NCBI RefSeq assembly: GCF_963921235.1
Contig: NC_086097.1
Location: 174,098,001 to 174,162,000, forward strand
Direction of reading: 5' to 3'
Length of the DNA: 64,000 nucleotides
Source: Mobula hypostoma
Lineage: Eukaryota
The notes beneath the pieces are model-generated. The model ran no database searches. It was not told where the DNA came from and worked only from the letters and a program-made list of their open reading frames with translations. Position numbers and translations under genes: made by a program. Shown in pieces: positions 1 through 64,000 of the stretch. Within the stretch, counting starts at the first letter, position 1, and the number at the start of each line of letters is the position of its first letter.

Positions 1-525
1 TTAGAATGGTGGAACTGGGGAGAGGTTTTTTTTTAGTGAGGGACATTAAGGTTGGTCTTGGGTCTTTGGTTTGGCGTGAGATGAAGAGAGAAAACGCTGG
101 GGAGAACCGGTCGTAGGATATGACCTAGTGGGAGGCCCATTTGTTCAAGGTAGATTGCAAGTGACGCTCGGAAGGTGATGTGTGCTTTCACGCTGACCGA
201 GAGCCCAGCACATGAGTGACAGAGAAGTTCAAGGTGAGCTCCAACTTGTGCACATTTGACTGTTTAATTAAAATGAACTCTTTTCTTTTTGTTGTTCTTT
301 GCTAACCCATTAATTATGTTAAGATTCATGAATATAATTCCTTTAATTGAATGCAGTGTACTGTCAGTTATTTGGTGGCACTGAATTATAACAGGGTAGC
401 AAATGACACAGCATCCACACAAACTGGGGTTTGAGGTGGGAGAGCCAACTCAATCTCATGAGTTTGGCAGGACGGGAGAGTGTCTTCCCTAGACTTTCAC
501 AGCCAAGAAAACCAGGGGGGTTTCA
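1..525. mobile_element. Possible LTR fragment truncated by window start
   Basis: Non-coding, moderately GC-rich block ending ...aaaaccaggggggtttCA at 525, an LTR-like CA terminus. The other end is not visible. Confidence 0.3.
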
Positions 526-589
526 TTAGGCAAAAGAATCTGATTTGCTAACCAGCAATGAACTACGATATAAACAAGGATGTTATTGG

Positions 590-1006
590 CACTGGAGTGC
601 TTGAGTTTTAAGTGGAGGCTTGATAGGCTGGGACCTTTTTTCCCAGGAACGAAGAAGGTTGAGGAGTGACCTGTAGAGGTTTATAAAATCATGAGGGGAG
701 TAGATAAGACAGATGATCACAGTCTTTTTTCCCAGACAGGGAAGCCCAAAACTAAAGGCTATATGCTTAAGGTGAGAGGGGAAAATTTTCAAAAGTGTTG
801 AGGTTTTTTTTTCACACAGAGGATGTGGTGGAGGCTGGTACAATTAAATGCTAAAAAGAGATTTGGACAGGTACATGGAGTAGAAAGGCCAAGAGGGACA
901 TGGGCCAAATGGAGACCAATGGGACGATCCGAGATGAACATATTGGTTGACATGAAAGAGTTGGGTCTCAGAGCTTGTTTCTGTGCCACCTAACTCTATG
1001 ACTCAT
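590..1006 (+). mobile_element. CR1 LINE 3' fragment (degraded)
   Basis: Similar to the RLRGDLIEVYKI...LFP...KGKFFTQRVV C-terminus and 3' tail of other CR1 copies here; ends in a ctctatgactcatga tail. Confidence 0.75.
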
Positions 1007-1299
1007 GATCTTGAACCTTCCTCAATGAGCCAGTGGTGAAGAAATCATTATGTCAAGTTAAGATAAGAGAATTAAAAAATCATTGTTGGGTGGATATACT
1101 AAACAGGTGATACAGCTATTGGGTGTGTGTGTTGTACTTTATAAGTGAATCCCACTGAAATCAAGAACTGATAGTTGACACCAGGTGACATGGTAAAAGT
1201 AGTACAGCTCTCACCACAGAGATCGTTAGCTTGTGTGGGAAGTGATAAACTCTGTTGCTTTACTGCTGATCTCAAACATTTGAAAAAGATAAAGATTAG

Positions 1300-1576
1300 C
1301 TTTTCTGTGACATGTACATCGAAACATTGAAACACACAGTGAAATGTGTTGCTTTTGTCAAATCAAATAAACGAGATTGGGCCAGGCAAGTGTTGCACAC
1401 TTCTGGCACCAACATAGCATGCCCACAACTCATTAACCGTAACTGTACATTTGGAATGTGGCAGGAAACCCACAAAATCATGGTGATAATTTACAAACCC
1501 ATTACAGACAGCGCCAGATTGAGCCCTGATCTGTAATTGCTATAGAGTGATGAACTGATTGCTACACTACTGTGCC
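1300..1576 (-). mobile_element. tRNA-derived V-SINE (HE1-like), degraded
   Basis: Minus strand has a tRNA-like head (ggcacagtagtgtagc) followed by a V-domain-like gtgggtttcctgccacattccaaatg. Confidence 0.5.
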
Positions 1577-1597
1577 AACTGTTGTCCATTGACTTTG

Positions 1598-1745
1598 CTC
1601 ACAAAATTCTGGAGGAACCCAGCTGGTCAGGCAGCATCTATGGAAATGAATAAACAGTCAACGTTTTGGACCGAGACCCTTTATCAGTCCAGCATCTAGT
1701 GTGTATTGCTCTGGATTTCCAGCATCTGTAGGATCTCATATGCTT
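1598..1745. mobile_element. Short fold-back element derived from PLE 3' tail, with degenerate hammerhead
   Basis: Minus-strand copy of the PLE tail (ctgataaagggtctcggtccaaaacgttgactg) joined to a plus-strand tail end (ggatttccagcatctg). Confidence 0.65.
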
Positions 1746-2159
1746 ACAATGATAGTTCTGTCTCTAGATATTAATCTAGTAAATCAAAAGTTGAAGAATA
1801 ATTATTTCATGCTTGCAAATTGCCAGCAGTTTGCATATATTTAACATATTTAACACCATTAACCACCATCTACTTAATTCACCATCAAGGGTACATAAAA
1901 GTAGAGAAGGAGAAACAGGAGCATGAAGACCCTGAATGCTATGTACAAGATGAGGGAAAGGAATCTGGTTTGCACTTTACTGTCACTTGCTACCCTTTCA
2001 CTGTAACATTTATGATGCTTACACAACCTCCTCCATAAATTAAATTCATGCTCTGTCTTCATGATGCAAAAAATATTTATTTGTCATGAAGATCTGAAAT
2101 AAAAACTGAAAATATTTTAAGTACAATGCATTTGTCCTAATCTGAAAAAAAATGTTTTA

Positions 2160-2790
2160 TATAGAGTCATAGAGTTAAACAGCACTGAAACGAGCCCTTC
2201 AGCCAACTTATCCATGCTGACTGTGCCTTCCTGAACTAGACTCATTTGCCTTCATTTGCCCATATCTCTCTAAACCTTCCCTATCAATAAGCCTGCCAAA
2301 GTGTCTTTTAAATGTTGTAATTATAACCAACTCTACCACATCCTCAGTCAACTTGGTCCATTACCCACTACCCTTGGTATGAAAAACTTGCCCCTCAGCT
2401 TCTGTTCCCCTCTTATCTTAAATCTATGTCCTCTAATTTTAGAGTCCCCTAGGCTGGAAAAAGAGTGTAACAATCCCTATTATCAATGCCCCCCTCCATT
2501 TGAAAATCTCTATAAAGCTGTCCTAGCCTGTACAGTCCCTCCCCATAACACAAGCTTGCAACATCCCTGTGAATCTTTACTCTCTCTAGCTTAATCACAT
2601 AATTCCTGTTGTATGGTGACTAGAACTGCATACAGTACTCCAGGTGTGGTCTCACCAAAGACTTATACCACTGTTAACATGACTTCCAAACTCCTGTATT
2701 GAATGCCCCATCCGATGAAACCAAGTGTGCCATACGCATTCCTCAACACTTAGGTTACCTGTGTCGCCATTTTCAGGGAACTTCTGCAGG
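2160..2790 (-). mobile_element. CR1 LINE 3' fragment
   Basis: atagagtcatagag tail; reverse complement encodes RPHLEYC(M)QF-like CR1 ORF2 C-terminus. Confidence 0.75.
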
Positions 2791-3134
2791 TATTTGGGTG
2801 AGATCTTTGATAGGATTGTTAAGATCGGGGGAAATCATTTCCTATCTGCACAAATGATGATTAAACTCTCAAATAATCCTACAGTGTTTTTCATTTTTCC
2901 TTAAAAGGAATTTTGCCATCTCTCCTTCATCTGGCCAGACCACCTGATATTGGTGAGACTTAGTTCATGAACAATGCAGGTTGAATAGTAAGTAATGGCC
3001 TTGCCAGTAATGTTCAATTGCATGAATTAGTAAAGTATAAAATTAAAAGCATTATTTATTAGAATTCCAACTATCTGACACCCTTTGGATTTTGGTACTG
3101 CTGGACTAGCAGATTTTCCTGATTATTAGATCAA

Positions 3135-5418
3135 TAGAATCAGAAAAAATTACAGCACAGAAACAAGCCCATTGGCCCATCTAGTCTGTGCCAACCATTG
3201 AAACGGACGACTCCCTTTGGCTTGCTCTGGGACCATAGCCCTCCGTACACCTACCGTCCATGTACCTAGCTGAACTTCTCTTAAATGTTGAAATCAAACT
3301 TGCATGCACCACTTACGCTGGCAGCTCGATCCACACTCTCACGACCCTCTGAGTGAAGAAGTTTCCCCTCATGTTCCCTTTAAACTTTTCACCTTTCACC
3401 TTTAACCCATGACCTCTAGTTGTCATCCCATCCAACCTCAGTGGAAAAAGCCAGCTTGCAATTCCCGTATCTGTACTCCTCATAATTTTGTATACCTCTA
3501 TCAAATCTCCCCTCAATGTATTATGTTTCAAGGATTAAAGTTCTAACCTATTCAGTCTTTTCTTATAATCCAGTCCCTGCAACATTCTTGTAGGTTTTCT
3601 TTGTACTTTTTCAGCCTTATTTACATCTTTCCTCTAGGTAGGTAATCAAAACTGCACACAGTACACCACATTAGGCCTTACCAACATTATATACAACTTC
3701 AACACAACATCCTATCTCCTATACTCGATACTTTGATCTATGAGGGCCAATATGCCAAAAGCTTTCTTTATGACCTTAGCTACCTTTGATGCCACTTACA
3801 ATAAATTGTAGACCTGTATTCCCAGATCACTTCATTCTACAGTATCCTCAGTGCCCTTCTGTTCACTGTGTAAGACATACTCTGGTTGATCCTACATAAG
3901 TGCAACACCTTGCACTTGTCTGCATTAAATTCCATCAGCCACTTTTTCAGCCCATTTTTCAAGCTGGTCCAGGTCCCTCTGCAAGCTCTGATAGTCATCC
4001 TCACTGTCCACTACACGCCCAGTCTTGGTGTCATCCACAAATTTGCTGATCCAGTTAACTACATTATCGTCTAGATTGTTGATAAAGATGACAAACAACA
4101 ATGGACTCAGCACTGATCCCTGAGGTACTCCATTAGTCACAGGCCTCCACTCAGAGATGCAACCATCTACTACCACACTCTGACTTTTTGCACAAAGCAA
4201 CTATCTCATCGTGAATGCCTAGCAACTGAAACTTCTTGACCAACTCGCATGTGGTACCTTGTCAAATGCCTTGCTAAAATCCATATAGACAAATTCACTG
4301 CCTTGCCTTCATCAACTTTCCTGGTAACTTCCTTGAAAAACTCAGTAAGATTGCTTAGGCATGACCTACCATGCATGAAGCCATGCTGACTATTACTAAT
4401 CACTCCATGTTTTTCGAAATACTTATATAACCAGTCCCTTTCCAATAACTTTCCACTACTGTTGTCAGGCTCACTGCGCTATTTTCCTGGTTTATTTTGA
4501 GAGCCTTTCTTATAGAGTAGAACAACGTTGACTATCCTTTAATCCTCTGGTACATCTGCTGTGCTAAGGATGATTTAAATATCTCTGCTAGAGCCCTGCA
4601 ATTTTTGAATTTATCTCCCACAGGGTCCAAGGGAGCACTTTGTCAGGCCCTGGGGATTTATTTAACCGAATTTGTCTCAAGACAGCAAACACTACCAGTT
4701 CTGTAGTCTGTATAGGGTTTCTGAATTCCCAAGTAAATATAGATGCACAAAAGGCATTGAAGATCTTTTGGCTTCACACATGGATTACTATTCTGATCTT
4801 CCAGAGACCAATTTTGTCCCTTGCAAACCCCTTGCTCTTAACTTATCTGTAGAATCTCTCACCTTGACTGCTAAGCCAACCTCATGCCTCCTTCAGCCCT
4901 CCTGATTTCTTTCTTAAGTGTTCTCTTGCACTTCTTATACTCCATAAGTATCTCATTTGCTCCTACCTGTCTTTCTTGCTATGCAACTCCATTGATTTCT
5001 TAACCATGGCCTTACTACCTCTTGAAAATCAATGTTCTCTAAACTTGTTATCCTTGCCTTTTATTCTGACAGGCACATACAAGCTTTGCACTTTCAAAGT
5101 TTTACTTTTGAAGGTCTCCCACTTACCAAGTACAGCTTTGCCAGGAAACAACCTATCCCATTCCACACTTGCCAGATCCTTTCTGATACCATCAGAATTG
5201 GCTTTTCTCCAGTTTAGAATCTCAATCCATAGACCAGATTTTCCACATTTACTTTGAAACTAATGGCATTATGATCACTCAATCCAAAGTGTTCTCCTAC
5301 ACAAACTTCTGTCACTTGCCCTGTCTCATTCCTTAATAGCAGATCAAGTATTGCACACTCACTTGTTGAGACTTCTAAATAGTTATTAAGGAAACTTCCC
5401 TGAACACTTTTGAAAAAT
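3135..5418 (-). mobile_element. CR1 LINE ORF2 relic (endonuclease end plus RT)
   Basis: ORFs 3313-3531, 3925-4200 (GVPQGSVLSPLLF...FVDD), 4206-4445 (SQHGF..GRSCLSNL) and 5214-5453 (ILDLLL...SDHN); frameshifted. Confidence 0.9.
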
Positions 5419-5830
5419 AAACTCTTCTCAGGCTTCCAGGGGACAGGTATCAATTATAACTGATGTTTCAATGACAAACTCTGCCATCTTCATCAGGGAT
5501 GATGCCTGGGCATGTCCAGTCTGTCCTTCTTGATTGGTTAGTCCTCATCCAGTCAGATTTCTGTTCTCTCACCATGTTTACAATCAAATTCCAGTTCTTA
5601 CTTAGAACAAGACCTCATCTCTGTTAGAATTCTTTTTCATTAGTTTTATTTCAATGGCTTCCTTTACCGGGCAGTCCCAAAAGCCATTGTTTTATGCCAT
5701 CAACATCAATCTGAGGGATCCTGCTGTAGAATGTTGTAGGTGGCATCACCCAGAATCTGTTGGACTTTCCTGTCATTTTCCTCCAAGGACATCAGGACCA
5801 CTGTGGCTGGGTTTCGTCATTGTGCACCAC
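5419..5830 (-). mobile_element. PLE 3' remnant (Poseidon-like GIY-YIG C-terminus) with hammerhead motif
   Basis: Reverse complement reads ...VKEAIEIKLMKKNSNRDE..., then CTGATGA-A-gatggcagagtttgtcatt-GAAACATC at 5462-5496. Confidence 0.65.
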
Positions 5831-5834
5831 AAAA

Positions 5835-6268
5835 AACATTCTGTCTAGATGCATAACAGTTTGAAATGGTAACTGCTCTGCACATGACCACAAGAAGCAG
5901 CTGAGAGTTGTGGCACAGCTCAGCACATCATGGAAACCAGCTCCCCCTCTATGGACCCTGTTTATGTATTTCCTGATGCCTCAGTAAAGCAGCCAAAATA
6001 ATCAAAGCCTTGAAGCATATACCACCAGGCTCAGGGACAGCTTCTACCCCACAGTTATAAGAATAATAAATAGTTCCCCCATAAGACACAATGGACTCTT
6101 AACTGCACAGTCTATCTCTTTATAATCTTGCACTTCATTATTTGACTGCACAGCACTTTCTCATAGTTAGTGATACACTGTGTAATAAATTGATCTACCT
6201 ATATGAAGAGTATGCAAGACATACTTTTCACTGTATCTGTGACAATAATAAACCTATTCCAATTCCAG
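5835..6268 (+). mobile_element. Rex1/Babar LINE 3' fragment
   Basis: Similar to the Rex C-terminus seen at 9248-9538 and 33410-33753; aataataaacc tail. Confidence 0.55.
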
Positions 6269-6365
6269 TGAGCCTGTGAGTTTAAAGAGAGCAAGAAATA
6301 AACAGCAATCCAAACTTCAAACCTAGCCACAATTCTGCACACTTTCCTGACCTTAAGCCTGGCTG

Positions 6366-7299
6366 CAGCCAAACCCACAGCCCACAGTTCTAACCCCTGA
6401 TTGGCTGTACTTTGGATCCAAGTTTGATCCACACATCTCATTTGCAGTCTGAAACCCAGATCACATTCCGGACTAATGAGTGAGTCAGATGTCAAACCAT
6501 CACGATTTTTGAACAAGTGAAGTTTATTAGATTACTGAAGTTTTACTGTAATTGTTCCTCTCTCCTGAGCTGTTATTTTTCTTTCTCTCCAGGTACCTAT
6601 GTATAATTAAAATGAGAATTACCAGATGAAAGTAATACTGTGATGAGCTTCCAGGAATGGTAAACGATATCTACAAAAGTATGTCTAGAATGCACTGCCA
6701 GGGTGGTGGTAGAGGCTGGTGCACAAGGTACATTTTAGAGACTCTTAGATAGACACATGAATGTAAGAACAATAGAGAGTTATGGGCTGTGTGGGGGGAG
6801 GGGTTAGTTTGATCATGTGGTAGATTTACTGTATTCTGATTGGCATATCCTGGGCCTAAGGGCCTGTACTGTACTGTGCCGTGCTGTGCATGTTCTATGC
6901 CTTACTGGACATTACCTCAGAAATATTCTCTCTAGGTACAGCTGTGATGTTCTCCCCATTAACGACACAGTACCTCCACCTCTTTTACCTCCAGCTCAAT
7001 CATGTCTGTAGCATCTGCCACTGCATCAGTCTAATTTTGCTCTGCTCCTGAACAACTGCAGCACATGTTTGGTGATCTTCCATAGAGCTTTAGTAATATG
7101 CAATTTTAAAAGAGCTACAATGAAATGGCCTGCCATAACACAGCTCACAGACTTCTTTCTTGATCTGTATTATATGCACTATAAATAGAGGGTTAGTTGT
7201 TGAATCTTCTCTGTATTTGAGGACTGTCCTAGAAATGTGCTTATTTTTCCGATCAGTGACCTCCATCATTTAGGTTCCTAATGTTTATTTTTGTAATTT
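6366..7299 (+). repeat. Copy 1 of ~1 kb inverted duplication (partner 40251-41195)
   Basis: Continuous reverse-complement match including unique non-TE sequence; ORFs 6199-6516(-) and 41045-41245(+) are near-identical. Confidence 0.95.
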
Positions 7300-7944
7300 G
7301 ATGATTGCACTCAACTTTCAGGACATTTTTATGGCTCACGTACCCCTTATTCCACATGCATTTTAATGACTGAATTGTAAGGATTATGAATTATCCCCAC
7401 ATGCTTTGATGAAGAAATAAAAATAGCATTATCTTAATTCTTCAAAGATAAGGTTTTTTTTTTGTATTTTGTGGGACAAAATAACACCTCTCACATTGAG
7501 GAAGATGGAGACTATTTACAGGAATGTAAAAAAAATGGAAAAGTAAACTTAAATCATTACCAGAATATTATATACTTTAGGAAAACAGGGCCACAAAGTT
7601 TAGCTTCTGTTGCAAAGGTTGCCTTCATAGTGAAAAAATGAACAAATATTTACATTGTATTTTACAATATATCAAGATAGTCTAAAAACATGAGACAATT
7701 TGTCCATAAAAGAGTAAAGCATTTGTCCTCTCAAGCTTGCTCTACCATTAGTAGAATCTCAGCTCATCCCACATTGCTCAGCTCCATGTTCCTGTACTTT
7801 CCTTGTATTGTCCTTTTTATTATGTCTTATCCTTTAAATACCATCAAAGGTTCTTCCCCTACAGATTTCTGCAATAAGGATTTCCAAAGACTTGAAATCC
7901 CTCTAAGAGCCAAAATTCTTCCTACTCTCAGTCTTGAAAGGACA

Positions 7945-8660
7945 CCTTCAGCCCAACTCAATTATGTAGATCAAGTTGCTTGTCTGAGCTAGTCCCATGT
8001 GCCTGCATTTGACCCATATCCTCTTAAATCTTTCCTATCCATTTATCTATTTGAAAGTCTTTAAAATGTTGTAATTATACCCACCTCTACCCCTTCCTCC
8101 GGCAGCTCATTCCAAATATTAACTACACGCTGTGTAAAGAAATTCCTCATTAAGTCTTTCGCATATCTCACTTTAAATCTTTGCCCTCTAGTTTTAGATT
8201 TTCCTAACCTGTGAAAAAGACTGGCATTCACCTTATCTCTCCTTCCTATGGTTCTATAAATTGCTATAAGGTCACTCCTCTGCCTACTTCACTCCAAGGA
8301 AAAATGGCTCCAGTCTATCCAGCCTCTCTTCATAAATCCAGCCCTCCAGTCCCATCAACATTCTTCTCAATTTTCCTGCACTCTCTCTAGCTTAATCACA
8401 CTGTTCCTACCATATGCCTACTAGAACTGTACACAATGTTCCAGCTGCAGTCTCACTATTGAGTGAAACGACTGCTCTAACCCTTATACTCAGTGTCCTA
8501 TTTGATGAAAGTAAGCAGGTCATATGTCTTCTTCATATGTCACCACTTTGAGGGAAATATGTACTTGTACCACTCGGTCTCTCTGTTCTACAACACTGTC
8601 CAAGACTTTGCCTTTTACTGTGTAAGCCTGCTCTTGTTTAACTTACCAAATTACAACACT
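7945..8660 (-). mobile_element. CR1 LINE 3' fragment, degraded
   Basis: Same 3' UTR/ORF2 C-terminal pattern as 2160-2790. Confidence 0.7.
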
Positions 8661-9051
8661 TCCCACTTGTCTGAGTTGAATTCCATCTGTCATCGCTTGA
8701 CCCATTTTCTCAGATGATCTCTTGTAATCATCCCTTTCCTTGCTATTTTGCCCTCATAGTTTACTTCCTCTTACTTTAATATCTTGGATTATGAATTTAT
8801 CCTGGTCTTTAGGTCTACCATTAACTTTCACTTCTTTATGCCTTTTCTCTTTCAATTTAATACCCTCCTTAATTTCCATATTTAGCTATGGTTGATTCAT
8901 TCCTTCCTTTGAAATTTTTCCTCCATACTGAGGTATATTTTGTTGAGTGTCATATCTCCTTAAATGTTTGCTTTGCTTTTCTCCTGATTACTTTTAGAGT
9001 CATAATGTTAGAAAGTGTAGCAGCCCCATAAACAATAATAAATGTAATTTA

Positions 9052-10590
9052 TCAGAATCAGAATTGGACTCATTATCACAGTTTCATATGACACAAAATT
9101 TGTTGCTTTGTGGAGTACAAAGGTATAAAATTACAATAAATTACAAAATAAATAAATAATGCAAAAAAGGGATAATGAAGTAATGTTCATGGACAATTAC
9201 ACAGCCATTAGAAATCTGATGGTGGAGGGGAAGAAGTTGTTTATGGATTACTGAATGTGGGTTTTCAGCCTCCTATACTTCCTCCCTGATGCTAGTAATA
9301 AGAAGAGGGCATGACCTGGATGATGAGGGCCTTTATTGATGGATACTGCCTTCCTGAGGCATTGTCTCTTGAAGATGTCTTTGAAGGTTGTGGCTATGAT
9401 GGAGCTGGCTGAGCCTACAACCCTCTGTAGCCTCTTATAATCCTGTGCATCAGAGCGTCCATACCAGGCTGTGATGCCAACAATCAGAATGCTCTGCATT
9501 GTACATCCATAGACATTTGCAAGGGCCTTTGATGCCATCTCAAATCTCCTCCAGCTCCTAATGAGACAGAGCTGCTAGTGTGCCTTCTTCATGATTCCTT
9601 TACTGTGCTGGGCCCAAATTCATGATGGTTTCCTTGGTTTTGCTGATGTTGAGTGCAAAGCTGTTGTTGTGACACCACTCAACTGCCTGATATACTATGT
9701 GACCTGTACCCCTCTTCATCAGCGTCTGAGATTTTGACAGAGGAGTCATCAGTGAATTTACAGATAGTGTTTGGCACACAGTCATGAATGAGGAGAGTGG
9801 AGCAATGGGTTAAGTACCCAGTCTCGAGGTATGCCTGCGTTGATTGTCAACCAGGAGGAGATGTTGTTACTGATCTGTCTCCCAATGAGGAAGTCAAGGA
9901 TCCTGATGCAGAGGCCTGTGTTTAGAAGCTTGATTAATACTGAGGGGTGATAATATTGAACACTGAGCTGTAATTGATAAATCAGCCTGCTGTATATTTT
10001 GCTGTTGTCTAGGTGCTCCTAAGTGATAATGCATCCAGCTTAGACCTGATGTGGCAGTAGGTGAATTGCAGTATGTACAGGTCCTTGCTAAGGCAAGAGT
10101 TAATTCTGACTATAAACACCCTCTCAGAGCACTTCATTACAGTAGATGTGAGTGCTACCAAGTGATAGTCATTGAGGCAGCTCATTCTGCTCTTCCTGGG
10201 AATTGGCATGATTGGCCCTTTGAAGCAGGTGGGAACTTCAGACCTTGGTACTGAGCAGATCAAGATTGGCTTGAACACTCCAGCCAGTTGGTTGGTACAG
10301 TTTTTCAGTACCTGGTATACAATTGGGATGGTTGATGTTCTGACATTGGACTCCAAGACAGAGATCACAGATTTGCCAGGTGCTGTGGGGATTTTCACGG
10401 GAGTAATGTTACTCTCTCTTCCAAAGTGTGTACAAAAGTCATGGAGCTCACTGGGGAGTGAAGCATCACTGCCAAATATGCTGTTAGGTTTTGCCTTATA
10501 GGAATAATAGCATGCAAGCCCTGCCACAGCTCTCATGCTTCCGATTGTGTATCTAATTCCACACAGAACTGCCTTTTTTGCTCTCATGAA
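9052..10590 (-). mobile_element. Rex1/Babar LINE relic
   Basis: ORF 10009-10587 (LNDYHLVALTSTVMKC), 9600-9785 (WCHNNSFALNISKTKE), 9248-9538 (ITAWYG...LQRVV...HPGHALF); atcagaatcagaat tail. Confidence 0.85.
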
Positions 10591-11614
10591 ATATAACGTT
10601 TTCTTGTTCTAATTATAGTAGAAGCTTGGTTCCATGTTTTAGTCATGGGCCAATACCAAAGCAGAATCCAGGTCAACTCTTTATTAAACTGTATATTTGA
10701 CTGCATGAATTTGTTTCTTTACAGAATGCTGGTTGAAGAATAAATGATAAATAATCTTGGTAGTACAAAACAGTGCTGTCATATTGCAATGCAATGTGGA
10801 GTGATAAGACGTAGCTTCCTGACTATTGTTTTCAATATTTTGAACCTCTGGTATTCAGGTTGCTGCTATATGCTCTACTTAATATTTGTTATTTGACAGG
10901 ACTTGATTTCTTCACCGACAGCATATGACTTTGCTCCACTGTCTTTCTCTATCACCATGCTGAATACCCTTCCAAACGACCTCATCTTCCAATTCACATC
11001 TACATCCAATTTCCCCTCCCCTCCCAGTCAAGCATGTTACCATCCCCCAGAAACAATTTAAAATTCAATACTCTCAGAGGATGATCATTTCCTGAATTTT
11101 CTGTATCTATTTCAGATTTTCAGAATCCACATCATTTGCCCTTGATAATTTCAAATAATGATTTAGCTTCAACCATTAATACATCCTCTATAAAATTATT
11201 ATGTCTTTATTTGTCACTTATTCCTTTTCGTAATTTAACCTCTCTAGCCTTCAACCCTAACTTCACATTTCCCTTTTGTTTTCACCTCTCAATCTTGAAA
11301 CTGCTTTCCTAATACTGTTAAAGGAATCAAAATGTTCCAAGTGAAGAATGATACCAACCTACTGCATATTTTTGCTGTTTCAGATATCACATAAGTTCAT
11401 TTTCCCTGCAATCACATCTTCTACATCTCTCCTATAGATGCAGACCCTCATGATTCCATTATTTCCTGCAGTTCCATGACCCTTACACTCAGTGGGCCCT
11501 TCCACACATTGCTAATTTGCCTGAGACTTCCAAAAATGGAAGTATCCTGGATGGTGTTGTGACCTGGGGAGAAAAGGGAAAGGTAGGGTATTAAAAGAAA
11601 ATTCTTGAAATGTT

Positions 11615-11855
11615 GTTTGAATAGTTATTGAAATATCATTCCTGGCGATAAAAGTTGACAAAAATCATCCAATCGGGTAGAGATGATCCTATTTCCCTTC
11701 ACATAACCACGTTTTCTTTTTTAATATGCTTTAGTTTGAATAGTTATTGAAATACCATTCCTGGCAATAAAGATTGACAAAAATCATCCAATCGGGTAGA
11801 GATGATCCTATTTCCCTTTCTACAATCACGTCTTTCTTTTTAGTAATGCTTTAGT
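11615..11855 (+). repeat. Tandem duplication, 2 x ~119 bp, each unit with CCAAT
   Basis: gtttgaatagttattgaaata...catccaatcgggtagagatgatcctatttccc...atgctttag at 11615 and 11734. Confidence 0.95.
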
Positions 11856-12009
11856 AAGACTTTGGTTACAAAATACACAATTCATTCCTGCATCATTTCC
11901 TCCAAACCCCAAACCGTAAATAAACCATAAACATGTCATCTGATCCCAGAATCCTTCATTCTGGTCTGACATTCCCAACCACGATGATCCTGCTGGGCTG
12001 AAATTGATT

Positions 12010-12300
12010 GACAGGCCGCTGTAGCCAAAGAAGTGGCGCAAAGGCAGCTGGTGAGCCATTGGCGTAGAAGGTGGGCGGCCACCACAGCAGCTGGCCGTGG
12101 TGACGTTGGGCAGGCTGGGTAGTGACCGTGTGCCGCGAGGACGCGGGTTTGAAAGGGGGCCGTTGTTACGGCCGAGCCCAACCGTTTGCCCGATTTAAAT
12201 CGCTGCAATGGATCCGCCGGCGCCAAAAAGGTAGTGACCTTCCCCCTGGCTGGGAGACGCGGGGAGAGGAGGGGGGCGAGCCCTGGCATCTGACGGGTGC
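12010..12300 (+). promoter_or_regulatory. CpG-island promoter with CCAAT, GC box, CHR and E2F motifs
   Basis: Only CpG-rich non-TE stretch seen. ATTGG 12058-12062, GGGCGG 12073-12078, TGACGT 12101-12106, TTTGAA 12148-12153 after a GC-rich run, TTTAAA 12194-12199, GCGCCAAA 12220-12227. Confidence 0.7.
12208..12230 (+). CDS. Candidate first coding exon of unidentified gene (MDPPAPK, phase 2)
   Basis: Strong Kozak gcaATGG in the CpG island; AAG|gtagtg donor (moderate). Confidence 0.4.
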
Positions 12301-12591
12301 TTGTAGGAAGAAAAACTTGCCTAGAATTCCAGCAATCACAGACAAGTTGTGGTTTTGTTTTTGCTCTCCACTTTATTTCCGTCTGGCTTTTTTTTTCACG
12401 ATTGTTATAGAGACCAGTTTCTGATTTGAATATTGCTTAAAACGCTCATTATTTAAAAACATTATTCAAATATAAATGATCATTATTTTGAACAAAGCTG
12501 AATTAGACAAAATCAATATTTGAAATACGTAGAAATAATCATTTTTAAGGCTAAAATAGAAACTTTTAAAAATAGTCATTAATTTAAGTAG

Positions 12592-12864
12592 TGTGGCATG
12601 TGGCCAAGTGGTTAGGGCATTGGACTAGTGATCTGAAGGTCATCGTGGTTTTGAGCCCTGGTCAAGGCAGCGTGTGTGTCCTTGAGGAAGGCACTTAACC
12701 ACACAATGCTCCAGTCTACCCAGCTGAGAATGGGTACCGGCAAAAATGCTGGGGGTTAACCTCGCGATAGACTGGCGTCCTAGCCTGGGGGAAGTCTCGT
12801 ACTCTCAGTCGCTTCATGCCACGGAAACCGGCATAATGGGCCACAAGGTTCATGACAGACCTTA
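12592..12864 (+). mobile_element. tRNA-derived SINE with CORE-like and Nin-like segments, 14-bp TSD
   Basis: A box tggccaagtgg, B-box-like ggttttgagccc, CORE-like tgtgtccttgaggaaggcacttaacc; TSD attaatttaagtag at 12578-12591 and 12865-12878. Confidence 0.85.
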
Positions 12865-12959
12865 ATTAATTTAAGTAGAAGTGATGTTGTACAGCTCAGG
12901 AACAGGCCCTTTGGCTAACCACGTCTGTGCTGAACATGATGCCAAGAGATTCTGCAGAT

Positions 12960-13260
12960 ACCACCTCCCCTTGGTGCTGCCCTCCTCTTCTTTCTGCCAT
13001 AGTCCTTTCCTATCAGATTTCTTCATTTCCAGCCCTTTACCTTTCCTCCCTAATACCTTCCAGCTCCTTACTACACCCCTCTCCCTAACCCACCTGGCTT
13101 CACCTATCACCTTTTAGCTTGTTCTCTACCCCCTCAGCTAACCTTGTTATTCTGGCATCTTCCCCTTTCCTTTCCAGTCCTGATGCAGTTTCTCGGCCTG
13201 AAATATCGGCTGTTTATTCGTTTCCATGGATGCTGCCTGATCTGCTGAGTTCTACCAAAT
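12960..13260 (+). mobile_element. PLE 3' tail with degenerate hammerhead
   Basis: Pyrimidine-rich tail, then cagtcCTGATGCagtttctcggcctGAAATATCggctg; same family as 43035-43075. Confidence 0.7.
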
Positions 13261-14603
13261 TTTTGCTAAATTATATCCCTCTATCCCTGCATATTTGTGT
13301 GTTTAACAGCCTCTTAATGTCACTGTCAGATCTGCTTCCACCACCCACACCTTTATTCCCCTCCATAGATACTGCACAACTTTGCTGAATTCCTCCAGTA
13401 TTCTGTGTGTGTTGCTCCTTCCTGCCTCCTTCACCTTAAATGTATGTCTTCAAACATTTGGTACTTCAGCCCGGGGGAAAAAATTCTGACTTGTGTACCT
13501 ATCAATACCTCTTGTAATTTTATAAACTTCTAAAAGGTAAAAATAATAATATTCGGTGTTATTCTTCAGTTTTTTCTCCATCTCCTGTCTCAGGACAGTG
13601 GTGTCAATAACCAGGATAAAAGATACAATATGTTGGAGAAGAGGGGGTTCTTATTAAAGTTCAGATGAAGGTAATAAATAGTATGATTCCTCTTTGGCCA
13701 TTCTGAATGGTCTGACATTCAGTACTGGATAAGGAGACAGTGATCACAAACTCTAAGCGACCAATCCTTTTCACTGGTATTTGTCTCAAACTGAACCAGA
13801 TTGATTGCAGACTTAGAAACATAAAACACAGGCAGTACTGAAGGTGGCACTCTTGAAGGGAGTCAATGACCTAAGTCAGTGATTGTTCATCAGTAATCTA
13901 ATGGAAGGTCAGTGACCTGAAATGTTAACTGTTACTTTCTCCACTTACGCTTCAGGACCATGGTATTTTCTATTTTTATTTGAGTTCTAATATCCACGAT
14001 TTTTGGTTTTTGATGCCAGACTTGATGGACAGCTACATAGATAGGAAAGGTTGAAGATATGGACCAAAAGCTTAATATGGCTGAGTTAGACTGACGGACC
14101 TGTTTCCTTGCTGTATTACTTTGTAATGTTTGACATTGTTGTACTTTCGATCTTGTAGCTATCAATTAATGAGACCATTTATTTCAAGCTCTATAGCAGT
14201 TGTCTGACGCAGCCCTGCTAGTGAAGTCATCTGTTAACTCAAACACAAAACTGAAACTCAGTTAGTTTCTTTCATTCTTTCTAGAATATAAACACATAAT
14301 AGACATACAAGGCTGAATAGTCTTTCATCCTCATTCTATCATTCAATATGATTATGATCGTAACTTGATGGCATTTCCCTGCACTAAATTTATATCCAAA
14401 ACCTCTGTTTTGAAATACTGATGGTTGTGCTGGAAAGCATATTTCCATAACATGAATTGAATATAAGGCAATCAATTAATTACACTTTGTATTATGGAGA
14501 CCAAATTGGTTGTAACACACTTTTGATTGGGAACAAAAGGAACACATAAGTTGACAAGTGAAAGAGTGGGGGAAAGAAAGCAGGAAGAAAAAAGAAGTGT
14601 GGG

Positions 14604-14821
14604 TTTAATAACTCCAAAAGACTGAAGTAGGGTAAATACAGAAAGGCTTTTATTCGCTGTACAATACGACTTCCAAGCTAAGTGTCTGCCCCTGGACTGA
14701 GTGGGAGGGGCAAGGCAAAATCACCTTTATTCAGGGGTCTGTGGGAGGAGCCACGGGGCAGTCAGCAGAGGGGCATGTCCAGACGGTTAACCCAGTTACA
14801 ACATATATATGGTTTACCACA
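14604..14821 (-). repeat. Gypsy 3' LTR
   Basis: Roughly 90% identical by eye to 18774-18993; starts TGTGGTAAACC on minus; preceded by polypurine tract aaaaaaagggaggggtgaa. Confidence 0.95.
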
Positions 14822-14888
14822 TTCACCCCTCCCTTTTTTTAAGAGTCCCACGGAGTGAAGTGACTGACAATATTTACAACAAGTATAT

Positions 14889-15816
14889 TTACAGGTCAAG
14901 TCTATCAGGCGGTCGAGTCCGTCGCTGTGATCGACGTAGCACCGTTGGTGATTGCACCAGCGACAGTGGTTGTGCTGGCTCCGGCCTGACTTGAGGTGTC
15001 AGCACGTTAGGCGTCGGTAATCCCTCGTGCATGTGTGCCGTGCCCGGTATGGGAGTGTCGTGTGGTGTCTGTGTAGGGCTTGGAGTGCGCGGTGTCTGTT
15101 GGGTACATACATCGGTGGGTACGGGGTCAATAGTCACCACGGAGTGTTCAGGGTAGGGGCCCGGTGCTCCTGCGGGCGCCAGGTCGCGGATGGAGACCGT
15201 GTCCTCCTGCCCATCAGGTAAAACCACATAGGCACACGGGGGGTTCACATGAAGTAAGTGAACCCTCTGGACCATCGGGGAGTATTTATTGCTCCTCGCT
15301 GTGTTTCCGGAGCAGCACTGACCCCGGGGACGTCAGCCAAGTTGGTAGGGTGGTCCCAGTGGTTGACTTTCTGGGAAAAGAAAAGAGTCGCTCATGAGGG
15401 GTGGCATTGGTGGACGTGCATAACAGGGAGCGGATGGAGTGGAGTGCCTCGGGAAGGACCTCCTGCCAGCGGGAGACCGGCAGTCCCTTTGACCTGAGGG
15501 CTAAGAGTGTGGCTTTCCACACCGTGGCATTCTCCTTCTCCACCTGTCCATTCCCCCAGGGATTATAGCTCGTGGACCTACTAGTTGCAATTTCCTTAGC
15601 CAGTAGGTATTGGCGCAGCTCGTCACTCATAAACGAGGACCCTCTGTCACTGTGGATACAGCATGGGTATCTGAACAGAGTGAAGAGCTTGCGCAGGGCT
15701 TTTATTACTGACGTGGTAGTGGTGTCGGGGCAGGGGATGGCTAAGGGGAACCACGAGTACTCGTCGATAATGTTAAGAAAGTACACATTGCGATCGGTGG
15801 AGGGAAGGGGGCCCAT
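14889..15816 (-). pseudogene. Gypsy integrase (frameshifted)
   Basis: ORF 15286-15816: IIDEYSWF...IHSDRGSSFMS...YNPWGNGQVE (DDE core); ORF 14889-15275 is the C-terminal part. Confidence 0.9.
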
Positions 15817-15831
15817 AAAGTCAACACTCAG

Positions 15832-17828
15832 TCACTCAAAGGGGCGGGTGGTCTTGATGAGTTGTGCCTTTTTGGGTCGGTAGAAGTGCGGTTTGCACTC
15901 TGCGCTGACTTGGCAGTCCCTGGTCATCATCCTGATCCCCTCAAGGGAGTAAGGCAGGTTCCAGGCTTTCACAAAGTGGAAAAGCTGGGTGACTCCTGGG
16001 TGGCAAAGATCTACATGTAGGGCATATAGCCGGTCGATCTGCGCGCTGGTGCATGTTCCCTGGTATAGGGCATTGGAGGGCTCGTTGAGCTTCCCAGGCC
16101 TGTACATGATGTCATAGTTGAAGGTGGAAAGTTCGATTCTCCACCTCAGAATTTTATCATTTTTGATTTTGCCCCGCTGTTGGTTAATAAACATGAATGC
16201 GACTGAGCGCTGGTCAGTTAGCAGGGTGAACCTTTTGCCGGCGAGATAGTGCCTCCAGTGCCTAATAGCTTCCACTATGGCCTGGGCCTCTTTCTCTACC
16301 GCAGAGTGCCGAATTTCAGGGCCTTGAAGGGTACGGGAGAAGAACGCCACTGGTCTTCCCGCCTGGTTGAGGGTAGCAGCCAGCGCAAAGTCGGAGGCGT
16401 CACTCTCTACTTGGAAGGGAATGGACTCATCCACCGCATGCATTGCTGCTTTGGCAATGTCCCCTTTTATGCGGCTGAAGGCCGCACAGGCCTCAGCTGA
16501 GAGGGGGAATGTGGTGGACTTGACCAGGGGCGGGCCTTGTCTGCATAGTTAGAGACCCATTGGGCGTAATATGAAAAGAAGCCCAGGCACCTTTTGAAGG
16601 CTCTGAGGGTGTTGGGAAGAGTGAGTTCCAACAGGGGGCACATACGGTCGGGGTCAGGGACAATGACTTCATTCTCCACAACACACCCAAGGATAGCAAG
16701 TCGGGTGGTCCCAAACACACACTTGTCCTTGTTATAGGTGAGGTTGAAAGCTTTGGCTGCTTGGAGAAATTTTTGTAGGTTGTTGTCGTGATCCTGGCGG
16801 TCGTGACCACAGATGGTGATGTTATCCAGATAGGGGAACGTGGCCTTCAGTTAGCACTGGTCCACCATCCGGTCCATTGCCCTTTGGAAGACAGATACAC
16901 CATTTGTGACACCGAAGGGGACGCGCAGGAATTGATAAAGCCTGACGTCCGCCTTGAAGGCAGTGTAAGGGCGGTCCTCCCGGTGGATGGGGAGCTGATA
17001 GTAAGCGGATTTTAGGTCTATGGTCGAGTACACCTTGTACTGTGCTATCTGATTGACCATATCCGTGATGCGGGGTAGAGGGTACGCGTCGAGCTGCGTG
17101 AACCTATTGATGGTCCGGCTATAGACCACGACCATCCTATTCTTCTCCCCGTTCCGAACAACCACCACCTGTGCCCTCCAAGGACTTGTGCTTGCCTCAA
17201 TGACCCCCTCCCTGAGCAGCCGCTGCACCTCCGACTTAATGAAAGCTCTGTCCCCCGCGCTGTACCTCCTGCTTTTAGTTGCCACAGGTTTACAGTCGGG
17301 GGTCAGGTTGGCGAACAGCGGTGGGGGAGGGATCCTGAGGGTGGAGAGGCCGCAAGTGGCGTTGGTAGTGTGGCAGTTGGCATGATGTTGGGTGGGAAGT
17401 GCGGGTCGGTGTGTGTGTGTGGTCAGTAGCAGGGTATGTGATGTATCCCTACAAAACTGGGGAATTACGACAGTAATTGGTGGGAAGGGCCCATCATGCT
17501 CCATTGTCATGCTCTGGAAGTCGAGCTCCAACAGCACAGGGGCACACAGTTGAGGCATGACTAGTAATGTAAAGTCTGGATATTCTGTGCCCTGCACCAC
17601 TAGCGTCGCTACACAGCCCCCCCGGATGTCTGTTGTATGCGACCGGGAAGCCATGGTGACCCTCTGACTTACTGGCCATATCATGAGTCCGCAATGCTGC
17701 ACTGTGTCCAGGTGGATAAAACTCTCCGTGCTGCCTGTGTCAAACAGGCAGCTTGTCCTGCGCCCCTCCACCAGGATGTCCATCATTGACCTTGCGAGCT
17801 GGTGGGGGGTGCTTTGTTCGAGGGTCAC
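15832..17828 (-). pseudogene. Gypsy protease-RT-RNase H (stops and frameshifts)
   Basis: LFDTGS protease; IDLKSAYYQ...PFGV; FPYLDNITICG (YLDN at 16821-16832); VESDASDFA...VEKEA...TDQR RNase H; integrase H-H-C-C start. Confidence 0.9.
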
Positions 17829-18070
17829 GGAGGCCAGGGTTGAGTTGCTGTCTTGGTCCGGTGTGGTGGGGTGCCCTTGTGAGCACCTGTTGGTCGTAGG
17901 CGATGGGAGGGGGCACCGACCAAGATGGCCGCCTCCATGTTTCGCACATGGTGGCGGCGTGCAGGAAAGATGGCGGCCTCCATGTCTTGCACGTGGTGGC
18001 GGCGTGCAGGGAAGATGGCGACCCCCATGTCTTGCACGCGGCGCTGCTCGATCCTGCTCACGGTTTGGAC

Positions 18071-18739
18071 TTACAGACCTTGGCGAAGTGGCCCTTCTTT
18101 CTGCAGCTGGAACAGGTAGCTTGTCAAGCCAGGCAGCGTTTCCAGGGGTGCTTCTTGAGTCCGCAGAAGTAGCACTTCGCAGAGTCGCGACTGACAGCAG
18201 CCGAGGTCGATTTGCCGGCGGGTTGCAGGGACTCGCGAAGAGTTGTGCAGAGCGGCCTCCAGCGTGTCGGCCAGCTCGATTGCCGAACTTAAGGTAAGAT
18301 CAACTTTTTCCAACAGCCGCTGGCGCACATACACTGACCTGGTCCCCGTGACAAAGGCATCTCTCACTAGGAGCTCTGCATGCTGTACTGCTGTCAGTTC
18401 TTGGCAATTACAGGCTCGCATGAGCGTCTGTAGGGCCCGGACGAACTCAGCATTTGATTCCTCAGACCGCTGGTCTCGAGTCGCTAAACGATGTCGCGCA
18501 TAGATGCTGTTTATCGGCCGCAGGTATTGTCTGCCGTCATAGCTCGGCTGGTCTCTGATCAGCGAATAGGCCCGTGGACTGACCCTGGAGAGCAGAACTC
18601 TGCGCTTCACTGCGGAGTCGGTCGCTTTAACCTCCTGTAGGTACAATTCAAAGCAGGCCAGCCAGAGTTCGAAAGCATTTCCAGCTTCAGACAATTGCGG
18701 ATTGAGATCTAACTTGTTGGGTCTCAGGGCGTGTTCCAT
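18071..18739 (-). pseudogene. Gypsy gag (frameshifted) with double zinc knuckle
   Basis: ORF MEHALRP...RDAFVTG; a shifted frame gives CYFCGLKKHPWKRC and CSSCRKKGHFAKVC at ~18075-18180. Confidence 0.85.
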
Positions 18740-18764
18740 GCTTTAAAATTACAGCAAATAAAAT

Positions 18765-18993
18765 TGAAGCACCTTCAATAACTCCAAAAGACTGAAGTTG
18801 GGTAAAATACTGAAAGACTTTTATTCGCTGTACAATACGACCTCCATGGTGAGTGTCTGCCCCTGGACTGAGGGGGAGGGGCAAGGCGAAATCACCTTTA
18901 TTCAGGGATCTGTGGGAGGAGCCACAGGGGCAGTCAGCAGAGGGACGTGTCCAGACAGTTAACACAGTTACAACATATATTTGGTTTACCACA
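18765..18993 (-). repeat. Gypsy 5' LTR
   Basis: TG...CA on minus if read to 18765. Homology to the 3' LTR stops at 18774. Contains AATAAA boxes at 18897-18902 and 18820-18825 and TCAGT at 18867-18871. Confidence 0.9.
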
Positions 18994-19484
18994 GTGGGCA
19001 TTGGGGATGAGAGTCTGTTTCCATGTAAACTGTAACCTCTCTGCAGTAATCAGATACCCTTGTCTTTTAAGAAAACAGACTACTAGTTTCACCCCAGGAA
19101 GCCAATGGAAATTGACAGATAATTGTTTATTGATATTTGTGCAAGGAGATTTTATTATACAATATAATATTTGGCCTTTAATATTTAACAAAACAAACAC
19201 CTACTTTAAATAAACAAAATGCCTCAGCAGGTCAGGCAGCACCTATGACCTGATGAAGGGCCTTGGCCTGTTAATTCCTCATCATAGATGCTGCCTGACC
19301 TACTGAGTTTTTCAGAATTTTGTGTTTGTTGCTCAGGATTTCCAGTACACGTAGAATCTCTTGTGTTTATTTAAAAGCTGTGTGGAAAATTAACTTTGCC
19401 ACCACAGATCTGAAATTCTAGACCTGAACCCCCTTTTTCCTAAAAAAAAAAGGATCTAGTGCTTTTCTGGCGTGTACGTTGAAT

Positions 19485-19895
19485 AAATGTTTCTTGGGCT
19501 TCCAGCCAATACATGTATCGATTATAACCTATGTTTCAATGACAAATTCTGTGATCTTCATCAGGGATGATGCCTGGGCATGTCTAGTCTGGTGGCATAT
19601 TACGTCCCTGCTGATTTGTTAGTCCTCATCCAATCAGGCTTCCGCTTTCCCACCTTGTTTAAAATTGAATTCAAGTTCTTACTTAGAGCAAGACCTTTGT
19701 CTTTGTTAAAATTCTTTAAAATTTAAAACAAAGGTTTCGCTCCAAGTAAGAACTGGAATGCAATTGTAAACAAGGTGGGAGAGCAGAAACCTGATTGGTT
19801 GAGGACTAACCGTCAGGAGGGACGGACTACGGGGGGGGGGGGGGGGCCAGGCATATTAATACCACTGAACTAGACATGTCCAGGGATCATTCCAA
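19485..19895. mobile_element. Inverted (fold-back) PLE remnant of the 5419-5830 family
   Basis: 19565-19710 matches the reverse complement of 19725-19892; hammerhead-like motif on minus at 19530-19564. Confidence 0.75.
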
Positions 19896-20071
19896 ATCTC
19901 CAAATTCATTATTAGCATAAGTGAACCAGTGTTTGGTAAAATCTTAGATGGCGATGAGGAGTACAATAGATTGGCTGGTTGAATGGTGTTGCAACGACAA
20001 TCTCACACTCAATATCAGCAAGACCAAGGAGTTGGTCATGGACTTTAGGAAGGGGCTGAGAAGTGGCAAAT

Positions 20072-21400
20072 TAGATTAGATTAGATTCAACTTTATTGTC
20101 ATTGTGCCAAGTACAGATACAAAACCAATGAAATGCAGTTAGCATCTGACCAGAAATACAAAGAATAGTATTATTTACAAAGTAACTGTGAATAAAAAGT
20201 AAGTGCTACAGCACACAAATATAGAGGTACTGAGACAGTACAATATAGGTGCAATACTGCTTAGCGCTGTGATGTGAGGTTCAGCAGGGTCACAGCCTCA
20301 GGAAAGAAGCTCTTCCTGTGCTTGCTGGTGCAGGAGCGGAGGCTCCTGTAGCGCCTGGTGTGCATGCGCTGATCGTGCATGCAGCCTGTTACAGCCGTTC
20401 CGACAAGTATTCTTACTTTTTTAATTTATGTTTTTTTTTCACGGTAACACGTTGAAGCTGCACCCTCTCTAACATGCTGGTTGAGAGAATTTTATTTGGG
20501 TTTTTAGCGCTGGAAATAGTTACATGCCGACACGTCTCATTAGCGGGACAGAAGCATGGTTGCATTGTTTATTCCAGGGACCAGCTGATTGAGTTTATGC
20601 CGGCCGGTTTAGTGAGCAGAGCGGCGGACACCCCTGTTGAAATCTGGAGGAAAACACACAGAGGATGCAGAGGGTGGTCTCAAAGGCGAGGAAGGAGGAC
20701 TGGGTTGAGACAACAGAGACTTATGGAGAAGAGGAGTTCGGTGGGTAATAAAATGGACGAGTTCACGGCGCTAGCCAGGCGTCAGAGAACATTTCAGGAG
20801 TGCAGTGTTATGTGTTTTACTGGAATGGGGCTGCACAAGGACATACCCGATCAAATCTTTTCCATGGAGGACTTCCAGACCGTTCGGGCTGACCGGAAGT
20901 GCACTGAGAGTGGTAAGTGTAAAGGGGTTGGGTGTTAACAACGGATGGTGCAATCCGGGTTATATTACGATCGAGGAATGTGTTTGTAGACCGGATATTG
21001 AATTTTTTGCTATATTCCACCGAGATACAACACTGGGCGTCACGGGAGGTTGTTCCTGCCTGTGGCCATCGAACTTGCAGCTCCTCCCGTGGAGGGTCAG
21101 ACACCCTGAGCCAATAGGCTGGTCCTGGACTTATTTCCATCTGGCATAGTTTGCATTTTGTTTTTTGATTGTTTGTGGTTTTTGTATTGCTATATTTATG
21201 CTCTATTCTTGGTTGGTGCGGCTGTAACAAAACCCAATTTCCCTCGGGATCAATGAAGTATATCTATCTATCTGTGTATCTATCTATCTATCCACCGGAT
21301 GGGAGGAGAGTAAAAAGTCCATGGTTAGGGTGAGATGCATCCTTGATAATTTTTTTGCCCTGCCCAGGCAGTGTTTATAGTAGATGTTCTTCATGGTGGG
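20072..21400. mobile_element. Nested Rex1/Babar pieces (minus 3' end plus plus-strand endonuclease fragment with tatc tail)
   Basis: ttagattagattaga tail at 20071; ORF 20474-20938 (IVYSRDQL...SVGNKMDE...VMCFT) is APE-like; (tatc)n at 21260-21292. Confidence 0.65.
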
Positions 21401-21429
21401 CTATTGGGTGCTGATAATCCGCTGGGATT

Positions 21430-22170
21430 AAAAAATGTGAATTGCCACATTTTGGAAGGTTCACGATGGCAAAGTACGAAGTCAATTGTAGAATTCTTAG
21501 AAGTGTGGAGAAACAGGGATCTTGGGAACCATTTCCTTAGATCCCTCAAAGTTGCTGAATAAGTTAATAGAATAAGTTAATACGAAGACGTGATGTAATG
21601 ACATTCATTAGTTAGGGAATTGAATTCATGATGTAATGTTGCAGCTCTATGAAATCTTGGTTAGACCACACATGGAGTTTTGTGTTCAGTACTGGTCACC
21701 TCACTATAGGAAGGATGTAGAAGTATGGAGAGGCTGCAGAGATTAATTACCAGGATGCTGCTTGGATTAGAGAATATATCTTATGAGGAAAGGTTGAGTG
21801 AGCTGTTTGCAAAGGAGGATGAGAAGTGACTTAATAGAGGTATAAAAGATGATAAGAGTCACAGATAAAGTGGAGATCCAGCTCGTTTTCCTAGGGCAGC
21901 AATGGCTAATATCAAAGGACATCCTTTTAAGGTGATTGGAGGAAGGTTAAGGGGAAATGTCAGCGGTAGTTTTTCTTACACTCCAGGGATGGTGGGTGAG
22001 GCTGATACATTAGGGACATTTAGGAGACTAATTTAAAAGGGACATGGATGAAAGAAAAATGGATGGTTATGAGCTCTGTGGGAGGGAAGGGTTAGATTAA
22101 TATTGGAGTAGGTCAAAAGGTTGGCACAACATTGTGGGTCGTAGGTCCTGTACAGTGCTGTACTGTTCTA
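21430..22170 (+). mobile_element. CR1 LINE 3' fragment
   Basis: LVRPHMEFCVQYWSPHYRKD-like coding; CR1 3' UTR ending ctgtactgttcta. Confidence 0.8.
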
Positions 22171-23214
22171 TACTAGATTGCCGCTTTATTAGGTACCGTC
22201 AAGGTTCGATGTGTTGTGCATTCAGAGATGCTCTTCTGCACATCACTGTTGTGGTGTATGGTCACCTGAGGAACTGTCACCTTTCTGTCAGTTTAAATCA
22301 ATCTGGTCATTCGCCTCTGACCAAGTTTCTTAAAAATGTGTTTTTGCCCACAGAACTACTGCTCACTATATGTTTTTTGCACCATTCTCTTTAAATTCTA
22401 ATGGCTGATGTGCATGAAAATCCCAGGGGATCAGTAGTTTCTAAGATACTTAAATCAGCTTGACTGGCACCAACAATGGTCAAAGTCACTTGGATCACAT
22501 GTTTTCCCCATTCTGATATTTGGCCTGATGGATTGCTCTGGGTGCCAAGCCAATTCAGGAAAAATCAAGTGCAGCTTCGGGCTGGGTGGTAAAATCTGTG
22601 CCTGGAGTGAGCGCTGGGTGTTGTGGTCTAGGCCCAGAGCCTTTCACTGCAGTGGTGCCCGAGTCCTAATGTGAGGTACGATACGCTGTTTCGACAATTT
22701 AAGTGCCAGCCCCAATAGACTGGAAAGACAGGGTGTCAGGATCAGCAGCAAGAACTGATGTTGCTCGCTCTGCCGTGATGTTCATTCCTCCCTCCGTGGT
22801 GCTGAGGCTATGAAGACTGCCGCAGCTGCTGTGCTCTGTGCCAACTAATATGATGAACCGAGACTTTGGGCATACTCTGGGCTGCTCTGGGTTTCGGATC
22901 TAAGACCTCATTTTGGTGTGGAATGTTGTTGCTTGCTTCTATTGTTTGCATGACTTGTGCTTCCTGCCCCCCTCCCCTTTCTCTGCATCACGTGTTGGTT
23001 TTTTTTTAAAGTTGGGTTCTTTTGGGTTTTTTGCTTTGTGGTTGTCTGAAAGCAAACAAATCTCAAGGTTGTGTAATTATACATTCTTTGATAATGAATG
23101 TACTTTGAAACTGAACTTCTTGATCATGTCTGCATGCTTTTATGCACTAAGTTGCTGCTATATGATTGATTAGATATTTGCGAGCAGGTGTACCTAATAA
23201 AGTGGCCACTAGTG
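22171..23214. mobile_element. Non-autonomous Tc1/mariner element with internal insertion
   Basis: Imperfect TIRs tactagattgccgctttattaggtac / gtacctaataaagtggccactagtg, flanked by TA. Confidence 0.7.
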
Positions 23215-23550
23215 TATAATCTACATATGTGGTGTGCTCTCTGACTGGTGTGGAGGCCTCAGTGCACAGGATTGCAGGATGCTGCTGAGACTAGTAGACT
23301 CTGATAGCTCGATCACGAACATAACCTTCCCCACCATTAAGGACATCTTCAAGAGGCAGAGCCTCAAGAAGGTAAGGACCCTCCTTAGCTAGGTACGTGC
23401 TCTCTTTTTGTTGCCACTGTCAGGGAGGAAGTTCAGGAATATGAAGACCCGCACTCAGTGGCTCAGAAACAGTTTCTTCCCCTGCGCCATCAGATTTCTG
23501 AAAAGTCCATGAACACTTTCTTTCCTATTCTCAATTTATTCATTTTGATC

Positions 23551-23740
23551 ATTAGTTCCCCTCTGCACCTTGTGGCACATCGGGTGGGCACCCTTGCTGT
23601 TTCTTTAGTATTTGTCTTTTTTTTTAATGAGGCTGAGTTGCTAGTTTGATGCTTGGCCCAGCATGGATGGAAAGTGTGCAAGGAACTGGCGAGGTTCAAA
23701 CCCAGGATTTGATGTCTAGTGCAGATGCCACTATACCACG
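23551..23740 (-). mobile_element. Short tRNA-derived SINE inside a Rex 3' fragment (23220-23850)
   Basis: Minus strand has A box gtggtatagtgg and B-box-like gggtttgaacc. Confidence 0.5.
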
Positions 23741-24064
23741 ATTATAATTATTTTGTAATTTATGGTAATATTATGCCTTTGAACTCTACTGCTGCTGCAG
23801 AGCAACAAATTTCACATCATAAAAGGTGGTGATAATATACCTAATTCTGATTCCCACCAAGCATCCCAGCATGAGCCCTTAATTATGTTCAGCTAGACTT
23901 GCTGGTTGGATCACATCCTCCTGCCTACTTCAAACCGCTTGGTTGATGTGGCATGAAATCTCTATGAGAATAAAAGTACAATTCGAGGATGTTCTCAAAG
24001 ATTCTGATTTGCCTATTGGCCCACGACTGCCCAGAATGGAGAATAAACATTTGTGATGGCACTG

Positions 24065-24835
24065 TCATAGAACACTACAATACAGAAACAGGCCTTCAGG
24101 TTATCTAGTCCATACCAAACTAATGAATAGCCAAATTCCATAGATCTGCACCCAGACTATAGCCCTCCATATCTCTTCAAGTCAGGTACCCGTCCAAATG
24201 TATCTTAAATATTGAAATCCATCACACTGCTGGCAGCTCGTTCCATACTCTCGTCACTTGCTGAGTGAAGAAATTCCTCCTCGTATTCTTCCCCTTTAAC
24301 ATTTCACCTTTCACACTTTACCCATTACCTTTAGTTCTGGTCTCACCCAACCACAGTGGAAAATCTTGCCTGCATTTACCCAATCTATATCCCTCATAAT
24401 TTTGTATGCCTCCCCTCATTCTTCTACGTTCCAGGAAGTAACATCCTAACCTATTCAACTTTTCCCTACTACTCAGTCCTCAAGTCCTGACAAAATCCTT
24501 GTAAATGTTCTCTGCACTCTTTCAATCTTATTGATCTCTTCCCTGTAGATAGGTGACAAAACTGCATATAATACTTAAAATTAGACTTCAATGCCTTGTA
24601 CTTCAACACAGCATCCCAACACTTGTACTCACTACTTTGATTTATGAGGGTCAATGTGCCAAAAGCTTTCTTTACGACCCAATCTCCCTGTGATGCCACT
24701 TCTAAGGAATTATGGATCTGTATTCTCAGATCCCTCTGTTCTGCCACACTAATCAGTGCCCATCTGCTCATTGTGTAAATCCTATTCCGGTTTGTCCTCC
24801 CAAAGTGCAACACTTCACACTTGTATGCATTAAAG
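24065..24835 (-). mobile_element. CR1 LINE 3' fragment
   Basis: ORF 24469-24813 (MLHFGRTN...EQRDL); catagaac tail. Confidence 0.8.
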
Positions 24836-26516
24836 TTTTAAAAAAAGTTGAAATGATATTCATTTTTTTCCATTCAAAACTAATGAATCCAATAACCTAA
24901 ATAGAATCAATGAAATACTGCACCAACAAGGCAGACAACCAGTGCAAAAGATAACAAATTGTGCAAATACTAACAGAAAGAGAAAAAAATAATAAATGAG
25001 TAAGCAATAAATATCGAAAACATGAGATGAAGAGTTCTTGAAAGTAAGTCCATAGGTTGTGGGAACAGTTTAGTAATGGGGCAAATGAAGGTGAGTTAAG
25101 TTATTCCCCTTGGTTCAAGAGCTTGATGGTTGAGGGGTAACAACTATTACTGAGCAACACACAAAATGCTGGAGGAACTAAGCAGGCCAGGCAGCATCTA
25201 TGGAAAAGAGTAAATAGTTGACATTTTGTGCCAAGACACTTCATCAGGACCTGAGAGTCCTGAGGCTCCTCGACTTTCTTCCTGATAGCAGCAGTGAGAA
25301 GAGAGCATGACCAGGGTGGTTGAGGTGGTGAGGTGTCCTTGATGATAGATGCTACTTTTTTGTGTCACAGCCCCATGTGGATCTGCTCAGTGATTGGGGA
25401 GGACTTCACCTGTGATGAACTGGACCGTATCCACTACTTGTAGGATTTTCTGTTCGAGTGCATTGGTGTTTCCATACCAGGCTGTATGGTTGGCCATGTA
25501 GAAAACATCCACTACCTTATCTTCATCAACTTTCCTGGTAACTTTTTGAAAAATTCTGTATGATTTCTTAGACGTGACCTACCATGCACAAAGCCATGTT
25601 GGCTGTCCTATGTTGACTTGTTGCTTTAATTTTGGCAGTCTATAGATCTCACACTGACCTCAGCCATTTCAGAACCCTGGCTGGAGTAACAAAATGGAGA
25701 CATAAGACTAAATAGAACCCACAGAATGGGAGTCAAAGCCAATCCTCCTCAACCCCAAGAAATTGCCATATAACAAGCACACTTCAAAGTTGCTTTGTTG
25801 CCTGAAGTGCTCAAGGCTTCCTGATATTATGAAAGGTGCACTAGAAACTTTTACCTTGTAATAATGTTGTTGAGGTCAACAAGTAAAGTCTAATTTTTTG
25901 ATTAATGCCGTGGTATGTTTTGATTATATTTGGAGGTAGGAAAGATATCATAATGTCTCATCTAGGACTCCCTTCCACAATTATACTCTGTGTTCTTTAC
26001 TGCTGTATCAGCTTAGAATTTACCTCTTAAATCTCATTAGTTGGATGATCTAGAATAACACTAGAAAATCTAGAAATACTCATCAAGCATGGCAGCTTTT
26101 GAGATGGAAGCAAAATCTTTCATGTTGATGAACTTCCATTCGTGGGAAAGCCTGTTGCAGCATTTTATATCTGTCAAGTGTGTTGAGGGAGCAATTTGAA
26201 CTGTATCTCATTAAGGGACAAAATTTCACTGATACCTTGTATGTGCAGCAGGTATAGTTGTAACTTTGGAGCAAGGTAAGGACTTGATTGATAGTGAGAG
26301 TAAAGATGATTCTATGTCAGATGTTGCAGAAATATTTGCACCATTTTGCAGGCAGCGTCTGCAGTTTTGTAGAGCGGTTTGATGAAGTGGTGTGCTCAAA
26401 GGGAGCCACCTTTATCGTGTTCTCTTACCCAGAGGCCAGTAAGTTGATTGCTAGGATTTCAGCTTTTTCTGTGAACAGAGTACTATTGCCTTTGGTCACA
26501 TTGCTTTTTGATGCAG

Positions 26517-26578
26517 CTCGTCTTCTCCGTTCTGTACTGAAACCAAAAGTTATTCTGCTTCAGCGGAATATGCAGCAG
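26517..26578 (+). CDS. Candidate exon 2 (SSSSPFCTETKSYSASAEYAA), phase 2 to 1
   Basis: ttgctttttgatgcAG acceptor and CAG|gtatgt donor; open in the phase required by exon 1. Confidence 0.4.
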
Positions 26579-26662
26579 GTATGTCAGTCTTGGCAACAAG
26601 TCATGTAAGCGAATGCCTGGTGTAAATGATGGCCTCTTTTTTTTGATATTTTACTGTACCAG

Positions 26663-26744
26663 CTGCATTTGATCCACTATTTGTTGCCAACACATGCGTA
26701 GTTGATGACAGACCTAACGATTACAGCATGCAACTTATACAGGT
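26663..26744 (+). CDS. Candidate exon 3 (AAFDPLFVANTCVVDDRPNDYSMQLIQ)
   Basis: 84-nt intron with a T-rich acceptor; only the phase-1 frame is open, matching exon 2; gtaagt donor at 26745. Confidence 0.4.
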
Positions 26745-27480
26745 GTAAGTGAAAACTATGTGCCTACAGTGAAAGTTATCTTGCTACAAAATCTGAGCTG
26801 AAATGACTGTTTCACTTATGGTGTGGAGATGATCTGCTACACATCAGACCATTTTGACATCAGTAAAGGACAGCACTTAGTACTTGCTATATGTAAAATG
26901 GAGGATCCAAAGCAGATGATTGCATTAAGGCTGGACTGTTCTTGCATGGAACTACAATTTCAGTATTCCACTTGGTATGTAATCATTAAAAAAAAGTGGT
27001 GTGCTACTTTGAACTACTGCAAGCTGCTTGATTAAGGTTCTCCTACATACTCTCATCTTGTGTGTTGGAGATGTTAGAAAAACTTCAGGAATTCCTGAAG
27101 TGAATCTCTGTTGAATGAAGGCCAGTTCTACAGAACTTCTCCGTTGTAGGGTAGACTTTTCATTCCAGTAATCATTTCTATCATTGAAACATTGTGGCCT
27201 CTTTAAGGGAGTTTAATCTTTTTTAGGCAGACAAAACTACATGTAATGTAATAGCACATTAAATCCTGAAGATGAGCAGTTATGTGTGTAAACTTGGTGA
27301 ATAATGTAACATCATCCAAGGTGCTGCACGCCAGCTGCCCTGAATATATTGTTGGATAGTGACCAACATGGGACCCAGATTTAAACCATTTTAAACCCTT
27401 TAGATTTTTTTGTCACTCTCTTGAGATTGTATGTTGCTTGGATGGGGTTGATGATCTTTTTCTCTGTTATATTTATGTGC

Positions 27481-28340
27481 TGTGACGAGAATACACATAA
27501 AATTAAGATGTTTGCTGGCCTGGGTTAGCATCAGTGACATCAGCAAGTGGTCTGCCACCTGTCCTCAGGGGAAGGAGAGATAAGGAACAATGGACGCGTC
27601 TGGAGATGTGTAATGAAGGGACGGGGGAGAGAGAGCTGTCTGGAGCAGCTCCCCCTTTGAACCTTGAACTGTTTGAAGTGATGGACAGGCGATACTCCAG
27701 CAGGGGGATAAAAAGGGACAGGTTTGCTAAGGCAGCACACACACGACACCCGAGGTAACGAGACCCTGGAAGCGGTGCGCCTCTCACAAGTCGGTGGGAA
27801 GTATCGGACAACGCACAGGGTGGAAAGGTACGATCAGCGGGAACCCGGTGTGTGTCCGCCCTTGCTTGGGTGCCGGGTTCACTGCAGAGGATCGACCGCA
27901 TCTGGAGGAGGGGTCACAGTCGGTGACCTCAGGTGACATCACCAAGGACCTGCCCAAAAGCTGCTTGTGAGCCATAGCGCCGGTCTGTGAGTGGAAGCCG
28001 TGTCTGAATGATCAGTCGTTCCCGTTCTCTCTCTCTCTCCCCCCCACGTTGTCCATCGCCATGGCAACGATTACTGCGAACTGAACTAAATTGGACTGAA
28101 CTTTTGTGTCACTTTGAAATTTGGTCATTTACCCCTAGACAACGATAGAGCTTGATTGATGCTGTTATCTTAATTCTGTGCACATGTGTGTTTATCATTG
28201 CTGAACTGTTGCATTTATTATCCTTTCGATTACTGTGTTGCTTGTTTCTTTAATAAAACTTCCTTAGTTCTAGTAATCCAGACTCCAACTGAGTGATCCA
28301 TTTCTGCTGGTTTGGCAACTCAGTTACGGGGTACGTAACA
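27481..28340 (+). mobile_element. Solo LTR, 860 bp, 4-bp TSD
   Basis: TGTGACG...CGTAACA inverted termini; TSD gtgc at 27477-27480 and 28341-28344; GATAAAA box ~27707; AATAAA at 28252; CpG-rich. Confidence 0.9.
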
Positions 28341-28644
28341 GTGCCTTATCTTGCAGTACAGTACTCTCTTTGCACTACTTCGTGCCGGTATAGATTATGC
28401 ATTGATATTCTGCAGTGGGGTTTGAAGGCTGAATCTTCTGGTGTGGGAATTACATCTGGAAATTTCTAAGCCTAGGAAGAGTATCATCACTCAAAGGTAT
28501 TCACACAAGTTTTGACCTGTATTATTTTTTTGTGAAGATTATGGGCCATTTGATTCCAATTATGTTTATAATTGAGTTGCCTTGTATTTAAGTTCATATA
28601 TTTTCTGAACATTTTTAAGATAAAGAGATGCAGAGGATACTATA

Positions 28645-31600
28645 CAGGTGTCCCCCCGCTTTTCGAACGTTCGCTTTATGAAACCTCGCTGTTATGAAAG
28701 ACCTACATTAGTAGACAATAGGTGCAGGAGTAGGTCATTCGGCCCTTCGAGCCAGCACCGTCATTCACTGTGATCATGGCTGATCATCCACTATCAGTAT
28801 CCAGTTCCTGCCTTATCCCCATAACCTTTGATTCCACTATCTTTAAGAGCTCTATCCATCTCTTTTTTTTAAAGCATCCAGATACTTGGCCTCCACAGCC
28901 TTCTGGGGCAGAGCATTCCATATATCCACCACTCTCTGGGTGAAAAAGTTTTTCCTCAACTCCATTCTAAATGGCCTACCCCTAATTCTCAAACTGTGGC
29001 CTCTGATTCTGGACTCACCGATCAGCGGGAACATGCTTCCTGCCTGCAGCGTGTCCAATCCCTTAATAATCTTACATGTTTCAATAAGATCCCCTCTCAG
29101 CCTTCTAAATTCCAGAGTATACAAGCCCAGTCGCTCCAATCTTTTGACATATGACAGTCCCGCCATCCCGGGAATTAACCTTGTGAACCTACGCTGCACT
29201 CCCTCAATAGCAAGAATGTCCTTCCTCAAATTTGGAGACCAAAACTGCACACAGTACTCCAGGTGTGGTCTCACCAGGGCCCTGTACAGCTGCAGAAGGA
29301 CTTCTTTGCTCTTATACTAAATTCCCCTTGTTATGAAGGCCAGCATGCCATTAGCTTTTTTCACTGCCTGCTGTACTTGCATGCTTGCTTTCAGTGACTG
29401 ATGTACAAGAACACCTAGATCTCATTGTGCTTCCCCTTTTCCTAACTTGACTCCATTCAGATAATAATCTGCCTTCCCGTTCTTACCACCAAAGTGGATA
29501 ACCTCACATTTATCCACATTAAACTGCATCTGCCATGCATCTGCCCACTCACCCAGCCTGTCCAAGTCACCCTGCATTCTCATAACATCCTCCTCACATT
29601 TCACACTGCCTCCCAGCTTTGTGTCATCGGCAAATTTGCTAATGTTACTTTTAATTCCCTCATCTAAATCATTAATGTATATTGTAAACAGCTGCGGTCC
29701 CAGCACTGAACCCGGCGGTGCCCCACTGGTCACCGCCTGCCATTCCGAAAGGGACCCGTTAATCGCTACTGTTTGTTTTCTGTCAGCCAGCCAATTTTCA
29801 GTCCATGTCAGTACTCTGCCCCCAATACCATGTGCCCTAATTTTGCCCACTAATCTCCTATGTGGGACTTTATCAAAGGCTTTCTGAAAGTCCAGGTACA
29901 CTACATTCACTGGCTCTCCCTTGTCCATTTACATAGTTACATCCTCAAAAAATTCCAGAAGATTAGTCAAGCACGATTTCCCCTTCATATGTCCATGCTG
30001 ACTTGGACCAATCCTGTTACTACTATCCAGATGTGTCATAATTTCATCTTTTATAATTGACTCCAGCATCTTTCCCACCACCGACGTCAGGCTAACCGGT
30101 CTATAATTCCCTGTTTTCTCTCTTCCTCCCTTCTTGAAGAGAGGGACAACATTGGCCACCCTCCAATCCACAGGAACTGCTCCTGAATCTATAGAACAGT
30201 GGAAAATGATTACCAATGCATCCACGATTTCTAAAGCCACCTCCTTAAGTACCCTGGGATGCAGACCATCGGGTCCCGGGGACTTATCGGCCTTCAGACC
30301 CAACAGCCTATCCAACACCATTTCCTTCAGTTCATCCATTACCCTAGGTCCTTTGGCCACTATTACATCTGGGAGATTGTTTGTGTCTTCCCTAGTGAAG
30401 ACAGAGCCAAAGTACCTGTTCAACTCGTCTGCCATTTTCTTGTTCCCCATAATAAATTCACCTGCTTCTGTCTTCAAGGGCCCGATTTTGGTCTTAAATA
30501 TTTTTTTTCCTTTTCACATACCTAAAGAAGCTTCTACTATCCTCCTTTATATTCTTGGCTAGTTTACCTTGTACCTCATTTTCTCTCCATGTATTGCCTT
30601 TTTAGTTGCCTTCTGTTGCTCTTTAAAAGTTTCCCAATCCTCCGGCTTCCCACTCATCTTTGCTATGTTATACTTCTCTTTTATTTTTATACTGTCTATT
30701 ACTTCCCTTGTCAGCCACAGCCTCCCCTTACTCCTCTTAGGGTCTTTCTTCTTCTTTGGAACGAACTCATCCTGCTCCTTCCGCATTATTCGAAGAAACA
30801 CTTGCCATTGCTGTTCCACTGTCATCCCTGCTAGGGTATTGTTCCATTGAACTTTGGCCAGCTCCTCTCTCATAGCACCATAGTTCCCTTTGTTCAACTG
30901 TAATAATGACACTTACGAGTTTCCCTTCTCCCTCTCAAATTGTAGATTAAAACTTATCATATTATGGTCACTATCTCCTAATGGCTCCTTTACCTCGAGG
31001 TCCCTGATCAAATCCGGTTCATTGCACAACATAAATCTAGAATTGCGTTCTCTCTGGTAGGCTCCAGTACAAGCTGTTCTAAGAATCCATCTCGGAGGGA
31101 CTCCACAAACTCCCTTTCTTGGGGTCCAGTACCAACCTGATTCCTCCAGTCTACCTGCAGATTGAAGTCCCCCATAACAACTGTAGCATTACCTTTGCGA
31201 CATGCCAATTTTAACTCTTGATTCAACTTACACCCTACATCCAGACTACTGTTTGGGGGCCTGTAGATAACTCCCATTAGGGTCTTTCTACCCTTAGAAT
31301 TTCTCAGTTCTATCCATACTGACTCTACGTCTCTTGATTCTGTGTCCCCCCTCGCAAGGGACTGAATATCATTCCTCACCAACAGAGCCACCCCACCCCC
31401 TCTGCATATCAGCCTGTCCTTTCGATAGGACGTATATCCTTGAATATTCATTTCCCAGGCCCTGTCCACTTGAAGCCATGTCTCTTATTCCCACAACATC
31501 ATACTTACCAATTTCCAACTGTGCCTCAAGCTCATCCACTTTATTTCTTATACTCCATGCATTCATATACAATACTTTTAATTCATTACTCCCCTGACCT

Positions 31601-31837
31601 CCCCTATCAATTCCTATATCACTTGGCCATACTGTACGATCCCTTCTTGAGCTTTCTGCTCTGTTGATTCTGCTGTCATTCTTAACTTTTCTTATTCTCA
31701 CTTTCCCTTTATCTCCATCCTTATGTTTCCAGTTCGTCCCCCGTCCCCCCACTACTTAGCTTAAACACACCCGTGTTGCAGAGGCTTATGAACCGTTTCA
31801 TAGGAACGCTGTACCTTCCGATGGCAGGGGAAACCTG
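28645..31837 (+). mobile_element. Tigger/pogo-type element ends (copy A), interior replaced by CR1
   Basis: TA|caggtgtccccccgc...ggggaaacctg|TA; both ends match copies B and C. Confidence 0.85.
28713..31785 (-). mobile_element. Young CR1 LINE, near-complete ORF2 with frameshifts
   Basis: APE (LKVLYMNAWSIRNK, GDFN) at 31008-31752; RT (YLDFQKAFDKV, FADD) at 29422-30477; C-terminus at 28852-29274. Confidence 0.95.
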
Positions 31838-32381
31838 TATATGAAGTACAGGACAGAAATTTGTCAATCATTCCACTTAATGACTACTGTTTAATGGTAT
31901 ATACCTCTTTCTGTTCTATGGAAATTTATCAGCATAATTTTTTATTTCTGTTGCATTACTGTATTCATCTCAATTTTATTTAAATGCATCTATATCATAC
32001 GTCTCAAACAGTCAATATAGTAAGGAGATCTACATTCTTTCCATGCACTTGATAGTTAAATTTTTCTTGAATTTCTTGTTGGATTTATAATTTTTGTATT
32101 TGTTTCCACATTTCTGAATTTGGCATTTGGGCTAATGTCTCTGCTGACTCTCAGATCATTTCCATCAGTTCCATTTTCTCATTTAGTTCCCTGTAACATA
32201 TATACAGATATACAGATTCTGCAGTATAAAACCTTTGTCTCAATAGATCAAATTGTCCAGCTAAAATAATCATGTCCCTGAATTGGAGCACTGAACTTCA
32301 GTGCACCACGGGAAACTTATTAGGGAAATAAAACTGATAGTTAAAAAGGATCTTTTGCTTTCTCAGCGTATAAGACATATT

Positions 32382-32547
32382 AACTCTTCTCAGGCTTCCA
32401 GCTGGGTCCAGGTGTTGATTTCAATCAACGTTTTAATGACAAACTTTGCCGTCTCCATCAGGAATCCCTGATGAAGATTACGGAGTTTGTCATTGAAATA
32501 TCATTTAAAGTTGATACCTGGACCCGGCTGGAAGCCTGAGAAGAGTT
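32382..32547. mobile_element. Palindromic PLE-derived element with head-to-head hammerhead motifs
   Basis: aactcttctcaggcttccagctgggtccagg...cctggacccggctggaagcctgagaagagtt; centre catcagg-aat-ccctgatga. Confidence 0.85.
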
Positions 32548-33369
32548 TAAAACTGATAGTTACCAAGGTAAAACACACAGACAGATGTGATTCAGTGCTA
32601 TGATTTAAATATAAGATACATGAAAAATGTTTGTGTGGGTTATGTTATGCTGAGTACTTGTTTGTTTACAGTCTACAATAGCTTAGGTGGAGGAACCAAC
32701 ATTAATGTTTCCAACTTGGGGCCCAGTATAACATATTTGAAGTTGTTGATGGTAGTTTAAAAGAAAGAGCTCAGGGCACAAAATCTGCAAAGACGTAGGA
32801 GCAGGCTGATGAATGGGCAAAATGCACCGTGCATGTAGAGAAGCATTAGGCTGTATACTTTAGTAAAAAGAATTTTTAAAGACTGTTAATTACATTCGGC
32901 ATTAAATGTTGATGTTTAGGCAGATCTGCGTATATGAGACACAAATTTAGCATACAGGAACAAATAATTACGAAGGCCTGAGCAAGGACTTGGTCCTGCT
33001 GCAATAGGTCAGAATCCAAGTTTAGTATCATTGGCATATATCGTGAAACTTATTATTTCATGGAACAGTACAGTGCAATACATAATAAATAAAAACATTA
33101 CAATAATAAAGTGTATATATAAAGTTAAATAAGTAGTGCAGAAAGAGCAAAGAAGTGTGATAGTGTCCATTCAGAAATCGAATGGTGGCATGGAAGAAGC
33201 TGTTGTATACATAGACTAATTGTATGTACATGAAGTGATGCTAGGTGATGTGTATGAAGTGTTGGTGGAGTGAGTTAATGGATGGAGGTGATGATCAACC
33301 TGATGGCTTTGGGGAAGTAACTGTTTGAGAGTATAGTGGGTGCTGAATAGCCTCTTCCCTGAATGGCAA

Positions 33370-33890
33370 TCACAAAGAAGGCATACAACAGCTATATTTA
33401 TTTAGGATTTTGAGAAGGTTTGGTGTGTCATCCAAGAGTCTTACAAATTTCTATAGATGTATGGTGGAGAGCAATCTGACTGGATCCATTTCAGCTTGGT
33501 TTGGAAGCTCCAATATACAGGATTGCAAGAGGCTGCAGAGGGTTCCAGACTCATCCAGAGGCACAGCTCCCCTCACCTTGAGGATATCTTCAAGAAGCGG
33601 TGCTCAAGAAGGTGGCATTCATTATTTAAGGACCCTCACCAACTGGGTTATGCCCTCTTCTCGTTACTACCCTCAGGGAAACAGTGCAGGAGCCTGAAAA
33701 TCCACACTAATGATTCAGGAGCAGCTTTTTCCCTTCCATCATCAGATTTCTGAATTGATCATGAATTCCTGAACTTTTTATTATTATCATTATTCCTTAT
33801 TCCTTTTTTTTGCATTGGTTATTTTGCACTGTTTTGCTGCATAGCAACAATTTTTCACAACATATAAGACAGTGATAAACCTGATTCTGA
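33370..33890 (+). mobile_element. Rex1/Babar 3' fragment
   Basis: ORF 33410-33697 (RRFGVS..LTNFYRC..ES.LTGSISAWFG); ctgattctga tail. Confidence 0.8.
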
Positions 33891-34435
33891 AGTAGAGAAG
33901 TGTAATGGAAAATTGGAGAATGGAAGTCTTGCTGAAACTCTTCCAAGTTTAAGACCAAAAGTAGTTACAGTGTTAAATTTTGAATTATTTATTTAAAGGA
34001 GGACATACTGGCTCTTGATGTGGTGCAGGAATGCCTATTTGGTTTGATTCCTGGGAAGAAAGGATTGTCTTATAAAGAAATATTGGACAGTATAGGCCCT
34101 GTACTCTTGGGTGTAGAATAGTAAGAGATTATCATAGTGAAACACAATATTCTGAACAGGATAGATGCTGTGAGGATATTTTCCCTGGGAATAAAGGAAC
34201 ATAGTCTTGAGATAAATGGTTGAACACTTTTCAATAAGATGAGGAATTTCTTCTGGATCACAGGGCAATAGAGTTGAACTCAAAGATTGGGTCTGTTAAC
34301 AAGCTTTGTAAAAGCAAAGTAGGCTCTGGAGGCTGTAGACTAATCCCTACACTCTACTTTTTTTTTGTAAGAGGATCCATGGAGAAGTGGTTTAAGATGA
34401 TAATTGTAAAGTTACATTTCAAAATTATTATGGTA

Positions 34436-36016
34436 CAGGTGACCCCCGCTTTTCGAACGTTCGCTTTACGAAATCTCACTGTTACAAAAGACCTACATTA
34501 GTTCCCTGTTTTCGCTAACAGAAGGTATTTTCAGTTACGAAAAAAGGCAGCGTGCGAAAAATATCAGCGCGCGGAAAAATAATCAGCGCGCGCCCCTAGC
34601 AGCCGCTCTCCCCCGGATTCAGAACGGCATTCTCGCCGGCATTGCTTAAACACATGCCTGTGAGCAGCCGTTTGCAAGATGAGTTCTAAGGTATCAGAAA
34701 AGCCTGAAAGAGCTCGTAAGGGTGTTACACTTAGCGTAAAACTAGACATAATTAAGCGTTTAGATCGTGGTGAACAAAGTAAGGACAAAGTGAGTTTTGC
34801 TTGTGGAAGTTGACGAAGATGATGTTGAAGAGGTTTTGGCATTCCATGACCAAGAACTGATAGATGAAGAGCTCAAACAACAGGAATTCTGCAGATGCTG
34901 GAAATTCAAGCAACATACATCAAAGTTGCTGGTGAACGCAGCAGGCCAGGCAGCATCTATAGGAAGAAGCGGTAACAATCGAAACCGAATGAGTAATGAT
35001 AAAGTACGACTTTAATTTTGAAAGGGTATGTTGGCTTGGGGTATATTTGCAAGATGGTTTGAGTCCTTACAAAGAACGGTATGATCTAAAAATATGCGAG
35101 CCTAAGCAGTTAAGCAAGCCTTCCACATCAGCCACAGCAGACGACGAACCTCGACCTTTGACATCGAGGCGGGCAGTCATTGGAGAAGATGAGCTGCCTG
35201 CCCAAATGGAAACAGACAATGATGAGATGACACCCCAGTGTCCCACCACCCCAACCCCCAGGCCGCGGACAGATACCAATTCACGGAGAATGCAGCAGTA
35301 GCCGGGAGGCACACAGCACATCTTTAAGAAAAAAGATTGCCGATTGCGTCGCCTCTGATCTGGGCTGACATTTACCTGCTGGGCGGCACCTAATTAATTA
35401 GCATGTTTATTTCGGCTTTTTTCTTAAAGATGTGCTGAGTGTGTCCCGGCTACCGCTGTACCCCTGCATGCTTCGCAGATCGGTTTCGGGTCGCTGCCCG
35501 GAGGGTGGGGGCCACTGCACCACCCAAACTCCGACGACTCAGCCTAAAACACCATCATCAGTGTGCTCGGCGCTGACTTCTCGATTCCGGTAAGTGATAC
35601 ACTGTACATACATTATTTCTACTTTATATCGGCTGTGTATTTTTACATGTTATTTGGTATGATTTGGCAGCTTCATAGCTTAAAGGTTACTGGAGAGCGC
35701 TTGCGTGTGTTTTTGCCAACAGCGCTTGTGTGAGATTTTTCACTACGGAGAACAGTTCAGGCAATGATGGTGGAGAAGTATTTCTACTTTATATAGGCTG
35801 TGTATTTATCATATCATTCCTGCTTTTACTATGTGTTACTGTTATTTTAGGTTTTATGTGTTATTTGGCATGATTTGGTAGGTTACTTTTAGGTCTGTGA
35901 ACGCTCACAAAATTTTCCCATATAAATAAATGGTAATTGCTTCTTCGCTTTACGACATTCCGGCTTACGAACTGTTTCATAGGAACACTCTACCTTCGGA
36001 TGGTGGGAGAAACCTG
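34436..36016 (+). mobile_element. Tigger/pogo-type internally deleted element (copy B)
   Basis: TA TSD and TIRs; transposase relics MSSKVSEKPERARKGVTLSVKLDIIKRLDRGE (psq-type HTH) and acidic EVDEDDVEEVL...DFNFER. Confidence 0.85.
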
Positions 36017-37588
36017 TATCAAGAACGCTTTAGGCTGAAGAGATTTTGTTCAAAAATATCTGGAGGTGTTTTAAACAGTGTCCAGAGGATCCATCAAGCC
36101 TGTCCCCTTTAGATTTGGGGAAAAAGAATGTAAGTTGGGGCAATATCATGGTAGATAGGAAGGTCAGGTGGCAGTAAGTTTTATTATGGACAATGACATT
36201 CACAGTGGAATGTGGGAACGGTTGAATCAACACAGGCGTAAAAGTATTGTGATCAATAGAGGTTATAGGCTGAATTGATTGGAACTTTGAAAGTGCATTT
36301 GCAAGTGATTTGTTGGAAATAATTTCTTTAATCAGGGTGTGGACAGAAGAAAATAGAGTTAGAAAGAAGTTGTCTTGTGTGAAGAATATGAACACTCATG
36401 GATTGTGATGGGAAAAGGCTGTACCATAATTGAATCAAATCTTGTAGGTTATCTGTTTTTCAAATTTCCAGGGTACATTATTGAAAAAGGTATAACTGAA
36501 GACATTATATCTTTTCCTCCTATTTTTTGGTATTTTGCTTCTATTTTCAATTTTGGTTTTAGCATCAGAGACTTCAATGTGGCAGAATTTATTGGATGAA
36601 TCTAGGATAGTTTCTTGAAACAGTAGTTCAACCAGGGAATGGGCCATATCACATCTTGGACTCTGGACAAGTGATCTGAGTTCCAGTGGGAGAGCAATTT
36701 GTGTGTAGTGATTATAATTCTGTAAGTTTTAAGATATTTATGGATTAGCATCAGACTGGACCTTGGTGGAATATGTTAAATGGGTAGAAAGCTGACTACA
36801 GCAATATTAAGTAGGAAATGTAGGAGAGTATATTGGGAGCAGCTCTTATTAGGCAAGTCCACTCATGGAAATTACTTAAAGACATATTCCTGTGAAAGTG
36901 AAGGACAAGGATAGCAGGGTTTGGGAACAGTGGATGGCATGTCATGTTGCAAATTTGGTCATAAAGCTTATATTTGGGAAGCTGAAATTGAACCGGCCCC
37001 TTGAAGATTAAAAAGGAAGCAGGAAAGAACGTAAATAGGGAATGACAAATGTTAAAAAGGCACATGAACTGTCCTTGGCGAGTGAGATGAAAGAAAATCA
37101 GAAGGCCTTTTTGTACATGTATTACAAATGAGGGTTACAAGGGAAGGGGTAGGACCACTTGAATACTAAGGAGGGAATATACGCCTGGAGTCATGTTGCA
37201 AATTTGGGTGAGTTTTTAAATGGATACTTTGTCAATGAAATGAATATGAAGGTAGTGAGATCAGGGAGGGATATGCTGCTAATATAGGGCATATTAATTT
37301 TTTTAAAATTATTCATTTATGGGATGTGGGCGTCACCAGTTAAGCTAGCATTTATTGCCCATCCCTAGTTGCCCTTGAGAAGGTGGTAATGATCTGCCTT
37401 CTTGAATTGCTGCAGTCCCTGAGGTGTAGGTACAACCACAGTACTGTTAAGGAGGGAATTCCATGATTTTGACCCAGCAAGGAACGGCGATATGTTTCCA
37501 AGTTAGAATGGTGAGTCTCTTGGAGGAGGATTTCCAGCTGGTGGTGTTCTCGTATTTCTAGATGGTAGTGGTAGAGGTTTGATTGAGG

Positions 37589-40250
37589 CATGACTGTGCA
37601 GGCGCATGGACGTCAGCAAATTAGACTGACGGGAAGAATTTAAAAGGAAAGCATTTTTTCATGAGCGGTTTAAGCGAGGCGTGACAGCGCAAGTGCACAG
37701 ACGACAGCGAGTTAGACTGGTGGGAAGAATTTAAAAGGAGAGTATTTTTCTTCAGCGGTTTAATTGAAGCATGACTGCGCAGGCACATGGATGTCAGCAA
37801 GTTAGACCAGCAGGAAGAGTTTAAAAGGAGAGCAGTTTTTCTTCAGTGGCTTGATCAATACATGACTGTGCTGGCGTGTGTACGTCAGCGAGTTAGACCG
37901 GCAGGAAGAATTTAAAAAGAAGACAGCTTTATAGAGTGGGTGTCAGAGTAGAGGGAGTCAGATTAGGAGGGCTTTGGCTCAACAGGGCTTCAGTGATAGC
38001 GGGTGAGGCGAGGTAAGTTACTTGTGAAGAATAGGAATAGGAAGAATGTCTGCAAGGCTGGTGTTCTGTACTGATTGTTGGATGTGGGATGTCCGGGAGA
38101 TGGCCAGCCTCCTGGATGGCCACCTGTGTGCCAGGTGCATCACGCTGCAGCGCCTTAGGGACTGAGTTAGGGAACTGGAAATGCAGCTCGATGACCTTCG
38201 TCTTGTCAGGGCAAGTGAGTAGGTGATAGATACATTCCAATAAGACAGGGAAAGGATGGTAGTGTACAGGAACCATGGTATACAAAGGCTGTTGAAAAGC
38301 TAGTCAAGAAGAAAAGAAGCTTACGAAAGGTTCAAAAAAACTAGGTAATGATGGAGATCTAGAAAATTATAAGGCTGGCAGCAAGGAGCTTAAGAATGAA
38401 ATTAGAGCCACAAGAGGCCATGAGAAGGCCTTGGCGAACAGGATTAAGAAAAACCCCAAGGCATTCCTACAAGTATGTGAAGAGCAAGAGGATTAGAGGT
38501 GACAGAATAGGACCAATGAAGTATCTCAGTGGAAAAGTGTCTGGAACTAGAGGAGGTGGCGGAGGTACTTAATGAATTATTTGACTCATTATTCACTACG
38601 GAAAAGGACCTTGGCAATTGAAGGGATGACTTACAGTGGACTGAAAAGCTTGAACATATAGACATTAAGAAAGAGGATGTGCTGGAGCTTTTGGAAAGCA
38701 TTACGTTGGATAAGTTACCAGGACCGGATGAGATATACCCCAGACTACTGTAGGAGGTGAAGGAGGAGATTGCTGAGCCTCTGGCAATGATCTTTGCATC
38801 ATCAATGGGGAAGGGACAGGTTCCAGAGGATTGGAGGGTTGCAGATGTTGTTCACTTATTCAAAAAAGGGAGTAGAGATAGCCCTGGATATTATAGACCA
38901 GCGAGTCTTACTTCAGTGGTGGTAAGTTGATGGAAAAGATCCTGAGAGGCAGGATTTATGAACATTTGGAGAGGCATAATATGATTAGGAACAGTCAGCA
39001 TGGCTTTGTCAAAGGCAGGTCGTGCCTTATGAGCTTGATTGAATTTTTTGAGGATGTGACTAAACACGTTAATGAAGTTAGAGCAGTAGATGTAGTGTAT
39101 ATGGATTTCAGCAAGGCATTTGATAAGGTACCCCATGCAAGGCTTATTGAGAAATTAAGGAGGTATAGGATCCAAGAGGACTTGCTTTGTGGATCCACAA
39201 TTGGCTTGCCCACCGAAGGCAAAGAGTGGTTGTTGATGGGTCATACTCTGCATGGAGGTTGGTGACCAGTGGTGTGCCTCAGGGATCTGATCCGGAACCC
39301 CTTCTCTCCATTGTTTTTATAAGTGACCTGGATGAGGAAGTGGAGGGATGGGTTAATAAACTTGCTGATGACACAAAGGTTGGGGGTGTTGTGCATAGTG
39401 TGGAGGGCTGTCAGCGGTTACAACGGGATACTGACAGGATGTAAAACTGGGCTGAGAAGTAGCAGATGGAGTTCAACCTAGATAAGTGTGAGGTTGGTCA
39501 TTTTGGTAGGTCAAACACGATGGCAGAATATAGTATTAATGGTTAGACTCTTGGCTGTGTGGAGGATCAGAGGGATCTTGGGGTCCGAGTCCCTAGGGCA
39601 CTCAAAGTTGCTGCGCAGGTTGATTCTGTGGTTAAGAAAGCATACAGTGCATTGGCCTTCATCAAGGATTGAGTTTAGGAGCCAAGATGTAATGTTGCAG
39701 CTGTATAGGACCCTGGTTAGACCCCACTTGGAGTACTGTGCTCAGTTCTGGTCGCCTCACTATAGGTAGAATGTGGAAACCATAGAAAGGGTGCAGAGGA
39801 GATTTACAAGGATGTTGCCTGGATTGGGGAGCATATCTTATGTGAATAGGTTAAGTGAACCTTGCCTTTTCTCCTTGGAATGACAGAGGATGAGAGGTGA
39901 CCTGACAGAGGTGTATATGATGAGAGGCATTGATCCTGTGGATAGTCAGTGGCTTTTTCCCAGGGCTGAAATGGCTAACATGAGACGGCACAGTTTTAAG
40001 ATGCTTGGAAGGAGGTACAGAGGAGATGTCAGGGGCAAGTTTTTTACGCAGAGAGTGATGAGTTCGTGGAATGGGCTACCGGCAACGGTGGTGGAGGTGG
40101 GTAAAATAGGGTCCTTTAAGAGACTCCTGAACAGGAGGGCTATGGGTAACCCTAGGTAATTTCTAAAGTAAGTATATGTTCAGCACAGCATTGTGGGCTG
40201 AAGGGCCTGTATTGTGCTGTAGGTTTTCTATGTTTCCATTTCTATGTTCT
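37589..40250 (+). mobile_element. CR1 LINE with 5' tandem monomers, ORF1 start and internally deleted ORF2
   Basis: ~90-bp repeats at 37589-37920; ORF1 start MSARLVFCTDC...HLCARC...VRELEMQL at 38046; RT ORFs 38927-40159; ttctatgttcta tail. Confidence 0.9.
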
Positions 40251-41195
40251 AAATTACAAAAATAAACAGTAGGAACCTAACAATGGAGGGCACTGATCTG
40301 AAAAATGAGCGTATTTCTGGGTCAGTCCTCAAATGCAGAGAAGACTCGACAATTAATCCTCTATTTATAGCACATATAGTACGGATCAAGAAAGATGTCT
40401 GTGAGCTGTGTTATGGGAGGCCATTCCATTGTAGCTCTTTTAAAATTTCGTGGTAGGAAAGTTCTATGGAAAATCACCAAAACGTGTGCTGCAATTGTTC
40501 AGGGGCAGAGTTTGCAGAAGTTCATAACATTGCAAAATTAGACTGATGCAGTGGCAGATGCTACAGACATGATAGAGCTGGAGGTAAAAGAGGTGGAGGT
40601 ACTGTGTCGTTAATGGGGAGAACATCACAGCTGTACCTAGAGAGAATATTTCTGAGGTGATGTCCAGTAAGGCATAGAACATGCACAGCACAGCACAGTA
40701 CAGGCCCTTAGGCCCAGGATATGCCAATCAGAATAAATTACCACATGATCAAACTAACCCCTCCCCCCACACAACCCAAAACTCTCTATTGTTCTTACAT
40801 TCATGTGTCTATCTAAGAGTCTCTAAAATGTACCTTGTGCACCAGCCTCTACCACCACCCTGGCAGTGCTTTCTAGACATAGTTTTGTAGATATCGTTTA
40901 CCATTCCTGGAAGCTCATCACAGTATTACTTTCATTTGATAATTCTCATTTTAATTATACATAGGTACCTGGAGAGAAAGAAAAATAACAGCTCAGGAGA
41001 GAGAAACAATTACAGTAAAACTCCAGTAATCTAATAAACTTCACTTGTTCAGAAATTGTGATGGTTTGACATCTGACTTACTCATTAGTCCAGAATGTGA
41101 TCTGGGTTCCGGGGTGCAAATAAGATGTGTGGATCAAACTTGGATCCAAAGTGCAGCCAATCAGGGGTTAGATCTGTGGGCTGTGGGTTTGGCTG
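40251..41195 (-). repeat. Copy 2 of inverted duplication of 6366-7299
   Basis: Reverse-complement match; continues patchily to 41320 (matching 6125-6176 and 5553-5612). Confidence 0.95.
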
Positions 41196-41875
41196 TATCA
41201 CTAAGTAAGAGCTACAGAGAAAGTGCTGTGCAGGTAAATAAATAATGAAGTGCAAGATCTTGCTCCAAGTAAGAACTGGAATTCAATTGTAAACAAGGTA
41301 GGAGAATGGAATTCTGATTTTTTAAAAAAAATTATTCATTTATGGGATGTGGGCTTCACCAGCTGAGCCAGCATTTAATGCCCATCCTTAGTTGCCCTTG
41401 AGAACGTAGTGATGAGCTGCCTTCTTTAACCTCTGCAGTCCTTGAGGTGTAGGTACACCCACAGTGCTATTAGGGAGGGAATTCCATTATTTTGACCCAG
41501 CAACAATGAAGGAACAGCGATGTGTTTCAAAGTCAGGATGGTGAGTTTCTTGGAGAGTGATTTCCAAATGGTGGTTTCCCAGGTATTTACTGTTCTCCTT
41601 CTAGATGGTCGTGGGTCTGGAAGGTGCTGCCTTAGGAACTTTGGTGTGTTGTTGCAGTGCATCTTGTAGACAGTACACACTGTTGCAACTGTTCGTCAAT
41701 GGTGAAAGGAATGGATGCTTGTGGAAGAGTACCAATCAAGTGGGCTGCCTTGAACTGGATAGTGTTGTCACTCATCAAGGTGAGTGACGAGTATTCCATT
41801 ACACTCCTGACTTAAGCCTTGTATATAGTGGACAGGATCTGGGGAGTCAGGAGGTGAGTTACACGGAGCAGGATT

Positions 41876-43159
41876 GTTACCTGGACTATTCCTCTTCTCA
41901 CCCTGTCTCTTGCAAAAATGCCATCCCCTTCTCGCAATTCCTTTGTCTCCGCCGCATCTGCTCTCAGGATGAGGCTTTTCATTCCAGGACGAGGGAGATG
42001 TCCTCCTTTTTTGAAGAAAGAGGTTTCCCTTCCTCCACCATCAACTCTGCTGTCAAATGCATCTCCCCCATTTCATGCACATCTGCTCTCACTCCATCCT
42101 CCCGCCACCCCACTAGGAATAGGTTTCCCCTGGTCCTCACCTACCACCCCACCAGCCTCCGGGTCCAACATATTATTCTCCGTAACTTCGGCCACCTCCA
42201 ACGGGATCCAAACTCTAAGCACATCTTTCCCTCCCCCCGCCCCCGTGCTTTCCGCAAGGATCGCTCCCTATGCGACTCCCTTGTCCATTCGTGTCCCCCC
42301 CATCCCTCCCCACTGATCTCTCTCCTGGCACTTATCCTTGTAAGCGGAACAAGTGCTACACATGCCCTTACACTTCCTCCCTTACCACCATTCAGAGCCC
42401 CAGACAGTCCTTCCAGGTGAGGCGACACTTTACCAGTGAATCGGCTGGGGTGATATACTGTGTCCGGTGCTCCCAATGTGGCCTTCTATATATTGGCGAG
42501 ACCCGATGCAGACTGAGAGACCGCTTTGCTGAACACCAACACTCTGTCTGCCAGAGAAGGCAGGATCTCCCAGTGGCCACACATTTTAATTCCACATCCC
42601 ATTCCCATTCTGACATGTCTATCCACGGCCTCCTCTACTGTGAAGATGAAGCCACACTCAGGTTGGAGGAACAACACTTTATATTCCGTCTGGGTAGGCT
42701 CCAACCTGATGGCATGAACATTGACTTCTCTAACTTCCGCTAATGCCCCACCTCCCCCTCGTACCCCATCCGTTATTTATATACACACATTCTTACTCTC
42801 ACTCTCCTTTTTCTTCCTCTGTCCCTCTGACTATACCCCTTGCCCATCCTCTGGGTTCCCCCCGTCCCCCTTTTCCTTCTCCCTAGGCCTCCTGTCCCAT
42901 GATCCTCTCATATCCCTTTTACCAATCACCTGTCCAGCTCTTGGCTCCATCCGTCCCCCTCCTGTCTTCTCCTATCATTTTGGATATCCTCCTCCCCCTC
43001 CCACTTTCAAATCTCTTACTAGCTCTTCTTTATGTTAGTCCTGACGAAGGGTCTCGGCCCAAAACGTCGACTGTACCTCTTCCTAGAGATGCTGCGTTCG
43101 CCAGCAACTTTGATGTGTGTTGCTTGAATTTCCAGCATCTGCAGAATTCCTCGTGTTTG
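41876..43159 (+). mobile_element. PLE (Neptune-like), 5' truncated, 12-bp TSD
   Basis: RT thumb (YLDYSSSHP...SQFLCLRRICS), CKRNKCYTC linker, GIY-YIG (VIYCVRC..CGLLYIGET); TSD cggagcaggatt at 41864-41875 and 43160-43171. Confidence 0.9.
43036..43073 (+). ncRNA. Minimal hammerhead ribozyme motif, GAAA core mutated to AAAA
   Basis: agtc-CTGACGA-A-gggt-ctcg-gccc-AAAAC-GTC-gact downstream of the GIY-YIG ORF. Confidence 0.75.
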
Positions 43160-46051
43160 CGGAGCAGGATTCCTAGCCTTTGACCTGACGGTGTTTGTAT
43201 GGCTAGATCAGTTCAGTTTCCTGTCAATGGTAACCCCTAGGATGTTGATAGTAGGAGATTCAGTAATGGTGATGCCACTGAATATCAAGGGATGATGGTT
43301 AGAGCCTCTTTTGTTGGATGGAGATGGCCATTGCCTAGCACTTGCATGGTTTGAATGTTACTTGTTACTTGCCACTTGTCAGCCCAAGCCTGGATATTGT
43401 CCAGGTCCTGCTGCATTTAGGTATGAACTGCTTCACTATCTGAAGAATCACGAATGGTGCAGAACATTGTGCAGTATTCTGTGAAAATCCCCACTTCTGA
43501 CCTTATGACTGAAAGAACGTCACTGATGAAGCAGCTGAAGATGGTTGGTCTTAGGATACTTTCCTGAGAAACTCCCGCAGTGATGTTTTGAGGATGAGGT
43601 GATTGACCTCCAACCACCACAACCATCTTCCTTTGTGTCAGGTATGATTCTAACCACTGGAGGGTTTTCCCCTTAATTCTCATTGACTTCATTTTAGCTA
43701 GGGCACCTTGATGCCATACTCATCAAAAATGCTACCTTGATGTTCAGGGCTATCACTCTCACCTCACCTCAGGTATTTACCTCTTTGGTTCATGTTTGGA
43801 CCAAGGTGATGATGAGGTCAGGAGCTGAGAAGCCTTGATGGAACCCAAACTGGGCATCTGCATGCAGGTTGTTGCCGAGTAGGTGCTGCATGATAGCAGT
43901 GTTGCTGACCCCTTCCATTACTTTGCTGACAAAAAATGTCATTAATGTCAGGAAAAAAGAGGTGTTGATTCTCTTTAAGACCCTCAGGGCCTGATAGGGT
44001 CTATCCAATGTTATTGAGAGAGTCAAGAAAGAAGATTGTTGGTACCTTGACAAAGATCTTTGTATCTTCTTTAACCAGAGGCCTCAGAGGACCAATAACC
44101 AATGAGAATAATCAATGTTTGGTTGTTTTGGAAGAGAAAGAAATAACACGACAAATTATATGCTTGTGAGCCTTCCATCAGTGGTAGGGGAATTATTACT
44201 CACATTTAGGAAAACATGGGTTTATTATGGATGGCTTTGTGTAGAAAAGGTCCTGTTTTATGACCTTAATTGAATCCTGTGAGGAGGTGACAAAGATGAT
44301 TGATGATGTATTTTCTGCATCGACTTTAGAAACCCACTTGAAAAGATCCCTCTTGGCGGGCTGATCCAGAAGATTTAGGCACATGGGATGAATGGTGACT
44401 TGGTAAATTAGATTCAAAGTTTATTTGACCATAGAACACAGAGGATAGTAGTGGAGAACAGTTATTCTGACTGGAGGTATTCCACAGGGAATCAGTACTG
44501 GGACATCTCTTTATGATGTGCATAAATGATTTGAATGAAAATGTAGGTGGGCTAATCAGTAAGTTGCAGATGATGCAAAAATTGGAGTTCTTGGCACTTG
44601 AGGTTGTCAAGGAAGAACAACGGACTTAGATCATTTGAAAAATTGGTCAGAGAAATAGAAGGTGCAGTTTAATCTGGACAAGTATTATACTTTAGGAAGT
44701 CAAATGTCATATCAAAGTATAAAGGAAATCATAGGACTCATGGGACAACTGATGTATAGAGAGGTCTTAAGGTTCATGGCTACCTGAAAGTGGCTTCACC
44801 AGTGGATTGGGTGGGAAAGGAGGCATAGTGCTTGGCCTTCATCAGTTAATACTTCGAGTATAAAAGTTGGGAAGTTAGTTTATAGCTGTGTAGAATGTTG
44901 GTTGGGCCATATTTGGAGTAGAGTCATAGAACACTACACAGAAACAGGCTCTTTGGCCCATCTAGTCCATGCCACATCATTAATCTGCCTAGTCCTATCG
45001 ACCTACACCCGGGCCAAAGCCCATACCCCTCCCTTTCCATGGACCTATTCAAATTTCTCTTAAGTGTTGAAATTGACCCCACATCCACCATTTGCACTGG
45101 CAGCTCATTTCACACTCTCACCACTCTCTGAATGAAAAAAGTTTCCCTTCATGTTCCCTTAAAAGTTTCCACCTTTCATCTTTTACCCTTAACCCATGAC
45201 CTTTATTTGTAGTCTCACCCAATATCAGTGGAAGAAACATGCTTACATTTATCCTATCTATACCTTTCCTAATTTTGTATAACTCTATCAAATATCCCCT
45301 CAATCTTCCCAGATCCTTCTTTTCTACTGTATTCCTCAGTGCCCTATTACTCACTGTGTAAGAGCTACCCTGGTTGAACCTCCTAAAGTGAAACACTTCA
45401 CACTTGTCTGTATTAAATTCCATCTGCCATTTTTCAGCTCATCTTCCAGCTGGTTCATATCCTGCTGCAGATTTTGATAGTCTCCCTTGCTGTCCACCGC
45501 ACTCCTAATCTTAGTGTCATCTGCAAATTTGCTGATCCAGTTACCCACATTATCATTCAGATCATTGACATAGATGACAAACAAAAATGGAACCAGCATC
45601 AATCCCTGCCGCAACCATCTATGACCATTCTTTGGCTTCTTCCATAAAGCCTATGTCTAATTCAGTTGATTACCTCATCTTGAATGCCAAGGGACTGAAG
45701 CTTCTTGACTAAACTTCCATGTGAGACATTGTCAAAGACCTTGCTAAGGTCATTTAAGCGCCATCCACTGCCTTGCCTCGATCAACTTTCCTGGTTACTT
45801 CTTTGAAAAATCTATAAGATTGGTTTTCATGACCTACCACACACAAAGCCATGTTGACTATTGCTGATCAGTCCCTGTCTATCCAAATACTTGTACATCT
45901 GGTCCCTTAGAATATCTTTCAATAACCTTCCCACTACTGGGAAAGCTTTTAATTTCGTAGCTTATTCTTAGAGCCTTTTGTAAACAATGGAGCATCATTG
46001 GCTATCCTCCAATCTCTGGCACCTCACCTGTGGCTAAGGATGTTTTAAATA

Positions 46052-47587
46052 CAGGTTTCCCCCGCCATCCGAAGGTAGAGCGTTCCTATGAAACGGTTCG
46101 TAAGCCGGAATGTTGTAAAGCGAAGAAGCAATTACCATTTATTTATATGGGGAAAAATTGTGAGCGTTCGCAGACCCAAAAATAACCTACCAAATCATAT
46201 CAAATAACACATAAAACCTAAAATAACAGTAACATATAGTAAAAGCAGGAATGATATGATAAATACACAGCCTATATAAAGTAGAAATACTTTTCCACAA
46301 TCATTGCCGCACTGTTTTCCGTAGCGGAAATCTCACTCAAGCGCTCTCGGCAGAAACACTCTCTCCAGTAACCTTTAGGCTATGAAGCTGCCAAATCCTA
46401 CCAAATAATGCATAAAAATACACAGCCTATATAAAGTAGAAATAATGTATGTAGTGTAGTATCACTTACCGGAATTAAGAAGATAGCACCGAGCACACTG
46501 ATGATGGTGTGCTAGGCTGAGTCATCGGAGGTTGGGGTGGTGCGGTGGTCCCAAACCTCCAGGCAGCAAACTGATACCGATCTGTGGAGAATGCAGGGGT
46601 ACAGCGGTAGCCGGGACGCACCCAGCACATCTTTAAGAAAAAAGCCGAAATAAACAAGCTAATTAATTAGGTGCCACCCGGCACATAAATGTCGGCCCAG
46701 ATCAGAGGTGACGCAATCGGCAATTGCCTCTGATCTGGGCCGACGTTTACGTGCCGGGTGGCACCTAATTAATTAGCTTGTTTATTTCAGCTTTTTTCTT
46801 AAAGATGTGTTGGGTGCATCCCGGCTACCGCTGCATTCTCCGCAGCAATGTATTAGTCCGCGGCCCGGGGGTGGGGGTGGTGGGACACTGGAGTGTCACC
46901 TCATCATCGTCTGTTTCCATCAGGGCAGGCAGGTCATATTCACCTTCAGTTCCTGGACGACTTCACTTTCGGTCGGTTCGCTACTGCGTTTGGTTTCGGT
47001 TGTTATCCTTTCCTCTTCCAATTGCATCAGCTCTTCATCTATCAGTTCTTGGTCATGGAATGCCAAAACCTCTTCAACATCATCTTCGTCAACTTCCACA
47101 AGCCAAACTCACTTTGTCCTTACGAAGGGTCTCGGCCTGAAACGTCGACTGTACCTCTTCCTAGAGATGCTGCCTGGCCTGCTGCGTTCACCAGCAACTT
47201 TGATGTGTGTTGCTTGAATTTCCAGCATCTGCAGAATTCTTGTTGTCCTTATTTCGTTCACCACGATCGAAACGCTTAATTATGTCCAGTTTTACGCTAA
47301 GTGTAACACCCTTACGAGCTCTTTCAGGCTTTTCCGATACCGTAGAACTGATCTTGCTAACGGCTGCTCACAGGCACATGTTTAAGCAATGCCGGCTAGA
47401 ATGCTGTTCCGGGGGAGGAGCTTGGCTGCTTGGGGCGCACGCTGCTTTTTTCGCGCACTGCTTTTTTCGCACGCTGCCTTTTTTCGTAACAGTGAAAACA
47501 CCTGTTAGCGAAAACAGGTAACTAATGTAGGTCTTTCATAACAGCGAGGTTTTGTAAAGCGAACGTTCGAAAAGCGGGGGACACCTG
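46052..47587 (-). mobile_element. Tigger/pogo-type element (copy C)
   Basis: TA|caggtttcccccgcc...gcgggggacacctg|TA; reverse complement of copy B. Confidence 0.9.
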
Positions 47588-47681
47588 TATCTCTGCTAGG
47601 GCCCCTGCAATTTCTGGACTAGCCTCCCTTGGGGTCTGAGAGAATAGCTTGTCAGGGCCTGCTGAACTAGACAGCAAACAC

Positions 47682-48043
47682 CTAGAATTAACTCAGAAAG
47701 TCATGGCGCAAACAAACAGGTGAGATACAAGAGAATTCTAAGAAGCATGGTTTTCTGCAAGTGGTTCAATAAACAGATATGTAGACCTCAATCTTATTTA
47801 TAAGCCAATAAAGGCAAAATTACAGACAACGCCCAGAGTTCTTCATGTGATCAATCAGCGATGAGACCCCCTCTCTACATCATAATTGAGTTTCTGTAAT
47901 GACGTCCAGTCATTGATAAATACATAAAAGCCAAGCATTCGGAGGACATGCCACAAGTGAACAGTGCACTGATGACATCTCCTCATATGGCGATGAAACG
48001 TTTGCAAATGCATTGCCAAGATCGGAGAACAACTCAATCCAAC
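47682..48043 (+). mobile_element. Third PLE family 3' fragment, 11-bp TSD
   Basis: Reads REF*EAWFS..SINRYVDL..IY (GIY-YIG C-terminus); TSD acagcaaacac at 47671-47681 and 48044-48054. Confidence 0.8.
47965..48006 (+). ncRNA. Minimal hammerhead ribozyme motif, intact core
   Basis: tgca-CTGATGA-c-atctcc-tcatat-ggcgat-GAAAC-GTT-tgca. Confidence 0.8.
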
Positions 48044-48554
48044 ACAGCAAACACGTCCTCCTCTGTAATCTGTGTAGGGTTCATGACCATGCTGCTGTAT
48101 TGCCTCACATCGAGAGACAATGTCCGTTTCTTAAATAAGTACAGATGGAAAAGAAATCCATTTAGGATTTCCCTCATTTCTTTTGGCTCCACACACAGAT
48201 GAACACTCATCTTTCAGAGGACCAGTTTTGTCCCTTGCTATCATTTTGCTCTTAATATACATATCTGTAAAAGTCCTTGGGAATCTCCTTAACCTTACCT
48301 GCTAGAGCAACCTTGTCATCTTTTAGCCCTCCTGATTTCTTTCTTAGTGTTCTTTGCATTTCTTGTGCTCCTCAAGTACTGCATTTGTTCCTGCCTGCCT
48401 GTACCTGCTATGCACTTCCTCCTTTTTCTTAACCAGGGCCTCAATATCTCTTGAAAAGTAAGACTTCATAAACCTGTTATTCTTGCTTTTTATTATCACA
48501 GGAACAGACAAACTCTGTACTCTCAAAATTTCACTTTTGAAGGCCTCCATTCGA

Positions 48555-49705
48555 AAGAAGTGGTCATCTTCAGGTGCCGTGCCCAGTTTGAGATTTGACT
48601 GCCATGGCCCACACTGTTTCGGGTCAAGTGGATCAATTCATTGGTATTCATTTCCAGTTCTCTGGCTGCTGTCTCCATCATCATTTGTCATTGTCTTCCT
48701 CTTGCTTTTTTCCCTTCAATCTTTCCCATAATTACGGTGCATTTTAACTCCTCTTTCCTAATCACATGACCAATGAAGTTACGTTGCCTTTTCATGATCT
48801 CATACATTATTTCTCTTTTTGTGTTTGCTCTGTTCATGACATCCTCATCAGAAATTCATTTCGTCCATGATATTCTTTGCATCCTCCTCAAAAATCACAA
48901 CTCTGCTGCTTCAATTCGTTTCCTCATGTTACTAGATATTGTCCAACATTCTGAGCCATATAACATAACTGGATAAACTTAACATTTCAGTACTCTGAGG
49001 CGGGTTGTCATGCCTAGTTTAGTGTTGGTCAGTATACTCTTCATTCTCATAAAGGTGTCTTTTGCCATCCCTATTCTTCTTTTGATGTCCATGTCGCACC
49101 TGCCATCTGATGCCACCCAGCTTCCTAAGTAGCAAAAGTTCTGTACTTGTTTTATGTCTTCCCCATTTATTCTCAGCCTGCAGATAAGATTCTCCTCCTT
49201 TTTGGATATCACCATACCATTCATACCATACAATTGATAGATAGACCCATTTTTGCACTTTCTTCAACAATTATATCAATTAAGTTTTGTAGTTCTTCCT
49301 CCGTACTTGCAATTAACACTGTCATCTGCATATTTGAAATTATTGATGTTTTTACTGCAAACTTTGATTCCCAAGATGGCTCTTATCTTTTTGTAATATT
49401 GTTTCACTGTACACATTAAATAAATTGGGAGAAAACACACCCTTGTCTAACACCTCTCTTGATTTTTGTAAATGGACTCACTTCTCCAGCTATTCTTACA
49501 GCGGCAGTTTATTCCCAGTACAGATTTCTGATTAGGCGGAGGTCCTTCGAATCTGGATCTAGAGTTTTCAAATAACTTATTGTGCTTCACTTTATTAAAT
49601 GCTTTTGTGTAGTCGATAAAACAAACAAACAAATCTTTTTGCACTTGAATAGCTCGTTCTGATAGTATCCCTAACAGCAATATTCCGTTTCTTGTACCTT
49701 TGTCT
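48555..49705 (-). mobile_element. RTE-clade LINE RT fragment
   Basis: FIDYTKAFNKVKH; INGEDIKQVQNFCYLGS...DIKRRIGMAK (RTE signature). Confidence 0.85.
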
Positions 49706-50014
49706 AACCTTTCTTATTCCTCAGTTCTACTCATAAAGCCTCATTAGACAAGCTGTCCACTCTGTCTTGACTGAGCACTTATGTGAATTTTTCTCTGACT
49801 ACTAATGCCACCCCTCCCGTTTTAATCCCTCCCATCTAACACATCTAATACAATGGAACCCTGAAACACTGAGCTGCCAATCCCACCCCTCCTGCAACCA
49901 AGTCTTGCTAATGGCTAAAATGCCGTAATTCCACGTGCTGATCCATGCTGTAAACTCATCTGCCTTTCCTACAGTACTCCTTGCATTGAAATCTGCATAT
50001 CAAAACATTAGTCA

Positions 50015-50232
50015 AATTTGCCTATCACCTGTCCAGCTCTCGGCTCTATCCCTCCCCCTCCTGTCTTCTCCCATCATTTTGCATCTCCCCCTCCCCCTCC
50101 AGCTTTCAAATCCCTTACTCACTCTTCCTTCAGTTAGTCCTGACGAAGGGTCTCGGCCTGAAACGTCGACTGCGCCTCTTCCTATAGATGCTGCTTGGCC
50201 TGCTGCGTTCACCAGCAACTTTGATGTGTGTT
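50015..50232 (+). mobile_element. PLE 3' tail (Neptune-like family)
   Basis: Near-identical to 42920-43120. Confidence 0.85.
50136..50171 (+). ncRNA. Minimal hammerhead ribozyme motif, intact core
   Basis: agtc-CTGACGA-A-gggt-ctcg-gcct-GAAAC-GTC-gact. Confidence 0.85.
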
Positions 50233-50605
50233 CCATTGGATATTAGTCCCCCTCAGGTTCAGGTACAAACCGTCCCTTCTGCACAGGTCTCACCTTCCCT
50301 GGAAGTTTGCCTAGTGATCCAAAAATCTGAAGCCCTCCCTTCTGCATCAACTCCTCAGTGTTAAGTTCTCTCTCCCTCTGCACAATCCGGTGTCTCCTTG
50401 GGACGATGGTGTGCAAAAAGTGCTGACTGCCCCTGCGCACTTTAATTCTCTCCCTCCACTCAATGCGGTGTCTCCGTGGGATTGTGGCACGCAAAATGTG
50501 TTCTGATATTAAAGTGGTGATTATGTAGGTGTTGTTGGTATTTTGAAATCTTGAAATGAGCTAGTATAATTTGCAGATGTGTGATGCTTTCGTTGATTAG
50601 ACCTT

Positions 50606-51829
50606 TTCAGTGGATAAAGAGATGCAAGTCTGGGCAGATATTGTACTTTCTGACAGCTGTTGCATTTTTGAGGAATGTGCCTAATAACTTCAGTTCCAGG
50701 CCTCCATATTTGCTTTCATGTTGGTCTGTATATAGATGACGGTGAAAGGAAGAGTTGTGTATCTACAAGCCAGTGTTGGTTTCACCTATGGTTAAATAAG
50801 AGCCAACAGCAGAAGTTTCTGGTTTACTGGCAATACCAAATCCTTTTGAATAGTTTTGGAGCATTCATTCACCTTTGGCATACAAATTAAAAGTCGCACT
50901 TTAGAGGTTAGCAAGAATTGTAGCAGAAATGGGAATAATCTAATTTTTGAAAGCCTGTTCACAATCAACTATTTATTACCCTTTCTGGCATCAGAATATA
51001 TTTAAAACATACTTCAAAATTCAGACAAATGCTTTGAGAGAGTGCAGAGGATATTTAATAGACAGGTACCTGATGTGATGAATTTGAATACTTACAAGAA
51101 TGGAGATTGCTCTACTTAAAATAGTTGAGAATAAGTAATTTTATTTAAGTGGCTTTTGCTAAAGTAAGGAAAGCTGCTGCTGCCAGGAAGACAAAATCCA
51201 TTAATATAACTGGCCAAAGTAGAAGGGGTGAAATGAGATTTGATTTCTCACACACGATGTAATATGGATGCATTTTCTGAAAAACTGTGGCTGTATTTCA
51301 CTTGTTGTTTCCAAAATGATATATATTCATAAAAATGATAAAATTTGGGTTAAATTGGAAAATTCTTTTAAACTTCTGATATAGACGCCTCTTTCTAGGC
51401 TGTATGAAGCCTTTTATGTAGGTGGAAATTTTTGTATAGAACTCTCTTTGCTCTACCATGTTTGAGTGAGTGTGTTTTTATATCTTGGTCAAGATATCGA
51501 AATTGCAAATGAAGTTAGTACTGTTTCATTTGAAATTTGCTCAGTGACAATATGTATTGTCTGTGTTTCTTGTATTTGTGTGTCTTGTATTTGTGATTTT
51601 AGCTATCTGCTCTGACCTGTACAGCACTTTGGTCAACGTGGGTTGTTTTTAAGTGTGCTATATAAATAAATTTGACTTCAGTGGATAAAGAGGCAGATAT
51701 TGTACTTTTTGACAGCTGTTGCATTTTTGAGGAATGTGCTTAATAATTTCAGTTCCAGGCCTCCATACTTGCTTTCATGTTGGTGTGTATATGGATAATG
51801 ATGAAAGGAAAAGTTGTGTATCTACAAGC
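50606..51829 (+). repeat. Direct repeat of ~150-165 bp (50606-50770 and 51677-51829)
   Basis: ttcagtggataaagag...gtgtatctacaagc occurs twice; an L2-like 3' tail (51605-51676) abuts copy 2. Confidence 0.9.
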
Positions 51830-53014
51830 ATTATTCGATGGAAGCTCTGACTGATTATTTGTAGGGGACAACTTTAATTGAAAGTCAAATGTGCTTGGTA
51901 AGTCAAGGAGTGAATCTAGTTCTTAATGTGATTATTGTGATATCAGGTCTACAGGAGAAGCAGGTCTTCAAGTTGATTACACATTTTGGATACAAAGTTA
52001 GTTCAGTCCTTATTTATCATTAAAACTTACAAATTTGTATGCCTGTAATTGACCTTGTGTGTGTTTTCTTTTACCTGTATGGGATGTTGACCCGCTGTCA
52101 CAGCAGCATGTGAACTCAAGTCAAGCTGTCACCTGTCCCTCTTATAAGTTTTGAGCAATTATTGAAATATTTTTTGAAATATAATTAGTTTTGTAATGTT
52201 TGGAATGTAGTCTATTTGTACGTCAGCTGCCGTATTATAGTTATCAGGAAATCTGCTTTTCTGAATGGAATTGACTTCAGGTGAAGTTCTTAACTAAAGT
52301 TCATGCTGACCTCTGGCAGTAAGGCATTCACTCTGTTCTGCACAGTAAAGCTGGATTTTATCTGGTGCTCACAATTCCATAGTAGAAATTGAAATAGTAG
52401 TGTCCTGGTTCAAGGTGACAATGATGTTTGTCAGAATATCACAGGAGCTTGCTTTCATGTAGTGGAGAAATCTATATCACTTGTCCTTTAATTTGAAAGA
52501 TTCAAAGATGAGGAATTATGTGGATGTATAAAGAGCTTAAGAATTGTGCTGCAGTTTGCTAAAGGTATTTGAGGATATGGATTTATGATACAGATTAGTG
52601 GAATGTAGTCTTACTGAGGAGCAATAATTCTTGGCTTTTATTCTTCTTAAACTTGTATTACCTACAGAAGGCATCTCAAGGCACTAGAAAGATATCACCT
52701 TTGTTATCTCTGCAAACTTCTCTAAGTCCACCGGGATGATAGGTGAACCAATATCAGCATGGTCTCCAAGGCTGATATGCTCAGTATATTAAAGTCCTAA
52801 TAACACTCAGTCCGTCCTTTAGGATTGGCTACATCGTTCATACGCCCAATACCAGATGGCATATTCTAATAATTCTACACTATATCCTGAGCACTGTCAC
52901 AGAGAAGTATTCAAGCCTGTTCTCAAAACCACCTTAGTAACTCTACACTCATGATTGCTTAGGGTAGAGGAGGAGCATTTGGGATGACATTTACAAGAGG
53001 TGATGTCTCAGGAA

Positions 53015-53452
53015 GCACACACATATAAAAGTTGCTGGTGAACGCAGCAGGCCAGGCAGCATCTCCAGGAAGAGGTGCAGTCGACCTTTCAGGCCGAGAC
53101 CCTTCGTCAGGACTAACTGAAGGAAGAGTGAGTAAGGGATTTGAAAGTTGGAGGGGGAGGGGGAGATCCAAAATGATAGGAGAAGACAGGAGGGGGAGGG
53201 ATGGAGCCAAGAGCTGGACAGGTGATAGGCAAAAGGGATACGAGAGGATCATGGGACAGGAGGTCCGGGAAGAAAGACAAGGAGGTGGGGGGGGGGACCC
53301 AGAGGATGGGCAAGGGGTATATTCAGAGGGACAGAGGGAGAAAAAGGAGAGTGAGAGAAAGAATGTGTGTATAAAAATAAGTAACAGATGGCGTACGAGG
53401 GGGAGGTGGGGCATTAGTGGAAGTTAGAGAAGTCGATGTTCATGCCATCAGG
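53015..53452 (-). mobile_element. PLE 3' tail with hammerhead motif (53079-53114)
   Basis: Reverse complement of ~42705-43120; CTGACGA...GAAAGGTC. Confidence 0.85.
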
Positions 53453-54089
53453 AAGGTGGAATCCATCATTAGAGATGCTTACCATCTTGGCCATACTTTC
53501 TTCTTGATACTGCCATCAGGCAGGAAATACTGGAGGCTGAAGAACTGCACCTTAGGGTTCAACAACACCAGTTTCCCCACTGTCTGTTTCCCAGTTGGGC
53601 CTCATCAACCACCCAGAATCCATAGAACCAGTGCAAAAATTCATGATTGCCCCTGTGGGACTGCTTAAGGAGGAAGAGAAGAACACAGTCATGGTTGATG
53701 TTCAGAATCAAATTAATTGCTCTCTGTCTTAATTCACTGACTCCCTTGATACCACTTTACATTGCCTCAAGTATTTTTAGAGAAGAGTTGGCATCTGCAC
53801 AAACAAATACTTTTCCAGTAACAAGTTGCAGACCAGGATACCATATTTTTATGCTTTATTTTCGGCCTTATCATTCCAGACAGGCAGCCATTTACATTAC
53901 AGATGGTTTTACAGACTGTTTTACTTATTCAGGAATCCAGAGGTCTAAGAGGATCTGTTGACTGCTCCATTCAGTAAAGTAGCCCTTAATTGGAATAATA
54001 CTCATTCAAATGGCTTATAATACAAGTCGTCATTTACAATTCGTTAATAATTGAGATAATGTGGGAAGTGGAGTCAGAGCGAACATGAA

Positions 54090-55950
54090 ATGTAGAACAG
54101 TATAGCACTGCAGGAGGCCCTTCAGCTCATGATGTCTGTGTTGAACATGATACGAAGTTAAACTAAGTCTTTTCATATTACTCTACACCCTGCATATTCC
54201 TCTGTTCAACTAACAACCTCTTGAATGCCACTATTGTATCTACTTCTGTCACAACCCTCAGCAGCCTGTTTCAGGCACCTGCTACCCTTTATATAAAAAA
54301 AACTTGCTCTACACATTTCCCCCACCCAACTTAAATGCATGCTCTCTACTATTTGATCTTCTTTTTTATCCCAGGGAAAAGATTCTGACTGTCAATCCTA
54401 TCTATGCCTCTCATAATTTTATGAAGCTCGTATCAGGTCTTACTCAGCTTCCTATGCTCCAGAGAAAACAACCCAAGTAGTCCAACCTCTCTTGGTAGTT
54501 GATAAGCTCTAATCCAGGCAGCAGCCTGGTAAACCTCTTTCCAAAGCCTGCACATGCTTATTGGAACGGGGTGACCAGAATTCCACACAAAACTTGTGTG
54601 TGGCCTACCAAAGTTTTATATAGCTGCGTCGTTACTTCCATACTCTTATATTAAACACCGCAGTCAATGTTGGCAAGCATGCCATATGCTATCTTACCAG
54701 CTATCCACTTGTGTGGTCACTTTCAGGGCACTGTGGACTTCGATTTCAAGATCCGTCTGTACATCAATGCTTTTAAGGATATGCCCATTAATCATTTACA
54801 TTTCCCTTACTTTTGATCTCCCAAAGTGCAACACATCTTTGAGTTAGAACAGGGGTCTGGGGGTGATGAACTTGTATTCCAATACTAGTTTTACCTTTTC
54901 TGTTGATACTTTGGTGTTAGTTTTTTTCTGTCACTACCTACATACTCTTTTCCATACATATTACTGGAACGTTTGCAGAATATAAACCTTTTAGAGTTAT
55001 AGATTCAAATAGCAAACTGCCCCTTTTGCTCACCAAGATAATGTGAATCATCCAGCATCCAATGAACGTATCTCACTTTATTCCCCTTGCTATCCTCTCT
55101 ACTTCCCCCATATTCTACCACTCATTTAAACATTAGGGAAATTTTTCACAGGGCACTACAGGCCCTTCATCCAATTCAGTCTGTGTCGAAAACTGTTTTT
55201 CTGCCTGGTCCCATCTACCTGCACCATAGCCCTCTATAACCCTCTCTTCCAAATACCTTCTCTTCTGTTGGAAGCTCATCCCACATTCACACTACCCTCT
55301 AAGTGAAAAAAATTCCCCCTCATTTTTCCTTTAAATATTCACCTTTCACGCAAACCTATGACCTCTAATTTTAGTCTCACTCAACCATGGGGAAAAAGAC
55401 TGCATATATTTACCCTATTTATACCCCTCATAATTTTGTATACCTCTATATGATCTGTCATCATTCTCCTATGCTCTAGTAAATAAAGTTCTAACCTATT
55501 TAACCTTGCCCTGCAACTCTGGCAATATCCTTTTAAATTTTCTCTGCATTTTTTTTTGAAACTTATTGATATCTATCCTGTTGGTAGGTGACCAGATCTG
55601 CACACAATACTTCAGGTTTGACCTCACCAATGTCTTACACAACTGCAACATAACATCCCAATTCCTGGTTGCTCTGATTTATGAAGGTCAAAGTGCCAAA
55701 AGCTCTTTTTACTAACCTATCTGCCTGTGATGCCACTTTCAGGAGTTGGGGATCTGTATTCACAGATCCCTTTGTTCTACCATACACTTCAGTGCCCACT
55801 CATTCACTGTATGTGATACCCTGGTTTTTCCTGCCAAAGTGCAGCATCTCACACTTGCCTGCATTAAATTCCATCTCCATTTTTCAGTCGGTCCAGGTTC
55901 TGCAGCAGCTCTGATAATCTTCCTTTGTGTCCACTATACCCCCAGTCTTG
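54090..55950 (-). mobile_element. Two CR1 3' fragments (54090-54840, 55150-55950)
   Basis: CR1 3' UTR and ORF2 C-terminal similarity to other copies in the window. Confidence 0.7.
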
Positions 55951-55954
55951 GTCA

Positions 55955-56135
55955 ATCATCACCCAATTAACCTACCAACTTGTATGTCATTGGATGTAGG
56001 AGGAAATGACTACCCAGAGGAAGCCTGTGAAGTCACAGGGAGAATGTGTGAACCGAATAGCACTGGAAGTCTATATTGAATTCTGATCATTGGAATGATG
56101 AAGCAGTAGCTCTCTGGCTGTGTCATTGTGCTCCC
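55955..56135 (-). mobile_element. V-SINE-like relic
   Basis: Minus strand ttctccctgtgac...ggcttcctctgggtagtcatttcctcctacatcca resembles the V domain. Confidence 0.5.
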
Positions 56136-56229
56136 CTTTTAGTTTTATAAAATGCTGTTTTTATGTCTTTCAGTATATTTTGAATAAGTAACCAGTTATC
56201 TGTTATGCTAATTCCTGGTTGCAGACCAC

Positions 56230-59200
56230 CGATTAAATGAGTCAACCCAGTACAAAAACAGATAAAGACTTGGGCATAAGTAGCAACCTCAACATTGTGG
56301 GACTGTTTTAAAAAAAAGGACTGGAACATATTCAGAGAGACATCTATCTACGACCATCACATTAACATTGATGAATATGTGAGATCTGGGTGTGGTTATA
56401 TAGAGAAGTGCATTGTGGATGCCACTGTTATTAAACATATCTATAACAGGGCAAATCAGAAGCCATGGCTGACAGCAGAGGATCAGGCATGGCTGAGATT
56501 GGAATGTTACCTTCAGATTGAGGGATAAGATGGTTCACAGGTCAGCAAGAGCTGTGCTTTTCTTACACCATTAGGAAGGCAAACGGGATTATCCACAGAA
56601 GATATGTAGCCATTTCTGTGACACCAGAGACACAGGTCCTTCAGCCCACCATGTGCTGAACATTTACTTACTTTAGAAATTACCTTGGGTTACCCATAGC
56701 CCTCTATTTTTCTAAGCTCCATATACCTATGCAGGAGTCTCTTAAAAGACCCTATCGTATCCGCCTCCACCACCCTTGCTGGTGGCCCATTCCACGCACT
56801 CACCACTCACTGTGTAAAAAAAGAAAAAAAACTATTTACCCCTGGCATCTCCTCTGTACCTGCTTCCAAGCACCTTAAAACCGTGCAGTCTTGTGACAGC
56901 CATTTCAGCCCTGGGAAAAAGCCACTGACTATCCACAGAATCAATGCCTTTCATCATCTAATACACCTCTATCAGGTCACCTCTCATCCTCTGCCGCTCA
57001 AAGGAGAAAAGACCGAGTTTACTCAACCTGTTCTCATAAGGCATGCTCCCCAATCTGGGCAACATCCTTGTAAATCTCCAATGCACAGTTTCTATTGTTT
57101 CCATATCCTTCCTGTAGTGAGGTGACCATAACTGAGCACAGTACTCCAAGTGGGGTCTGACCAGGGCCCTATATAGCTATAACATTACCTCTCGGCTCTT
57201 AACCTTAATTCCATGATTAATGAAGGCCAATACACCCATATGCCTTCTTAACCACAGAGTCAACCTGCACAGCTGCTTTGAGCGTCCTATGGACTCAGAC
57301 CCCAAGATCCCACTGATATTCCACACTGCCAAGAGTCTTACCATTAATACTATATTCTGCCATCATTTTTGAACTACGAAAATCAACCACCTCACACTTA
57401 TCTGGGTTGAACTCCAACTGCCACTTCTCAGCCCAGTTTAGCATCCTATCAATGTCGCACTGTAACCTCTGACAGCCCTCCACACTATCCACAACACCCG
57501 CAATCTTTGTGTCATCAGCAAACTAATCCATCCCACCACTTCTTCATCCAGGTCGATTGGTGAAGGAAATGCAGGGCTGGAGAAGGGAGAATCTAATTGG
57601 AGAGGACTGAAGGCCATGGAAGAAAGAAAGTGGGGAGGAGCACCCGAGGGAGGCGTTGGGCAGGTAAGGAGATAAATAGTGAGAGGGAAAACAGAATTTC
57701 TCCGCAGTTTTACATTGGCTCTTCCTCACATCAACTGTGGCCAGACAGAGTGCCTGTTTCAAGGGCATTTGGACCATAACAAACTTCAAACCCACCCTAC
57801 ACATCAATGACAGTGACGCCTCTCTTCCTGATAGGCCTTTACGCTCAGTGCTGAGTAAAGTGCCGGTGAGGAAGGCCCGCCACCCCCCACCCCTGAGGAG
57901 CAGGCGCTCTGTCTGGCTGCAGCTGATGTGAGGAAGAGCCAACCCATGTCAAACTGTGGAGCAATTCTGTTTTCCCTCTCACACTTTATCTCCTTACCTG
58001 CCCATCGCCTCATCGCCTCCCTTGGGTGCTCCTCCCCATTTTTTTTCTTCTGTGGCCTTCAGTCTTCTATTAGATTCTCCCTTCTGCAGCCCTGTATTTC
58101 TTTCACCAATCAACTTCCCAGCTCTTTACTTCACCCATCCCCCTCCCGGTTTCACCTATCTCTCTTCTCCACCACCCCCCCCCCAACCTTTTAACTCTAC
58201 TCCTCTTCTTTTTTTTCTTGAGTCCTACTGAAGGGTCTCAGCCCGAAGTGTCGACTGTACTCTTTCCCATAGATGCTGCCTGGCCTGCTGAGTTCCTCCA
58301 GTATTTTGTGTGTGTTGCTTGGATTTCCAGCATCTGCAGATTTTCTCTGGTTTGTGATTGGTCATTAACAAACCTGGTTGAGTGCTGAGGGACTGTGCAC
58401 CCCAGTTAACAGAGGTTCTAACAGACGTCTTCAATAATTCCCTGGTACAGTCCACTGCCCCCACAGGCTTGAAGGCGGCCACCATCATCTTAATGCCCAA
58501 GTAAATGATAGTAACCAGCCTTAACAACTATCATCCAGTAGCACTGACCTCAACAATAATGAAATGCTTTGAGCAGCTAGTTATGGATCACATTAAATCC
58601 CATTTCCCATTTTCTTGTTATATCAGACCCTTTCCAGTTCGTTATCACTGAAATCAGTCTACTCTGTCCTGTCCCACCTGGAAAATGGTGCTTTGTATAC
58701 CAAGATGCTGTTTATCAACCAGGTCTGGTGTGTAAACTGTCCATGTTGGGTCTCAATAGCTCTCTCTAACTGGATCTTGGACTTCTTGACAGAAAGGCCA
58801 TTGGCAGTCCATGGTGGTAGAAACGTCTCTAGTTCCATCATGCTAAACACCAGCACCACCCAGGGTTGTGTACCAAGGGCACCTGATGCATTGCTGTGCT
58901 GGTCAATCCAGTTCAAACTGAATCATCAGATTCGCTGATGACACACCTATGGTTGGCCAATAATGACAAGACAGAGTACAGAGAGGAGGTAGAGTGGCTG
59001 GTAGAATGGTGCAACCTCAATAACTTGCGTATCAGCGTGAACAAGACTGAATAGATGATTGTGGACTTAAGGAAGGTGCAGCCTGACTACTCCTCACTGC
59101 ACATAAATGGCTGCTGTGTGGAGAGAGTTAGGAGCACCAAGTTTCTGGGAGTGCACATAATGGATGAGCTCACCTGGTCCCTCAACACTACCTCTTTGGT

Positions 59201-61665
59201 CAAGAAGGTACAGCAGCATTTCGACTTGAGGAGATTGAGGCAAGCGAGGCTTCCACCATCCCACAGGAGCATCATTAAGTGTATTCTGACCAGCTGCATC
59301 ATTGTTTGGTGTGCGAATTGCAAGGCATCTGACTGCAAGTCCCTACAAAGGATTGCAAGGAACTCAGCAGGCCAGACAGCATCTATGGAAAAGAGTATAG
59401 TCGACATTTTGGGTTGAGACCCTTAACCAAGAATGGAGAAAAAAAGATGAGTCAGAATTAGAAGGTTGGGGGAGGGAAGGGGGAAACACAAGGTGATTGG
59501 TGAAACTGGGAGTGGGGGGAGGGATAAAGTAGATCTGGGAAGTTAATTGGTGAAAGAGATACATGGATGGAGAAGGGGGAAGCTGAAGGGAGAGCACAGA
59601 AGGCCACGGAAGAAAGAAAAGGAGGAGGAGCACCAGGAGGAGGAGTTAGGGTGAGAGAGGGAAAAGGGTATGAGGAATAGTGATGGGGGTGGGTGGTGGG
59701 GGAGGCATTACCGGAAGTTCAAGAAATCGATGTTCATGCCATCAGGTTGGATGTCACCCAGACTGAATGTAAGGTGTTGCTCTTCTAACCTGAGTATGGC
59801 CTCATTGCGACAGGAGAGGAGGCCATGGACTGACATGTCGGAATGGGAAGTGGAATTAAAATGGGTGGCTATTGGGAGATCCTGCTTTTTCTGGTGGACG
59901 GAGTGTAGGTGCTCAGTGAAGCAGTCTCCCAATTTATGTCAGGTCTTACCAATATACAGGAGGCCACACCGGGAACATCGGATACAGTAGATGACCCCAA
60001 TAGACTCGCAGGTCTGGAGCTGTCTCTGGAGACAGCTTATCTACTGATGTCTATTATAAACCCACTGACTCTCACAGCTACCTGGACTATACCTCTTCCC
60101 ACCCTGTTACTTGTAAGAATGCTATCCCCTTCTCTCAATTCCTCCATCTCCGGCACATCTGCTCTCAGGATGAGGCTTTTCATTCCAGAACGAAGGAGAT
60201 GTCCTCCTTTTTCAAAGAAAGGGGCTTTCTTTCCACCACCATCAACGCTGCTCTTAACCACACCACTTCCATATCGCACCTGTCTGCCTCACCCCATCAT
60301 CACCAAGCACCCCACCAGCCTCTGCGTCCAACACGTAATTCTCCACAACTTCCGCCACCTCCAACTGGATCCCACCACCAAGCAAATCTTTCCCTCTTCT
60401 CCCCCCCCCAACTTTCTGCTTCCCACAGGGATCACTCCCTTGTCTATTCATCCCTTCCCACTGATCTCCCTCCTGGCAATTATTCTGGTAAGCAGAGCAA
60501 GTGCTACACCTGCCCTGACACCACCTCCCTCACTACAATTCAGGGCCCTAAAGAGTTCTTCCAGGTGAGGCGACACTTCACCTGTGAGTCTATTGGGATC
60601 ACTTACTGTATCTGGTGCTCCTAGTGTGGCCTCCTGTATATCGACGAGACCTGACGGAGATCAGGAGTTCACTTCGCTGAGCATCTCGGATCTGTTCACC
60701 AGAAAAAGCAGGATTTCCCATTGGCTATCCATTTTAAATCCATTTCCCATTCCTTCTGTTGCAATGAGGCCACACACAGGTTGGAGGAGCAACACCTTGT
60801 ATTCTGCCTGGGTGGTCCAACTTGATGGTATAAACATTGATTTCTCGAACTTCTGGTAAGTCTCCCTCTTCAGCCTTCCCCATTCCCTTTTCCGTCTCTC
60901 ACTTTATCTCCTTACCTGCCCATCACCTTCCTCTGGTGCTCCCCCCCCCCACCTTTTCTTCCATGGCCTTCTGCCCTCTCCTATCAGAATCCCCCTTCTC
61001 CAGCCATGTATCAATCAACTTCCCAGTTCTTTACTTCACCCCTCCCTCCCCCCCCCAGTTTCACCTATCGCTTTGTGTTTCTTCCTCCCTTCCACCCACC
61101 TTCTAACTCTGACTCCTCATCTTTTTTTCTCCAGTCCTGCCGAAGGGTCTGTGCCTGAAACATCGACTATACCATTTTCCATAGATGCTGCCTGGCCTGC
61201 TGAGTTCCTCCAGCATTTTCTGTGTGTTGCTTGGACTTCCAGTGTTTGCAGATTTTGTTTTGTTTGTGAAAGGATTACAAAGACTGCCGAGAGGATCATC
61301 GGCATCTCTCTTCCTTCTGTCAGAGATATTTATCTGTAGCGTTATGTACGCAAGGCTGTTAACAGTGTCACTGATTCCTAGTACAAGATCTATTATGATA
61401 GGAAACAGCTTCTTTCCCCAGCCGTAAGGCTATTGAGCCCTCTGCCACTACCCAGGTCTCATCACATATGAAATGCCATAAGTGCTATGCTGTTTACTTT
61501 TTAAACTTGTCTCTGAAATGCACCTTAGTGTTTGTTAATTTATTTCGGGTAATATAACTTTATGTTGTGTGCGTGATTTAATATGTACTGTTGTGCACCT
61601 TGGTCCGGAGGAACATTGTTTCGTTTGGCAGTGTACAGTTGAATGACAATAAACTAAACTTGAAG
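56230..61665 (+). mobile_element. Rex1/Babar LINE broken by CR1 (56635-57545) and PLE insertions
   Basis: NQKPWLT (56295-56528); [18 protein letters not shown] ~58520; FADD ~58930; TKFLGVHI (59055-59417); aataaactaaactt tail. Confidence 0.8.
59359..61268. mobile_element. PLE with inverted 5' segment (minus 59359-60012, plus 60020-61268)
   Basis: GIY-YIG and tail on both strands; flanking near-TSD aaaggattgcaa at 59347-59358 and aaaggattacaa at 61269-61280. Confidence 0.85.
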
Positions 61666-61729
61666 TTAATAACTTCATCAAATGTTCGAAGGGACGAATA
61701 GATAAATGATTGTTTGATAATTCAAACAA

Positions 61730-61945
61730 TACAAAAATACAACAGATGCTGGGACTCTGAAGTAAAATGAGGAAATGTTGAAAACACATATTAGGCAATA
61801 GCAGCAACTGTGGCAAATTGATGTTTCAGGTCAAAGACCCTTCATCATGTTTTAACAGAAGGTCTTTGACCTGTGGTGTTGGTTCTTTTTATCTCTATAG
61901 TTGATACTGGATAGACCGAGGACTTCCTGCAATTTCTGAATATTT
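61730..61945. mobile_element. Old fold-back PLE-tail element
   Basis: caggtcaaagacccttc...gaaggtctttgacctg inverted core; hammerhead-like on minus. Confidence 0.55.
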
Positions 61946-63464
61946 GAAAAACTATACATTTCTCAACTTATACAGTTTCTGTGCTATGGAATTGTAAAGA
62001 ATATGATGTGTTTTCAGACTTCAGAGAGAAAATAAGTTTTTGCTTATTTGGAAATCAAATTGGTGGCAGGTACTAAATAAAATGGAAACATTCATCACAG
62101 TATCTGTAAGCTTTTTTGTGTAATACAGTTACTACAATTGACATAAGTCCTTTTCCTGCAGTTACAATTCAAATTGATATTGATGCTCCTGTTTGGCAAA
62201 ATGGAAGAAGCCACAGTTCCAGAAAATGGTGGCTTGCAGTTTTTAAATATTTGCTATTGCGGAATAAAGGCCTTGTTGTATTGACATGATAGTGGTGGAG
62301 GCTGAATTTTTAAAAATTAAACAACAATATGAGAGAATAAAATGAGACATGGGTGTTTTTCATAAAGAAAGCACAGGATATATCTTTGGATAGATGCCCA
62401 GATAATTATTTAGTAGATTAATATAATAGATGAAGGCTGCAGAACAGATGGGGTGACGTAGTTGAAGTTATGGAAATTCAGAGTTTCCAGATGGATAGAA
62501 TTTGTTCTCTTAATTTTTCAGGTGATGGCTAATGCAGATCGTTTTGACCTTAGTTTCAATTGCAGTGAGAAGAGAAGCCCAGATAGTTCCAGTAGGTTGC
62601 GGTTATTAGTTGGCTACAATTAAAAGAATACAAATTCAGAGGACGAAACCAAAGAGACAGATGTTTGGTTTGAATTGTGTGGTTTCTGTAATTCCTGTTG
62701 TATTAAGTAAAGAGTTATGTGAGTTTTCAATCAAGATGATGATTGTGCTAAGTATCATGTTGCCATGACCACTTGGTGACCAAAGGCCAATGGCTCTGAT
62801 GCAGCGCCATTGGTTGTGAAAAAGAACTTACTTTTTTCCGGTAGTTCTAGACATTTGAGGAATCAAAGTATTAAAACACCTATAGAAAAGAATTCTAGTA
62901 CACTTCACATACAGTGCCATTCCCTGAAGCTGTAGAGGATGAAGCAACTTCTGGCTAATGCCATGGATTGCTGCCAATCCAGATAGCTGGCAGATGTCAG
63001 TTGCTTTTTGTGAGCTAGTTATCGTTATTTTATGGAGTTTGTGATAGACTTCTATCAATTGCCACGACCAGGAACATTTATCTTCTTTCTCTGTGCTTTG
63101 TATAGTTATTGTGTAAGGAATTCTTAGTATCTTAGTGTGTGCATAGAACTCTTACTCTATGCCAAGGTTACATTGAATCATTTTACTCAGCAATTGTGTA
63201 AATCTAAAACAGGGAGAAATCAGATACTGTAGATTTTTTTTGCACAAACAGCTCTGCAGGGCTGTTAGATTTGGCTTATATTTGTTTTTCATTTTAGAGA
63301 TTTACTAGTTAGACTAAACTTATGCTCACAAATTTCACCTGCTTAGCTTTCATAGTGTATTAGTTGCATGTAGTAGTTTGTGGCAATCCATCATCCCAAT
63401 ATTCATTTTCAGTGTTGCATCAAATTTTATTTGTGTTAAAATGTTTTCACTTAGCATTATACTT

Positions 63465-63900
63465 ACAGGAACATAGGGCATTTTATAAACATTGATGATT
63501 GGTCCAACAAACCTGTCCCATTTTTAGTAGATCTGCTTTCTTGGCTTATTACCAAATCCCACAGTCTGTTCTTTCTTCAGAAATTTATCTAGTTGTCCCT
63601 TGAAACCATTTATGTTTGCTTCAACAACATTCACTGGTAATGTATTCCACATGTTTACTAGGCTTGGTGTGAAACTTCTCTTTGATTCCTTACTTACCCA
63701 CTGAGTTAGAATTTTCTGCTGTATATAGAACCCTTTATGAATATAAATTGCCTGAGTCAACTCCATTAACTTTCCCCATTTTATTTTCAGAACTTCCCTT
63801 GTCACTTTGTCTCATTATAAACATTCGGTTTCTTCATGATGGTACCATTTTTGTTATATTCATCCTCATCCTCATCCGCATCCATTTTTGTTCTCTACTT
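63465..63900 (-). mobile_element. Degraded CR1 3' fragment
   Basis: ORF 63524-63805 (VNMWNTLPVNVVEA..FKGQLDKFL). Confidence 0.6.
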
Positions 63901-64000
63901 TCTCTTTACATTTGTCTACTATGCACTTGATTGGTTCAGTCTGTAAAGTAGGAAGAACTTGGACATGAAGTGCTTTTTAGATCTCTGCTGTTTTCCAAGG

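Follow-up and report, generated by a model that had tools for sequence, protein, structure and literature searches.

Covariation between the primer-binding site and the LTR of a chromodomain-less animal Gypsy lineage, a candidate for tRNA-independent self-priming

The window, a stretch of 64,000 nucleotides of the Mobula hypostoma genome (NC_086097.1, positions 174,098,001 to 174,162,000), carries on its reverse strand a retrotransposon running from 18993 to 14604 and flanked by CCCAC duplications (Table 1). The features of a Ty3/Gypsy LTR retrotransposon are all present: LTRs bounded by TG...CA, a polypurine tract (PPT), a target duplication, Pfam matches to protease, reverse transcriptase (RT), RNase H and integrase in the Gypsy order, and no env gene. 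The best solved relative of the element is Ty3. The gag-pol frame, interrupted by stops and frameshifts in the window copy, also specifies two CCHC knuckles (identified from the translation) and an RT with the motif YLDN. The 5' LTR terminates with the sequence GGTGCTTCA; this end is confirmed by the 3' LTRs of 30 fetched loci, where in most cases the similarity gives way to flanking DNA straight after the CA. Five-bp target duplications also accompany other copies in the same genome. The 3' LTR of the window copy, though 9 nt short at its end, directly abuts the target duplication (14604-14599), and a few terminal bases are missing too from L032 and L037, two of the 29 other fetched loci. The remainder of the window (1594-61269) is filled with many SINE- or LINE-like repeats in both orientations.

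Table 1. Features of the Gypsy element in the window. Positions are those of the window.
Feature	Position	Strand	Basis
5-bp target-site duplication CCCAC, left copy	18994..18998	-	direct reading of the sequence
5' LTR, 229 bp, TGTGGT...GCTTCA	18765..18993	-	
TATA-like box, AATAAAGG in the window copy, TATAAAGG in 52 of 105 matches	18895..18902	-	putative function
Initiator TCAGT, predicted RNA 5' end near 18869 (LTR position 125)	18867..18871	-	TATA spacing and four inverted-copy stops
Putative self-primer segment, 14-16 nt, ending AATAAAA; predicted cut after 18819	18819..18834	-	
Loop between primer segment and primer-binding site	18771..18818	-	
Putative primer-binding site, one base past the CA of the LTR	18750..18763	-	
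gag-pol	14889..18739	-	translation and Pfam
Polypurine tract	14826..14840	-	
3' LTR without its last 9 nt; second partner copy at 14661-14648	14604..14821	-	
5-bp target-site duplication CCCAC, right copy	14599..14603	-	

The LTR is followed by a single A and by the 14-mer TTTTATTTGCTGTA (18763-18750), and the gag ATG (18739) comes 10 nt later. A preliminary description of this DNA had noted that the 14-mer is complementary to the LTR segment containing AAUAAA. This was confirmed, both for the partner in the window (TACAGCGAATAAAA, at 18832-18819 in the 5' LTR and at 14661-14648 in the 3' LTR) and for copies elsewhere in the genome. Three matches lie in the window, against 0.06 expected, and the leader (18869-18730) folds with a helix between the putative primer-binding site (PBS) and its partner (z = -3.19). 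A search of the M. hypostoma genome returned 3299 first-look candidates, 40 of which were scored, and pairing was assessed in 79 rows from 5' LTR copies, one of them spurious. All 14 positions form Watson-Crick pairs in 36 of these rows and at least 12 do so in 76; the duplex reaches 16 bp in many copies. Since the misses fall mostly at CpG, the single G-U pair of the window copy is probably a product of CpG decay. At 73 loci the partner has T in place of A, and 69 of these have the compensating A in the PBS (three are uncompensated, one is incomplete); the common partner faces a non-T base at the matching PBS place at only four loci. Stricter flanks yielded 488 LTR-PBS junctions in the genome. 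The subfamily carrying this A-T transversion counts as one inherited event, as does each other compensated change. Apparent compensations at CpG sites were left uncounted because independent decay mimics them. When the genome was queried with Gag proteins of rays and sharks, only the window's family appeared among the scored candidates.

Relatives were collected with an alignment of Pol, that of Gag being too variable for locus scans. This yielded 80 loci from metagenomes and 13 from genome collections, probably animal DNA within such assemblies. Forty-two gag starts were located in these loci, 38 of them with sufficient upstream DNA, and a perfect helix of 11-19 bp is found in 28 of the 38, as compared with shuffle means of 5.5-7.5. 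Out of 26 families (the window's own included), three were dropped for short upstream DNA and two for want of a gag start of this group, leaving 21. With the best-scoring copies as representatives, the motif CA-N-TTTA, an anchor chosen after the data had been seen, follows the LTR in 19 of the 21 and is missing from two. The one-base spacer recurs, the LTR end having been verified against a 3' LTR in eight families. The 12-mers of the 19 families all differ, and each pairs with its own LTR, perfectly in 17 families and at 11 of 12 positions in two, with one G-U pair among 228 positions. None of the 342 cross-family combinations reaches 12 of 12, and 22 reach 11. Thus, the self-complementarity is conserved and covaries among relatives. 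Single-step compensated changes distinguish L123 from L124 and L116 from L117. Loop length ranges from 21 to 68 nt, and a CC-led stem directly follows the partner in 12 of the 19 families (a raw count, without a shuffle control); in the family of the window copy, GCCT directly 3' of the primer segment can pair with AGGT near the LTR end, the window copy itself having GTCT. The preliminary description had seen no tRNA-type site, and a PBS starting with TGG occurs in none of the 19 families. L146 provides a control: on its reverse strand, near 2514, an unrelated element that neighbours a self-complementary one has an ordinary TGG site.

No chromodomain was detected among the Pfam matches of the 26 long relatives or in the last ORF of the window. 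In 17 of the 26, the RT motif YxDD is replaced by YLDN, YMDN or YIDN, with N at the second catalytic aspartate, as in the window frame near 16830; a literature search found no published account of this variant. Among named proteins, those of rays are closest, followed by those of sharks, nematodes, corals, crustaceans, a leafhopper and a fluke. In a tree of 29 rows, 27 form one group (95/98), and the other two are long outgroup rows. No relatives were found in viral contigs. Loci L196-L199 and L203 are animal-type Gypsy elements lying in contigs filed under bacterial genomes, a placement probably due to host contamination. Upstream of the partner in L166, L203, L155, L183, L143 and L180, pyrimidine-rich stretches ending in CAG resemble splice acceptors by eye; inside a T-rich LTR these could be due to chance.

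Of 105 matches to the 5' LTR, 86 contain the TATA-like WATAAAGG and 96 contain TCAGT, and the distance between them is 31-33 nt in 74 of the 79 copies that have both. Given this spacing, and given four aberrant copies (see below) whose inverted part ends at LTR positions 123-126, the RNA 5' end probably lies near 18869. Both observations indirectly support the start site and the internal position of the partner put forward in the preliminary description; the interval it gave, +37 to +50, is corrected to +38 to +51 when counted from the A at 18869, the predicted start lying 37 nt upstream of the partner. A search for LTRs running into an A-tail no more than 30 nt from the poly(A) signal found none, a negative that does not imply absence.

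A copied self-primer should at times be read past the duplex. On this rationale, the genome was searched for the LTR end joined to an extended complement of R. The pattern matched 57 loci and a looser probe added 10, bringing to light about 60 aberrant insertions consisting of an LTR, one A and an inverted LTR, most of them joined exactly at the 3' end of the partner. In the 57 loci, the inverted copy begins at LTR position 175 (18819), and it reaches positions 1-6, the start of U3, in 46. Twenty-six of the 57 are palindromes of about 405 bp with two U3 ends (for example G000:C1:70655564, among L209-L265), a mean arm identity of 0.955 and 5-bp target duplications, 22 of them exact and four with one mismatch. 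These 26 copies are therefore reverse-transcription products in which the plus strand had run into PBS sequence. At least 7 of the 57 loci continue beyond the LTR; the long ones examined return to the sense orientation and terminate in an ordinary 3' LTR, and six of seven have target duplications at their outer ends.

Four copies leave the LTR at the initiator, namely L210 and L215 at position 126, L228 at 124 and L344 at 123 (18868-18871 in the window). Four of four true stops thus fall in a preset interval of 7 nt out of about 135, with odds near 1 in 100,000 by hand calculation, a figure that a local hairpin or microhomology could bias. The stops sit in the loop of a hairpin formed by a C-run and a G-run, and at least two of the copies rejoin element sequence with microhomology. 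In L215 (G000:C5:118639158), the inverted copy up to position 126 is followed by three extra bases and then by sequence matching the 5-bp flank on the left, a single case that may reflect non-templated addition at an RNA 5' end. Several candidates were set aside: L226, where a SINE-like piece interrupts at 121 and the inverted LTR then resumes; L243 and L257, whose ends coincide with the edge of the search pattern; and L337 and L339, whose junction lies elsewhere than the LTR end. Read as integrated cDNA, the inverted products show that plus strands terminated within PBS sequence and that there were plus-sense templates whose end lay at the initiator, although such products could also arise if a plus-strand end annealed to any LTR-bearing template, whatever the primer. 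Their junctions and stops argue that the site 3' of the LTR is a working PBS and that the RNA 5' end probably lies near 18869.

Among the roles proposed for the pairing in the preliminary description, priming from an internally cut RNA gives the best reading, and on the sequence data it seems fairly probable that priming is independent of tRNA and carried out by an internal piece of R cut after TAAA. Transcription would start near 18869, and a segment of the 5' R at +38 to +51 (up to 16 nt) would pair with the site one base past the LTR. The RNA would be cut directly after ...TAAA, at the foot of the short CCT/AGG stem, probably by the element's own RNase H, by analogy with Tf1. The freed 3' end would prime the copying of U5 back to the cut, and the region between the cut and the poly(A) site would be used in the first strand transfer; the position of the poly(A) signal at or behind the primer end would thereby be accounted for. 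Later, the plus strand would copy the primer, so that the PBS would be rewritten from the LTR; such copying would hold the two in exact Watson-Crick step. A 51-nt primer implies a 35-nt unpaired tail that would need trimming or bypassing, a step for which no signal was found.

The primer might instead be the copy of R at the RNA 3' end which, when cut after TAAA, would pair with the PBS of the same or of a co-packaged RNA (circularisation). Run-on products are what copying of an attached RNA 3' end should give, and the course of most aberrant copies through U3, with at least 7 of the 57 continuing through the PPT into the integrase region before turning back to sense, is equally well explained in this way. 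However, a plus strand annealing to the 3' R yields identical products, removal of a primer kilobases long would be difficult, the local hairpin at the 5' end folds favourably, and four copies stop at the predicted RNA 5' end; priming from the 3' R is thus considered unlikely. Less likely still is the plain geometry of Tf1, in which the packaged RNA would begin at the partner (about 18834), its first 14-16 nt acting as primer, and the upstream TATA and initiator would serve another transcript. This mechanism is already known and needs no trimming; Tf2 is described as having alternative start sites (PMC5341516). Against it, inspection by eye showed no TATA or initiator match suitably spaced ahead of 18834, the TATA and TCAGT motifs are conserved at their distance, and the four stops lie at the initiator. 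Two other aberrant copies end at LTR positions 157-158, close to the partner's start and at the edge of the search pattern.

That the pairing mainly hides the poly(A) signal of the 5' LTR, with some other RNA as primer, is improbable. The preliminary description had proposed such masking, and AATAAA or ATTAAA does lie in the paired arm in 14 of the 19 families, in a helix that can form only at the 5' LTR. In the other five the pairing is kept with no hexamer in the arm (it is in the loop of one representative and absent from four), which weakens masking as the main role. Moreover, neither the fixed one-base register nor the near absence of G-U pairs would be needed for masking, and no other primer site is present; masking may be a side benefit of the pairing. 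Least probable is priming by a tRNA half or another small host RNA, with the LTR match as secondary; half-tRNA priming is known from copia lineages (PMC6317226). Although the host tRNA set was barely sampled (the best match to the 14-mer, among nine tRNA-Lys sequences from fetched loci, is 7 of 14), the 19 families have 19 different PBS sequences, each following its own LTR, and a compensated transversion has spread within one genome.

That the element primes itself in some form is very likely, all such readings taken together, and the arrangement appears to be a real, lineage-wide variant of a known mechanism. The fuller picture, in which a widespread chromodomain-less animal Gypsy lineage uses an internally excised R primer whose 3' end lies at the poly(A) signal and which is copied into each new PBS, run-on copying leaving integrated LTR palindromes that record RNA ends, is on balance favoured. 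If true, a large animal lineage, represented by thousands of candidate matches in the M. hypostoma genome, would need no tRNA, and the annotation of elements lacking a PBS would change. Independence from tRNA would presumably also place these elements outside control by 3' tRNA fragments. The lineage bears on whether hairpin priming is ancestral or has arisen repeatedly, a question raised previously (PMC3601003). From palindromic insertions, the intermediates of reverse transcription and the ends of the RNA can be read directly in a genome.

To our knowledge, self-priming has been demonstrated only for Tf1-type yeast elements, and predictions of it extend to related elements and a small number of plant groups; Repbase entries reportedly propose it for some insect Gypsy families. 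No published description of the primer site of the Mobula lineage was found in a search that had most subscription journals and Repbase Reports outside its reach. In retroviruses, which keep a tRNA PBS, the poly(A) signal of the 5' LTR can be occluded by a stem, AAUAAA being held in the polyA hairpin of HIV-1; in the Mobula element, the masking strand would be the PBS itself. The flatworm elements Saci2 and lennie resemble the Mobula lineage in a single Gag-Pol ORF, TGT...ACA LTRs and a variable PBS (PMC12471100). The flatworm elements are described as having 4-bp target duplications and 8-9-nt sites for tRNA-Leu or other tRNAs (PMC12471100, PMC4558846), unlike the 5-bp duplications and the lack of TGG seen here, a comparison made at the level of description. 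For the plant elements Tcn1 (gypsy) and TAR (copia), self-priming was predicted from PBS-LTR complementarity (PMC6317226); lineages and hosts differ from those of the Mobula element.

The closest likeness in mechanism is to Tf1 and Tf2 of Schizosaccharomyces pombe, Tj1, Tosmo, Tcry and the Tf1/sushi chromoviruses, where the PBS pairs with the element's own LTR and not with a tRNA 3' end. Accounts of the Tf1/sushi group describe an own-LTR PBS, flanking duplexes and an RT-mediated cut (bioRxiv 10.1101/2022.12.06.519325, PMC4600332, PMC5341516), the Tf1 structure comprising a primer duplex and flanking duplexes with cleavage by RT (bioRxiv 10.1101/2022.12.06.519325, PMC5341516). The preliminary description had called the Mobula element unlike Tf1. 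Its layout is Tf1-like, with a putative primer from its own LTR and a short stem right after it; the difference holds for the predicted primer position and for lineage. The Tf1/sushi primer is the RNA 5' end, whereas that of the Mobula lineage would lie at +38 to +51 and, unlike its counterpart, ends on a poly(A) hexamer or TAAA. The Tf1/sushi integrase bears a chromodomain, a domain missing from all 26 long Mobula-lineage relatives. Priming by an excised piece of R would thus entail a geometry unlike that of Tf1 and, probably, a separate origin.
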